Shown here: positions 1-57,103 of the stretch, one piece after another
Position numbering within the stretch: position 1 is the stretch's first letter
Layout of the letters: each line of letters starts with the position of its first letter
Origin: an uncultured Syntrophales bacterium
Lineage (GTDB): Bacteria > Desulfobacterota > Syntrophia > Syntrophales > JADFWA01
DNA: 57,103 nucleotides
Assembly: GCA_964454305.1 (NCBI GenBank)
Contig: CAYVXX010000001.1
Location: 1 to 57,103, forward strand
Reading direction: 5' to 3'
Notes under the pieces: model-generated
Seen by the model: only the letters and a program-made list of their open reading frames with translations
Database searches by the model: none
Told to the model about the DNA's origin: nothing
Translations under genes and position numbers: made by a program

Positions 1-352
1 CCACAACAATGTTTTTCCCCTCAAGATAGTCAATAGGCCACGAATTGCCCAGGGGTCCTCTGAGACCGATCCGGTTACCCTCATCAAGATTATGGAGCGC
101 AGTGGTGACGACACCTGCCTTCTGAACTGTAAACTCAAGATAGTCCGGCTGGGTCGGTGACGACGCAATACCGATCGGGGATTCCCCCTTGCCGAAAATA
201 GAAAGCTCAGCAAACTGTCCCGGCAGATACCTGAAGCGTTCTTTTTCGTCTTGACGGGCAAAAACCACCCGGAACGTCTTAATATCCTTCGTGTCCACCT
301 CCGTTATGATCTTCTCCACATCAACAGAAATCGGCATATATGGATTCTGCAT
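1..352 (-). CDS. FAD/NAD(P)-binding oxidoreductase, FlxA/AsrB/hydrogenase gamma-like (runs off the window edge)
   Basis: Not in the ORF track. Manual translation from ATG at 352 gives MQNPYMPISVDVEKIITEVDTKDIKTFRV...YLPGQFAELSIFGKGESPIGIASSP...GLRGPLGN, an FNR-type FAD-binding N-terminus; follows the flxB-like gene. Confidence 0.85.
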   Translation of the reverse strand, partial: MQNPYMPISVDVEKIITEVDTKDIKTFRVVFARQDEKERFRYLPGQFAELSIFGKGESPIGIASSPTQPDYLEFTVQKAGVVTTALHNLDEGNRIGLRGPLGNSWPIDYLEGKNIVV

Positions 353-377
353 TACTGTCTCCCAAGAGAAAGAAGAA

Positions 378-1418
378 TTATAGTTTCAAAGCTCTCAATT
401 CAGATATATCCTTCACTATCTTTCTTATATCTATATTAACGGGGCAATCTCTCACACACCTGCCACAGCCGACACAGGAAATAGCCTGAAAATTGTCCAC
501 ATAATACTTAAACTTGTGCATCACCCGCTGTCTCCATCTTCCCTTCTGGGACGGTCTTGGATTGTGGCCGGACGCTTCATGGGTAAATAACCAGTACATA
601 CATGAGTCCCAGGACCTTATCCGCCTTCCACGATCACCCTTGCTCTCATCACTGATATCGAAACAGTGACAGGTCGGACAGAGATAGGTGCAGGTTCCAC
701 AGGCAAGGCACCTTTGGTGGATTGAATCCCAGAATGGGTGTTCAAAATTGTCATCCAGCCAGGCCTTGATCTCCTTCGCCGGAATATGGGATTTAATCTC
801 CTTTTCAGCATTATCGGAAAGTTTCTTTTTCATTGCATCCACAGCGTCATCAGTCTCCGAAAGGCCTTCAAACTTTTCAAGAAGCTTCTTCCCCTTAGGG
901 GTCAGGGATTCGACAAAATAAGTATCACCGAGATCTGTCAACAGTATATCGCTTCCCTCTGAAGACATGGGATGTCCCCCCACCGACGTGCAGAAACAGG
1001 TTGTGTAGGGAGGGTGCACGCAGGCGAGCGTGATAATCGTTGTTTTATCTCTTCTGTCAATATAGTAGGTATCCCTGTACTCCTTCTGGTCAAAAACCAT
1101 ATCCAGGAGGACAAAACTCAAAGCATCACAGGGACGAACCCCAAAGAGTACGGCCTCTTTTGCTTCCTCACCGCTTCCCGAAATCTCCATTCCCCTGTCG
1201 GTTCTGGCATATTTCATCATTGCTTCAGTATGAGGAAAGAAAATATTTTTGGGGGCATTTTTAGAATTGAGATAGTCTACTAAAGGTTCCATCCCCTCTT
1301 CCAAAACCCTGAAAAGAACATCTCTTCCTTCCCTAACCGGTGCATAAACCGGCATCTCTTCAGAAATTCTTTTTATAACACCGGAAAGCATTTCCTTTTT
1401 TATTAGCCTTTTTTCCAT
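378..1418 (-). CDS. 4Fe-4S dicluster protein, FlxB/AsrA-like
   Basis: GVRPCD, CFCTS, CLACGTCTYLCPTCHC and CVGCGRCVRDCP motifs; within the hdr-flx cluster. Confidence 0.85.
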   Translation of the reverse strand: MEKRLIKKEMLSGVIKRISEEMPVYAPVREGRDVLFRVLEEGMEPLVDYLNSKNAPKNIFFPHTEAMMKYARTDRGMEISGSGEEAKEAVLFGVRPCDALSFVLLDMVFDQKEYRDTYYIDRRDKTTIITLACVHPPYTTCFCTSVGGHPMSSEGSDILLTDLGDTYFVESLTPKGKKLLEKFEGLSETDDAVDAMKKKLSDNAEKEIKSHIPAKEIKAWLDDNFEHPFWDSIHQRCLACGTCTYLCPTCHCFDISDESKGDRGRRIRSWDSCMYWLFTHEASGHNPRPSQKGRWRQRVMHKFKYYVDNFQAISCVGCGRCVRDCPVNIDIRKIVKDISELRALKL

Positions 1419-1470
1419 CCCTTTCCTTAGTAAATTCGCTTGGGGTTATATGTAATTAACTAAAATCCTT

Positions 1471-1511
1471 AACTTTAGGCACTTTAGATCACTTTAAACT
1501 TTAGGCACTTT
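1471..1511. repeat. Short-period tandem array (ACTTTAGGC/ACTTTAGATC units)
   Basis: aactttaggcactttagatcactttaaactttaggcacttt; the same unit recurs near 24840, 27295 and 53684. Confidence 0.7.
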
Positions 1512-2363
1512 TCATATAAGACCCAAAGAGCCAAGGAGGGGTCTTGGATCAACATTGTGCATCTTGAACCATTTATCCGGTCCCGGGAGACCCATTGCCA
1601 GGGCAATTAGTTCCGTAAAGTAAAATGCTGGAAGTCTCGTACCTTCACTGGCCCTCATATCCAAATTTGCCATACAGATCGGACAGGCAGTAACCAGGCA
1701 ATTAGCACCCGCTTCTTCCGCCATCCTCATCAACTTACCTACCAGGTGAACAACAATTTCAGTCTTGCCCAGGGTAAGACTTCCCCCACAGCAATCCGTC
1801 TTATAGGACCAGGGGCGCGATTCGGCACCAAGGCTTTCCATAATCTTATCCATCATGTACGGATTCTCGTAGTTGTCGAACTCACAGATCTCCGGAGGTC
1901 TCAGCAGAAGACAGCCGTAATAAGAGACCGGTTTAAGACCTGACAACTCTCTCGTCACCTTTTCATTGAGGGTATCGAGGCCAATCTCATTGAAGATAAC
2001 ATCCACAGGATTCCTCACTTCAATGGTTCCCCCGTATTTTTCACCGATGACATTCTCCGTCTCAATTCTCAGCGATTCATCTCTTTGAAGATGATACTGC
2101 GCGCTTTTAAAACGGTTAAAGCAGGCCGCACAGGGAACCATCATCACATCCGGCCCATCCTTTTCTGCAGCGACGAGATTTCTGGCAGGAAGGGCGACGG
2201 ACAATTTAAAATTGGTCATGTGGGCGGAAGAAGCGCCGCAACAGGACCAGTCTTCGATTTCCTTGAGTTCGATCCCCAAGGCTCTACTTACAGCCCTAAC
2301 CGATTGATCATATTCTTTTGCCGTGGCATGGAGGGAACACCCCGGATAATATGAAACCTTCAA
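1512..2363 (-). CDS. hdrB: Heterodisulfide reductase subunit B
   Basis: YYPGC, WSCCG...VPCAAC and YYGC...DCCGG...TACPIC: two CCG domains. Confidence 0.92.
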   Translation of the reverse strand: MKVSYYPGCSLHATAKEYDQSVRAVSRALGIELKEIEDWSCCGASSAHMTNFKLSVALPARNLVAAEKDGPDVMMVPCAACFNRFKSAQYHLQRDESLRIETENVIGEKYGGTIEVRNPVDVIFNEIGLDTLNEKVTRELSGLKPVSYYGCLLLRPPEICEFDNYENPYMMDKIMESLGAESRPWSYKTDCCGGSLTLGKTEIVVHLVGKLMRMAEEAGANCLVTACPICMANLDMRASEGTRLPAFYFTELIALAMGLPGPDKWFKMHNVDPRPLLGSLGLI

Positions 2364-2418
2364 TTATATCCCCCTTGAGAGCTTTGAAAAATATGATTCT
2401 TCGATGCTCAAAACATTT

Positions 2419-2949
2419 TCAGCTATTTTTTCTCGTTTCCTCAAATATCTTTTTAACTGATTTCATATCTTTTGTTCTCGGCGACAGAAAAGAAAGCTTG
2501 CCTTTCATAAACATTTTTATACCGATCGCCATATCAGAAAAGTAATCACCTGATTTTAACTTATAATCAACAATCATAAGGGGTTCATTGATACGCCCAC
2601 CCATCTTTATGTTTGAGAGAAAGGCTTCATGGAATTTCAGTATGCGTTTTTCCTTAACATCTACGCCCGCTTCTAACGCCATCTCTCGCAAGACATCCAT
2701 CATCCTGGCTATATCAACCTCATTGGGACAGCGTGTAATACAAGTCTCACAGGAAGCACATAACCAGATAGTAGAACTGTTGAGTACCTCGTCTTCCTTG
2801 CCCATCTGAATCATCTTTATGATTGTATCTATATTGTAATCCATCGCAAAGGTTACAGGACACCCTGCCGTACACTTTCGGCAATGATAGCATCTCTGTA
2901 TCAGGACATCTCCTATCCTTGCATTAACCTTATCTAAAAAAGTCTCCAT
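2419..2949 (-). CDS. hdrC: Heterodisulfide reductase subunit C
   Basis: CYHCRKCTAGCP and IWLCASCETCITRCP; adjacent to hdrB. Confidence 0.92.
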   Translation of the reverse strand: METFLDKVNARIGDVLIQRCYHCRKCTAGCPVTFAMDYNIDTIIKMIQMGKEDEVLNSSTIWLCASCETCITRCPNEVDIARMMDVLREMALEAGVDVKEKRILKFHEAFLSNIKMGGRINEPLMIVDYKLKSGDYFSDMAIGIKMFMKGKLSFLSPRTKDMKSVKKIFEETRKNS

Positions 2950-2967
2950 CTCTTCTCCGCCATTTTT

Positions 2968-3978
2968 TTACTCAGGCTCAAATATAAACGCGTCTTTATC
3001 CGTATCCCTGAAAGTGGCAAGAGGCGGGGGTTCATCAAGCACAGCTCCCACCCTATGGTTAAACAGTTCAAACCCATCCTTATCCAGCTTTTTCAAAAAC
3101 TTCCTCAAGTCTACACCCATGGGACATACTTCAACACAGGCACCGCAATCAACACAACGTCCTGCCATATGAAATATTCTCATAATCTGAAACACCTGCG
3201 TGTCCGTTTCGTCCATACCGATTCCGAGCCATCTTGGCTGGCTCTGTTCAACAAAACAAACTTTGCAGTAGCAGGAAGGGCAAACGTTACGGCAAGCATA
3301 ACACCGTATACATTTGCTCATTTCACCTGTAAAATAGGCCCAGCGTTCTTCAAGCGGCCGTTTCTCGAATTCATCAACCTGATCGTATTCCCGATCGGGA
3401 CTCATCTGCGGGGCGTTTACGGCTGTCATAATATCTGAAATAATCGGATTATTGAAACGGCACGTAAGGCAATTGTCGGCAATGACGTCCCTTAGAGGAA
3501 TATCTTTAACGCCACTTACCGTTTCAACCACGACCTTATCCCCTTCAACTCCCCCTTTGAGTATCTCCTCGCCACCTGCCCTATCGGTGATCTTTTCCCG
3601 GGCTACATACCCCGTGCAGGGAACACCGATAATTACCACCTCATCCCTGTGATACTGCCTTTCCTGAAGATGTATTATCAGGGATCTGGAAGTGCACCCT
3701 CTTGCAACAACTCCTATGACCTTTTTCGTCCTCTCCCCGGGTTTAACATTCTTTTGTGATTCCTTATGCTGAAAAAGCAAATCGTGAACATACTTGGCTA
3801 AATTCTGCCGGCAGAAGAAATCCCAGACTAGCCTGTCTGTATCCTCGGGATTTGATATAAAGCAGGGTGTGGAACAGAGAGGAAGTGTCCCTTTTTCATA
3901 TCCCACAATGACGTCAACTTTTTTCTCAGCCAACAGTCGTTTTGCTTCTTCCCTTAGTTTCTCTTCTATACTTTTCAC
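2968..3978 (-). CDS. 4Fe-4S protein, FlxC/FdhB-like
   Basis: CIRCYACRNVCPSCYC and GRCVDCGACVEVCP; follows the mvhD/flxD-like gene. Confidence 0.82.
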   Translation of the reverse strand: MKSIEEKLREEAKRLLAEKKVDVIVGYEKGTLPLCSTPCFISNPEDTDRLVWDFFCRQNLAKYVHDLLFQHKESQKNVKPGERTKKVIGVVARGCTSRSLIIHLQERQYHRDEVVIIGVPCTGYVAREKITDRAGGEEILKGGVEGDKVVVETVSGVKDIPLRDVIADNCLTCRFNNPIISDIMTAVNAPQMSPDREYDQVDEFEKRPLEERWAYFTGEMSKCIRCYACRNVCPSCYCKVCFVEQSQPRWLGIGMDETDTQVFQIMRIFHMAGRCVDCGACVEVCPMGVDLRKFLKKLDKDGFELFNHRVGAVLDEPPPLATFRDTDKDAFIFEPE

Positions 3979-4060
3979 TACTTCTGATTCCCCGTTCGCT
4001 AACCAGCTTTCAGCACTCAGCTATCAGCTATCAGTAACAATAAAGTCTCTTATGCCAATA

Positions 4061-4197
4061 TTGATGGACTCGTAAAAAGTCGAAATATGCACAATCTTGT
4101 CGTTCCCGTGAAAACGGGAATCCAGTCTTTTCAAGTGCTTAACCCTCTATGGATTCCCGCCTACGCGGGAATGACAGACTTTTTACGAACTTGTCAA
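4061..4197. mobile_element. MITE-like element with ~21 bp imperfect terminal inverted repeats and internal REP-like palindromes
   Basis: Ends ttgatggactcgtaaaaagtc and gactttttacgaacttgtcaa; inside are ttcccgtgaaaacgggaa and attcccgcctacgcgggaat; the same ends occur at 9231 and 23956. Confidence 0.7.
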
Positions 4198-4280
4198 TTT
4201 TTTCATTTACTTTTATCAATTTAACTAATTAAAATGATTAAATCGCTTTTGTTTTCCTGATCCCTGACCCCTGCTATCTA

Positions 4281-4718
4281 TTATATCCCTTTTACCAGTT
4301 TATCCAAAGGCCCGAGTGCCTTAACAGCATCCGTCACCCCTTGGACAACCCTGGCAAATCTCTCCCCCTCAGATGCAGAAATCCATGTAAATACAGTCCT
4401 GTCAGGTTCTATACCGATGTATGAAAGAAAATTCTTTAACATGGCAAATTTCCTCTTGGCAGACAAATTTCCTGTCAGATAGTGGCATTCTCCCGGGTGA
4501 CAACCGGACACAAGCACACCGTCCGCCCCCTCCTGAAGAGCCTTGACGATATAAAAGGGATTTATCCTTCCCGTACACGGAACTCTTACTATTCTCACAT
4601 TCGGAGGATATTGTATCCGGCTTATGCCTGCCAAGTCAGCCCCGGCATAGGTGCACCAGTTACAGCAAAAAGCAACGATCTTCGGCTCCCAGTTTTTATT
4701 TGGTTTGTTTTCAGACAT
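4281..4718 (-). CDS. mvhD: MvhD/FlxD [2Fe-2S] hydrogenase iron-sulfur subunit
   Basis: KIVAFCCNWCTYAGADLAG, RVPCTGR, GADGVLVSGCHPGECHY. Confidence 0.92.
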   Translation of the reverse strand: MSENKPNKNWEPKIVAFCCNWCTYAGADLAGISRIQYPPNVRIVRVPCTGRINPFYIVKALQEGADGVLVSGCHPGECHYLTGNLSAKRKFAMLKNFLSYIGIEPDRTVFTWISASEGERFARVVQGVTDAVKALGPLDKLVKGI

Positions 4719-4728
4719 ATATACTCTT

Positions 4729-7700
4729 CTAACCTGTCAGGGCAGCTATCTGCGCCAGAATTTCCTCATTATTAAATCCATTCAAATCAACCGCATTCAT
4801 CCTGCACGATGCGGTACACACACCACACCCCTTACAAAGGACCGCGTTCACCACCGCGCAGCCCTCGTTCTCATCCACCTCTATGGCAGCAAAGGGACAG
4901 TTTTCCTCGCAGAGTCCGCAGGCCATGCATCTCTCCTTGATTACATAGGCAACTTTTCCTTCAGATTCTATAAAATCCTTGGTGAGAATAGTGCACGCCC
5001 TGGATACGGCGGCATTGGCCTGAGTGACGGTCTCATCGCTCATCTTCGGAGAATGGGCCATCCCACAGAGAAAAACACCATCCGTCGCAAAATCTACAGG
5101 CCGTAACTTTACATGGGCCTCAAGGAAGAACCCATCCTGATTCAACGATACTTTCAGCATCCTCCCGATAAGATTATTATCAGGATTGGCAGCAACACCG
5201 ACACTCAGTGCCAGGATGTCCGCTTCAAGCTCTACCGGTTCACCCACCACAGGGTCAAAAACTGTCACGGAAATTTGGGAGTCAACTCCCTTCACTGTGG
5301 GTTTTCTGTCTTCATCAAAGCAGATAAACTTAACATTGGCCTCCCGCGCTTTTGTATAGTAATCCTCCTTAAATCCATACGTCCTGATATCCCTGTAAAG
5401 GACGGTGACATCCTTGTTTGGATCGGCTTCTTTTATCTTCAGGGCATTTTTTATTGCCTCACTGCAACAATACCTGCTGCAGTAAGGCCTCTCGGTATTT
5501 CTTGAACCGACACACTGTATCATGACCACGCTCTTCGCATCGGCAACCTTTCTATCCTTTTCATAAATGAGCTTTTCAAGCTCACGCTGGGTCACAACGT
5601 TATCATTTTGACCATAGAGATATTCATCTGTCTCAAGTTCGTATGCACCAGCCGCTACAATGACCACACCATGTTCAAACCGGTGCTCGACTCCCCGGGC
5701 TTCAATTGTAGTCTCGTAATTGCCGATAAATCCCTCGATATCTTTTATCTCTGCCCCGGTATAAACATGTATCAAATCACTCTTTTCAACACGGTCCAGC
5801 AGTCGCGCCATATGGTCAACGGCATCAAGGCCTTCCAGGGTATTGTACAGCTTACGATAATTTCCACCCAGTTCCTCTTCCTTCTCTATAATATAGGACT
5901 CAAAACCCTGATCAGCAAGAGAAAGGGCAGCCGTTATCCCGGCAAGACCACCGCCGATAATAACTGTTTTCTTGTTGATGCCAAGCTGCCCCGGCGTCAA
6001 GGGCTTTAAATACTCAGCCTTGGCAACAGACATACGGACAAGGTCCTTTGCCTTCTCCGTTGCCGCTTCAGGTTCATTCATGTGGACCCACGAGTCCTGA
6101 TCCCTGATATTTGCCATCTCAAAGAGGTGCCTGTTCATGCCGGCATTTTCACAATTGTCCTGAAAAAGACCTTCATGTGTCCGGGGAGAGCAGGACGCTA
6201 CCACGACCCTGGTAAGATTATGCTCCTTGATTACCTCAGCCATCTTTACCGCCGTGTCCTGGGAACAGGTAAAGAGGTTCTCCTCAACATAAACCACATT
6301 GGGAAGGGCTTTTGTATATTTAACCACTGCAGGCACATCTACCACTCCTCCTATATTGATTCCGCAATGGCAGACAAAAACACCGATCCTCGGGCCAACC
6401 CCTCTCAGATCTCTTTCCAAAGGAACTTTTTCTTCCGCAATCAAAGTCCCCCGCCGGGAAGCCAGCAGACCTTCTGCACATGCTACGGCGCCACTCGCTT
6501 CCATAATAGTTTCAGGGATGTCCTTCGGGCCGCCAAAGGCTCCACAGACAAAGACACCGTCACGGGAGGTCTGGACAGGATTTTCGAGAGAGGTTTTGCA
6601 GAAACCGTGTTCTTCCAACTCTATCCCCAAAGTCTTAGCAAGTTTCGGGGCATCCTTTGGCGGGGTTAACCCTACTGAGAGGACCACCATATCGAACTCC
6701 TCCTCAGTCAGCGTCCCGTCTTCCATAATGTATGTGATAAGGAGATTTTTCGTCCTCTGCATTTCCTTAATTGTCGACGGTATCGACCTGATATATCTAA
6801 CGCCGTACTCCTCCCTGGCCCTTTCGACAAACCGGTCAAAATCTTTCCCATAGGCGCGGATATCCATATAAAATATCGAGGGTTCAAGCCCGCCGAGATG
6901 TTCTTTGGCGATAATCGCCTCTTTCGTCGCGTACATACAGCATACGGAAGAACACCAGCTATTTCCGCAGGATATATCTCTCGAACCCACGCACTGTATA
7001 AAGGCTATCTTTTCAGGCTGCATGCCATCGGAAATTCTTTTAACATGACCGAAATAGGGGCCGGACGCGGATAGTATTCTTTCAAATTGTATACTTGTTA
7101 CTACATTATCATAAAGACCAAATCCGTATTCTCCTTTCAGCCTCGCATCAAAGACTTCAAAGCCGGGGGCGGCAATAATAGCACCGACCTCGATGTTTTC
7201 TTCCTCATCTTTCATCTCATGGTCGACGGCACCGGCCAGACAGACATCAACACACCGGTAACATTCAGAGCATACCCCACAGGCAAGACACCTTCCGGCC
7301 TCTCCAACAGCATCCCCCTCATCCAAAATATTTACAACTTCACTAAAACCGGCTATTCTCTTTTCCGGGTCGAGAATCGACGGTCTATATCGTTCAATCT
7401 TCTTTATCCCGCCGGTATAGGCTTTATTGGCGATATTCTGAGTCCAGTCCTTCTCCCTGCCCGCCTTAATATCCTCTCCCCTCAAATAACGGTCTATGGA
7501 AACAGCCGCCTCTTTCCCGGCATTTATAGCCTCAACCACAGTGGCAGGGCCCGTGACATCATCACCACCCGCAAAAACACCCTCCACACCGGTAGCAAAG
7601 GTCACCGGGTCAACTTCAAAAGTGTTCCACCTGTTGATAGAAATTCGACTTTTCTCCGGAACAAATGACAGGTCACTTGTCTGGCCTATAGCAGGAATAA

Positions 7701-9159
7701 TCGTGTTGACTTCGAGTATAAATTCTGATCCCTCTATCGGAACGGGACTTCTGCGCCCGCTCTCATCAGGTTTGCCCAGCTCCATGCGGACACATTCGAC
7801 ACCGGTCACTTTACCGTCCCTGCCAAGTATCTTGACAGGCGCTGCCAGATATTCTATCTTAACTTTTTCCTCTATTGCTCCTTCAATCTCTTCAGATAAG
7901 GCGGGCATTTCGGCACGTGATCTCCTGTAGAGCACGAAAGCATCTCTGGAGCCGGTTCTGAGCGCCGTACGGACGGCATCCATCGCAACATTCCCGCCAC
8001 CGATCACTGCAACCCTGTCCCCCAGGAAGACCTCTTCACCCAGGCTTACCCTCCTCAGGAAATCGATCCCGTGAACGACCCCTTCAAGGTCTTCTCCGGG
8101 AACGTCAAGTCTGCTGCTGACATGGGAGCCTACACCAATAAATAAGGCATCGTATTGATCTTTGAGGTTACCCATTGTGACATCTCTGCCGACTTTTGTG
8201 TTGAGCTTGATTTCAACGCCCATGTCTTCAATGATTTTTATTTCCGCGTTGAGGATGTCTTTGGGGAGGCGGTATTCCGGAATACCCACCGTGAGCATTC
8301 CGCCGGCAACTGGAAGGGCCTCAAATACAGTAACCTGATACCCTTCGATGGCAAGATAATAGGCCGCACTCAGCCCGGCAGGACCGGATCCGATTATGGC
8401 AACCTTTTTATTCTTCTTTTCCTTTATTTCCGGAATATACTTTGTATTATCATAAAGATCGAGGTCGGCCACAAATCTCTTCAACTGCATAATGGCAATT
8501 GGTTCCTCCACCTCTCCTCTCTTACAGACCGACTCACAAGGATGGTGGCAAACCCTGCCGCAGACGGCTGGGAACGGATTGTCTTTCTTAATAAGCTTGA
8601 GCGCCTCCCTGTATTTCCCCTCGGCAATTAAGGCCACATAGCCCTGTACGCTGATATGGGTCGGACATGCTGCCTTGCACGGTGCTGTCCCCAATTTGTC
8701 TATGGCAAAAGCACTTGGTATGGCTTGGGGTAAATGCCGGTATATGGCCTTTCTCTTATCCAGGTTCTCGTTAAAACCCGCTGGAACGGATATAGGACAG
8801 ACATTAGCACAATCACCACATCCGGTACATTTATCCAGATCGACGAACCGCGGCCTCTTCGAAAGTTTCACCCTAAAGCGCCCCGGCTCCCCTTCAACAG
8901 ATTCTACCGATCTCCTCGTCATGATTTCCACATTCGGGTGTCTTCCAACTTCAACCAGTTTTGGAGACAGGATACAGGTAGAACAGTCGTTGGTAGGAAA
9001 TGTCTTATCGAGCTGAGCCATGACACCGCCGATACTGATATCCTTTTCAACGAGGTATACCTTTATCCCGGAATTGGCAAGGTCAAGGGAAGCCTGGATT
9101 CCTGCTATTCCCGAACCGACAACCATCACTGCGCCAATTTTTTCACTATCCTGTAACAA
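4729..9159 (-). CDS. Large HdrA-family flavoprotein (HdrL type): duplicated HdrA modules with an inserted GltD/NfnB-like NAD(P)H-binding module
   Basis: GGVMAQLDKTFPTNDCSTCIL; PCKAACP/VCGRVCHHPCE; GSGPAG and GGGNVAMD; two QCVGSR...CS motifs; C-terminal 2x[4Fe-4S]; 1476 aa. Confidence 0.88.
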   Translation of the reverse strand: MLQDSEKIGAVMVVGSGIAGIQASLDLANSGIKVYLVEKDISIGGVMAQLDKTFPTNDCSTCILSPKLVEVGRHPNVEIMTRRSVESVEGEPGRFRVKLSKRPRFVDLDKCTGCGDCANVCPISVPAGFNENLDKRKAIYRHLPQAIPSAFAIDKLGTAPCKAACPTHISVQGYVALIAEGKYREALKLIKKDNPFPAVCGRVCHHPCESVCKRGEVEEPIAIMQLKRFVADLDLYDNTKYIPEIKEKKNKKVAIIGSGPAGLSAAYYLAIEGYQVTVFEALPVAGGMLTVGIPEYRLPKDILNAEIKIIEDMGVEIKLNTKVGRDVTMGNLKDQYDALFIGVGSHVSSRLDVPGEDLEGVVHGIDFLRRVSLGEEVFLGDRVAVIGGGNVAMDAVRTALRTGSRDAFVLYRRSRAEMPALSEEIEGAIEEKVKIEYLAAPVKILGRDGKVTGVECVRMELGKPDESGRRSPVPIEGSEFILEVNTIIPAIGQTSDLSFVPEKSRISINRWNTFEVDPVTFATGVEGVFAGGDDVTGPATVVEAINAGKEAAVSIDRYLRGEDIKAGREKDWTQNIANKAYTGGIKKIERYRPSILDPEKRIAGFSEVVNILDEGDAVGEAGRCLACGVCSECYRCVDVCLAGAVDHEMKDEEENIEVGAIIAAPGFEVFDARLKGEYGFGLYDNVVTSIQFERILSASGPYFGHVKRISDGMQPEKIAFIQCVGSRDISCGNSWCSSVCCMYATKEAIIAKEHLGGLEPSIFYMDIRAYGKDFDRFVERAREEYGVRYIRSIPSTIKEMQRTKNLLITYIMEDGTLTEEEFDMVVLSVGLTPPKDAPKLAKTLGIELEEHGFCKTSLENPVQTSRDGVFVCGAFGGPKDIPETIMEASGAVACAEGLLASRRGTLIAEEKVPLERDLRGVGPRIGVFVCHCGINIGGVVDVPAVVKYTKALPNVVYVEENLFTCSQDTAVKMAEVIKEHNLTRVVVASCSPRTHEGLFQDNCENAGMNRHLFEMANIRDQDSWVHMNEPEAATEKAKDLVRMSVAKAEYLKPLTPGQLGINKKTVIIGGGLAGITAALSLADQGFESYIIEKEEELGGNYRKLYNTLEGLDAVDHMARLLDRVEKSDLIHVYTGAEIKDIEGFIGNYETTIEARGVEHRFEHGVVIVAAGAYELETDEYLYGQNDNVVTQRELEKLIYEKDRKVADAKSVVMIQCVGSRNTERPYCSRYCCSEAIKNALKIKEADPNKDVTVLYRDIRTYGFKEDYYTKAREANVKFICFDEDRKPTVKGVDSQISVTVFDPVVGEPVELEADILALSVGVAANPDNNLIGRMLKVSLNQDGFFLEAHVKLRPVDFATDGVFLCGMAHSPKMSDETVTQANAAVSRACTILTKDFIESEGKVAYVIKERCMACGLCEENCPFAAIEVDENEGCAVVNAVLCKGCGVCTASCRMNAVDLNGFNNEEILAQIAALTG

Positions 9160-9230
9160 CGTTCACCCCTCAAAATTGATGATCTTACAAAAATGACAAA
9201 GGATAGATATAACATTATCAAGAATCACGA

Positions 9231-9269
9231 TTGATATATTCGTAAAACATCGGTTTTACGAGACTGTCA
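9231..9269. repeat. Collapsed copy of the TIR-type MITE (both ends, almost no interior)
   Basis: ttgatatattcgtaaaacatcggttttacgagactgtca; overlaps the engB stop codon. Confidence 0.55.
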
Positions 9270-9860
9270 TTTTTGAGTGCTTGTCATCTTTTCTATCTCT
9301 TTCCAGACAGTCCCCTTTCCTTCGCCCGTCTTTGCAGAAAACAGAGCTATGTTACTGTCAAGAGACAATCCCAATATCTCCTTTATGCGTTGCTGTCGAA
9401 TCTTTATCTGGTTCTTGGAAAGTTTGTCAATTTTTGTCAGGACGACAAGAAAACAAATACGGTAAAAACGGAACCATTCAATAAGAGAAAGATCGTTCTC
9501 AGACGGATCCCTTCTTACATCAAGGATTAAAATAACAAGGCGCAAATTCTCCCGTTCTCTAAAATATCTCTCCACCATGGGCCCCCAATCCATCTTCACA
9601 GAAATGGGCACCCTGGCATATCCATAACCGGGAAGGTCGACAAAACAAAGCAGGTCGTTTATCACAAAAAAATTTACAAGTCTCGTCCTTCCGGGGGTTG
9701 TACTCGTTTTGGCAAGCCTTTTTCGATTAACAAGCACGTTAATAAGCGAAGATTTTCCCACGTTGGATCTGCCGGCAAAGGCCACCTCAGGAAGTAAACT
9801 CTTTGGATACTGAGAGGGTTCCCTGGCACTCTTTATAAAGTTTACCGATGTTATTTTCAT
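9267..9860 (-). CDS. engB: Ribosome biogenesis GTPase YihA/YsxC/EngB
   Basis: PEVAFAGRSNVGKSS, TPGRT, DLPGYG, TKID. Confidence 0.95.
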   Translation of the reverse strand: MKITSVNFIKSAREPSQYPKSLLPEVAFAGRSNVGKSSLINVLVNRKRLAKTSTTPGRTRLVNFFVINDLLCFVDLPGYGYARVPISVKMDWGPMVERYFRERENLRLVILILDVRRDPSENDLSLIEWFRFYRICFLVVLTKIDKLSKNQIKIRQQRIKEILGLSLDSNIALFSAKTGEGKGTVWKEIEKMTSTQK

Positions 9861-9957
9861 AGTAATTGTTTAATATTGATAAAATTGTAAAAGGGCTAAA
9901 ATGCCCCTTCCCTTATATGGAATAGATCGTTGATTACTTACTGCCAAACACTCATCA

Positions 9958-11337
9958 TTACTCAAATTCTATACCATACTTTTCTAATTTCCTCTCAAGT
10001 GTAGGCCGCGAGATACCAAGTATTTCGCAGATTTCACCCTTATTCTTGCCAGTTTTCTTGATAACCCGCCTTATATGCTTCTTCTCTATCTCATCTATGG
10101 TACAGATTTCAAAATCCTCATCTTTTTCATTTCCTTCGCTTATCGTCTCACTCTGATTTTCTCCTTCGGGAAAGTCTTCCAACAGATCAGGGAAGTCACT
10201 TTTTCCGAGAACCTGCCCCTTAGTTATAACAACGGCTCTAACCAGAAGATTCTCCAGCTCCCTGATATTTCCAGGCCAGCTGTATTTCATGAAGATGTCC
10301 ATCATCTCACGGGATACACTGACAACATTTTTATGTAAATCACGATTGATTTTTTTGAGGAGATAGTCGACAAGAGGGCTGATATCCTCACTTCTCTTTC
10401 TCAGGGGAGGAATGTTCATCGATACAATATTCAGGCGATAATAAAGATCGTCTCTGAATTTACCTTCTTTCACAAGTTTCCTTATGTCCTTATTGGTAGC
10501 AGCGATTATCCTTGCGTTAACCTTTACTCTATCTTTCCCGCCAACTCTCTCAAACTCCATTTCCTGCAATACTCTTAAAAGCTTGGCTTGAAGATTTATT
10601 GACATCTCGCTGATCTCATCCAAAAAAACTGTGCCGTAACGGGCAAGCTCAAATTTGCCCAATTTTTTACTTATCGCCCCCGTAAAGGAACCCTTCTCAT
10701 GACCGAAAAGTTCAGATTCAAGGAGGGTATCAACAATGGCGGAACAGTTTATCGCTATATAAGGCTCGCTGCTCGACGTGCTATTATGTACAACCTTCGC
10801 GATCAGTTCCTTGCCAGTTCCACTCTCTCCTTGAATAAGCACTGTTGTTTTGCTCTGAGAAACAACCCCAATGGTCTTAAAAATTTCGCTCATCGCACTG
10901 CCCGTACCAATAATATCTCCGACCTTGAAATCCCTCGAAGGCTCCATGAGGAGACCGTTTATTTTCCTCTCCATTTCAAGGGTTGTTAATGCCTTCCGAA
11001 TAGCCATGTCCAGCTCATCAACATCAATAGGTTTGTGAATGTAATCAAAAGCCCCCTCCTTCATTGCCTTAATAGCCGTATCCATATCATGATGAGCGGT
11101 AATCATAATCACTTTGGTACCTTCATCATCCCCTTTCAGATCCTCCAATACAGTAAAACCATTAATGTCCGGAAGTCTTATGTCCAGGATTACAACATCA
11201 GGCGAAACCTCAACTACCTTGTTCAACCCATCAGTACCGGTCAGTGCGGTATGTACTTCATACCCTTCTTCAGTCAAATATAGTTTGAGGGTCTCACATA
11301 TAGAGCTATCATCATCAATTACAAGAACTTTCGACAT
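9958..11337 (-). CDS. Sigma-54-dependent response regulator (REC-AAA+-Fis HTH, NtrC family)
   Basis: VLVIDDD...LDIRLP receiver, GESGTGKE, ESELFGHEKGSFTGA, WPGNIREL, LGISRPTL; start moved to the ATG at 11337. Confidence 0.93.
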   Translation of the reverse strand: MSKVLVIDDDSSICETLKLYLTEEGYEVHTALTGTDGLNKVVEVSPDVVILDIRLPDINGFTVLEDLKGDDEGTKVIMITAHHDMDTAIKAMKEGAFDYIHKPIDVDELDMAIRKALTTLEMERKINGLLMEPSRDFKVGDIIGTGSAMSEIFKTIGVVSQSKTTVLIQGESGTGKELIAKVVHNSTSSSEPYIAINCSAIVDTLLESELFGHEKGSFTGAISKKLGKFELARYGTVFLDEISEMSINLQAKLLRVLQEMEFERVGGKDRVKVNARIIAATNKDIRKLVKEGKFRDDLYYRLNIVSMNIPPLRKRSEDISPLVDYLLKKINRDLHKNVVSVSREMMDIFMKYSWPGNIRELENLLVRAVVITKGQVLGKSDFPDLLEDFPEGENQSETISEGNEKDEDFEICTIDEIEKKHIRRVIKKTGKNKGEICEILGISRPTLERKLEKYGIEFE

Positions 11338-11458
11338 GCCACCACTCCCTAAATATGGTGATTGTAAGTTTCTATCGGCTAAAACCGTACAGACTGAGAG
11401 GCATAAAGGAATCAAACGATAAAGTGCGGCCCGATGGTTTCATCGGCCTTTTAAGGGC

Positions 11459-14116
11459 TTACGCCTGAATCTCCAATCCTTCTCCCGTCTCCTCACTGAA
11501 AACAAGAAATGTGATACGAACTGTCGTTCCTTTCCCCTTTTCACTTATGACCTCTACCGTTCCATGGTGCAGATCAACAATCTTCTTAACCTGGGTTAAC
11601 CCAAGACCGGTACCGTATTTCTTATTCGTAAAAAATGGGTTGAATATATGGTGAAGGTCTTCCTTATCAATGCCACAACCATTATCCTTGACTTCAATAA
11701 CAAGGGATTTATACTTATTTTTAACCAGTTCCGTCGATATTAAGAGTTTTCCCCGATCCTCCATTGCATCAATAGCATTGAGATAGATATTTAAAAATGC
11801 CTCCTCCAACATAGCCGAATCAAATTTCACAAGCGGAATTTCTTTATCATATGTACTCTGGATACTTATCTTTTTATCCGTTATTTCCTTTTCAGCCATT
11901 GCCAGAGATTCTTTAAGAGCTTTATTGATATCAGCAGGTTCCATTTTAGCTTCTCCAGGCCTGGCAAAAATAAGGATATCTCTTACCAGCTTCTCCAGGT
12001 GTTCAACCTCTTTCTCGGCAATCTCAAATCTTTTCAAATCATTTCCTGAAGGTTTAAGCCTTTTTTCCAGGATTTGAAGGCTCATCTTGATAGAAGAAAG
12101 CGGGTTCCTGACTTCGTGTGCAATACCGGCGGACAGCTGTCCCACAGCAGCAAGCTTCTGGCTCTCATAGAATTTTTTTTCAAGGTTCTTGAACTCCGTA
12201 ATGTCCCGTTGAACAACAACATATCGGTCAGTGCCTTTAATCGGCCCGGAGGTCAACAATAAATTTCTCACCGAACCATCCTCTTTTTTTATCTCGATCT
12301 CGAAAGGTTTATATATCCCTCTCTTTATCTCCTTCCATTTTTCAAGCATGGAATCTCTGTGTTCCGGGGCAACAAATTCCGTAAAGTGTTTACCCTTGAC
12401 ATGCTGAAGGGCAGATTCGTTTTTTCCTCCCTTTGCCCGGCTGACATAATCGATAACCCCCTCACTGTTGAAGGCAAATACCCGATCGGGGGAACTGTCC
12501 AATATAGACTGGAGATAATTGTAAAGTTCTTCCATCTCATTTCTCAGTCTTACATTTTTATCCAGCTCATTTTCGAGAGTCTCGGCATACTCCTTCAATC
12601 TGATTCCCATCTCCTTCTCCAGAGAGACATCCTGAAGGGTCTCAATGACCGCGATGATCTCCCCCTTTTCATCATATATCGGGGCCGCCAGAAAATAGAG
12701 GTGTCTACCTTTACCGCCTAAGTCCTCAAAGTAATCCATCGCTCCATAAGCACCCTTTACTATCTCCGACTGCTGTACCATATTATTACCATAATACTCT
12801 TTTAATCCCTCAACATCATTATCAATAATCAGATCGGCCATAACAGGTCTCTTCTCGTGGTAAAACGGAACATACTGTTTGTCAGTATTTATCATCTCCT
12901 TGCCGTCAAAATTGGTCAACTCAGTGCAGGCCTTGTTCCAAAGGATAATTTTATGCTCCCTGTTCAGGACAAATGTCGGTATGGGAGACCCTTCTATGAT
13001 TCCTTCAATGGTTTTCTTCTCCCTGGCAAGCTTTTCCTGCCAGATACTCTTTTCCTTCAGGTGCTTCAGTTCCTCCTCGAGACGCAGCCGCTTCCTCCCT
13101 GAATTAATCACAAATATGCTTCCGATAATAACGGCAGCAATCAACCCGGCAGCCACAGCCATGACAGTGAGAAAAGTTTTACGTAAAAGTGAAATGACCA
13201 CATCATGAGGAGAACTGATGGCGATCGTCCATTTTCGTATGCCAAGGTTAACCTTGGCATAGGCGACAACGCTTTTTTCAATACTGCCACTATCTCCTAT
13301 CAGCAAATATTCACCGTATCCCCCTTCGCCTTTTAGTAAAACATCTTTCAGGGAAGCTGTTCCCTCAGACTTCGCACCCTCAAGTATCCCTACATCCTTT
13401 CCTACAAATTCAGCATCAGGGTGAACAAGTATTGTACCTCTATCATCCACCATCCAGGAATAGCAAGACACCTCACATTTAACCGGCCTGATATACCGAT
13501 CAATTATTGTAGAAAGAGAAAGGGCAGCAAAAACCACACCGGAAAACTCATTGTCGGAATCATACCGGGGGACAGCAATAATAATAGACTTAGATATATT
13601 TTCCACGTCCTTACCTTTTTTTTCACCCATCGGTACCAGATCGCTTATATATGGAATCCCTGTTTCCTTTACCTCCTGAAAATAGCGGTAAAATTCAAAA
13701 CTTTTACCCTTTATTCCTTTCATGTAAGAAGTTGGGTAAGTGCCTATGGCGACTCCCTCTTTATCTTCTATGGCTATAAAATTAACCTTCCCTTCCAAAT
13801 CATTATAAATTACCTTCAGACTCTGGCGTGTGGCTTCGGGCATAGTTCCTTTAACACATGGAAGCTTGGACAGATTTATCATACTTTTTTCGACGCCACC
13901 GATGAGATCCTCTATCCCGGTAGCTGTCCCACTGGCAATAACCAGTTGCTGCTTACTGTACTGCTCTACCATATCTTTTTCCCTTGCACTATTGATAACC
14001 AGCGCAAACAGGACAATCATGGAAACAACAGTTAAAGTGGCCACCCAGATGGAAAGCGTTGAATTGATTTCAAAACGCTTATTTTTACCGCTGGACTGGG
14101 TTTTGTGCATAGTCAA
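11459..14116 (-). CDS. Sensor histidine kinase (TM-Cache-TM, two PAS domains, HisKA, HATPase)
   Basis: Two TM segments flanking a domain with YSWMVDDRGTILVHP; PAS-like segments; AHEVRNPL, NAIDAM, DNGCGI, GTGLGL. Confidence 0.92.
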   Translation of the reverse strand: MTMHKTQSSGKNKRFEINSTLSIWVATLTVVSMIVLFALVINSAREKDMVEQYSKQQLVIASGTATGIEDLIGGVEKSMINLSKLPCVKGTMPEATRQSLKVIYNDLEGKVNFIAIEDKEGVAIGTYPTSYMKGIKGKSFEFYRYFQEVKETGIPYISDLVPMGEKKGKDVENISKSIIIAVPRYDSDNEFSGVVFAALSLSTIIDRYIRPVKCEVSCYSWMVDDRGTILVHPDAEFVGKDVGILEGAKSEGTASLKDVLLKGEGGYGEYLLIGDSGSIEKSVVAYAKVNLGIRKWTIAISSPHDVVISLLRKTFLTVMAVAAGLIAAVIIGSIFVINSGRKRLRLEEELKHLKEKSIWQEKLAREKKTIEGIIEGSPIPTFVLNREHKIILWNKACTELTNFDGKEMINTDKQYVPFYHEKRPVMADLIIDNDVEGLKEYYGNNMVQQSEIVKGAYGAMDYFEDLGGKGRHLYFLAAPIYDEKGEIIAVIETLQDVSLEKEMGIRLKEYAETLENELDKNVRLRNEMEELYNYLQSILDSSPDRVFAFNSEGVIDYVSRAKGGKNESALQHVKGKHFTEFVAPEHRDSMLEKWKEIKRGIYKPFEIEIKKEDGSVRNLLLTSGPIKGTDRYVVVQRDITEFKNLEKKFYESQKLAAVGQLSAGIAHEVRNPLSSIKMSLQILEKRLKPSGNDLKRFEIAEKEVEHLEKLVRDILIFARPGEAKMEPADINKALKESLAMAEKEITDKKISIQSTYDKEIPLVKFDSAMLEEAFLNIYLNAIDAMEDRGKLLISTELVKNKYKSLVIEVKDNGCGIDKEDLHHIFNPFFTNKKYGTGLGLTQVKKIVDLHHGTVEVISEKGKGTTVRITFLVFSEETGEGLEIQA

Positions 14117-14293
14117 TTACTCCCTTCTTTGACCTTTCTCCTTATGTTCTTTAACAGCCATCAATATATAAACACCCACAGCAGCACCCAACGAAATAAG
14201 AAGCTTGGTTAATCCACTCTCAATATCAATAACCTTGTCACAGATAAGCCAAACAACCAGGTATGTTACAGCGGTCAATACTTCCTGTATCAT
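14117..14293 (-). CDS. Small two-helix membrane protein, 58 aa (paralog of 49018..49251)
   Basis: Below the ORF-track cutoff. Translates as MIQEVLTAVTYLVVWLICDKVIDIESGLTKLLISLGAAVGVYILMAVKEHKEKGQRRE; AAAGGA RBS; stop abuts the kinase start; many differences from the paralog are synonymous. Confidence 0.75.
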   Translation of the reverse strand: MIQEVLTAVTYLVVWLICDKVIDIESGLTKLLISLGAAVGVYILMAVKEHKEKGQRRE

Positions 14294-14572
14294 TTTATCC
14301 TTTCACAACCTGAAATCAAAGTTCCAGAACTTTCATCCATTCTCTCACGAATAAACTTATCTAGGTCTTGCATATTATCGTTCCAACCAAAATATTTCAA
14401 TAAAAATATACTGATATATGAGCCAATTTTAAAATTCGTTAAATTCACGGATCGCAATTTAACAAGACGTTAAACTATGCTTTTTAGAAAAATATCAAGC
14501 ACAGAAACCCAAAATTTAAATTATACGAACGTTTATGCTATGTTAAAGCAGAAACCTCAACCCATAATGAAG

Positions 14573-14588
14573 TGGCATAACTGTTGCA
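14573..14588 (+). promoter_or_regulatory. Sigma-54 (-24/-12) promoter upstream of atpE
   Basis: TGGCATAACTGTTGCA has GG-N10-GC spacing and is close to the TGGCACG-N4-TTGC consensus; adjacent to an NtrC-family system. Confidence 0.7.
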
Positions 14589-14696
14589 ACATCCCCTTCC
14601 AGTTCTCAAAGATTTCCCCTTTTACAAAAACACTCTTTATGCTATAAAGGTAAAAGGGGAAGATAAAAACTAATTAACAATGGAAGGAGAATAAAA

Positions 14697-15071
14697 ATGT
14701 TTCAGAAACTCAGAAAGATGTTATTAACCCTCTTAACAACAACGGCTGTCCTGCTAATATCTTCACCAGTGGCCTTTGCTTCGGAAGTACTCCCCACCGG
14801 TGAATCGTACGTAAAAGTTGCCTTTGCTGTAGGCGCCATGCTTGCAGCTGGTTTTGCTATCGGCATGGGTGCAATTGGTGCGGGTATGGGAATAGGTCAG
14901 GCCGCTAACGGAGCATGTACAGCAGTTGGAAGAAACCCCGGAGTTCAGGGAAAGATATTGATGACGATGCTTGTAGGTATGGCCATGGCAGAATCGATCG
15001 CCATATATGCCCTTGTTGTCTCGCTTGTTCTCCTTTATGCAAACCCCTACATGAGCTATTTTATTGGATAG
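14697..15071 (+). CDS. atpE: ATP synthase F0 subunit c, stand-alone, with a signal-peptide-like N-terminal extension
   Basis: [10 protein letters not shown] glycine motif, GRNP loop, ion-binding Glu in AESIAIY, YANP C-terminus; GGAG RBS. Confidence 0.9.
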
Positions 15072-15111
15072 TATCAGACAATCCACTTCAAAAACACAGC
15101 TAGGGGGGGAA

Positions 15112-16434
15112 ATGATAATGGCAGAAACTAAAAAAGTACAGCAGTTATTCACTGTAGGGAGGATCTTCTTCCTGCTTATCGTAATCCCCTTATCACTCAT
15201 GGCTCTTCTTATAGCCAATGGCATATTCAAAGTGGGAGAAACAACGAGGCAGCGGGCAACCGCAGCCTTAGACGAAAAATCCCAAAATGAAATAAAGATA
15301 CGTGCCATCAATACGGCTGAAGACGTTGCCAATTTCCTCGGGGAGAGAAGGAATGATCTTATGATTGCAACGATTATTCCGACAACCGATTCTATATACA
15401 AGGAGTTTATAAGCAAGAAGAATAGTTACATATGGGTAAAGGAAGGTGACAAAGTTCAAAAGGTTCTGGCCCCTCTCTACACCGAGATGTCTCTGATTGA
15501 TAGCACTGGTAAAGAATTGATAAAAATCACTAACGGAAAGATAGTGCCAAAATCAAAGCTGACAAACGTGAGTAATCCTGCAAACACAACTTACAAATCT
15601 GAGGATTATTTTGGCAAGGCCAGTAAACTCAAGAAAGGGAACGCTTACATTTCTCACGTCACAGGCTGGTATGTAGACAGGTCTGATTTTGAAAAGGGAA
15701 AAAGGTTTATGGGCGTAATTCGTCTGGCCACTCCCTTATTTGACGAAAAAGGGTTTGCGGGGATAATTGTCCTTGCTCTTGATACAAGGCACCTTGCTGA
15801 GTTTACCGATCATGTTGTGCCGACTCAGTCTGAATATGTTGTCGAAGCAGATGCATCAACCGGCAATTATGCCTATATGGTGGACAACAGAGGATTCATT
15901 ATTTCTCATCCGAATGATTACCATATAATTGGTTTTTATAGCAATGGTCGTCCTGCCATGCCGCTTACTGAAAAAACCACAAATGCTCTAACTGAAAAGG
16001 GAGAAGAGGTATTAAATCTCAATCTTCTTGGTTTCATGGATAGAGGCATGCCGGAAATTGCAAAGGATGCGGCTGCGGGAAATTCCGGGATTAAGACCTA
16101 CAAATTCAAAAATCACACAAAATTTGTTGCTTATGCACCAATTAAGTTCTATGCGGAAAGCTACCCAAAGCCTGGTGGATTCGGGTGGATAGGAATGGGA
16201 GTAGATGTAGATAAGTTCAATACTCTTGCCAGGGCTTACTCCGAGAATGTGGAGAAAGAAGTAAAATCATGGACAACGACAATCGCCATGATAATTGTTA
16301 TTTCAGTTATTTTACTTTTCCTCATTACTGCAATTCTCGTAAGGGGAATTTCACGTTCGATAGAAGCGGAAATACCTGAAGGCGCAGAAAGCGTAAATGA
16401 TTACTATGAGGATGAGGACGAAAAAGAAGAATAA
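15112..16434 (+). CDS. Membrane-anchored Cache-domain sensor-like protein with no cytoplasmic output domain
   Basis: N- and C-terminal TM helices; YAYMVDNRGFIISHP and GWIGMGV Cache-like motifs; only a ~30 aa acidic tail after the second TM. Confidence 0.72.
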   Translation: MIMAETKKVQQLFTVGRIFFLLIVIPLSLMALLIANGIFKVGETTRQRATAALDEKSQNEIKIRAINTAEDVANFLGERRNDLMIATIIPTTDSIYKEFISKKNSYIWVKEGDKVQKVLAPLYTEMSLIDSTGKELIKITNGKIVPKSKLTNVSNPANTTYKSEDYFGKASKLKKGNAYISHVTGWYVDRSDFEKGKRFMGVIRLATPLFDEKGFAGIIVLALDTRHLAEFTDHVVPTQSEYVVEADASTGNYAYMVDNRGFIISHPNDYHIIGFYSNGRPAMPLTEKTTNALTEKGEEVLNLNLLGFMDRGMPEIAKDAAAGNSGIKTYKFKNHTKFVAYAPIKFYAESYPKPGGFGWIGMGVDVDKFNTLARAYSENVEKEVKSWTTTIAMIIVISVILLFLITAILVRGISRSIEAEIPEGAESVNDYYEDEDEKEE

Positions 16435-16442
16435 AAAGTAGT

Positions 16443-16481
16443 AAAAGGCCGGGGGAGGTTCAACTGCTCCCGGCCTTTTTT
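16443..16481. terminator. Bidirectional Rho-independent terminator
   Basis: aaaaggccggg...cccggcctttttt between convergent genes. Confidence 0.8.
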
Positions 16482-16599
16482 GAAGCGTCCTTCTTCCCCT
16501 ATATCCCAACCACTTATTAGACCTGCCGTGAAACCAGAAGCCAGAAATCAGTATCCAGAATTTAAAATGCAAATGGAGATTCAGACTTCTGATTTCTGT

Positions 16600-18165
16600 C
16601 TACTGGACGTCTACTTCTGAATAGTAATGCTTTAAAATATCCCTACAGGAATGCCCTTCTTTGGCCATCACATATGCTCCCCACTGACTGAGCCCAACAC
16701 CATGGCCGTACCCTCTGCCGTCAAAACGAATCCCGTTCCTTTCTCTTGTCATGGTAAAGAGAGTGCTTTTAATCATTGTAGGATCTACTTTGATACGAAA
16801 GTTATTGCTGGAAAGGATACTTTCCCCACCGCTATGCAATATCCTTACTCTCTTAACCCTGCCACTGGGACTGACCTCGACGGTGGCAATCTCATATATA
16901 TCACCAATATCAAAACCACGTTTATTCAGGGCACCTTTTATCTCATCAAGGCTCAAAAATAGCGTCCATAAATAATTGGGAGCTTTTGTACTATAGCTAT
17001 CCGGAATACCTTTAAGATAAGGAACATCCGCTGTCCATACATTCTTTGCATTCTCGGTTCGTCCACCGCTGTTTGAATGGAAATAGGCCAGAACCGGCTG
17101 ATTATCGTAAATAAGTATTTTCCCCCTGGTTTCATCTACAGCTCTGTTAGAATATTCAGATTCCACATCCAGTCCTCCATATACCTGAGAATACGTTGTG
17201 GAATAAACATCATAGTCTTTGTTCTCATTTTTCATCTTCTGATAAACTGCATAGCTTCTTGCTACTATTGCCTGTGCCATCAGCGCCTCTGAGGACCAAC
17301 GCGGAGACATTTCTTTTGGTACAACACCATAAAGATATTCCTCCAATCCTAAAACATTAATAACATCCACTCCTTCATCTGTGCTTTTCTGTATCCTGAT
17401 TCTTCCCCTGTAGGATTTACCGTTTACCTTCAGTATTCCCTCTTCAGATGGAAGTATAACCAACCTGCTGGAGGAGGAGGGCAAGGCAGCATCATTTACC
17501 ATTATGGTTTTAATGTGTGTCCTTACAACAGCAATCTGGTCGGAGAGTAATCTGAAAAGTGTATTCATCCCATTTAAATCCTTCACCATAAATGGGGTAG
17601 AGCAGCTTATAGTAATCTCCTTCTTACCTTCAATTATCAAGACCCTTATCTCTTTATCTATGGATATTTTGAAAGTCTCTCTTTTATCTTCCTTCTTGAT
17701 CATGATGGAGGGCTTTGAACAGATCTCGATCATAAATTCGGCAGTTCCCCTCCTCTCACCCTGGGGATACCTTTCAAGATACTTCCTGAATTGCTCCAAC
17801 GCCTCTCTATTCTTCCCTTTCTCGTAGAGGATCATCCCCGAATTGAAATAAGCATTTCCAACATATTCGCTCCTGTGATATTTTTCCTTCACAATAGAAT
17901 ATTTTTCCAGCGCCAGATCGTCATTATTCAGAAAATAACTGTAAATATCTCCTATCCTTAACACCGATTTTGCCTGCATGTCATAATCATTAGAATTATC
18001 TACAATATCCTGATAGGCACCAATTGCTTCGAGGTCAAGTCCCCTTTTAAGATAACTATCAGCCACTCTCATTGCCTGCATAACATCGTAAGTGTGACCC
18101 TTCCCCACAAAAATGAGGGACAAACCAATAAGGAAAATGCAGATCATTGGGGATTTTTTAGTCAT
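16600..18165 (-). CDS. SpoIID/LytB-family lytic transglycosylase with an N-terminal TPR region
   Basis: Signal peptide; TPR-like helices; INVLGLEEYLYGVVPKEM, ALMAQAIVARSYA, SQVYGG, GRGYGHGVGLSQWGA. Confidence 0.88.
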   Translation of the reverse strand: MTKKSPMICIFLIGLSLIFVGKGHTYDVMQAMRVADSYLKRGLDLEAIGAYQDIVDNSNDYDMQAKSVLRIGDIYSYFLNNDDLALEKYSIVKEKYHRSEYVGNAYFNSGMILYEKGKNREALEQFRKYLERYPQGERRGTAEFMIEICSKPSIMIKKEDKRETFKISIDKEIRVLIIEGKKEITISCSTPFMVKDLNGMNTLFRLLSDQIAVVRTHIKTIMVNDAALPSSSSRLVILPSEEGILKVNGKSYRGRIRIQKSTDEGVDVINVLGLEEYLYGVVPKEMSPRWSSEALMAQAIVARSYAVYQKMKNENKDYDVYSTTYSQVYGGLDVESEYSNRAVDETRGKILIYDNQPVLAYFHSNSGGRTENAKNVWTADVPYLKGIPDSYSTKAPNYLWTLFLSLDEIKGALNKRGFDIGDIYEIATVEVSPSGRVKRVRILHSGGESILSSNNFRIKVDPTMIKSTLFTMTRERNGIRFDGRGYGHGVGLSQWGAYVMAKEGHSCRDILKHYYSEVDVQ

Positions 18166-18190
18166 AACTTTTCTTTTCAAAGGAAGTATT

Positions 18191-18344
18191 GAAGCTCCCC
18201 GCAGCAAGCTGCGGGGAATCTCCGACTGTTTAGTAAGTTAGAAATTATTTTCTGCCAGAAAATAATTTCGTTAACGCATTTATCCCCTTTAGTGGGATTT
18301 ATCCCCTTTAGCGGGACTTATCCCGTTTATCGGGGTAAGGAAAA
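18191..18344. mobile_element. Palindrome-ended MITE-like repeat (GAAGCTCCCCGC family, subtype A)
   Basis: gaagctccccgcagcaagctgcgggga...ttatcccctttagtggga units...gtaaggaaaa; near-identical to 26306..26440. Confidence 0.75.
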
Positions 18345-18425
18345 TTGTTGAATCACAAACGATCATAATGGCTTAGTTCAAATTTGACAGTTGATAGCTG
18401 AATTCTGATTTTCTTGAAGGGTGCC

Positions 18426-18858
18426 GGAGCAGATCGTAAGCCGAGTTCTGTTCCCCCTCCCGGTTACCCGAAAGGGGGTGATGATCATTAATCTGGAACA
18501 ACAGTTGCCTGTTGCTTCAAGCGACACTACCCGAGAACTTCGAGCGGGCTACTCTCAAACGTTCTCCTATTTGGTCTTGCTCCAGATGGGGTTTACCAAG
18601 CTTTCCCGGTCACCCGGAAAACTGGTGAGCTCTTACCTCACCTTTTCACCCTTACCCGGTGTGATGGACAGAACCAGTCTCACCGGGCGGTATATTTTCT
18701 GTGGCACTTTCCTTAGGGTCACCCCCAGTCGCCGTTAGCGACCATCCTGCCCTGTGGAGCTCGGACTTTCCTCCGGTCCGGCATGCTATCTTTAATCCTG
18801 AAACAAATTCAGGACAAGTTCTCTGCACAACCGAACCAGCGATCATCTTACCTACTCC
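18426..18858 (-). ncRNA. rnpB: RNase P RNA (bacterial type A)
   Basis: GAGGAAAGTCCGAGCTC near the 5' end, AAAGTGCCACAGAAA, and 3' ACAGAACTCGGCTTAC; P1 pairs GGAGTAGGT with ATCTGCTCC. Confidence 0.95.
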
Positions 18859-18880
18859 GACACCACTAAAAGATGTTAAG

Positions 18881-19618
18881 CTAATTTTTATCTATATCAC
18901 TCCAATGTATAATTCTATTACAGTTAGGACATAATATCAAATCCTCAAATTTTTGCAATTCGTTGTACATCTGAGGAGGAATATTCATGTGACATCCACC
19001 ACAAACTCCATTCCACACCGAAACCACGGCAAGGTCGTTTCTCTTTTCCTTAATAATCTCATATTTTTTAACGAGATCTTTATCAATTTCTCTCCTCACA
19101 TCATCAATTTTCTTCTGACATGCTGAGAGTTCAGAATCGATAGAATTTATTGCCTGCTCAATCTCACTTCTTGCTTTTTCGTATTTCAAACGATAAGCGT
19201 TAAGTTCTTCTTCCTTACTTTTCAATCCTTCCCTTACGACATCTATTTCTTCCAAAATATAAATAGTCCCATCTTCGATCTCGCTGTTTTTTCCCTCGAC
19301 AGTTTCAATCTCTTTAAGCATAGCATGATATTCTTTGTTTGTTTTTATCTCCAGCAATCTATTTTTAGTCTTTTTAAGACTTTCGATACCTCTTTTAAGG
19401 CTTTCCTCTTTTTCTCTATGCATCACATTTAATTCTTCAAACCTTCTCCTTTCCTCCCCCACCTTGTCCTCAAAACTCTGAAATCCCTTATCAAGTTCGG
19501 CTATCTTATCCGGCAATTTCTCATTCTTCATTTTTATTTCTTTCATCTCTAAATCGTTTTTCTGAAGTTCTATTAATAATAATATCTGTTTCTTCAATAA
19601 ACTTCCTCCTTTATTCAT
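18881..19618 (-). CDS. Coiled-coil protein with a C4 zinc ribbon (DUF164/CT398-like)
   Basis: Long coiled coil followed by CGGCHMNIPPQ...CPNCNRII; typical neighbour of rnpB. Confidence 0.88.
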   Translation of the reverse strand: MNKGGSLLKKQILLLIELQKNDLEMKEIKMKNEKLPDKIAELDKGFQSFEDKVGEERRRFEELNVMHREKEESLKRGIESLKKTKNRLLEIKTNKEYHAMLKEIETVEGKNSEIEDGTIYILEEIDVVREGLKSKEEELNAYRLKYEKARSEIEQAINSIDSELSACQKKIDDVRREIDKDLVKKYEIIKEKRNDLAVVSVWNGVCGGCHMNIPPQMYNELQKFEDLILCPNCNRIIHWSDIDKN

Positions 19619-19633
19619 TTACGACTCATTTAC

Positions 19634-19665
19634 AAAAAAAAATGCACCAAATTGGTGCATTTTTT
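19634..19665 (-). terminator. Rho-independent terminator-like hairpin
   Basis: aaaaaaaaatgcaccaaattggtgcatttttt downstream of the tRNA. Confidence 0.6.
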
Positions 19666-19902
19666 ACGGAATGAGAATCTCCTGAACAGCATGATGTTTG
19701 CTTAATATCAGCCATATACAATCATTCACACACATTTCTATTTTATTACAGATATCCATTACCTGAAAAAGATGCTAAAGACATTCACTCACTCAACGTG
19801 GCTTTGAAAAATACAATACACTCTCTCGATCTACTCTTGGAACCACATCCCAAAAGCTTTTATAGAGCTTTTTCTATGTCCTGCGAAGCTCTCACCGAAA
19901 GA

Positions 19903-19978
19903 TGGTGGGCCCACCTGGGTTCGAACCAGGGACCTACCGGTTATGAGCCGGTGGCTCTTCCAACTGAGCTATGGGCCC
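19903..19978 (-). tRNA. tRNA with CAT anticodon, most likely tRNA-Ile2 (lysidine)
   Basis: GGGCCCATAGCTCAGTTGGAAGAGCCACCGGCTCATAACCGGTAGGTCCCTGGTTCGAACCCAGGTGGGCCCACCA; cloverleaf with encoded CCA; lies downstream of rpoD as ileX does in E. coli. Confidence 0.93.
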
Positions 19979-20212
19979 AAAGCACAAGACCTTTAAAACC
20001 TCCCTCAAAACGCACAGCAAGGCATAGCTGACAAATGTAATAGTGCTATCCCTTAACATTTCGAAGTTCCCTGCAGTTAATCACATAGAACTTCAATTTC
20101 ACTTAAAAATTAATATTTTATCAAATCCATCGGAGTTGGATTTCGAGATGTTTACAGATTTTGTAAACATTTAAGCTTATTTCTCAAAACAATTTGGTAA
20201 TTTATACTCATT

Positions 20213-21982
20213 CTAAATTTCTGTCAAGGTCTTATTTCGCTCCCGCTTTATTTCCCTTTTCCTGGAAAGATTTTTCACCTTCCTTAAAGCATTTGCCTCT
20301 ATCTCCTTGGTCAGCTCTATGGTTTCATCTAAATTATCCATCTCATCTTCCAGTTCATAATCCGCCCGTTCACCGATACCGAACCGCATTCTCAACACCT
20401 TTTCCTCCCTCGGTGTTAAAGTAGAAAGAATGCCCCTGGTATGTTCGGCAAGATTCATATTTATTGTAGCCTCCGAAGGAGACATAACTCCTTTATCCTC
20501 AATAAAATCACCTAGGTGACTATCTTCTTCCTCTCCTATCGGAGTTTCCAAAGATATAGGTTCCTTGGCAATCTTTAAGACCTTTCTTACCTTTTCCAAG
20601 GGAAACTCCATCTTATTGGCAATCTCATCTGGAGTCGGTTCTCGTCCTAATTCCTGAACTAAATACCTGGAAGTTCTAATGAGCTTGTTAATAGTCTCAA
20701 TCATATGTACTGGAATTCTTATTGTTCGTGCCTGATCGGCTATCGCTCTGGTTATAGCCTGTCGAATCCACCACGTGGCATAGGTAGAAAATTTATATCC
20801 CCTTTGATATTCAAATTTTTCAACGGCCTTCATCAATCCAATATTTCCTTCCTGAACAAGATCCAAAAACTGCAATCCTCTGTTTGTATATTTCTTGGCA
20901 ATACTTACGACCAATCTGAGGTTCGCTTCAACAAGTTCCTTTTTTGCCAGATTTGCTTTTTTCTCTCCCTGTTCTATCGAAAAGGCTATTCTCTTCAAGG
21001 AGTCTACCGTGAGGTCGGTATCTGATCTTATCTTTCTTATCTTGCTGCGGATCTCCCTTAGGACTTTTTCATATTTTTTCAGCGTTTCAACCGAAACCCC
21101 TATTTTCTTTGCAATTTGCTTTTCATTTTGGGGTTCTCTTCTCATCAAGATACATGTCCTTTCCAACACATTGAGTGACATACCAGTTTTCTCTTTACAT
21201 CTCAAAATATCCTTCTCAGCTTTTTTTATTTCATTAACATAAGCCTTGAACCTTAAAGCTATTCTGTTGATTTGATTTTTGTTAAACTTATTTTCTTTAC
21301 ATAGATTCATGATGTTTTTTGTATTTTTCCTTAATCTTAACTTCATTCTCTTCTGCTGAACATCATCAAGCCCTTTTTCCTTGAACTTCTTATAAAGAAC
21401 CTCATTTTTCTTGTTTATTGCTGCTATTTTATCAATAATCGAAAGTGCCTTCTCTTTGTACACCTCTTCTTCTACAAAACCATCTTCAACCTCAAGATTA
21501 TGGACAACATTTTTCACTCTAAACTCTCCACTCCTCAACTTAGCACCCATCTCTATTACATCTTTAATTGAAACCGGTACGCTGAAAATGGCGTCTATTA
21601 TTTCTTTTTCTCCTTCTTCTATTTTTTTCGCGATCTCTACCTCCCCTTCACGACTGAGCAGAGACACAAGGCCCATCTCCCGAAGGTACATTTTCACAGG
21701 ATCACCCGTCTTGGGAGGAACAGGAATGACAGTAACATAATCATTTTCTTTTGAATCAATATCCTCTTCAATCGTTTTTTTCAGGATTATTTTTTCACCC
21801 TTGTCGGTATCAATAATATCTATGTTCTTCTCGCCAAAGAGTATAATAATGTCATCTATCTGGTCTGAAGATATGACATCAGACGGCAAAATATCATTAA
21901 CATCATCATAGGTTAGAAAACCCTTTTCCTCACCTAATGTAATAAGTCTTTTCAACTCATCTGACTGTATTTTCTTTCCCAT
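20213..21982 (-). CDS. rpoD: RNA polymerase sigma-70 factor RpoD with an atypical region 4.2
   Basis: Region 1.1 ([13 protein letters not shown]), [41 protein letters not shown]; downstream of dnaG. Confidence 0.93.
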
Positions 21983-21998
21983 ATTTGTTCTCCCTGAT

Positions 21999-22057
21999 AG
22001 TTCTGGGTTTAAAGTTCAAAGTTCAAATCGAAACCTGGAACTCAGAACTTTGAACTC
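21999..22057. repeat. Inverted heptamer array (AGTTCAA/TTGAACT)
   Basis: aaagttcaaagttcaaatcgaaacctggaactcagaactttgaact; a similar array lies at 25312..25400. Confidence 0.6.
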
Positions 22058-23829
22058 TATAATAGCTCTTTTTCCTCTTTCAATAATTTTTCCTTTTCCA
22101 TTAAAAGGGTGTTCCATATTTTTTGATCATTCGTTTCCTGGGCTTTAACAAGTTCCCTATTTAAACTTTTACGTTTCCCCTTGTACCACTTCTGCTTTAT
22201 CCTCTTAACTGAATCATCAAAGACCCTGTCAATAACCGCATCATCATAGGGACTCTCAGTCATTGTTAACTTCAGGAGTCTCTCCCTTACAACTCCATCT
22301 TCAAGGCCATCTACAACATCAGAAACATTAAGTTTCCCATTCCTACCATAGGATTGCCCCAAGACATTTCCCAATCTTTTCAAATCATCACTCATAAAAT
22401 AATCTAACACTTTTCCATCTATAATTTCAGGAACCTTGAAAGGGTATTCCAGCATCATATGAATAAGGCCAAGTTCTATAACATCTACATATTTGTTTTT
22501 CTTCTTGCCTGATAGATCTTCTCCTGTAGCTTTTCGGGAACTTAGCTTCCTGTTTATCTCTCTTTTCAGGAGCCTTTGGTCAATACCCGATTTTTCTGAA
22601 ACTCTTTTTATGAAAAGATTCCTTTGGATTGTATCACCAATATTCGAAATAAATAATACTGCATCCATCACCGAATCCAGATTTTCTTCAAAGGTCTCCT
22701 TGCCCCCTATTATCTTCTCTATATAATAATCCACCATAGATTGAGAATGATCAACCGCTTTCTCCAATGCCTCAATTCCAAAACTCCTGACGTACTCGTC
22801 AGGATCATAACCATCAGGAAGGACTACTATCTTCGTGTTGAGATTTCCTTCAAGAAACAATTTCAGGCTACGCTCCAAGGCATTCTTCCCACCCTCGTCA
22901 GGATCAAACATCACTACGAGATTTTTCGTATATCTTCTGATCAGGGCTACGTGCTCTTTTGTGACGGCCGTCCCAAGAGTGGCAACAACATTAGAAATGC
23001 CGAAACTTCTAAGCGACAGGAGGTCTAAATATCCCTCAACAAGAATTGCATAATCCTTTTTTCGAATATCATCCTTGTTCCTGTTCAGGCCATACAGGAT
23101 TTTCCCCTTCACATATACTGGAGATTCCGGAGAATTCAGATATTTCGGCTCACCACTACCGATAACCCTTCCACCAAAGGCTACTACATTTCCACTTATA
23201 TCCTCTATCGGGAAAATCAACCTTCCCCTGAATCTGTCATAAAACCCTCCATTACTCTTCGGTATAATCAAACCTGCCTTTTCAACAAGTCCCAAAGGAA
23301 TATTTTCCCCTTTTAAAAATCTCTTTAGATATTCCCATCCATCCATAGAATATCCGAGGTTAAACTCTTTTATTACAGGATCTTTTATTCCCCTCTTTTC
23401 GAGATACCCTCGTACCACCCTTCCCGCCTCCGAAAAAAGGTTCTTCGAAAAATATTGAGCTGCCAGCAGGTTAACCCGCTTAAGTTCTTCCCTTATGCTG
23501 ATTTCCTTCTTTTCAGCACCACTCATATGCCTTGATTCGATAACAATCCCCATCTTACCGGCCAGGTGTCTCACTGCCTCGGGGAAAGACATGTTGTCAA
23601 TCTTCATAAGAAAGGTAAAAACATTTCCGCCTTCGCCACAACCAAAACAGTAAAAGATTTGTTTATCAGGATTTACAGTAAAAGACGGTTTTTTTTCTTT
23701 GTGAAAGGGGCATAAACCGGTAAAATTCCTTCCGGCCTTTTTAAGAGTAACATATCCCGAAACGAGACTAATAATATCTGCCCTGCTTCTTATCTCTTCT
23801 ATCTTATCCTCTGGAATATGTTCCTTCAA
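22057..23829 (-). CDS. dnaG: DNA primase
   Basis: CPFHKEKKPSF...CFGC zinc finger, PKYLNSPE, VEGYLD, DPDE TOPRIM motif. Confidence 0.96.
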   Translation of the reverse strand: MKEHIPEDKIEEIRSRADIISLVSGYVTLKKAGRNFTGLCPFHKEKKPSFTVNPDKQIFYCFGCGEGGNVFTFLMKIDNMSFPEAVRHLAGKMGIVIESRHMSGAEKKEISIREELKRVNLLAAQYFSKNLFSEAGRVVRGYLEKRGIKDPVIKEFNLGYSMDGWEYLKRFLKGENIPLGLVEKAGLIIPKSNGGFYDRFRGRLIFPIEDISGNVVAFGGRVIGSGEPKYLNSPESPVYVKGKILYGLNRNKDDIRKKDYAILVEGYLDLLSLRSFGISNVVATLGTAVTKEHVALIRRYTKNLVVMFDPDEGGKNALERSLKLFLEGNLNTKIVVLPDGYDPDEYVRSFGIEALEKAVDHSQSMVDYYIEKIIGGKETFEENLDSVMDAVLFISNIGDTIQRNLFIKRVSEKSGIDQRLLKREINRKLSSRKATGEDLSGKKKNKYVDVIELGLIHMMLEYPFKVPEIIDGKVLDYFMSDDLKRLGNVLGQSYGRNGKLNVSDVVDGLEDGVVRERLLKLTMTESPYDDAVIDRVFDDSVKRIKQKWYKGKRKSLNRELVKAQETNDQKIWNTLLMEKEKLLKEEKELL

Positions 23830-23955
23830 TACTCTTTACCCTTTATGACAGGCTTATATTAAACACAAAAGATTTGAGGAAGACCTTTGAAAAACATGAA
23901 AAGGGGTTTCTGATAGCAAATTAATGCTGCTGGAAATAAAACCAAATCATCAAAT

Positions 23956-24316
23956 TTGATGTATTCGTAAAAAGTGAAGCTCCCCGCCCGCATGGCGGGG
24001 CTTCCCGGTAAGGAATATGTTTTTTTAATTGCGGCCCCCTTGCGGGATGCGCTCCCGGTCAGTTTTACTCGCTCAGAGAGTATTTTGGGGATGCTGGTGT
24101 TACCTCGCTAAAAATCTAAAACTCGCACTTATACACTCAAACAATTAGATTTTTTAAACGTCAGGTACCATCATCATATTTTTCCCAAAATCCTCAAATT
24201 ACTTACGTGATTCTTCGAATTCACTCGCAAAAGACTTTTTACGAGACTGTCAAATTTCCTCCTTTAGAGATTTTGTCTTTGACCGGGAGCCCGCCCTGTG
24301 GGCGGGATGCTTCGCA
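23956..24316. mobile_element. Composite nest of MITE-like repeats
   Basis: TIR pair ttgatgtattcgtaaaaagt (23956) and gactttttacgagactgtcaa (to 24253); GAAGCTCCCCGC subtype-B copy at 23976..24061; inverted partial copy at 24280..24316. Confidence 0.65.
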
Positions 24317-24365
24317 TTCGCTTGAAGTGTGAACTTTTTCACTTATTAATTGTCTAACCTATACC

Positions 24366-24824
24366 TCAAGTAGATAGCTTTGCCTTTACCTTGTCACTTA
24401 CAATTTTCCCATCGGCCCTGCCGGTCAATCTTGGCATAACTACTTTCATAACCTTTCCCATATCCTTAATGCTGACTGCCCCAACATCTTCTATAGCTTT
24501 TTCTATTTCCGTTTCTATTTCCTCTTCTGATAACTGTTCAGGCATAAAAAACTGGACAACCGCAAGCTCTTTTTCTTCTTTTTCAACCAGATCTACTCTT
24601 CCACCCTTTCTGAACTGTTCTATCGAGTCCTTCCTCTGTTTCACAATAGAAGACAGCACCTGCAGTAACTCCTCATCATTTAATTCCCTCTTTAAATCAA
24701 TCTCTTTATTATGCAAGGCCGATTTAATCATACGTATAGCGGACAATTTTATCTTATCCTTGGCCTTCGCAGCTGAAACCATCTCACCGTTAATTTTTTC
24801 CTTCAAATTCACAATATCACCCAT
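24366..24824 (-). CDS. yqeY: GatB/YqeY domain protein
   Basis: KQRKDSIEQFRKGGR, KDMGKVM, GRADGK. Confidence 0.92.
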   Translation of the reverse strand: MGDIVNLKEKINGEMVSAAKAKDKIKLSAIRMIKSALHNKEIDLKRELNDEELLQVLSSIVKQRKDSIEQFRKGGRVDLVEKEEKELAVVQFFMPEQLSEEEIETEIEKAIEDVGAVSIKDMGKVMKVVMPRLTGRADGKIVSDKVKAKLST

Positions 24825-24946
24825 TTAATTATTAAAGAGGTTAAAGGTTCTAAAGTAGCTAAATTTTAGGCACTTAAACAGCTTTAGCTCACCTTGGGAA
24901 CTTTAAACTAATATATGAAGTTTTTTTAATTTGTCAATAACTATTG

Positions 24947-25291
24947 TCAGTTCAGCTCATCCTTCAATCTTCCACCTCCCAAAACATGCATATGAAGGTG
25001 AAAGATTATCTGCCCCCCTTCTTTATTACAATTTATAACCGTCCTGAATCCCTTCTTGTCAATGTTATTGATCTTCGCTACCTTCTGTGCAGCCGAAAAC
25101 ATAGCAACAAGTATATCCATTTTTTCCGGTGTCACATCCAGAAGCGTCGGGATATGGTCCTTTGGTATAATAATTACATGGACAGGAGCCATTGGATTTA
25201 TATCATTAAAGGCCAGCACCTTTTCATTTTCATAAACCTTGGTGCTTGGTATTTCACCATTGATAATTTTACAAAAGATACAATCTTCCAT
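24947..25291 (-). CDS. hinT: HIT-family nucleotide-binding protein (HinT)
   Basis: DCIFCKI, DINPMAPVH, HLHMHVLGG triad. Confidence 0.92.
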   Translation of the reverse strand: MEDCIFCKIINGEIPSTKVYENEKVLAFNDINPMAPVHVIIIPKDHIPTLLDVTPEKMDILVAMFSAAQKVAKINNIDKKGFRTVINCNKEGGQIIFHLHMHVLGGGRLKDELN

Positions 25292-25311
25292 CCTAATATC
25301 CCTCCGGGTTA

Positions 25312-25400
25312 TGAATTCAAAGTTTCGAGTTCAAAGTTCTGGATTCTGGCTTTCGGGTTTTGAGTTTAACTTTTAACTTTGAACTCTGAACCCGAAACTC
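25312..25400. repeat. Inverted heptamer array overlapping the hisA 3' end
   Basis: ttcaaagtttcgagttcaaagttctgg...ttttaactttgaactctgaacccgaaactc. Confidence 0.6.
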
Positions 25401-26112
25401 TACAAAGGGCATCCTCCAAACGCAACGCACCGCTATAGAGGGCTTTTCCAATGATAACCCCGACGACACCGAACCTCTCAATCTCAAGCAGTTTTTCAAT
25501 ATCATGAATATTTGATACACCACCAGAGGCTATCACCGAAATATCCACAGATGATGCAAGGTTTCTTGTAGCTTCTATATTTACACCAACTTCCATACCG
25601 TCTCTTTCAATATCAGTATACACGATTGCATCCAGTCCATATCCTTCATAACTCTTTGCCACTTCCAGAGCCGATTCGGTCATCCCTTCCGTCCACGCTT
25701 CAACAGCCACCTTTCCACCACTCGCATCAATGCCAAGAATAACTTTACCCTCGTTAGCTGTGCAGGCATCCATCACAAATTTTCTATCTTTCAGAGCAGC
25801 CGTTCCCAGTATGACCCTGTACACTCCTATTTCGAGGTAATCGTCGAGGGTTTTCATATCTCTTATCCCGCCACCAACCTGAACAGGAACATCTGTCTCC
25901 AAAATGATCTCTCTGATGACCTCTTTATTTCTGGGAAAACCAGCAAGAGAACCATCCAAATCAACAACATGAATCCGCTCTGCACCCTTATCCTGCCATA
26001 TTCTGGCAACCTCAACAGGATTATCCGAATATACCGTGGCACGACTAAAATCGCCCTGAAGCAGACGTACACACTTACCATCTTTTAAGTCTATTGCAGG
26101 TATTATGATCAA
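25366..26112 (-). CDS. hisA: ProFAR isomerase
   Basis: IIPAIDLKDGKCVRLLQGD, HVVDLDG, QVGGGIR, TDIERDG, IASGGV. Confidence 0.96.
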   Translation of the reverse strand: MIIIPAIDLKDGKCVRLLQGDFSRATVYSDNPVEVARIWQDKGAERIHVVDLDGSLAGFPRNKEVIREIILETDVPVQVGGGIRDMKTLDDYLEIGVYRVILGTAALKDRKFVMDACTANEGKVILGIDASGGKVAVEAWTEGMTESALEVAKSYEGYGLDAIVYTDIERDGMEVGVNIEATRNLASSVDISVIASGGVSNIHDIEKLLEIERFGVVGVIIGKALYSGALRLEDALCRVSGSEFKVKS

Positions 26113-26305
26113 ATTCGACTCCTTTGGGACATCACCAATCGTCCCTCTTCATCTTGATATGGGGGAACTAAGCGTGGAAAGATTGAAAGATTTACAATGT
26201 GTTCCTCTCTCCTTAACCTTATTACATCGGAGGAAAGGGAATTAGAAGGATGTCTATTCATCCCCGTGTACAACGCAGGTCATTCTGACATAATTTCATA
26301 AAATT

Positions 26306-26522
26306 GAAGCTCCCCGCAACAAGTTGCGGGGAAGCTCCAACTGTTTAGTAAGTTAGGAATTATTTTCTGCCAGAAAATAATTTTGTTAACGCATTTATCC
26401 CCTTTAGTGGGACTTATCCCGTTTATCGGGGTAAGGAAAATATTTTTTTGTCCGCTCGCTAACCCTGCCGCAAGCAGCGGGGAACAAAGTAATTAGAAGA
26501 ATACACTCGCTGCTCAGTTCAA
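26306..26522. mobile_element. Palindrome-ended MITE-like repeat (subtype A, longer copy)
   Basis: Near-identical to 18191..18344, followed by a second hairpin ccctgccgcaagcagcgggg. Confidence 0.75.
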
Positions 26523-26573
26523 GTGGAGTTTGAAGGGTATGCCCTCAAGGTAAAAATCTTTTTAGAGGTCTCT

Positions 26574-27284
26574 TTATTGCAGATCAGGAAAGTTTTTTAA
26601 GACCTCATCTATCCCCATTTCAGACAATTCCTCTGCAGTAATCCATCTCCCTCCATATTTAAAGAAAGATGAAGCCTGAAGAATATTTTCTAAAAGCGAC
26701 CTCTGCGTCCTGTCAAAAACACCTCTCCATACCAGTGTTCCATCGCTGACCCTGATCAAATATATACCAAAGGCTACGGAAGCGGGTTTCTCAGCAAAAT
26801 AGGGATATCCTTCTCTTTCTCTGTAGCGGTAGACATATCCCGCCACAACACCATCGGCACCCAGCTCTGTGCCAACTTTCCTTAATATTTCAAGTGGGGT
26901 CGCTTTGAGTGAATCAATGGATATTCTCCTGTAAACACCACCTACTCTGTCAGCAGGAATCAGGATAAATTGTTTGGAATCCTTGAGTTTCCTGAAAAAT
27001 ACCTTTTCAACTAACTTCTCAGCACCCTCTGAAGATTTACACGTCCTGAAGATTGTTCCACTAAGAGGACAACGAACGGTCTTGACAGAAGCTTCTTCTG
27101 GAATCACTATCTGAAAGGGAACAACTGCAATTCTATTCAAGACAACCGCACCCCTGCGAGAAGAATTTGTATCGATACCCGCTTTAGAAGTACAACCGGA
27201 AATGAAAAATGGGAGAAAAACAGACATAAAGAAGCATGACACCCATACAATAGCTTTTAAAGAACTCTTCTTGATGAGTATCAC
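26574..27284 (-). CDS. Putative lipoprotein of unknown function
   Basis: Hydrophobic leader with an ISGC lipobox; RIAVVPF and LGADGVVAG suggest a TolB-N/CsgG/LpoB-like alpha/beta fold. Confidence 0.65.
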   Translation of the reverse strand: MILIKKSSLKAIVWVSCFFMSVFLPFFISGCTSKAGIDTNSSRRGAVVLNRIAVVPFQIVIPEEASVKTVRCPLSGTIFRTCKSSEGAEKLVEKVFFRKLKDSKQFILIPADRVGGVYRRISIDSLKATPLEILRKVGTELGADGVVAGYVYRYREREGYPYFAEKPASVAFGIYLIRVSDGTLVWRGVFDRTQRSLLENILQASSFFKYGGRWITAEELSEMGIDEVLKNFPDLQ

Positions 27285-27294
27285 CCCCCCCCTG

Positions 27295-27385
27295 TTGAAG
27301 TGTCTAAAGTTTGAAGTGCCTAAAGTTAAAGATAATTATCCTTAACTTTAGTTCAATTTAGACACTTTAGATCACTTTAGGCACT
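27295..27385. repeat. Inverted short-period array (AGTGCCTAAAGT / ACTTTAGGCACT)
   Basis: tgaagtgtctaaagtttgaagtgcctaaagtt...gacactttagatcactttaggcact. Confidence 0.7.
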
Positions 27386-27394
27386 CTTTGTTAC

Positions 27395-27991
27395 TTACAA
27401 TTTACCCTTTGTTGAAAGCACACCTTTTATCCTGTCATCAATGGAAATTGACCTGTTCAGTGCCCGCGCAAAAGACTTGAAAATAGCTTCCGCTATGTGG
27501 TGGTTATTCCTACCATATATGACATTTATGTGCAAGGTTATTCCGCTATTATCAGAAAAAGACTTGAAAAAATCCCTGAGCAGATCTGGATCAAAATCCC
27601 CTATTTTTTTCTGGCTAAACTCCGCATTAAAAACAAGGTAAGGTCTCCCCGAAACATCCATATCGACTCTACAGAGGCTTTCATCCATTGGAACGACAGC
27701 CGATCCATAGCGACTAATTCCCTCTTTATTGCCCAAAGCCTTTTTTACCGCCTTGCCCAAACAGATCCCGATATCCTCAATCAGATGATGATAATCAACA
27801 TCGATATCTCCTCTCCCATCCAGAACAAGATCGAAAAAACCATGTTTTACCATAAGGCTAAGCATGTGATTGAGAAAAGGTATGGTGGTTGATATTTCAC
27901 CACTTCCTGTCCCATCAAGACTCAGATCAACTTTTATTTCTGTTTCAGCCGTCTTTCTCTCTACTTTAGCTTTCCTTACCATAATCAACAA
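27395..27991 (-). CDS. hisB: Imidazoleglycerol-phosphate dehydratase
   Basis: RKTAETEI, DYHHLIED, PMDE, NNHHIAE, STKG. Confidence 0.96.
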   Translation of the reverse strand: MLIMVRKAKVERKTAETEIKVDLSLDGTGSGEISTTIPFLNHMLSLMVKHGFFDLVLDGRGDIDVDYHHLIEDIGICLGKAVKKALGNKEGISRYGSAVVPMDESLCRVDMDVSGRPYLVFNAEFSQKKIGDFDPDLLRDFFKSFSDNSGITLHINVIYGRNNHHIAEAIFKSFARALNRSISIDDRIKGVLSTKGKL

Positions 27992-28030
27992 TCCTTTCAG
28001 ATAAGATGAATCTAAAAAATCGAGTTTTGG

Positions 28031-28903
28031 TCAGATAACCTTGTTAAGTGAATACTCTATAAACCCCTCAGCTCCGGCCTCTTGTAAGAGAGGGATTAAT
28101 TCCCTGACAATATCCTTGTCAACAATGGTTTCCACGGCAAACCAATCTTCACCATGCAACTCAGATATGGTAGGTGCCTTCAAAGATGGAAGCAAAAGGA
28201 TAACCCTCCCAAGATTTTCCCTGGAAACATTCAATTTCAATCCAACCTTACTCATGGCCCGGAGAGAACCGTCAAGAAGCACTCTTATATGCTCAATCTT
28301 CTGTCTCTTCCAAGTATCCGCCCACGCTTCTCTGTTTGCAATTAACTGAGTATTCGTCCTCATCAATTCATGGATGATTCTCAATTTGTTGGCCCTCAGG
28401 GTACTCCCGGTCTCAGTTACTTCAACTATCGCATCTACAAGACCTTCAACCACCTTGGCTTCGGTAGCTCCCCAGGAAAATTCTACCTCAACATTTATTC
28501 CCCTTTCTTTAAAATATCTCTTTGTAAAATTGACCAGTTCCGTTGAGATTCTTTTACCGTCCATGTCCTCTATTGTCTTTATTGGAGAGTCTTCTGTTAC
28601 AACCAAAACCCACCTTGCCTGTCTTGCTGAAACTTTTGAATAAATAAGGTCCTGAACTACAACAACATCCGACTCATTTTCTACGATCCAGTCCATACCG
28701 GTGAGGCCAAGATCAAGTGTGCCATCTTCAATATATCGCGCCATTTCCTGAGCCCTAACAAGGGCACAAGAAATGTCTTCATCGTCGATATCCGGAAAAT
28801 AACTCCTGCTGTTGTATGAAATTTTCCATCCGGCCTTTCCGAAGAGATCAACCGTACTCTTCTCCAGGCTCCCTTTTGGTATTCCCAATTTCAACTTTTT
28901 CAT
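28031..28903 (-). CDS. hisG: ATP phosphoribosyltransferase (long form)
   Basis: [34 protein letters not shown]-terminal regulatory domain. Confidence 0.95.
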
Positions 28904-29274
28904 TTATAAACTTCCTCTGGATTGAATATTTTTTTTCCAATAACATCCACCTTACCATCGGATAACTTTCTATAAAAACATGTATTGTAACCGGTATGAC
29001 ATGCGGCTCCTCCTACCTGTTCTACTTTAAGTAGAACTGTATCGGAATCACAATCTATCATAATATCCTTAACCAGCTGAACATTGCCGGATGTTTCACC
29101 TTTAACCCACAAGGTATTTCTCGATCGACTCCAGTAAGTAGCTTTACCCGTTTCCAGGGTCTTTGACCATGATTCCTTATTCATATAGGCCAACATCAGT
29201 ACATCTTTAGTCCTATAATCCTGAACGATAACCGGTACAAGCCCCTCACCCTTCTTAAAATCTAATTCTACCAT
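28900..29274 (-). CDS. hisI: Phosphoribosyl-AMP cyclohydrolase
   Basis: [24 protein letters not shown]...CF. Confidence 0.95.
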
Positions 29275-29527
29275 AAATTAACCCCTTATTTCACTGTAAG
29301 ACTATGATATTATAAACCAAAACATGAAGCTTTCTTTCAGTTTGAACATCATAATATAATTGAAAAAATGCTTTATATCAAGAATTATATTTTTTTGATT
29401 TTTGTCTTGCCTACACATATTTTTTATGTTAGTTACCCTTATATCATAATATCGCAGAATTTAACTCTGATTTCATCAGAACATTTATTCTGATCCTAAA
29501 TCTTTAAAATAAAAGGAGGTTATAGCT

Positions 29528-29890
29528 ATGACAGTGTTAGCAGGTGGTGTTGCAGCGGCAGTTTTAGGTTTTTTTGGTCTTATCTTTTGGTGGAAACCAT
29601 TTCTTATTTTACTTGCCGGTGGAATTCCCATTGCGCTTTTATTGGGAGGCGGGCTTGCAATCTACGTTGGAATAGATGAATTTAAAGACAAAAAGGAAGA
29701 GAAGATAGTAGAGGCAAATAAAGAAAAAGAATTAGAGGAAGCCAAAAAAGAATTAGAACAGGCTAAGGCCAAGGCGGAACGGTTAAGCAAGGCCCAAGAA
29801 GACCTTCAAAAGGCAAAAAACGAAGCAGAAAAATACAAAGAAGAGCTTGAAAATATAAAAAAGAACGCCAAGAAAAAAGCGGAAAAATAA
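29528..29890 (+). CDS. Small two-TM membrane protein with a C-terminal coiled coil (N-terminus resembles MamI)
   Basis: AAGGAGG RBS; Gly-rich TM hairpin with WW and GxxP; Lys/Glu heptad tail. Confidence 0.75.
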   Translation: MTVLAGGVAAAVLGFFGLIFWWKPFLILLAGGIPIALLLGGGLAIYVGIDEFKDKKEEKIVEANKEKELEEAKKELEQAKAKAERLSKAQEDLQKAKNEAEKYKEELENIKKNAKKKAEK

Positions 29891-30204
29891 TCTTTTCTTC
29901 CTCCGTAAATCATCGGGAAGAATGGCAAGAAACCTTCTTTTTTTAAAAACAATTTTTTACTGCCAAGACAATGATAAAAGCCAACTTGCACCAACATAAA
30001 AGTCACACCTATCTTAATATCTACAAGTATTAAGGCCTGCTGCCTGTCTCGAAGAGACGGGTAGGCAGGCTTTCCAAAAATTACCAATTTGCTTTCCCAA
30101 TTTGTTTACAATATAAACAGGAAATGATAGTATTTTTTTTTTTGATGAATGCGTTTAAATCTTAAGAGAGAAGATACTTTCAAAAAATACCTCTGGAGGA
30201 CAAA

Positions 30205-31245
30205 ATGAAAAAAGAGAATATACTTTTATTGACATTCTTAACCTTAACTTTTTTAGCAGCATCTATTATGCCGTACGGTATCTCCGATGCAAAGGCCGCT
30301 ACCGTTGATCTCACTTACAGTATCTTCTTCCCTGCCACTCATGGCCAGTGCAAGGCTGGGGTATCATGGGCGAAAGAAATAGAAAAACGAACCAATGGAA
30401 AGGTAAAAATCACCGTTTTCCCCGGAGGAACCCTGACAAAGGCAAATCAGTGTTACGACGGAGTTGTCAATGGAATATCAGATATAGGAATGTCATGTTT
30501 TGCCTATACGAGGGGGCGCTTCCCGGTAATGGAAGCTGTTGACCTCCCCTTCGGGTATCCAAACGGTCAGGTCGCCACACATGTGGCCAACGAATTTGCC
30601 AAAACAATTAAGCCAAAAGAGCTTGATGATGTAAAAGTTCTTTACATCCACGCACATGGACCCGGCCTCCTCCACACAAAAAAGGCAGTCAGGACATTGG
30701 AGGACTTAAAAGGCATGAAAATAAGATCTACCGGTTTGAGTGCAAAGGTTGTAGAGGCACTCGGTGGCGTGCCGGTGGCAATGCCACAGGGCGCAACCTA
30801 TGAATCTCTACAAAAAGGGGTTGTTGAGGGTACTTTTGGCCCTATTGAAGTTCTCAAGGGATGGAAGCAGGGCGAGGTCATAAAATACACAACTGAATGC
30901 GATGGCATTGGTTACACAACTGCCATGTTTGTGGTGATGAACCTCAAGAAGTGGAACTCTCTCCCAAAGAACATACAGAAAATCTTTGAAGATGTGAGCA
31001 ATGAGTGGGTTGATGTCCACGGGAAAGTCTGGGATTTGAACGATTCCGAAGGCCGCAAATATACTTTAAGCCTCGGCAATAAGATAATTCCCCTTTCTAA
31101 AGAAGAAAATCTCAGGTGGAAAAAAGCGGTCAGTCCTATGATAGATAATTATATAAAGACCACCAGAGAAAATGGTCTGCCGGGAGAAAAGGCAGCAAAG
31201 GAAACAGAAAGCCTTATTAATAAATACCGTAAGATTTATAAGTAA
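30205..31245 (+). CDS. dctP: TRAP transporter substrate-binding protein
   Basis: Signal peptide, [35 protein letters not shown]. Confidence 0.92.
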
Positions 31246-31274
31246 CTGCTATCGGCTAAAAGCGGCGGCTTGGG

Positions 31275-31357
31275 ACACAAAGGCACATAGTTACAAAGGC
31301 ACAAAGTAAAATTACTTTTTTCTTTCTTTGTGCCTTTGTCTTTGGTACTTTGTGCCT
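31275..31357. repeat. Inverted octamer array (CACAAAGG / CCTTTGTG)
   Basis: cacaaaggcacatagttacaaaggcacaaag...ctttgtgcctttgtctttggtactttgtgcc. Confidence 0.65.
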
Positions 31358-31456
31358 CTATTATACATATAAAATCAAACTAAAGTATTCGCCTGAAGGT
31401 AAGGTTTTACCCATTCCCCTAATGGAAGAAAACGAGAGAGAATAGATAAACAAAAA

Positions 31457-31942
31457 ATGACCCGTTTAGAAAAATCAATCCTTTCAATAACACAGAAATT
31501 TAACGGGGTAGCGGCGGCGGCAATTGTAATAATGATGGTACTTACATGTGCTGATGTCATTTTACGTTTTTTCCGTCACCCAATTCCCGGCACCTATGAA
31601 ATGGTTGGCCTTTTAGGTGCCATCGTTGTCTCATTTTCCTTAGCTCACACTTCAGCAATGCGGGGACATATCTCCGTTGAATTTATTGTTCAAAAACTCC
31701 CCAAAACGGCACAAATTGTTATTGACGGTATCAACTCCCTCCTCGGTATGGCCCTTTTTGGATTGATAACATGGCAGAGCTTGTTGTATGCATCAAGTCT
31801 GATGCATACCGGAGAAGTCTCGCTGACATTACAGATGCCGATTTATCCCTTTGTTTACGGAATAGCCATAGGCTCCGGAATGCTCTGCGTGGTATTATTA
31901 ATAGATTTCCTCCAATCACTAAAAAGGATAAAACAAAAGTGA
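31457..31942 (+). CDS. dctQ: TRAP transporter small permease
   Basis: Four TMs, DVILR, GHISVE. Confidence 0.9.
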   Translation: MTRLEKSILSITQKFNGVAAAAIVIMMVLTCADVILRFFRHPIPGTYEMVGLLGAIVVSFSLAHTSAMRGHISVEFIVQKLPKTAQIVIDGINSLLGMALFGLITWQSLLYASSLMHTGEVSLTLQMPIYPFVYGIAIGSGMLCVVLLIDFLQSLKRIKQK

Positions 31943-33240
31943 CCCCCACGATTGTAGGCTTAATCGGTCTCGGTGCCCTCGTTCTGCTCATTTTTTCCAG
32001 AATACCGGTCGGTTTTATCATGGCTATAATCGGTTTTCTGGGATTCGGCTATTTAGTCTCTTTTGACGCAGCAATGAATCTCGTCGCAAAGGACATTTTT
32101 TCGGTATTCGGGTCGTATAGTCTGACAGTTATACCGCTGTTCGTCTTGATGGGACAGCTTTCATATCACGCGGGAATAAGCAGCAGGCTTTTTAACATGG
32201 CATATAAATTTATGGGACACTGGCCCGGAGGGCTTGCCATTGCCGCGATAGGAGCATGTGCCGGCTTCGCTGCGATTTGCGGTTCTACTAATGCAACAGC
32301 GGCTACCATGGCAGCAGTTACACTCCCCGAAATGAAGAAATATAATTATAAAGCGGGACTGGCAACGGGTGTGGTTGCCGCGGGCGGGAGTCTCGGAATA
32401 CTCATACCGCCAAGCGTTATCTTCATCATCTATGGGATAATGACAGAACAATCCATAGGTAAACTGTTTATGGCAGGTATCCTGCCGGGACTGCTCCTTA
32501 CAGTACTTTTTATCCTAACGATAACCATCTGGACATATCTGAAACCCGAGATCGCACCAAGAGGTCCCAAAACAACCTTCAGAGAAAAAATAGCATCCCT
32601 CTCAGGACTGATTGAGACGCTACTTCTTTTCATTTTAGTGATGGGGGGACTCTTTGTAGGATTCTTTACGCCAACAGAAGCAGGGGGTATCGGCGCTTTC
32701 GGCACCCTTATCCTTGCCATCATCAGGCGCAACCTTTCCTGGCAGGGTTTTGTCACATCGCTTTCTGAAACGACACGGATTTCGTGTATGATACTTGTAA
32801 TAGTGGCAGGCGCCACGATCTTCGGACACTTTCTTGCCGTATCAAGGATCCCCTTTGATATTTCAAACTGGATATCAGGATTCAACGCCCCACCTTTTGT
32901 AATCATGAGCATGATCATCATGTTATACCTGATAGGTGGATGTTTCCTCGATGCCCTGGCACTTATTACGCTTACCGTGCCTATCTTCTATCCGGTGGTC
33001 ATCCTCATCGGCTATGATCCGATATGGTTTGGAGTAATAATCGTGCTAATAACCCAAATCGGCGTGATTACACCACCGGTCGGAATTAACGTCTATGTCG
33101 TCAGCGGTGTCGCCAGAGACGTGCCACTCGATGTTATCTTTAAAGGTGTCCTGCCATTTCTCCTGGCATTAATAGTAGGAACGTTTTTTCTGATCCCATT
33201 CCCCCAAATCGCCCTCTTCCTTCCCAGCCTGATGAGGTAA
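31939..33240 (+). CDS. dctM: TRAP transporter large permease
   Basis: IPLFVLMG, GSLGILIPPS, FTPTEAG, ITPPVGIN; GTG start overlaps the dctQ stop (GTGA). Confidence 0.92.
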   Translation: MTPTIVGLIGLGALVLLIFSRIPVGFIMAIIGFLGFGYLVSFDAAMNLVAKDIFSVFGSYSLTVIPLFVLMGQLSYHAGISSRLFNMAYKFMGHWPGGLAIAAIGACAGFAAICGSTNATAATMAAVTLPEMKKYNYKAGLATGVVAAGGSLGILIPPSVIFIIYGIMTEQSIGKLFMAGILPGLLLTVLFILTITIWTYLKPEIAPRGPKTTFREKIASLSGLIETLLLFILVMGGLFVGFFTPTEAGGIGAFGTLILAIIRRNLSWQGFVTSLSETTRISCMILVIVAGATIFGHFLAVSRIPFDISNWISGFNAPPFVIMSMIIMLYLIGGCFLDALALITLTVPIFYPVVILIGYDPIWFGVIIVLITQIGVITPPVGINVYVVSGVARDVPLDVIFKGVLPFLLALIVGTFFLIPFPQIALFLPSLMR

Positions 33241-33336
33241 ACACGATCTGTCCCCTTTATCTTATGCGCGTTTTGACTTGAAATAAAAGGACCCATTGTG
33301 GTAGCTTTTCCGGAAAAGCATACAGGAATACCTATC

Positions 33337-33792
33337 ATGACCAGCTTGAGATCAAGAATTCTCCCCATTCATATCATTCTCATCATAATCATCTTTTCCC
33401 TTTGTGGATGCTGCCTCTTTCCCAAAAAAGAACGGAGAGAAGTCACGAGGATGCTTGTAACCGCCTATGATGCGGGCCAGGAATCATGTGGCTGGAAAAA
33501 GAAGTATGGGTGTATCGGGCCGCCCGTTTACGCTTACGGACCAAGCAAGGGAAAGAGAAAAAAGGTCGGAATCACCTCAGACGGGACAAAGGCGAAAAAG
33601 GGGACCATTGCCGCAGACATAAGAAGATATCCTTACGGTACCAGAATGTATGTCCCCGGCTACGGCTGGGGTGTGGTTCACGATACGGGAAGCGCCATCA
33701 AGGGGAATCATATCGATGTATTCTTCAAAGACCACGATGATGCGCTGGAATGGGGCAGAAAATATTTAGATGTTAATATCATATGGGAATGA
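33337..33792 (+). CDS. 3D-domain (3 Asp) lipoprotein, peptidoglycan-related
   Basis: LCGC lipobox-like motif; VTAY, TIAAD, DTGSAIKGNHIDVF. Confidence 0.85.
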   Translation: MTSLRSRILPIHIILIIIIFSLCGCCLFPKKERREVTRMLVTAYDAGQESCGWKKKYGCIGPPVYAYGPSKGKRKKVGITSDGTKAKKGTIAADIRRYPYGTRMYVPGYGWGVVHDTGSAIKGNHIDVFFKDHDDALEWGRKYLDVNIIWE

Positions 33793-33799
33793 GGAGCAC

Positions 33800-34297
33800 T
33801 CACTCCTTACTGCAAATCGTTTCCTCTTTTTTCCTGAACACTTCAAAGAGAAGGATAACAGCCCCGATTGAAATAGCTGAATCCGCTATGTTGAAGGCAG
33901 GCCAGTGATAAGAAATTATATAGAAATCAAGGAAATCAACCACATCTCCAAACCGTACCCTGTCAATCAGATTTCCTACCGCCCCACCTAGTATAAGAGA
34001 AAGGGGGAAAGCAAAAAACTTCTCCTCGGCCTTGATCTTCCAGATGTAGCATATAATCAACAGTATGACAGCGATGGTTACTCCAATAAGAAAAAAGGAG
34101 CGGACCAGCGGCGAGGCACTGGCAAGAAACCCGAAGGCGGCACCGGTATTCCTGATATAGGTTATATTGAAAAGACCATCTATGACAGGAAATGAATCAT
34201 AAACGGACATGTTGGAACTTATAAAAAACTTGGTAACCTGGTCAAGAAGGACAACACATGCCACAACAGTAAAAGTAAATGAATATCTTTTTTTCAT
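33800..34297 (-). CDS. lspA: Lipoprotein signal peptidase
   Basis: DQVTK, NTGAAFG, GNLIDR, VVDF, WPAFNIADSAI; ATG overlaps the ileS stop. Confidence 0.95.
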   Translation of the reverse strand: MKKRYSFTFTVVACVVLLDQVTKFFISSNMSVYDSFPVIDGLFNITYIRNTGAAFGFLASASPLVRSFFLIGVTIAVILLIICYIWKIKAEEKFFAFPLSLILGGAVGNLIDRVRFGDVVDFLDFYIISYHWPAFNIADSAISIGAVILLFEVFRKKEETICSKE

Positions 34298-37086
34298 TAG
34301 AGATTTCCAAGGCACTTCTCGCAAATTGTGGGATGATTACCATCCACCCCTACCGTCTCGCTATAGATCCAGCACCTTTCGCATTTCTCTCCCCTGGCCT
34401 TTGAAACCCCTATTTTCAACCCATCAAATTCATCACTGGGGTATGGATCTTTAATCTCATCCTTATCAATAATATTGACCTGGGATACAATCAAGAGTGT
34501 CGTTATCTCTTCGCGGCACTCTTCTAAAAATTTACGAAGTTTTTCCGGGGCAAACATTTCAACACAAACATCAAGGGAATGCCCCACTACCTTATTCTGT
34601 CTGGCAGTTTCTATCGCCTTGGAAATCTCGCTCCTCAGGGAAATCAAGGTTTTCCACTTTTCATTCAAATTATCATCTAAATACTCGAGATTGACCTCAG
34701 GGAATTGCGTCAAATAAATACTTTCTTCCTTCCCATCATAATCAGGCAGACTCGCCCATACTTCCTCTGCAGTAAAGGTTAGGATCGGCGCCATGAGTCT
34801 TATCATTGAATCAAGTATTAAATACATGGCGCTTTGAGCGGATCTCCGCACCTTCGATGAAGGCCTTGAGGTGTAGAGCCTGTCCTTCAAGACATCCAGG
34901 TAAAGAGAACTCAGATCAACCGTGCAGAAATTATAGAGAGTATAGTAAACTACGTGAAACTGATAAGTATCATAAGCCTTAGTTGCCCGCTGTATAACCT
35001 CGGTAAGTCTATGGAGCAACCATCTGTCAATCCCCTCCATCTCATCATAGGGAACCATGTCCTTCTTACAATCAAAATCATACAGATTTCCCAATATGTA
35101 CCTGCTCGTATTGCGAATTCTTCTATAGGCGTCGACGAGACGTTTCAGTATCTCATCAGAAATCCTGATATCAGACCTGTAATCCTCGGCAGCAACCCAG
35201 AGCCGAAGAATCTCAGCGCCGTATTGATCGATGATTTCTTTGGAATCAGTCACATTACCAACCGACTTGGACATCTTTTTCCCTTCCCCATCGACCACAA
35301 AACCATGGGTAAGAACGCTTTTGTAAGGTGCCCTCCCCCTTGTCCCTACAGACTCCAAGAGTGAGGAATGAAACCACCCCCGGTGCTGGTCGCTTCCTTC
35401 CAGATACATATCTGCCGGAGAGCTGAGATTGTCCCGTTTTTCCAGTACCGCTGCATGGCTTACACCTGAATCAAACCATACGTCGAGTATGTTTGTTTCT
35501 TTCTTAAAGTCCTTTCCGTGACAAACAGGACAAACCGTTCCCTCAGGTAACAAGTCTTTAGTTTCTTTTTCAAACCAGACATCAGCCCCATATTCTCTTA
35601 CCAGCTGAACCACATGATCCAGTATATCCTTTGTCATCAAATCCTTTTGACAATTTTCACAGTAGAATACCGTAATAGGAACTCCCCACGAACGCTGGCG
35701 TGAAATACACCAGTCAGGTCTGTTCTCTACCATCCCATGTATCCTGTCACGACCCCAGGAGGGTATCCACTCAACATTATCTATCGCTTTAAGGGCATTG
35801 TCCCTGAGCCTGTTTTTATCCATGGAAATAAACCACTGTTCAGTTGACCGGAATATAATGGGGTTCTTGCACCTCCAGCAGTGCGGATAGGAATGGACCA
35901 TATTCGACAGTCCGAGCAGTGCCCCAACCTCCTTCAGTTTTTTATTAACCGAATCATTCGCGTCGAAGACAAACTCTCCGTTAAAGAAATCGACATCCGG
36001 TGTAAATTTTCCATCATCGTCAACCGGAGCATAATTATCCAGCCCGTATTCCAAGCCTATTTCATAATCTTCCTGTCCATGACCGGGGGCAATATGAACA
36101 CACCCCGTCCCCGCGTCAAGTGTGACAAAAGGAGCCAGGATAAGAACGCTTTCACGGTCAATAAAGGGATGCTTACACTTAAACCCTTCCATAACCGAAC
36201 CGCCAAATTCATCCAGGACTTCATAGTCCTTACCGTTATAGCCAAACGCATCCATACAATAATCGAGCAAATCTTTGGCAAGGATTAATGTTTCTCCCTC
36301 AACCTCCACGGCAAGATACGTAAAATCCTCATGGAAAGCGATCGCCAGATTGGCAGGAAGTGTCCACGGGGTTGTCGTCCAGATTACCACGCTGGTCTTC
36401 TTGTCTTTGAGTTTCGGCCGGACGGAAGATATATCAGATATTAGTGGAAATTTTACATAGATGGAGGGAGTCGTATGATCATCATATTCAACTTCCGCCT
36501 CCGCCAGGGCGGTCTTACACGTTGCACACCAGTAAACAGGCTTGCTCCCCCTATAGACATCACCATTTAAGAAAAGTTTCCCCAGCTCTTCGACGGTCGT
36601 TGCCTCGTAATCATAGTCCATGGTGATATAGGGATTGTCCCACTGCCCAAATACACCCAACCGCTTAAATTGTTCCCGCTGTATACCAACGAACTTTTCA
36701 GCATAAGCCCGACAGAGACGTCTCTTTTCTGCCTGGTTCATTGAAAACGCCTCATCACCAAGCTTCTTGTCCACCTCATGTTCTATAGGAAGCCCATGAC
36801 AATCCCATCCCGGTACAAAGACACTGTCAAATCCTGACATGTTCTTAGCTTTTACGACCATGTCCTTGATGATTTTATTCAAGGCAGTCCCGAGATGTAT
36901 ATCCCCGTTCGCATACGGCGGGCCATCATGGAGGATATATGTCTTTCTCCCTTTTGATGACTCCCTTATTTTTTTGTAAATATCTATCTCTTCCCAAAAC
37001 TTGAGTATTTCAGGCTCCTTTTGGGAGAGGTTAGCCTTCATCTTAAAATCAGTTTTCGGCAGGTTCAAGGTATCTTTATAATTCAT
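34297..37086 (-). CDS. ileS: Isoleucine--tRNA ligase
   Basis: [13 protein letters not shown] (HIGH-like), [14 protein letters not shown]-terminal CERC zinc site. Confidence 0.97.
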
Positions 37087-37156
37087 TTAAATCTCCTATG
37101 TTTAAGACGGTTCACACCTACCACAGACAACTGATACTTTCAAGTAAAAGTAGAAC

Positions 37157-37192
37157 AAAAAAAGCCCCTTGCCTTATGGCAGGGGCTTTTTT
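37157..37192 (-). terminator. Rho-independent terminator after groL
   Basis: aaaaaaagccccttgccttatggcaggggctttttt. Confidence 0.85.
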
Positions 37193-37217
37193 ATACGTCA
37201 ATTTAAGCGGCGACGGC

Positions 37218-38885
<1,668 letters not shown>

Positions 38886-39176
38886 TTACTTTTCAATCAC
38901 TCCGAGAATGTCGTCTTCTCTCATAATAATGTATTCGACTCCATCTATCTTGAATTCCGTTCCGGCATACTTGCTGAAAAGCACCTTTTCACCTGGTTTG
39001 ACATCGGGTTTCACCAACTTACCCTCTTCGGTTTTCTTTCCTTTTCCTACGGCGATTATTTTGCCCTCTGCCTGTTTCTCTTTGGCAGTATCGGGAATTA
39101 TGATCCCCCCCTCTGTCTTTTCCTCTTCTTCCAGGCGCTTAACAAGAATTTTGTCATACAATGGTCTAATTTTCAT
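38886..39176 (-). CDS. groES: Co-chaperonin GroES
   Basis: [32 protein letters not shown]; start moved to 39176 after a GGAG RBS. Confidence 0.97.
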
Positions 39177-39422
39177 TCCTACGTCTCTCCTTTCTAAATT
39201 ATAATCACTTATGATATTTCTATCTCGCCTTTTTATTTGCAATCACAACTATAATAAACACAAATTTTGCGATGTCAAGCGATGGGTAAAAATATTTTAA
39301 AAATAAACTTCGGATATTTCAAAGCGCGATAATCCCATAGAATATTTATTTCCAATATGTTAAACGTATCGCGATGAACCATAACAACAATCAAGAGCAT
39401 GACCATTTAAAGGAAATCCGCC

Positions 39423-40172
39423 GTGTCGGCAAATAAAAGAACAAAACTCTTTCTTCATCTTAAAAAATGGATGGAGAAGGCAATTATAGAACATAATATG
39501 CTCGAAGAAGGAGACAGAATTCTCGTTGCCGTCTCCGGAGGTGTAGATAGCCTTGTATTACTTGATCTTCTCAGCGGCCCGACGTATCTTGCTGTTCCCA
39601 AATTTCCCCTGCTGGCAGTCAACATCGATCTAGGCTTCGACAACGATGACGGCAATCGTTTACTTTTGGAAAAACATCTTGAGGAAAACGGTTGCGAGTA
39701 TATAATAGAAAAATCTGACATAGGGCCACTTGCCCACAGCGATTACAATAAGAAGAATCCCTGTTTTCTCTGTTCAAGACTGAGGAGAAAAAGGATATTT
39801 GAAATGGCCGATGAGACAGGTTGTAATAAAATTGCCTTTGCTCACCATAAGGATGATATAATAGAAACACTTCTTCTCAATATCTTCTACGCGCGGGAAA
39901 TCAGCACCATGATGCCAAGCCAGTCGATCTTCGGAGGGAAACTGCATATCGTTCGTCCTCTTTCATATATAAGGGAAGACTTGGTTAAAAAATACGCAAG
40001 GGAACAGCAGTTGCCCGTTATTGAAAACAGCTGTCCCACAAGCAAGGTTTCCCGGAGGACGTATATCAAGAAACTCTTGAATGAAATGGAAAAAGAAAAC
40101 AAGGATATTAAGGAAAATATTTTTAAGGCGATGGGTAACGTAAAGACCGACTACCTGCTGCAGAAAAGATGA
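39423..40172 (+). CDS. ttcA: TtcA-family PP-loop tRNA thiolase
   Basis: SGGVDS PP-loop, [25 protein letters not shown]. Confidence 0.8.
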
Positions 40173-40630
40173 AAAACACAGAAAAAATAATATGCCAGAA
40201 TAAAATGGCAAGGCGAAACTACTTCATTGAAGACACATATGAAGCAGGCATTGCCCTTGTCGGCACGGAAGTGAAGGCCCTGCGCCAGGGCAAGGGTAAC
40301 CTCAAGGACAGCTACGCCCGGGTAAAAGATGGGGAGATTTATTTATACGACATGCACATCAGTCCCTATTCGCATGGCAACAGGGAAAACCACGACCCGC
40401 TCAGGACACGAAAACTGCTCCTCCATAAAAGGGAAATTAAAAGACTCTACGGTAAGACAAGGGAAAGGGGCCTGGCCCTGATTCCCTTAAAAGCGTATTT
40501 CAAGGATGGGAAGGTAAAAATAGAGATAGGCACCGGCAAAGGTAAAAAACTATATGATAAGCGCCAAAGTCTCAAGATTAAAACAGACAGGCGAGAGATG
40601 GAAAAGGAATTCAGGAGAAAGAACCGGTAG
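40169..40630 (+). CDS. smpB: SsrA-binding protein
   Basis: [30 protein letters not shown]. Confidence 0.97.
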
Positions 40631-41276
40631 CGAACGCATAGGCCACAAATTCCCCTTCATGACTGAGACTGATATCAACCCCCGCGTGGCAATCATTTAC
40701 ATAGACGATCGGAGCCCCCAGACCGCGTGCCCCTCTCGGACGGCGAATTTCAATCTCGTCAGGTTTCCGATTCAAATATAATGACAGGTGCTTTTTTGCA
40801 GCCTCACGTACAGCAGATGATTCAAAATACGGCGGGGCGTTCAAGGTATTACTTATACGCTTTACTCCCCAAACAACTGAATCCACACCCTCAGGTAATC
40901 CTGACGCTCCAATACAGTGGATAGAATCACGTGTCTGGAAAGTTTTGATGAGGATATCACCACGCGGCGTCCTCACAGATCCTGAAATGATGTAACAACC
41001 GGAACAACTTCTACTCAATTGTATTACATCCCCATCAAAACTTACATTATATGCACGGGGAGCGGAAGGAACAGCAGGATAAGATTTACTGACAACCTTG
41101 TAAGCTGCTTCCTTTCCGGCCCACAATGCCCAGAGCATAACATCGGGGTTAGCCGAACTAAATATCTGCTTCTGCTCACCTTGAGTGAAAACCCGGTTTA
41201 TGAAGCGAATATCCTGACTCTTTCTCCTGGTGCTCGGATTGGTCAAATCCACTATGTCGTTGCCGACATGTTGCAA
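40611..41276 (-). CDS. 4'-phosphopantetheinyl transferase
   Basis: [21 protein letters not shown]; GGAGG RBS before the TTG start. Confidence 0.85.
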
Positions 41277-41997
41277 AGTAGGTTTCCTCCATTGAAGACA
41301 AGCGCTTTATGATCTGCCAGGCATAATCCCGCTGTGCCCGGAGCCCCTTCTGTTTTGTTTGGGGTTTAAATGTGTCTATGCTTATGGTAAAACGCTCACC
41401 AATCTTAGGAATGTTGCTGTAAGCATCCTGATGATCGCCACGCATATATACACACATCACATGACAATCATCATGGTTTTTAATAAACTGGCCCACTCCA
41501 TATGAAAAAGTTTCGGCATTTACCCGACCGGTACGTGAACGCCCCCCCTCGGTAAATATCATCAAGCTCTGCTTTCTGTTCAGGAGATAATCACACTTAT
41601 CCAGAACAGATTTCATTTGATCCCGGTCACCACCACGGCTGACAGGGATACATTTTGCCAGATAACATATAATAACCAAGAATAAGTTGCGCTGAAAATT
41701 AGCGCTCTCGGGAAGATTCCATGCAAGCAATCTATATTGAAGCATGTAACGATATAACGGCAGCATTGCCACCGCCAGAATCGCCGAATCTATCATGGTC
41801 AGATGATTGGGGCAGATAAGCCACGGTCCCCTGTGTTTTTTGAAATGAAGAAGACATTCCCTCCTTATTTTCTTCAAATCCCTTACCCTGTATCCCATCA
41901 ATATGGAAGCAAGATAAGAAAGGGGGCCAACTATAAAAACGGCCAACCGTCCCAGGAAATGCTGAAAACACAATGACCATTTTGTGAAATTTTTCAT
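41176..41997 (-). CDS. PlsC-like lysophospholipid acyltransferase
   Basis: NHLTMID (HX4D) and FTEGGRS blocks. Confidence 0.85.
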   Translation of the reverse strand: MKNFTKWSLCFQHFLGRLAVFIVGPLSYLASILMGYRVRDLKKIRRECLLHFKKHRGPWLICPNHLTMIDSAILAVAMLPLYRYMLQYRLLAWNLPESANFQRNLFLVIICYLAKCIPVSRGGDRDQMKSVLDKCDYLLNRKQSLMIFTEGGRSRTGRVNAETFSYGVGQFIKNHDDCHVMCVYMRGDHQDAYSNIPKIGERFTISIDTFKPQTKQKGLRAQRDYAWQIIKRLSSMEETYFATCRQRHSGFDQSEHQEKESGYSLHKPGFHSR

Positions 41998-42005
41998 TGT
42001 CTGTC

Positions 42006-42251
42006 CTACGCTAATTTAGCCTCAATAACCTCTACGGCATCACCGATAGTCCTAATTTTATCCGCTTCATCATCATCGATCTCGATGCCGAAGACATCTT
42101 CACATTTAATGATGACATCCACCAGGCGTGCAGAGTTGACCTGCAGGTCGTCTAAGATATGGGTATCTTTTGTGGCGGCCTCAAGTACGGCCACATCTTT
42201 TGTGTAAGGTTTAAGAATCTCTACCATTTCCTTCAATATTTTCTCATCCAT
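42006..42251 (-). CDS. Acyl carrier protein (NS rather than DS attachment motif)
   Basis: Acidic 81 aa protein; DDLQVNSARLV...EDVFGIEIDDDEADKIRTIGDAV. Confidence 0.9.
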   Translation of the reverse strand: MDEKILKEMVEILKPYTKDVAVLEAATKDTHILDDLQVNSARLVDVIIKCEDVFGIEIDDDEADKIRTIGDAVEVIEAKLA

Positions 42252-42486
42252 TTTTTCAAACTCCTATTAAATTTTACTTGATTTAAAACAAATTTACAGT
42301 TCCCTGCAGCGCGAGCCACAAGGAACCTTCCAAGCGCAAGGGATTCCCCGTTATTTTCGGGGATTCTCCTGTTATATATTTTTGAGGGAAGTTCGAAAGG
42401 CATCCCCTCAAAGTAACGCCTTCTTCAAAGAACTCATTTAATTAGTGGAATTAGAAACGCTCGCTGACCCGCAAAAACCGTCATGA

Positions 42487-43764
42487 TTATTCTTCCCACT
42501 TCTTAAAGATCAAACAACTGTTAACATCACCAAAACCGAAACCCGCCTTGGCAATGATTTTCAAGTCCGGATACTCCATGACTGTGTGCGGGATCTTATC
42601 TGCAAAAGCGACAATCTCCGGGTGTACATCTTCACAATTGATGGATGGGTGCAGGAAACCTTTACATAATTGCAAAATAACAGCGATACTTTCTATCGCT
42701 CCAGTCGCTCCAAGACAATGGCCGATCATAGATTTGGTAGAGTTAATATATGGAAAGTTTTCAGGTCCCAGTTCCAGCGCCTTCGACCAATTTTTAACCT
42801 CGCCCGGATCGGAAAATGTAGCGGTCAGGTGACCGCTGATTGCATCAATTTGTTGCGGAGAGATACCGGCATCGGAAATAGCACCTTTAATGCAGCGTTG
42901 GACTCCTTCCGGATTAGGTGCCGTCATCGTACCGCCGTTGCGATGACCCCCGCAATTGACTGCAGCGCCAATAACCTCCGCATAAATCCGGGCGCCACGC
43001 TGCTTCGCACTCTCCAGTTCCTCAAGCATCAATACACCACTGCCTGAACCGGGAATGAAACCGCTTGCCGACGCGCTCATAGGTCTGGAAGCAGCCTCCG
43101 GACGATCGTTAGACTTCCGACTGAGCACGCGCATGGAATCAAATCCCGCCCATATATAGTGAGATGATCCCTCAGATCCACCAGCCAACATACGCTTTGC
43201 CAACCCCATGCGAATGAGCTTCATAGCGTCGTATATCGCTTCAGTTCCCGTACTGCACGCCGAAGAGTTCGATGTAACCTGATTGCCCAATGCCAACAAA
43301 CCGGCAATACTGGCGCTTACTCCGCTATTCATTACCTGCTCGACCATTGTACTCCCAAGGCGGCGGACCTTCCCGGCATCAACCATCGGAACAATTCTCT
43401 CCCCGATCGTGTCCATGCCCCCGATTCCAGAACCGATAACAGCCCCGGTATCCCAGTCAGCATTGCCGCTGTTGAAAGGTGGCACCTCAAAACCCGCATC
43501 AATCCAGGCATCAATAGCAGCTACAGATGAATACCCTATATTATCGTTAATAGAGAGAAGTTTTTCTTCATCAAAATATTTTTTGCTAATATTCTCAAAA
43601 TCCTGTGGCACTCCAGCTACCTGACAGGCAAAGTTTAATTCCTTGAGTTTGGGAATAAAACGAATTCCCGATCGCCCCTCTCGCAGGGCCTCTTCGAAAT
43701 TATCCAATCCATGAGCACTGGGAGCAATGACTCCCATTCCCGTTACTACTACCCTATTACGCAT
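42487..43764 (-). CDS. Beta-ketoacyl-ACP synthase (FabF/FabB family)
   Basis: RVVVTGMG, SSACSTG, HLTAT, STKSMIGH: Cys-His-His triad. Confidence 0.92.
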   Translation of the reverse strand: MRNRVVVTGMGVIAPSAHGLDNFEEALREGRSGIRFIPKLKELNFACQVAGVPQDFENISKKYFDEEKLLSINDNIGYSSVAAIDAWIDAGFEVPPFNSGNADWDTGAVIGSGIGGMDTIGERIVPMVDAGKVRRLGSTMVEQVMNSGVSASIAGLLALGNQVTSNSSACSTGTEAIYDAMKLIRMGLAKRMLAGGSEGSSHYIWAGFDSMRVLSRKSNDRPEAASRPMSASASGFIPGSGSGVLMLEELESAKQRGARIYAEVIGAAVNCGGHRNGGTMTAPNPEGVQRCIKGAISDAGISPQQIDAISGHLTATFSDPGEVKNWSKALELGPENFPYINSTKSMIGHCLGATGAIESIAVILQLCKGFLHPSINCEDVHPEIVAFADKIPHTVMEYPDLKIIAKAGFGFGDVNSCLIFKKWEE

Positions 43765-44233
43765 TCAAATTACTCCCCATACCGGCCAGTACTCCGGAAC
43801 AGACAGTCTCGCCATTTTCCCTCTGCATACCAACCCTTGTTTTGAGATTTCCTCTTCGAAAATAAACCTTTTCGCCTCTTATTATAACCCGCTCCCCGGG
43901 ACTGACTATACCTGCAAATTCTATATCATCAGCAAGAGTAAAAAGGGTTACTATCTTATTATCTGTTTGCTCATTAAAGGCGTTTTGCTTCATAAGCAGG
44001 TAAATACCGAAGGCAACGACACCTGTTTGCGCCATTGTTTCGATAAGGATCACCCCCGGCGTAATCGGACAATCGGGAAAATGACCCTGGTAAAAATATT
44101 CATCTTCACGAAAACGATACGCCCCAACAATATATTCATCAGTCAATTCCAGTATCTCATCGATAAAACGGAACGGACTTTGCTGGGGTATAGCCTTGAG
44201 CACCTTTTCCATAGTTTTTTCATCAGCCGCCAT
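43757..44233 (-). CDS. FabZ-like 3-hydroxyacyl-ACP dehydratase
   Basis: PFRFID and GHFPDCPITPGVILIETMAQ (His/Glu dyad). Confidence 0.88.
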   Translation of the reverse strand: MAADEKTMEKVLKAIPQQSPFRFIDEILELTDEYIVGAYRFREDEYFYQGHFPDCPITPGVILIETMAQTGVVAFGIYLLMKQNAFNEQTDNKIVTLFTLADDIEFAGIVSPGERVIIRGEKVYFRRGNLKTRVGMQRENGETVCSGVLAGMGSNLNA

Positions 44234-44954
44234 AAAGACCACCATTTACATGAATTACGCTACCGGTAATGTAAGAACCGCGCGTGGCGAGAAAAGCCAC
44301 AACATCGGCAATTTCTTCAGAACTACCCAACCTGCCCAACGGAATATTCGCAAGGATCCCCTGCTTTACCTCCTCAGGGAGTATTTGTGTCAGCGTTGTA
44401 TCTATGAAGCCGGGTGCCACTGAATTAACGAGGATGTTGCGCCCGAATAATTCCTTTGCCAGAGATTTCGTAAAGGCGTCAATAGCGGATTTTTCCATAG
44501 TGTATGGAATCTGTCCTGCATTTCCCGTGTGTCCTACGACGCTGGAAATGTTAATTATCCTCCCACTGTTCTTGCGGAGCATAAAGAGGCGCAATATTCT
44601 TTTGGTCAGGTACCAGGCACCCCGTAGTATCGAACGCTGTCGATCAAATTCCTCAATCTTCATCGAATTTATGTCTTTGTTTATCGATATTCCGGCATTG
44701 TTAATCAGGACATCTACACGGCCTTCCTCACGCTGTACGAACTTTACCATCTCTTCCACCTGATCAATATCAGTGAGATCGGCTTCAACGAGAAAACCGT
44801 CTTCGATTTCAGAGAGAACCTCTCTTGACTCCTTCTCAACAATGCTTATGTAGTTAATCCCTATACGAAATCCTTCCTTCGATAATGCACGGGAACACGC
44901 TGCACCAATCCCCGTACCGCCACCGGTTATCAAAGCTATCGGTTTCTCACTCAT
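44223..44954 (-). CDS. fabG: 3-oxoacyl-ACP reductase (FabG-like SDR)
   Basis: TGGGTGIG, NNAGI, SSVVG, YTMEK, PGFIDT. Confidence 0.85.
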   Translation of the reverse strand: MSEKPIALITGGGTGIGAACSRALSKEGFRIGINYISIVEKESREVLSEIEDGFLVEADLTDIDQVEEMVKFVQREEGRVDVLINNAGISINKDINSMKIEEFDRQRSILRGAWYLTKRILRLFMLRKNSGRIINISSVVGHTGNAGQIPYTMEKSAIDAFTKSLAKELFGRNILVNSVAPGFIDTTLTQILPEEVKQGILANIPLGRLGSSEEIADVVAFLATRGSYITGSVIHVNGGLYGG

Positions 44955-45016
44955 AAATCCTTCCCCTCAAAAGTTTCACGTCTCACGTTTATCTGTGTTT
45001 GTTTTCCTTTAACTTC

Positions 45017-45607
45017 TCAGATCTTTACCATTCCACCTACAGAATTCTGGGATTTCTGCGGATAATCCGGATAGGTTATTCCAGCAAAAACTCCGCTCCG
45101 AGCCTGTTTTACAACTGTGATTAGTTCGTCATCCACAAAAACACTCCCGTCTCCTACAACCACACTTGCCCCCGATTCTTTCTGCTGAAAGTAGCGTTTT
45201 ACCTTTATCTCATATCGAACACATTTATTATAAGGGCGGATTTGCCCGTCGAAAGAAACTTCTCCACAACCGAGCGCCCTGCCGGCACCCAATGATCCAC
45301 GCCAGACACAGTAAAAACCTAATAATTGCCAAATGGCATCCACACAGAGACACCCCGGCTGCACAGGATCACCGCGAAAGTGGCACTGGAAATACCAGGC
45401 GTCAAGGTTTATATCCTGTTCAGCTACAATGGACCCCCTGTTGCCGTTAGTTTTGAAAGAAGTAATGCGATCCATCATAAGAAAAGGTGGCGCAGGAAGA
45501 CGAGCATCAAACCCATCAGGTGGATCTTCCACGAGTGTCCCGTGAGAAAAAGCGAGCAGATCCTTCAATTCAAAATAATCTCGTTCCATAAATTCTATAT
45601 ATTTCAT
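45017..45607 (-). CDS. fabA: FabA-type 3-hydroxyacyl-ACP dehydratase/isomerase
   Basis: LPAPPFLMMDRI, CHFRGDPVQPGCLCVDAIWQLLGFY (His/Asp dyad), GRALGCGEVSF. Confidence 0.87.
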   Translation of the reverse strand: MKYIEFMERDYFELKDLLAFSHGTLVEDPPDGFDARLPAPPFLMMDRITSFKTNGNRGSIVAEQDINLDAWYFQCHFRGDPVQPGCLCVDAIWQLLGFYCVWRGSLGAGRALGCGEVSFDGQIRPYNKCVRYEIKVKRYFQQKESGASVVVGDGSVFVDDELITVVKQARSGVFAGITYPDYPQKSQNSVGGMVKI

Positions 45608-45740
45608 TAATCAACCCCGGCTTTCATAAGAAATTGAAAAGCTCTTCGATGCACTATTCACAAAAATTGAGAGGCGGAACGAGTAAATACCCTCGCTATG
45701 TATTTTCATATCAATACTGACTGCCTAATGCTTACCATGA

Positions 45741-46757
45741 TTATTGCTGACCGTTTGCTCCAACCTCCAGCATCATATAAACCCAGGTAAACCCGGACCC
45801 TACCATCGCCATGGCAACATAAACATCAGGAATAAGATCGTCCCAGTGCTGGCTTAAAACACCTGACGCACCGGCGCATCCCGTATTCCCGAAGTCCGCT
45901 ACATTATGCCAGTGGTTACTCTCTTCAATCCCACAACGCTCACATACAGTCTTCAGCATGCCAAGATTAGCCTGATGCCCTATAAATTTTAACCTTCCTG
46001 AATTTACAGAAAAGGATGCTTGCAATTCTCGCAGGCAATCTGTGGTTTTACGAATGGCAAACCCCTGTACCACATTTCCCTCCTGGTGGAAATATCCCAT
46101 ACGGGGAACAATAACCTTATCCCAGGAAGAAGGTTTCGAATCATAATTACATTTAACGAAGGCCTTATTGGAAGGAACCGATGCGGAAACTATCGTTGCG
46201 GTACCGCCGTCCCCCCATAAAACAGCCGAGCTACGATCGGAATAGTCCACACAGCGGGTAATATTATCAGGATTAACCATCAGAACATAGGGAGGTAACG
46301 ATTCCGGCTTCATCATCCAGAGGAAGTTAATCTGCATGCCAAAACTGGTGCACGCCGAGTTCAGGTCAAAACATGGCACCTCAATTCCCAGTTCTGCAGC
46401 CACTGTAGCCGCCTCCGCCGGAGAGACATAATCTTGAATAGAACTACCCGAAATGATCAGACCGATGTCCTCCAGTTTCAACCCCGCTCGTTTAAGCGCC
46501 ATCCGAGCAGCTGCAGCCGCAGTTTGCGCGTTGCTATACAGCGCCGCCCCGGGTGCCTCCCTTGGATCTCTGTTCTTTGTTGTCACGATATAATCCAGAG
46601 GCAGTACCGTACGGCGAGTATGAATACCGACTCGTTCCAGAATCCATTCCTCGCTGGTACCGATATCCAGATCCTCCAGAAACTTATTGGATATTACATT
46701 CTCGGGATGAAAATGGCCCATACCATGGAGGTACAGTTTACACGGTGAATTTTGCAT
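45741..46757 (-). CDS. FabH-like ketoacyl-ACP synthase III
   Basis: FDLNSACTSF, GHQAN, FGNT: Cys-His-Asn triad; WGDG. Confidence 0.88.
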   Translation of the reverse strand: MQNSPCKLYLHGMGHFHPENVISNKFLEDLDIGTSEEWILERVGIHTRRTVLPLDYIVTTKNRDPREAPGAALYSNAQTAAAAARMALKRAGLKLEDIGLIISGSSIQDYVSPAEAATVAAELGIEVPCFDLNSACTSFGMQINFLWMMKPESLPPYVLMVNPDNITRCVDYSDRSSAVLWGDGGTATIVSASVPSNKAFVKCNYDSKPSSWDKVIVPRMGYFHQEGNVVQGFAIRKTTDCLRELQASFSVNSGRLKFIGHQANLGMLKTVCERCGIEESNHWHNVADFGNTGCAGASGVLSQHWDDLIPDVYVAMAMVGSGFTWVYMMLEVGANGQQ

Positions 46758-46763
46758 TTAATA

Positions 46764-47957
46764 TCACTCCAATTCACGACCGATTATCATATTTTGAACT
46801 TCCCTGACCCCTTCATAAATATCGATAATATGGGCATCCCTTACCAGTTTTGAAATTTCATACTCTGACATAAACCCGTAACCACCATGAAGATGAAGCC
46901 CTTCATTGGCACAGAAAAGAGCCGCTTCTGCTCCGGCATTTTTGGCCAGTGACGCATATCTGCCTCTGGCAGGATCTCCTTCCTGTACCATGACGGCTGC
47001 TTTCATAAGTGCCAGCTCAGCCAGTTCTACCTTTTTCCACATCTCCACTAACATGTCCCTCGCTACCGGCATGTCACAAATTCTCTGCCCGAATTGTCTG
47101 CGTTCTTTTGTGTATTCCATCGTTATATCAAACGCTCTCCTCGCGAGACCAACACCTATAGCTGCAATCATCGGTCTTGCGTAATCAAGGACGCCGATCA
47201 GATAATTGAACCCTCTCCGCCTGTCACCAATGATCTGCTGAGGATCTACTACGACATCCTCAAATGTTACGCTCGCAGTATTTGATAAACATTGTCCAAG
47301 CTTATCCTCCGGTTTACCGGTAAATATTTTTCCTCCATCTCTTAAGACAAGTTCTCTACTTCCATTAGGACTTACCTTTTCGTCGGTGAAATGGGTTGTA
47401 GGGATAACAAGACAGGCCATTAACTGGCTCGTCGGTTTTCCCACTTTACAAAACACGGTAAACTGGGAGGCATAAGAAGCGTTTGTGATAAAACATTTAT
47501 CCCCGTTCAGGACATATTTTCCGTCATCCCTCTTCCTTATGAATGTTGTCATTGCGGAATTATCAGATCCTGCTCCAGGTTCCGTAAGACAAAAAGATGC
47601 AAGAAGAGGTGCCTCGACAAAAGGTGTAAGGAACTCTTCCTTCTGTTCGTCAGTTCCCTGTTGAGAAATCACAACATTCGCCAGATCATTACACATGGCT
47701 GATGTCGAGACTCCTGTATCACCATAGGATAATTCTTCTATTATGAGTGCTGCTGATACAGAATTCAATTCATAACCTTTAATCGATTCAGGGATACACA
47801 GATTCAACAACCCCAACTCCCATGTCTTATTGATTATCTCCCGTGGAAAAACATGCTCTTTATCCATTCTCATTACGTCTGGAAGTATCTCGTTTTTGAC
47901 AAATTTGCGAATAGTATCAAGATAATCGTGCTGCTCCTCGGTAAGACTAAAATCCAT
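46764..47957 (-). CDS. Acyl-CoA (possibly acyl-ACP) dehydrogenase
   Basis: FCLTEPGAGSD, KCFITN, RRQFG, HGGYG, IYEG; start moved to 47957 after AAGGAG. Confidence 0.9.
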   Translation of the reverse strand: MDFSLTEEQHDYLDTIRKFVKNEILPDVMRMDKEHVFPREIINKTWELGLLNLCIPESIKGYELNSVSAALIIEELSYGDTGVSTSAMCNDLANVVISQQGTDEQKEEFLTPFVEAPLLASFCLTEPGAGSDNSAMTTFIRKRDDGKYVLNGDKCFITNASYASQFTVFCKVGKPTSQLMACLVIPTTHFTDEKVSPNGSRELVLRDGGKIFTGKPEDKLGQCLSNTASVTFEDVVVDPQQIIGDRRRGFNYLIGVLDYARPMIAAIGVGLARRAFDITMEYTKERRQFGQRICDMPVARDMLVEMWKKVELAELALMKAAVMVQEGDPARGRYASLAKNAGAEAALFCANEGLHLHGGYGFMSEYEISKLVRDAHIIDIYEGVREVQNMIIGRELE

Positions 47958-48054
47958 AACAAATTCTCCTTTATGTTCTGTCATCAGTAAGACAAAAAAA
48001 TAGCCTTCTGCCTAATCCTTCGTTCTTGCTGAAAGCCAATAGTTGACTACTTAA

Positions 48055-48993
48055 TTAATCTTCAAATACTCGTTTTGCTGCTGAAAGTGTTGTGACTGAC
48101 GAGCACTTCACACCGATGGTCTTAAAAAAGCTTCTCAGCGGGCGGCCCGGGCCAACCTCATATATTCTGTCTGCCTTAGAAGCCAAGACACGCATATTAT
48201 CACGCCACCGTACTGTGTTACTTAACTGAGACACCAATCCGTCAAGTATCTCATCAAGTTTATCTGAATGAAACCCACCGGTATAATTTGAAGTTACTCT
48301 CTCCGCGCCGCTTGGTGTTAATTTCTCTTTCAGAGCATGCAACGTCTTTTTAAAGGCCTCTTCAATTGCTCTCATAAAGTAGCTGTGAAAGGGTGCGCTT
48401 ACATCAAGAGGTACAAATCGGAAAGTCCGTTTTTTATCTGAAGCCATAAGCAGTTTTTCCGCCTCTGGCATGGCACTGGATACTCCGCTGATTACAACCT
48501 GATCTGCAGAATTTATATTCGCAACATCGACAGGAATATCCACTAAGATATCACTGATCATATCCACATCTATATTATCTGAAATAACCGCAGACATAGA
48601 TCCAACCCCCACAGGTACTGCCTCCTGCATAAGGTTGCCACGAATCTGCACAATCTTGAGAGCATCTGACAAAGGCAGGACATCCGCAGCAACAAGGGCT
48701 GTATACTCACCGAGACTGTGACCCCCGAACAATGAAGGTGAAAAGTCATATAGAGATTTCAAGCCCCGCAGCATAGCAATCTCGGTTGTCAGAATGCACG
48801 GCTGAGCATACTCAGTAAGATTGAGCCGCTCATCCATACCAAAACACATGGCAGCCACATCCCATCCGAGGACATCAGAAGCCTCACGATAGGTATCACG
48901 GCTCACCGGAATATTCTCATAAAAGTCCTTTCCCATACCGAAGCGCTGAGATCCCTGACCGGGAAAAACCACTGCTATTTCTTGCTTTACCAT
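48055..48993 (-). CDS. fabD: Malonyl-CoA:ACP transacylase
   Basis: VFPGQGSQ, GHSLGEY, VSAPFHS, EVGPG. Confidence 0.93.
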   Translation of the reverse strand: MVKQEIAVVFPGQGSQRFGMGKDFYENIPVSRDTYREASDVLGWDVAAMCFGMDERLNLTEYAQPCILTTEIAMLRGLKSLYDFSPSLFGGHSLGEYTALVAADVLPLSDALKIVQIRGNLMQEAVPVGVGSMSAVISDNIDVDMISDILVDIPVDVANINSADQVVISGVSSAMPEAEKLLMASDKKRTFRFVPLDVSAPFHSYFMRAIEEAFKKTLHALKEKLTPSGAERVTSNYTGGFHSDKLDEILDGLVSQLSNTVRWRDNMRVLASKADRIYEVGPGRPLRSFFKTIGVKCSSVTTLSAAKRVFED

Positions 48994-49017
48994 AATAACC
49001 GATTCCTTTTAAATATA

Positions 49018-49251
49018 TTAGAATTGTCGAAAAATTGTTTCGAGTAATAATTTGGCCCGTACTTGATACGGGGAAGAATTGTATTTTTTAAAACTCTCTT
49101 TACGTTCTTTAACAGCCATCAATATATAAACACCCACAGCAGAACCAAACGAAATAAAAAGCTTGGTCAATCCACTCTCAATATCAATAACCTTTTCGCA
49201 AATAAACCAAACAACCAGATAAGTCACAGCGGTTGATATTTCCCGCATCAT
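49018..49251 (-). CDS. Small membrane protein (paralog of 14117..14293)
   Basis: 40 of the first 50 residues are identical to the 58-aa ORF; first gene of the fab cluster. Confidence 0.7.
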   Translation of the reverse strand: MMREISTAVTYLVVWFICEKVIDIESGLTKLFISFGSAVGVYILMAVKERKESFKKYNSSPYQVRAKLLLETIFRQF

Positions 49252-49348
49252 TTTGCCCTTTTAACAATGTAAAATCAAAAGTCCCAGAGCCTTTGAGAAT
49301 TTTTGGTGAATTTTGTAAAACTCTCTTCAGCACTATCACTTCTCGCTA

Positions 49349-49365
49349 AGCACTATTCATGCCAG
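49349..49365 (-). promoter_or_regulatory. Sigma-54 (-24/-12) promoter for the fab cluster
   Basis: Minus strand reads CTGGCATGAATAGTGCT (GG-N10-GC), ~100 nt upstream of the first ATG. Confidence 0.6.
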
Positions 49366-49784
49366 AATATACCACAAACACTTTCAAACATTGTAAGTTA
49401 CTGTACTTATTGAATCACTCCTTGTTAAAAACTCTCTTATCCAGAATTATCAAATCAGACTTTTTGGGGCTTATAATGTGCAATTTCCTTCACAGTGGAA
49501 ATAAAACTACACAGTAAAAAATTCTTGACAAATGAGCACAAATTCTAATAAGAAGTTAGGTGAAACCACTACGACAAGAAGCAAATACAAACAACAGAAC
49601 AACAAGCCCGGTCTTAAGACCTTTAAAAACCGAAAAAGTTCTGAGCATCGAAAAACCACATTTTCAAAGCTTTAGTTTTCCCCTTTTTTCTGAAAGCTGA
49701 ACATAGTCTAATTTAGTCAGATTTTTTTGTGCTTTGAAAGCCCATTAAAATAGAAATGAATTTAAAAACTTGGGAGGAAATGAA

Positions 49785-50075
49785 ATGACTGCAAAAGTAT
49801 TGATCAAAAGGAGAGTGGATAGGGAAAAGGAAAAAGAGCTATTGCCTCTTATTTTAGAGCTCAGAACACTGGCCACGTTACAGCCAGGCTACATGTCAGG
49901 TGAAACTTTAAGAAATGCAAAAAGACCCGATGAATACTTAGTAATCAGTACCTGGCGGTCAGTAGATTCATGGAGAGTCTGGGAATCCAGTAATGAAAGA
50001 GCTCAAATACAGAGCAAGATCGATTCTTTGCTGGGGGAGGCAACTGAATTCGAAATTTATCATTACCCCGACTAA
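49785..50075 (+). CDS. Antibiotic biosynthesis monooxygenase (ABM)-domain protein
   Basis: QPGYMSGETL, YLVISTWRS..SW..W; GGAGG RBS. Confidence 0.8.
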   Translation: MTAKVLIKRRVDREKEKELLPLILELRTLATLQPGYMSGETLRNAKRPDEYLVISTWRSVDSWRVWESSNERAQIQSKIDSLLGEATEFEIYHYPD

Positions 50076-50109
50076 AGCCCACATAATTATCCTTACAACA
50101 GGATAGAAT

Positions 50110-50220
50110 GATGCTCCCCGCCCGCAGGGCGGGGCTTCCTGTAGGGATGTGCCTGTTTTATATTGCGCCCCCCCCTTACCCCGCTTAAAAGGGGGGTTCG
50201 CAGTGTACACTCAGGCCAAA
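50110..50220. mobile_element. Palindrome-ended MITE-like repeat (subtype B)
   Basis: gatgctccccgcccgcagggcggggcttcc...ttgcgccccc...ccccgcttaaaagggggg; matches 23976..24061. Confidence 0.65.
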
Positions 50221-50448
50221 GGGAAGACGGTTAAGAAGTAAATGCCTTCACTTTTGGTATTGAAACAGGATTCTAACAACAAAGAAGCTTTGAATATCAA
50301 AATGTCTTATTTCCAAAGCTTTTATATTATTTTTGCCTCCCTCAAGTACTGCAATTTTCCAAGAAACTGATCTCACAATTAACCCTTGACAAATAGTTTC
50401 GACTATGGTTTAAAAACGAGTTCTAATTTTTTGACAGGATCATAATCT

Positions 50449-50586
50449 ATGAAAAAAAATCTAACTAATTTAAGCAACACCAAAAGGAAAAGAACTCACG
50501 GCTTTCGTGCAAGGATGGCCACTAAGGGTGGAAGGTCAGTCCTGAACAGAAGACGAGCAAAAGGAAGAAAGCGGTTAGCCGTTTAA
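50449..50586 (+). CDS. rpmH: 50S ribosomal protein L34
   Basis: Manual translation [45 protein letters not shown]; directly upstream of rnpA. Confidence 0.95.
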
Positions 50587-50644
50587 ACAAAAAACCTTGA
50601 GTAATGGTCGGGAGGTTATATAAAACGGGGCTTATTCTCCAGAA

Positions 50645-50989
50645 ATGATAAAGCAGACTTTTGGTAAACACGAAAGGATTCGAAAAAGAAGAGACTATTT
50701 GAGAGTATACCAAAATGGGTACCGGGTTAACTCTAAAAACTTTATCATTATATTAAGTGAGAATCTGTCAGGGGTAAAGAGACTGGGATTGACGGTCAGT
50801 AAAAAAGCGGGGAACTCTATAAAAAGGAATCGAATTAAGCGTCTCTTAAGAGAATTTTTCAGATTGAATAAAAACAGGTTCCCTCCTTCGCAGGACATAG
50901 TGATAATTGCGAAGAAGAACATACCTCCACTTAAGTATCAAGACGTGTGCAGGGAACTTGAAAATCTCTTAATACAAAGCTTGCACTGA
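50645..50989 (+). CDS. rnpA: RNase P protein component
   Basis: RLGLTVSKKAGNSIKRNRIKRLLREFFR. Confidence 0.95.
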   Translation: MIKQTFGKHERIRKRRDYLRVYQNGYRVNSKNFIIILSENLSGVKRLGLTVSKKAGNSIKRNRIKRLLREFFRLNKNRFPPSQDIVIIAKKNIPPLKYQDVCRELENLLIQSLH

Positions 50990-51031
50990 ATTCTGCCCTG
51001 AAACAAGTTCAGGGTCGATTTCAGTAAAACG

Positions 51032-51268
51032 ATGTTCGGTGAAATGCCTACGCATATCCTCGAAAAGATATTTATTGGTTTTATCAGATTTTACCAGACA
51101 TTCATATCACCTGCTTTCCCCCAATGTTGCCGTTTTTACCCTTCTTGCTCCGAATATGCAATCATCGCCATAAGACGTCACGGCCCCTTTAAGGGATTAT
51201 TGCTTGGTCTGATGCGTTTGCTTCGGTGCAATCCCATGAACCCCGGTGGGTACGACCCTGTGAAATAA
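51032..51268 (+). CDS. yidD: Membrane protein insertion efficiency factor
   Basis: [24 protein letters not shown]...GGYDPV. Confidence 0.94.
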
Positions 51269-51296
51269 CCGAAATGGGAAAAACTGGAGAAATCAA

Positions 51297-52946
51297 ATGG
51301 ACAAAAGGACATTTATTGCCATAGTCCTATCTTTTATTGTAGTCGCAGTTTATCAATTATTTTTTGTAGTCCCGCCACCGAAACTGGAGGTGGTTCAAAA
51401 AACTGAAAAAGAAAGTCTCGTCAAATCCGAAAGCCGTGAAGTTTTAAAAAAAACTCCTTCCATAGATGAACCAATTAAAGGAAAGGTATTACAAGAAACT
51501 TTAACCAAAACGCACTCTTCCATACACGAACCGACAAGAGGAAAAGATATCAAGGTTGAAAGCCCCTTCTACTCCGCTACCTTCACCACAGTTGGGGGAA
51601 ACTTGAAATCTTTTAAGCTTAAAGGTTACCGCAAGACTTTAGATGAAAATTCCGAACTAATCGAATTGGTAAATATTAAGGATGGCATGGAATCTCCTCT
51701 TGCCCTCACCTTTCCTGAATCGAGCATAAATGTTTCCTCTGAAGAGATTTATCAGGCAGATGCGGCTTCCATAGACATTACAAAAACAATGGATGCTCGA
51801 AAATTGACCTTCATCTGGTCATATCCCGAAAAGATAAAAATAGAAAAGGTCTATACATTTTATCCTAATAAGAAATACTCTTTTGATCTTGAAGTAAAAG
51901 TTCACAATATTTCAAGGCGTTCCCTCAACGAAACCGCTCTTCTCAGCTGGTATCAATTCGCTGATCCCAAAGCAGAGACAGACAGATACAGCCATAACGG
52001 CCCAATCTCTTCTGTCAAAAATAGTATTAACCGTGAAAAAATTTCAAAACTTGAAACAAAGAAATTTCTGGGACCGGACGTCTCGTGGGGAGCATTTGAA
52101 AGTAAATACTTTATCGCTTCAATGATACCCCAGAAACCATCACTGACCAGTCTTGTTCTTTTTAAAGATCCCCAAGACCTCGTCTCCATAGGTCTGGAAG
52201 GACCTAAAAATATCATTCCTCCGGGACAGTCCGGGTTCTTTAATTATTCCTTATACCTTGGTCCCAAGGATTATGACATTCTCAAGACAGAAAACATTGG
52301 TCTTGAAAATTCCATCGATTTCGGTTCCTGGATAAAATGGCTGGCACTGCCGCTTTTGATATCCCTCAAATTTTTGTATCAATACGTTCACAATTATGGC
52401 ATCGCCATTATTATCTTAACTATACTTATAAAGCTTATTTTCTGGCCCTTGGGCAATAAAAGCTACAAATCGATGAAGGAAATGCAGAAGCTTCAACCCC
52501 TGATAAAAGAGCTTCAGGAAAAGTATAAAGATGACAAGGCAAAAGTCAATCAGGAAACGATGGCACTCTACAAACGGTACAAGGTAAACCCAATGGGGGG
52601 GTGTCTTCCCATGCTTATTCAGATTCCCGTCTTCTTTGGCCTATATAAGGCTCTCCTCTACTCGATAGAACTCCGCCACGAACCCTTCTTCTTCTGGATA
52701 CAGGATCTATCAGCCAAAGACCCTTATTACATAACCCCGCTTATTATGGGTGCTACCATGTTCTTACAGCAGAAAATGACTCCCCAAGCGGGGGGAAATC
52801 CTATGCAGCAAAAGATGATGCTATGGATGCCAGTAATTTTTACTTTCCTGTTCCTGAACTTTCCTTCAGGACTGGTAATCTACTGGCTGTTCAATAATGT
52901 TCTGAGCATCGGTCAGCAATATTACGTAAATAAGAGACCGTCATAA
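51297..52946 (+). CDS. yidC: Membrane protein insertase
   Basis: NYGIAIIILT, NPMGGCLP, ELRHEPF, WIQDLS, GLVIYW. Confidence 0.96.
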   Translation: MDKRTFIAIVLSFIVVAVYQLFFVVPPPKLEVVQKTEKESLVKSESREVLKKTPSIDEPIKGKVLQETLTKTHSSIHEPTRGKDIKVESPFYSATFTTVGGNLKSFKLKGYRKTLDENSELIELVNIKDGMESPLALTFPESSINVSSEEIYQADAASIDITKTMDARKLTFIWSYPEKIKIEKVYTFYPNKKYSFDLEVKVHNISRRSLNETALLSWYQFADPKAETDRYSHNGPISSVKNSINREKISKLETKKFLGPDVSWGAFESKYFIASMIPQKPSLTSLVLFKDPQDLVSIGLEGPKNIIPPGQSGFFNYSLYLGPKDYDILKTENIGLENSIDFGSWIKWLALPLLISLKFLYQYVHNYGIAIIILTILIKLIFWPLGNKSYKSMKEMQKLQPLIKELQEKYKDDKAKVNQETMALYKRYKVNPMGGCLPMLIQIPVFFGLYKALLYSIELRHEPFFFWIQDLSAKDPYYITPLIMGATMFLQQKMTPQAGGNPMQQKMMLWMPVIFTFLFLNFPSGLVIYWLFNNVLSIGQQYYVNKRPS

Positions 52947-52959
52947 TGAGGTAACCTTT

Positions 52960-53694
52960 ATGAAGATTTTAGAAATTGAGGGAAAAACCATTGATGAAGC
53001 CATTGAAAAGGCTTGTAAAGAATTCAATGTACCAAGGGAAAAATTGAATATAGAAATAATCTCAGAGGGCTCTTCTGGATTCCTGGGTTTTATAGGATCC
53101 CAAAAAGCATTTATTAAAGCCAGTATAGTGTCAATAGATGTGGACCTCGATACGTCCTTCAAAAAAACAGAAAATACATCCCCCGATACATACATCAAGA
53201 TTCCAACCCATGAAAGAACTGCTGGAGATGAATCCAATGCAACTGCGGCAATAAGAGCAAAAAGGATTCTTGAGGAAATATTGACCCGAATGAATTTAGA
53301 TTTTCCCGTAACTGTCGAAGAAACACCGGAAGCCGTTACTCTCGACATAAAGGGTGCAGGTAATGGACTTCTGATAGGGAAAAAAGGCCAGACTCTTGAC
53401 GCCATTCAGTATATAGTAAACAGGATATTCAATAAGCATGGAAAAGAGAGAAAGAGAATCATAGTCGATACCGAAGAGTACAGAAAGAGAAGGGGTGAAT
53501 CTCTCATTGTACTGGCTGAAAAGCTGGGACAAAAAGTCAAGAAAACAAATAAGCCCGTCACTATCAGCAACTTGAATGCCCATGACCGGAGGATAGTACA
53601 TTTAGCCCTTCAAGACGATAAGCTCCTGGTCACAAAGAGTCGAGGTGAAGGAATACTCAGAAAGATTATCATTCTGCCAAACAAAAGTGCCTAA
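52960..53694 (+). CDS. jag: Jag/EloR (KhpB) RNA-binding protein
   Basis: Jag_N (EGKTIDEAI), KH (LIGKKGQTLDAIQY), R3H (DRRIVH). Confidence 0.93.
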   Translation: MKILEIEGKTIDEAIEKACKEFNVPREKLNIEIISEGSSGFLGFIGSQKAFIKASIVSIDVDLDTSFKKTENTSPDTYIKIPTHERTAGDESNATAAIRAKRILEEILTRMNLDFPVTVEETPEAVTLDIKGAGNGLLIGKKGQTLDAIQYIVNRIFNKHGKERKRIIVDTEEYRKRRGESLIVLAEKLGQKVKKTNKPVTISNLNAHDRRIVHLALQDDKLLVTKSRGEGILRKIIILPNKSA

Positions 53695-53781
53695 AGTAAA
53701 TTTTAATCAGTTAACTTCAGTTCATTTTAGGTACTTAAACAACTTTAGCTCACTTTAGTCACTTGAAACTTTAGTCACTTT
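53684..53781. repeat. Inverted short-period array (AAGTGCCTAAAGT / ACTTTAGTCACT)
   Basis: aaagtgcctaaagt...aactttagctcactttagtcacttgaaactttagtcacttt; contains the jag stop codon. Confidence 0.65.
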
Positions 53782-53792
53782 ATTAATCCACC

Positions 53793-55172
53793 GTGAAATT
53801 AAAAGACACCATAGCGGCGATATCCACCCCCCCTGGCATAGGTGGAATCGGTATAATAAGGGTAAGTGGACCAGAATCGGAAGAAATCGGCAATCTACTC
53901 TTTAAACACAAGAAAAAAGTTGAACACTTCAAAACCCACCGTCTTTATCATGGAGATATTGTATCACCGGAAAATGGCACAGTCCTTGATGAAGTATTGA
54001 TCACTATAATGAAAAAGCCTCACTCCTATACTGGAGAGGATATTCTTGAGATAAACTGTCACGGCGGTCCTGTTATTCTTCAGTCTATTCTCAACGAGGT
54101 AATGAAGGCAGGGGCACGTCTCGCAGAACCCGGCGAATTTACAAGAAGAGCCTTTCTCAATGACCGTCTCGACCTTTCCCAGGCGGAAGCGATTTCTGAC
54201 ATGATAATGGCCAGGACCAACAGAGGTCTCGATCTGGCCATCACCCAGCTTAAGGGAAATCTATCAGAGAAAATTAAATCTGCCCGTTCATCCACCATTG
54301 ACATCCTGGCACTCCTCGAAACCTCCATAGACTTTACTGAAGAGGACATTGAAGTGCTACCTGCCTCGGAACTTACCGAAAGGATCCAAAGCATAATAGA
54401 CAGTCTGGAAGAGATTCTTTCAACATATCACGAAGGAAAAATTTACAGGGATGGCATAAATGCCGTTATCATAGGAAAGCCGAATGTTGGAAAATCGAGC
54501 CTTCTAAACAGGCTCTTCGGAGAGAAACGGGTTATCGTCGCCTCCACTCCGGGAACAACGAGAGATTTCATAGAGGAAGTTATTAATATCAAAGGGATAC
54601 CGCTCAGGATTACTGATACGGCCGGGATAAGAAATGCTGAAAATATCATAGAAAAAGAGGGTGTCGAGCTGGTCTGGGAAAAGCTCTCATCGGCTGATAT
54701 AATCATAATAGTTCTCGACGGAAGCGAAAAATTAACAAGGGAAGATCTGGAGATAATCGAGAAAAACAGGCACAGAAATTGTGTCCTCGTTATAAACAAG
54801 TCAGACCTTACGCATATAATAAATATTGAAAAACTTGACGATCTCCTGCCCGGCAACAAACCCTTATGGCTATCGGCGAAATACGGTGACGGTATTCCGG
54901 CTCTCAAAGAACATATCCACTCCTTAATCATCAGTAACAGAGATGACCGCCGATCAGATATTATAATAACAAATCTCCGTCACAAAACCGCCCTTGAAAA
55001 AACCGTCACGTTTCTTTCAAAGGCCAGAGAAAATATACGTGAAGGCATGTCTCCCGAATTCGCTGCTCTCGAGCTGAGGGAGTCTCTCGAAAGCATGGGC
55101 GAAATTATCGGGGAAACCGTAAACGAAGAGGTGCTGGACAGGATCTTTTCAACCTTCTGTATCGGTAAGTAA
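53793..55172 (+). CDS. mnmE: tRNA modification GTPase MnmE
   Basis: DTIAAISTP, GKPNVGKSS, GTTRD, DTAG, NKSD, FCIGK. Confidence 0.97.
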   Translation: MKLKDTIAAISTPPGIGGIGIIRVSGPESEEIGNLLFKHKKKVEHFKTHRLYHGDIVSPENGTVLDEVLITIMKKPHSYTGEDILEINCHGGPVILQSILNEVMKAGARLAEPGEFTRRAFLNDRLDLSQAEAISDMIMARTNRGLDLAITQLKGNLSEKIKSARSSTIDILALLETSIDFTEEDIEVLPASELTERIQSIIDSLEEILSTYHEGKIYRDGINAVIIGKPNVGKSSLLNRLFGEKRVIVASTPGTTRDFIEEVINIKGIPLRITDTAGIRNAENIIEKEGVELVWEKLSSADIIIIVLDGSEKLTREDLEIIEKNRHRNCVLVINKSDLTHIINIEKLDDLLPGNKPLWLSAKYGDGIPALKEHIHSLIISNRDDRRSDIIITNLRHKTALEKTVTFLSKARENIREGMSPEFAALELRESLESMGEIIGETVNEEVLDRIFSTFCIGK

Positions 55173-55373
55173 GGCCAGTTGTAGGGGGTTAGTTGTCCGG
55201 GGATCAGCATGTAGCGTAGCGCAGGGCTTTAGCCCTGCTTAAACTGACCCCTGATCCCTGGCCTCTGATAACTGATTTACATTTTTCACCTTGCGCCCAA
55301 TGTTGTTGTGTGGTAGTTGCCACAACGTGCCGATTTATCGGTGGCAAATCGAGAAGCTATGACAGGATTGAAT

Positions 55374-56204
55374 ATGGCAAAGATGGAAGATATCAGCAGA
55401 CTAAAAGAGACTGCAAGGCTGATGAGGATTAACATCCTCACGATGATACACAACGCCAGCTCCGGGCACACCGGTGGTTCCCTTTCCGCGGCAGATATAA
55501 TGACTGCCCTTTATTTTCATGTGTTGAATCATAATCCGGACGACCCGAACTGGCCGGAAAGGGACAGGTTTGTTCTCTCCAAAGGACACGGCGCCCCCGC
55601 ACTCTATTCGGCACTGGCCATGTGCGGCTATTTCAATCTCAAGGAACTTATGACGTTGAGAAAATTGAACAGCTCTCTCCAGGGACACCCCGACGTGAGA
55701 AAAACAAAGGGGGTCAACGCCACCTCAGGTTCGTTAGGACAGGGATTGTCCGTTGCCAACGGTATCGCCATGGGGCTCCGTCTCGAAGGCATCAAATCGA
55801 ATGTTTATGTTATGCTTGGCGATGGAGAACTGCAAGAGGGACAGATCTGGGAAGCCGCCATGACAGCAGCTCATTATAAGCTCGGAAAAGTTATGGCCAT
55901 TGTAGACAACAATGGCCTCCAGATCGATGGCGCGGTGAAAGATGTCATGGGGATAGAACCGCTTTATGACAAGTGGAAAGCCTTCGGATGGAATGTTCAG
56001 GTAATCGACGGCCACAATTTTGAAGAAATCATACCGGCTCTGGAAAGTGTTAAGAGCCGTAATGTTGCGGACACTCCGTCCGTTGTAATAGCTAAAACCA
56101 TAAAAGGGAAAGGCGTTTCGTTCTTTGAGGGCCTGGCGAAATATCATGGCGTGGCACCGACAGATGAAGAATTCAAAAAAGCACTCAAGGAGCTTGGCGT
56201 ATAG
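55374..56204 (+). CDS. Transketolase, N-terminal (TPP-binding) subunit
   Basis: SGHTGGSLS, RDRFVLSKGH, GSLGQG, GDGE...N; exact start uncertain. Confidence 0.93.
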   Translation: MAKMEDISRLKETARLMRINILTMIHNASSGHTGGSLSAADIMTALYFHVLNHNPDDPNWPERDRFVLSKGHGAPALYSALAMCGYFNLKELMTLRKLNSSLQGHPDVRKTKGVNATSGSLGQGLSVANGIAMGLRLEGIKSNVYVMLGDGELQEGQIWEAAMTAAHYKLGKVMAIVDNNGLQIDGAVKDVMGIEPLYDKWKAFGWNVQVIDGHNFEEIIPALESVKSRNVADTPSVVIAKTIKGKGVSFFEGLAKYHGVAPTDEEFKKALKELGV

Positions 56205-57103
56205 ATGACAGCTACACTCGGAACAAGAAATGTTTATGGGGAAACCCTGGTTGAACTTGCCCGGACCAATAAAGATATCGTTGTTCTCGATGCTGATCTC
56301 TCGGGATCAACAATGACAAAACTCTTTGCCGGAGACTTTCCTGACAGATTCTTCAATATGGGAGTATCCGAGCAGGATATGATGGGAACCGCAGCCGGTC
56401 TTGCTCTCGCCGGGAAGATTCCCTTTGTAAGTACTTTTGCCATATTTGCGGCAGGAAGAGCCTGGGAACAGGTGAGACAGGCTATCGCCTACCCTAAATT
56501 GAACGTGAAGATTGTGGCCAGCCACGGAGGCATAACCGTCGGTGAGGATGGTGTCTCTCATCAGATGACCGAAGACCTGGGGATTATGAGAGTCATCCCC
56601 AATATGACCGTTATCGTTCCCGCAGATGGTGTAGAGGTGAAAGAAATCATGAGGGTCGCATTGAATACAGAGGGCCCCTTTTATATCAGGACATCAAGAA
56701 TGAAATTTCCTGTTATATTTCCCGACGGTGTATCTTTTGAGATAGGACGGGGCACCGTCGTCAATGAAGGATCTGACATAACGATTATTGCTCTCGGTCT
56801 CATGGTATCCGAATCGCTCAAAGCTGCAAAATTATTGAAAACAAAAGGCATCTCCGCGCGGGTAGTAAATATGTCCACACTGAAACCAATCGACGAGAAC
56901 CTGATAATTTCCTGTGCGAGAGAAACAGGGGCGATTGTTACTGCCGAAGAACATTCCACAATTGGCGGGCTCGGCAGTGCCGTCTGTGAGGTTATATCAG
57001 AAAATTACCCGGTACCGGTAAAAAGGATAGGCATACAAGACAGGTTCTGCATGTCCGGAACCGGAGATGAACTGCTCGATTGTTATGGGTTAAGGGCTGC
57101 AGA
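56205..57103 (+). CDS. Transketolase, C-terminal subunit (runs off the window edge)
   Basis: Manual translation MTATLGTRNVYGETL...VVLDADLSGST...RFFNMGVSEQ...GEDGVSHQ...AEEHSTIGGLG. Confidence 0.92.
   Translation, partial: MTATLGTRNVYGETLVELARTNKDIVVLDADLSGSTMTKLFAGDFPDRFFNMGVSEQDMMGTAAGLALAGKIPFVSTFAIFAAGRAWEQVRQAIAYPKLNVKIVASHGGITVGEDGVSHQMTEDLGIMRVIPNMTVIVPADGVEVKEIMRVALNTEGPFYIRTSRMKFPVIFPDGVSFEIGRGTVVNEGSDITIIALGLMVSESLKAAKLLKTKGISARVVNMSTLKPIDENLIISCARETGAIVTAEEHSTIGGLGSAVCEVISENYPVPVKRIGIQDRFCMSGTGDELLDCYGLRAA

Follow-up and report, generated by a model that had tools for sequence, protein, structure and literature searches.

A degenerate region 4.2 in the primary sigma factor of Syntrophia and a stand-alone protein that may supply -35 recognition in trans

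INTRODUCTION

How is the -35 promoter element recognized in a bacterium whose only detectable primary sigma factor lacks the sequence that normally reads it? The textbook picture of promoter recognition has the -10 and -35 elements read by one and the same polypeptide, and region 4.2 of primary sigma factors is among the most conserved DNA-reading elements of bacteria. The question is raised by the rpoD gene in a stretch of 57,103 nucleotides (the window) from an uncultured bacterium of the order Syntrophales (class Syntrophia, phylum Thermodesulfobacteriota). A first-pass annotation of the window, made from the sequence alone, described an RpoD that is canonical through region 4.1 and in which region 4.2 has been "rewritten" into an acidic sequence. 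It offered three readings: a housekeeping sigma factor that is independent of the -35 element, a sigma factor that needs a partner supplying the function of domain 4 in trans, or a decoy or subfunctionalized paralog alongside a second rpoD. Here, we weigh these readings by computational analysis of the window, the source genome, and related genomes.

RESULTS

The primary sigma factor of the window ends in a noncanonical region 4.2

RpoD (Table 1) matches the NCBIfam equivalog NF004208 with 632.9 bits (cutoff, 555) over residues 4 to 579, and regions 1.1, 1.2, 2, and 3 are all present according to Pfam (PF03979, 67.5 bits; PF00140, 47.8 bits; PF04542, 86.8 bits; PF04539, 109.3 bits; all above the cutoffs), while Sigma70_r4 reaches only 36.7 bits. 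The 589-residue translation ends as the first-pass annotation had given it, canonical through region 4.1 and then acidic; a canonical region 4.2 with the -35-reading residues is absent. The proposed dnaG-rpoD locus is likewise borne out, with dnaG directly upstream (TIGR01391), and the RpoD encoded there is the sole group 1 sigma factor found in the genome, which is 94.7% complete. The tRNA gene downstream, a candidate tRNA-Ile2 in the first-pass annotation, has the anticodon CAT and is called tRNA-Met by ARAGORN.

The gap-free register with Escherichia coli sigma70 that had been claimed gains indirect support from the profile alignment of a stand-alone homologue (see below), positions 44 to 84 of which correspond to sigma70 residues 570 to 610 of 613. 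With an offset of 29, D541 of RpoD corresponds to sigma70 residue 570, I555 to 584, L557 to 586, K559 to 588, E560 to 589, and N564 to 593, and the substitutions reported at positions 584, 586, 588, 589, and 593 (here I, L, K, E, and N) stand. These five sigma70 residues, which we take to be -35-reading residues, are replaced in the RpoD studied here.

Table 1. Features of the rpoD locus and the gene for the small protein
Feature	Coordinates	Strand	Evidence
rpoD (589 aa and a stop codon), primary (group 1) sigma factor	20213..21982	minus	NF004208, Pfam regions
Region 4.1 (residues 506-538), intact	20369..20467	minus	Conservation; 0 nonsynonymous differences within the genus
Region 4.2 helix-turn-helix remnant (residues 541-574), acidic, noncanonical	20261..20362	minus	Translation, conservation, dN/dS
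Basic C-terminal tail of RpoD (residues 575-589)	20216..20260	minus	Basic stretch of the RKLRNPSRR type
dnaG for DNA primase, immediately upstream of rpoD	22057..23829	minus	TIGR01391, 437.1 bits (cutoff, 283.6)
tRNA gene, anticodon CAT, downstream of rpoD	19903..19978	minus	ARAGORN, tRNA-Met; Rfam tRNA, 68.4 bits
Small protein gene, ~96 aa, outside the window on another contig	G000:C7:44753-45040	minus	Sigma70_r4 search

Region 4.2 has decayed throughout the class

A nearly identical acidic stretch is found in three other genomes of the genus. The first-pass annotation had proposed an alignment with related RpoDs and region-wise dN/dS values as checks. The alignment shows that all 29 readable RpoD C termini of the order contain one 12-residue stretch of region 4.1 together with a noncanonical region 4.2, and the dN/dS values within the genus (0.01 for regions 2 to 3, 0.00 for region 4.1, without a single nonsynonymous difference, and 0.22 for region 4.2) indicate very strong purifying selection in regions 2 to 4.1 and relaxation in region 4.2. 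Among 31 RpoDs of the class, the frequency of the majority residue is 0.98 in region 2, 0.96 in region 3, and 0.93 in region 4.1, versus 0.44 in residues 539 to 570 (region 4.2), which is below even the 0.58 of the nonconserved region. By these comparisons, the decay is class-wide and specific to region 4.2.

The variable segment measures 28 to 36 residues (mean, 30.1), is net acidic in 29 of the 31 class RpoDs, and in most is followed by a basic stretch of the RKLRNPSRR type; the three RpoDs without this tail (L041, L042, and L044) terminate inside region 4.2. In the genus of the source genome, the position of the recognition helix is occupied by TIELTKEIE, in which the basic contact residues are replaced. 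A partial recognition helix is kept in L025 (TRERARQIE), L032 and L038 (VERARQIE), and L048 (IERARQIE), although even in these families the helix-turn-helix has a degenerate first helix, and other families show prolines, gaps, or early stops. The claim of a rewriting into an acidic sequence thus holds for the composition but not for the implied single sequence, as we find a fast-evolving remnant that differs between families. Judged from the alignments, the helix-turn-helix has been released from constraint and survives as a spacer of about 30 residues plus the basic tail, a remnant that does not appear to be neutral given its conserved length and its dN/dS of 0.22. In an AlphaFold2 model of RpoD (30-row alignment; mean pLDDT, 66.3), residues 473 to 516, 532 to 560, and 562 to 589 score below 50, too low to judge whether the remnant is ordered.

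A stand-alone protein carries a canonical region 4.2

A second group 1 sigma factor was found neither in the source genome (202 contigs, 94.7% complete) nor in the closed class genome G014; given this completeness, one could lie in the missing part for the source genome alone. The other sigma-70 family genes of the genome encode RpoH (341 bits; cutoff, 323) and a 206-residue frame that looks ECF-like by eye. A Pfam Sigma70_r4 search of the genome returned a 48-bit match to profile positions 20 to 50 in a frame of 107 codons. The suggested search for a second rpoD or a stand-alone sigma domain 4 therefore yielded no second rpoD but a small protein with a canonical region 4.2 (Table 1), and no other canonical -35 reader was found in the genome.

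In the small protein, four conserved cysteines mark the N-terminal module, behind which come a canonical primary-sigma region 4.2, including the recognition helix, and a C-terminal tail. Its match to PF04545 (47.5 bits; cutoff, 24.1) spans residues 44 to 74 and only the 4.2 half of the profile (positions 20 to 50). Apart from Sigma70_r4, a Pfam scan at an E value of ≤1 listed only HTH_3, AbiEi_4, and KORA, and the best matches, MzaA aside, are to the last ~40 positions of RpoD models. Profile positions 44 to 84 match the C-terminal ~40 residues of solved primary sigma factors with E values of 1e-11 to 1e-15, and the alignments shown (Staphylococcus aureus and Bacillus subtilis SigA) have TLEEVG and a 15-residue stretch in common with the small protein, whereas residues 1 to 43 have no PDB match by sequence. 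The 35 homologues share 49 invariant columns, among them nearly all of residues 43 to 77 and the DNA-contacting stretch TRERIRQIE. The DNA-reading residues, the non-DNA face of region 4.2, and the primary-sigma C-terminal tail are all kept. An AlphaFold2 model (35-row alignment) has a mean pLDDT of 53.8, with the N-terminal 42 residues mostly below 50, a quality too low for fold comparison. Current annotation calls the protein hypothetical or a "sigma factor-like helix-turn-helix DNA-binding protein." The gene is covered by RNA-library contigs in three of four runs and not in X4, coverage that, consisting of contigs only, is no proof of transcription. In most loci of the class, an sppA-like/HU-like pair lies convergent to the gene, an arrangement uninformative as to function. 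It is never adjacent to rpoD, and the two share no operon.

The small protein accompanies the degenerate RpoD

The small protein is present at full length in 39 of 41 genomes of the order and 117 of 121 of the class; in the remaining four class genomes (G013, G111, G073, and G131; 98, 100, 98, and 90% complete, respectively) it was not found even by profile. Its N-terminal module occurs in 14 of 14 class genomes and in both genomes of one family outside the class (f26), the RpoD of which is likewise degenerate in region 4.2, and in no other genome of the phylum among 385. Of 144 genomes belonging to neither the class nor f26, 139 were matched, and among the matches listed region 4.2 lies mostly in frames of ~500 to 680 residues, the pattern expected of a canonical RpoD. 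In the genomes compared, the small protein thus co-occurs strictly with a degenerate RpoD region 4.2. An extra sigma factor with a canonical region 4.2 in a frame of 353 to 529 residues is present in 9 of 121 class genomes, the source genome not being one of them.

A scan of contigs with the small-protein alignment and 4.2-word patterns retained 80 loci, all ordinary RpoD genes from unrelated bacteria, and so is uninformative as to the distribution of the family. A phmmer search with residues 1 to 45 against 1.84 billion representatives gave 18 matches at an E value of ≤0.001, 15 of which are 80 to 172 residues long; the 10 of these that were inspected are all members of the small family. The long matches (266, 834, and 1,075 residues) have multiple matched stretches, the 266-residue one being a repeat protein. 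A word-based search found no longer protein containing residues 1 to 45, which is weak evidence against fused forms. As to a phage origin, tblastn against 50,697 phage records matched 39 records, none covering 80% of the query, and we rejected this possibility; the matches listed cover the 4.2 part only. Small Sigma70_r4-only proteins do exist in phage clusters.

TTGACA is enriched at a fixed distance from -10-like sites

Promoter signals were sought in a crude intergenic mask of 432 kb from one genome, the source genome, with TATAAT allowed ≤1 mismatch. At 17 nt upstream of TATAAT-like sites, no hexamer is as enriched as TTGACA (34 occurrences versus 5.7 at control spacers), which argues that a canonical -35 reader is in use, and the fixed spacing from the -10 element suggests that TTGACA is read within the initiation complex. 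Allowing ≤1 mismatch in TTGACA at the same spacer gives 98 sites versus 48.8 (standard deviation, 8.6; z, 5.7), whereas four control hexamers give z values of -0.8 to 1.5. Direct relisting of TTGACA-N17-TATAAT returned 36 sites with 35 unique sequences. The signal emerges only from hexamer co-occurrence by spacer; a per-position base profile upstream of 4,519 TATAAT-like sites shows none, and local scans around rpoD and the small gene gave no excess of sites over shuffles. TGn before TATAAT-like sites is mildly enriched (317 versus 259.7; standard deviation, 21.9). In absolute numbers, the -35 signal is modest.

Predicted complex of the RpoD C terminus and the small protein

When residues 495 to 589 of RpoD were modeled with the small protein and Zn, next to three controls, the prediction scored 0.60 (runs of 0.60, 0.81, and 0.59), which is graded as weak support, against 0.01 for the best control. 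Among the reference pairs, 58 of 80 solved complexes attain the score mark, as do 2 of 110 mismatched pairs; only 7 of the 80, along with both of these mismatches, score ≤0.60. Contact agreement between the runs is at least 60%, and the partner pLDDT is at least 66. The score could reflect the model's memory of an intact sigma domain 4, in which region 4.1 packs on region 4.2.

DISCUSSION

Two polypeptides jointly hold the promoter-reading determinants in these genomes, those for the -10 element in RpoD and those for the -35 element in the small protein. We consider it probable that they constitute a two-piece housekeeping sigma factor in which -35 recognition is supplied in trans on RNA polymerase. 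Core binding, the recognition and melting of the -10 element, and the first half of domain 4 would be the share of RpoD, in its regions 1.1 to 4.1. The small protein would join the RpoD holoenzyme at the -35 position and read TTGACA, probably by docking on region 4.1 of RpoD and/or the beta flap; its Cys4 module may serve as an anchor or metal site. Of the three readings of the first-pass annotation, this corresponds to the partner in trans, for which the conserved stand-alone protein that co-occurs with the degenerate region 4.2 now speaks. The -35-independent sigma factor is disfavored by the position of TTGACA as top hexamer 17 nt upstream of TATAAT-like sites. The decoy or subfunctionalized paralog finds no second rpoD here or in G014, and regions 2 to 4.1 are under very strong purifying selection.

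Another view is that RpoD works without reading the -35 element, via the -10 and extended -10 elements as well as activators, while the small protein acts on its own as a DNA-binding regulator or a nucleoid-type protein and has only the fold of region 4.2 in common with sigma factors. The genes are unlinked, association of the small protein with RNA polymerase or RpoD is something that we infer, 4 of 121 class genomes are without a detectable copy, TGn is mildly enriched (317 versus 259.7), and Sigma70_r4-only small proteins also occur in phage clusters. Nevertheless, we regard this view as unlikely, since TTGACA is enriched at a fixed 17-nt spacing from the -10 element, the small protein keeps both the DNA-reading residues and the primary-sigma C-terminal tail, its residues 43 to 77 are near-invariant throughout the class, which is unusual for a free-standing regulator, and it co-occurs strictly with the degenerate RpoD region 4.2. 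Little credence, in our opinion, can be given to a mimic or decoy of sigma domain 4 that regulates RpoD by competing for the beta flap, activators, or anti-sigma-like partners. Such a role would fit the retained non-DNA face and tail of region 4.2, a Cys4 module potentially responsive to metal or redox state, and the weak support from the complex prediction (0.60 versus 0.01 for the best control), but it leaves unexplained what reads TTGACA and why the RpoD region 4.2 has decayed in every lineage with the small protein, and an invariant TRERIRQIE would be superfluous in a decoy that binds protein only.

The remnant itself might still aid -35 binding, at least in the families with a partial helix (L025, L032, L038, and L048), the small protein then being an accessory. 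The TRERARQIE, VERARQIE, and IERARQIE motifs of these families, the conserved length, and the dN/dS of 0.22 are in line with this idea, and their RpoDs may touch the -35 element. As a general explanation it appears very unlikely in view of the TIELTKEIE of the source genus, with its replaced basic contacts, the prolines, gaps, and early stops of other families, and the first helix that is degenerate in all partial-helix families. That the feature stems from faulty assembly or binning, is a pseudogene, or is a paralog decaying next to an intact rpoD is extremely improbable. The assembly does consist of 202 contigs and is 94.7% complete, but the acidic stretch recurs in three other genomes of the genus, each of the 29 readable order RpoDs has a noncanonical region 4.2, the frame is open with dN/dS values of ≤0.01 for regions 2 to 4.1, and rpoD sits at the dnaG-rpoD locus with no second rpoD here or in the closed genome G014. 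As far as the present data go, this explanation is refuted.

A more speculative extension of the two-piece sigma factor, which we put forward tentatively and think rather unlikely as it stands, is a detachable -35 reader that senses metal or redox state via a Zn or Fe-S center at the Cys4 site, the acidic remnant acting as a docking or DNA-mimicking parking site. Loading and release of the small protein would then switch transcription between -35-dependent and -35-independent promoters.

The two-piece arrangement has partial parallels elsewhere. Like primary sigma factors whose region 4.2 binds the -35 element, such as Thermus aquaticus sigmaA domain 4 (PDB 1ku3/1ku7) and E. coli sigma70, to the last ~40 residues of which its region 4.2 aligns, the small protein has a primary-sigma helix-turn-helix but, unlike in these, one located outside any sigma polypeptide. 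In phage T4, AsiA and MotA form a system in which -35 reading by region 4 of sigma70 is disabled and a separate DNA-binding protein recognizes the upstream promoter. Recognition in trans next to a sigma factor with disabled -35 reading is thus common to both cases, yet AsiA/MotA is a phage takeover by unrelated proteins with a different DNA motif, whereas the trans factor proposed here is encoded by the cell itself, has the canonical region 4.2 sequence, and presumably targets the canonical TTGACA. WhiB-like proteins are small four-cysteine proteins that bind the primary sigma factor and add a DNA contact near the -35 element; they use an AT-hook instead of a sigma helix-turn-helix, and their partner sigma factor has an intact region 4.2. 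The small protein shares the size and the four cysteines and, on the two-piece reading, would likewise bind the primary sigma factor and contact DNA near the -35 element, but it differs in cysteine spacing. A WhiB-like identity was rejected, as Pfam gave no Whib match at an E value of ≤1; the comparison protein is WhiB7 of mycobacteria (PMC3905903).

Sigma factors made of two polypeptides, one for the -10 and the other for the -35 function, that act together on RNA polymerase include B. subtilis SigO-RsoA, Tn916 Sig7-Sig8, phage SPO1 gp33/gp34, and T4 gp55/gp33 (bioRxiv 10.64898/2026.10.01.756105; PMC10141391). As portrayed in the two sources, they resemble the case proposed here in the division of functions over two polypeptides. 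They are, however, alternative, phage, or mobile-element sigma factors, whereas a housekeeping group 1 sigma factor would be split here; they are cut between domains 2 and 4, whereas here the cut would fall inside domain 4, with region 4.1 left on RpoD and region 4.2 moved. The split proposed here also differs from those described there in that the decayed old region 4.2 remains, the detached piece carries a Cys4 module, and the arrangement is fixed class-wide. Our search of the literature on Syntrophales and Syntrophus sigma factors found no published account of such a split.

If the two-piece reading is correct, a lineage exists in nature that has its housekeeping -35 reader on a separate protein of 96 residues. 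Domain 4 would be divisible inside the domain, offering a natural system to study how sigma region 4.2 is held on RNA polymerase, and global promoter choice might be regulated through the Cys4 module. Should the metal or redox reading hold as well, a class of strict anaerobes would have a further level of global control, and nature would offer a clear case in which an essential, otherwise universally single-chain factor has been split and the split made permanent as the original part decayed. On the two-piece reading, those who predict promoters in these syntrophic, methanogenesis-linked bacteria or express their genes in other hosts would need to take two components into account.

RESULTS

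Region 4.2 of RpoD is degenerate throughout the order

RpoD scores 632.9 bits against the curated RpoD equivalog model (cutoff, 555), and its regions 1.1, 1.2, 2, and 3 are each strongly matched in Pfam; its Sigma70_r4 score is only 36.7 bits. The translated frame ends in [67 protein letters not shown], identical to the residues in which the first-pass annotation had seen a noncanonical region 4.2, the helix-turn-helix for the -35 element. dnaG adjoins the gene on its upstream side, and a tRNA gene with anticodon CAT lies downstream.

A genome search located RpoD in 38 of 41 genomes of the order containing this organism. C termini were inspected at 30 loci, one of which is interrupted by a contig end; all 29 readable C termini contain [12 protein letters not shown], and in none of the 29 is this followed by a canonical region 4.2. 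The comparison with relatives proposed in the first-pass annotation thus bears out a noncanonical region 4.2 across the order and rules out an artifact or a private oddity of this RpoD. Among 31 aligned RpoDs of the class, the frequency of the majority residue is 0.98 in region 2, 0.96 in region 3, and 0.93 in region 4.1, the preceding half of domain 4. It is 0.44 in the region 4.2 stretch, lower even than in the so-called nonconserved region (0.58). The variable stretch has kept its length in the class (28 to 36 residues; mean, 30.1) and is net acidic in 29/31 RpoDs; in most cases a basic RKLRNPSRR-type tail comes next. Three RpoDs (loci L041, L042, and L044) end within region 4.2.

Some other features of the locus were observed. 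A TTGACA/TAAATT pair with a 17-nt spacer overlaps the 3' end of rpoD, including its final codons and the stop. The tRNA(CAT) gene lies some 220 nt farther downstream, and the pair could be its promoter; in the local promoter scan that included this pair, sites overall were no more numerous than in shuffled sequence. Within the nonconserved region, RpoD residues 270 to 306 or so form a weak helix-turn-helix-like stretch, matched by HTH_7, Sigma70_r4_2, HTH_3, and MerR, all below cutoff. Nearby, the RNase P RNA accounts for an ORF-free stretch and for spurious ORFs called there.

A small protein carries a canonical region 4.2

The first-pass annotation had also suggested searching the genome for a stand-alone sigma4 protein. 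A search with Pfam Sigma70_r4 returned such a candidate on contig C7, a 48-bit match covering profile positions 20 to 50 only, in a 107-codon open frame. The protein encoded there (the small protein) includes [30 protein letters not shown]. Leaving aside an MzaA model, the NCBIfam models that it matches best are those of RpoD, over their final ~40 positions. Positions 44 to 84 of the family profile align to residues 570 to 610 (of 613) of E. coli sigma70 and equally to the C termini of the S. aureus, B. subtilis, Thermus, and mycobacterial primary sigmas. Residues 1 to 43, with conserved cysteines at 7, 18, 23, and 35, have no match in Pfam or the PDB; a fifth cysteine, Cys40, is invariant in the class sample and is valine in f26, an outside family of the same phylum. 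Neither fused forms of this N-terminal module nor phage records covering it were detected. An alignment of 35 homologues has 49 invariant columns, which take in nearly all of residues 43 to 77. Homologues with 73 to 83% identity, from Deltaproteobacteria, Smithella, and Syntrophales records, are named "hypothetical protein" or "sigma factor-like helix-turn-helix DNA-binding protein." Going by the records of these homologues, the organism probably belongs to Syntrophales/Syntrophia.

Contigs from lake water RNA libraries cover the gene in 3/4 runs, which shows presence in RNA libraries only; a single contig spans positions 1442 to 1794 of L049, the C7 locus, without mismatch. The HU/IHF-like and sppA-like genes are convergent with the small-protein gene, a layout found in most class loci examined. 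Five class genomes (G049, G125, G112, G106, and G109) have a second, more divergent copy (63 to 75% identity to P0002), and some divergent family members among the 50% representatives, such as P0137 and P0128, have altered recognition helices.

The small protein and the degenerate region 4.2 occur together

The full-length small protein is present in 39/41 genomes of the order and 117/121 of the class. In G019 it is divided between two contig ends, and the profile did not find it in G013, G111, G073, and G131 (98, 100, 98, and 90% complete). In a phylum sample of 151 genomes, the only full-length matches beyond the class were in f26 (G135 and G180), where region 4.2 of RpoD is degenerate too. 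Of the 144 genomes outside the class and f26, 139 gave matches to the query; among those listed, the matches cover residues ~41 to 88 only, mostly in frames of ~500 to 680 aa, as expected of a canonical RpoD. The N-terminal 45 residues as a query matched 14/14 class genomes, 2/2 f26 genomes, and 0/385 others. Because kin genomes are not independent, this co-occurrence counts as one or two evolutionary events rather than hundreds.

Coordinates of features in the window and in genomes compared (G000, the window's own genome)
Feature	Location	Strand	Remark
535-aa protein	window 16600..18207	minus	TPR-like N terminus, SpoIID-like C terminus (by eye)
RNase P RNA, bacterial class A	window 18422..18858	minus	314.6 bits
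245-aa putative coiled-coil protein	window 18881..19618	minus	terminal CxxC...CxxC motif
TTGACA/TAAATT pair	window 20199..20227	minus	
rpoD	window 20213..21982	minus	ORF, 589-aa product
Weak helix-turn-helix-like stretch	window 21065..21178	minus	within rpoD
Small-protein gene	G000:C7:44753-45040	minus	ORF, 96 aa
sppA-like gene	L049 308..1192 (G000 contig C7)	plus	name by eye
HU/IHF-like gene	L049 1203..1481 (G000 contig C7)	plus	name by eye
Extra sigma-70 family genes, class	G039:C26, G128:C97, G099:C17, G095:C6, G032:C12, G124:C30, G066:C18, G107:C12, G046:C37		canonical 4.2
Extra sigma-70 family gene, f26	G180:C2 (L092)		canonical 4.2, 497-aa frame

DISCUSSION

A canonical -35 reader is at work in this genome. 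With ATG-started ORFs of at least 100 codons masked (1,389 pieces, 432 kb remaining), the hexamer most enriched 17 nt upstream of TATAAT-like hexamers (up to one mismatch) was TTGACA, which occurs 34 times there versus 5.7 times at control spacers. Counting TTGACA variants with up to one mismatch as well raises these figures to 98 and 48.8 (standard deviation, 8.6; z, 5.7), with shoulders at spacers 15, 16, 18, and 19; for four control hexamers, z ranged from -0.8 to 1.5. Direct listing of TTGACA-N17 sites gave 36, with 35 unique sequences, so repeats are not the cause. The TTGACA noted earlier upstream of groES is indeed present; it lies on the minus strand, with a 16-nt spacer between it and a TATTAT downstream (by eye). 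A second rpoD, also envisaged in the first-pass annotation, was not found in the 94.7% complete genome, which has RpoH (341 bits; cutoff, 323) and a 206-aa frame that is ECF-like by eye; the remaining weak region 4 matches look, from their translations, like LuxR/NarL-type regulators. Besides the small protein, no other candidate -35 reader was found there, and the closed class genome G014 likewise shows nothing beyond the small protein and a frame resembling RpoH. That the small protein is an independent regulator and RpoD is -35 independent seems unlikely to us. Extra sigmas with a canonical region 4.2 occur in 9/121 class genomes (frames of 353 to 529 aa) and in one f26 genome; they are perhaps group 2 sigmas. 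Identical matches at G000:C54:2067-2198 and G000:C135:2067-2198, to a LuxR-type response regulator, suggest that these contigs may be assembly duplicates.

Could the region 4.2 remnant of RpoD retain residual function? Within the genus, four genomes give dN/dS values of 0.01 in regions 2 and 3, 0.00 in region 4.1, and 0.22 in the region 4.2 stretch, the last equal to that of the nonconserved region; on these comparisons, constraint on the stretch is much relaxed, not abolished. We consider residual function improbable. Since some families retain part of the recognition helix (TRERARQIE at L025, VERARQIE at L032 and L038, IERARQIE at L048), region 4.2 looks to have decayed lineage by lineage from a canonical ancestor. 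It is equally doubtful that the small protein is a decoy of sigma domain 4. As to association of the two proteins, a complex predicted for RpoD residues 495 to 589 and the small protein, with zinc included, scored 0.60 (runs, 0.60, 0.81, and 0.59), graded "weak support," versus 0.01 for the best of three controls, with contact agreement between runs of at least 60% and partner pLDDT of at least 66. The mark applied is attained by 58/80 solved complexes and 2/110 mismatched pairs, and scores of 0.60 or less were given by just 7 of those 80 and by both mismatches that passed. As region 4.1 packs on region 4.2 in solved sigma structures, the score may reflect the model's memory of the intact domain; it is a sign of likeness and not of binding.

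The closest functional analogies to the arrangement of RpoD and the small protein are T4 AsiA/MotA and WhiB7. Split sigma factors are known among alternative sigmas and those of phages and mobile elements (SigO-RsoA, Sig7-Sig8, SPO1 gp33/34, and T4 gp55/33) (bioRxiv 10.64898/2026.10.01.756105; PMC10141391), whereas here the housekeeping RpoD is concerned. Our literature searches turned up neither a housekeeping sigma that is split or lacks region 4.2 nor any account of the small-protein family.

The simplest account, and in our judgment a probable one, is that an ancestor of the class acquired a separate gene that joins a Cys4 module to a copy of region 4.2 plus tail. Once the -35 element was read in trans, the resident region 4.2 of RpoD would have been freed from constraint and would have decayed along a different path in each lineage, as far as truncation in some. 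Region 4.1 has remained invariant.
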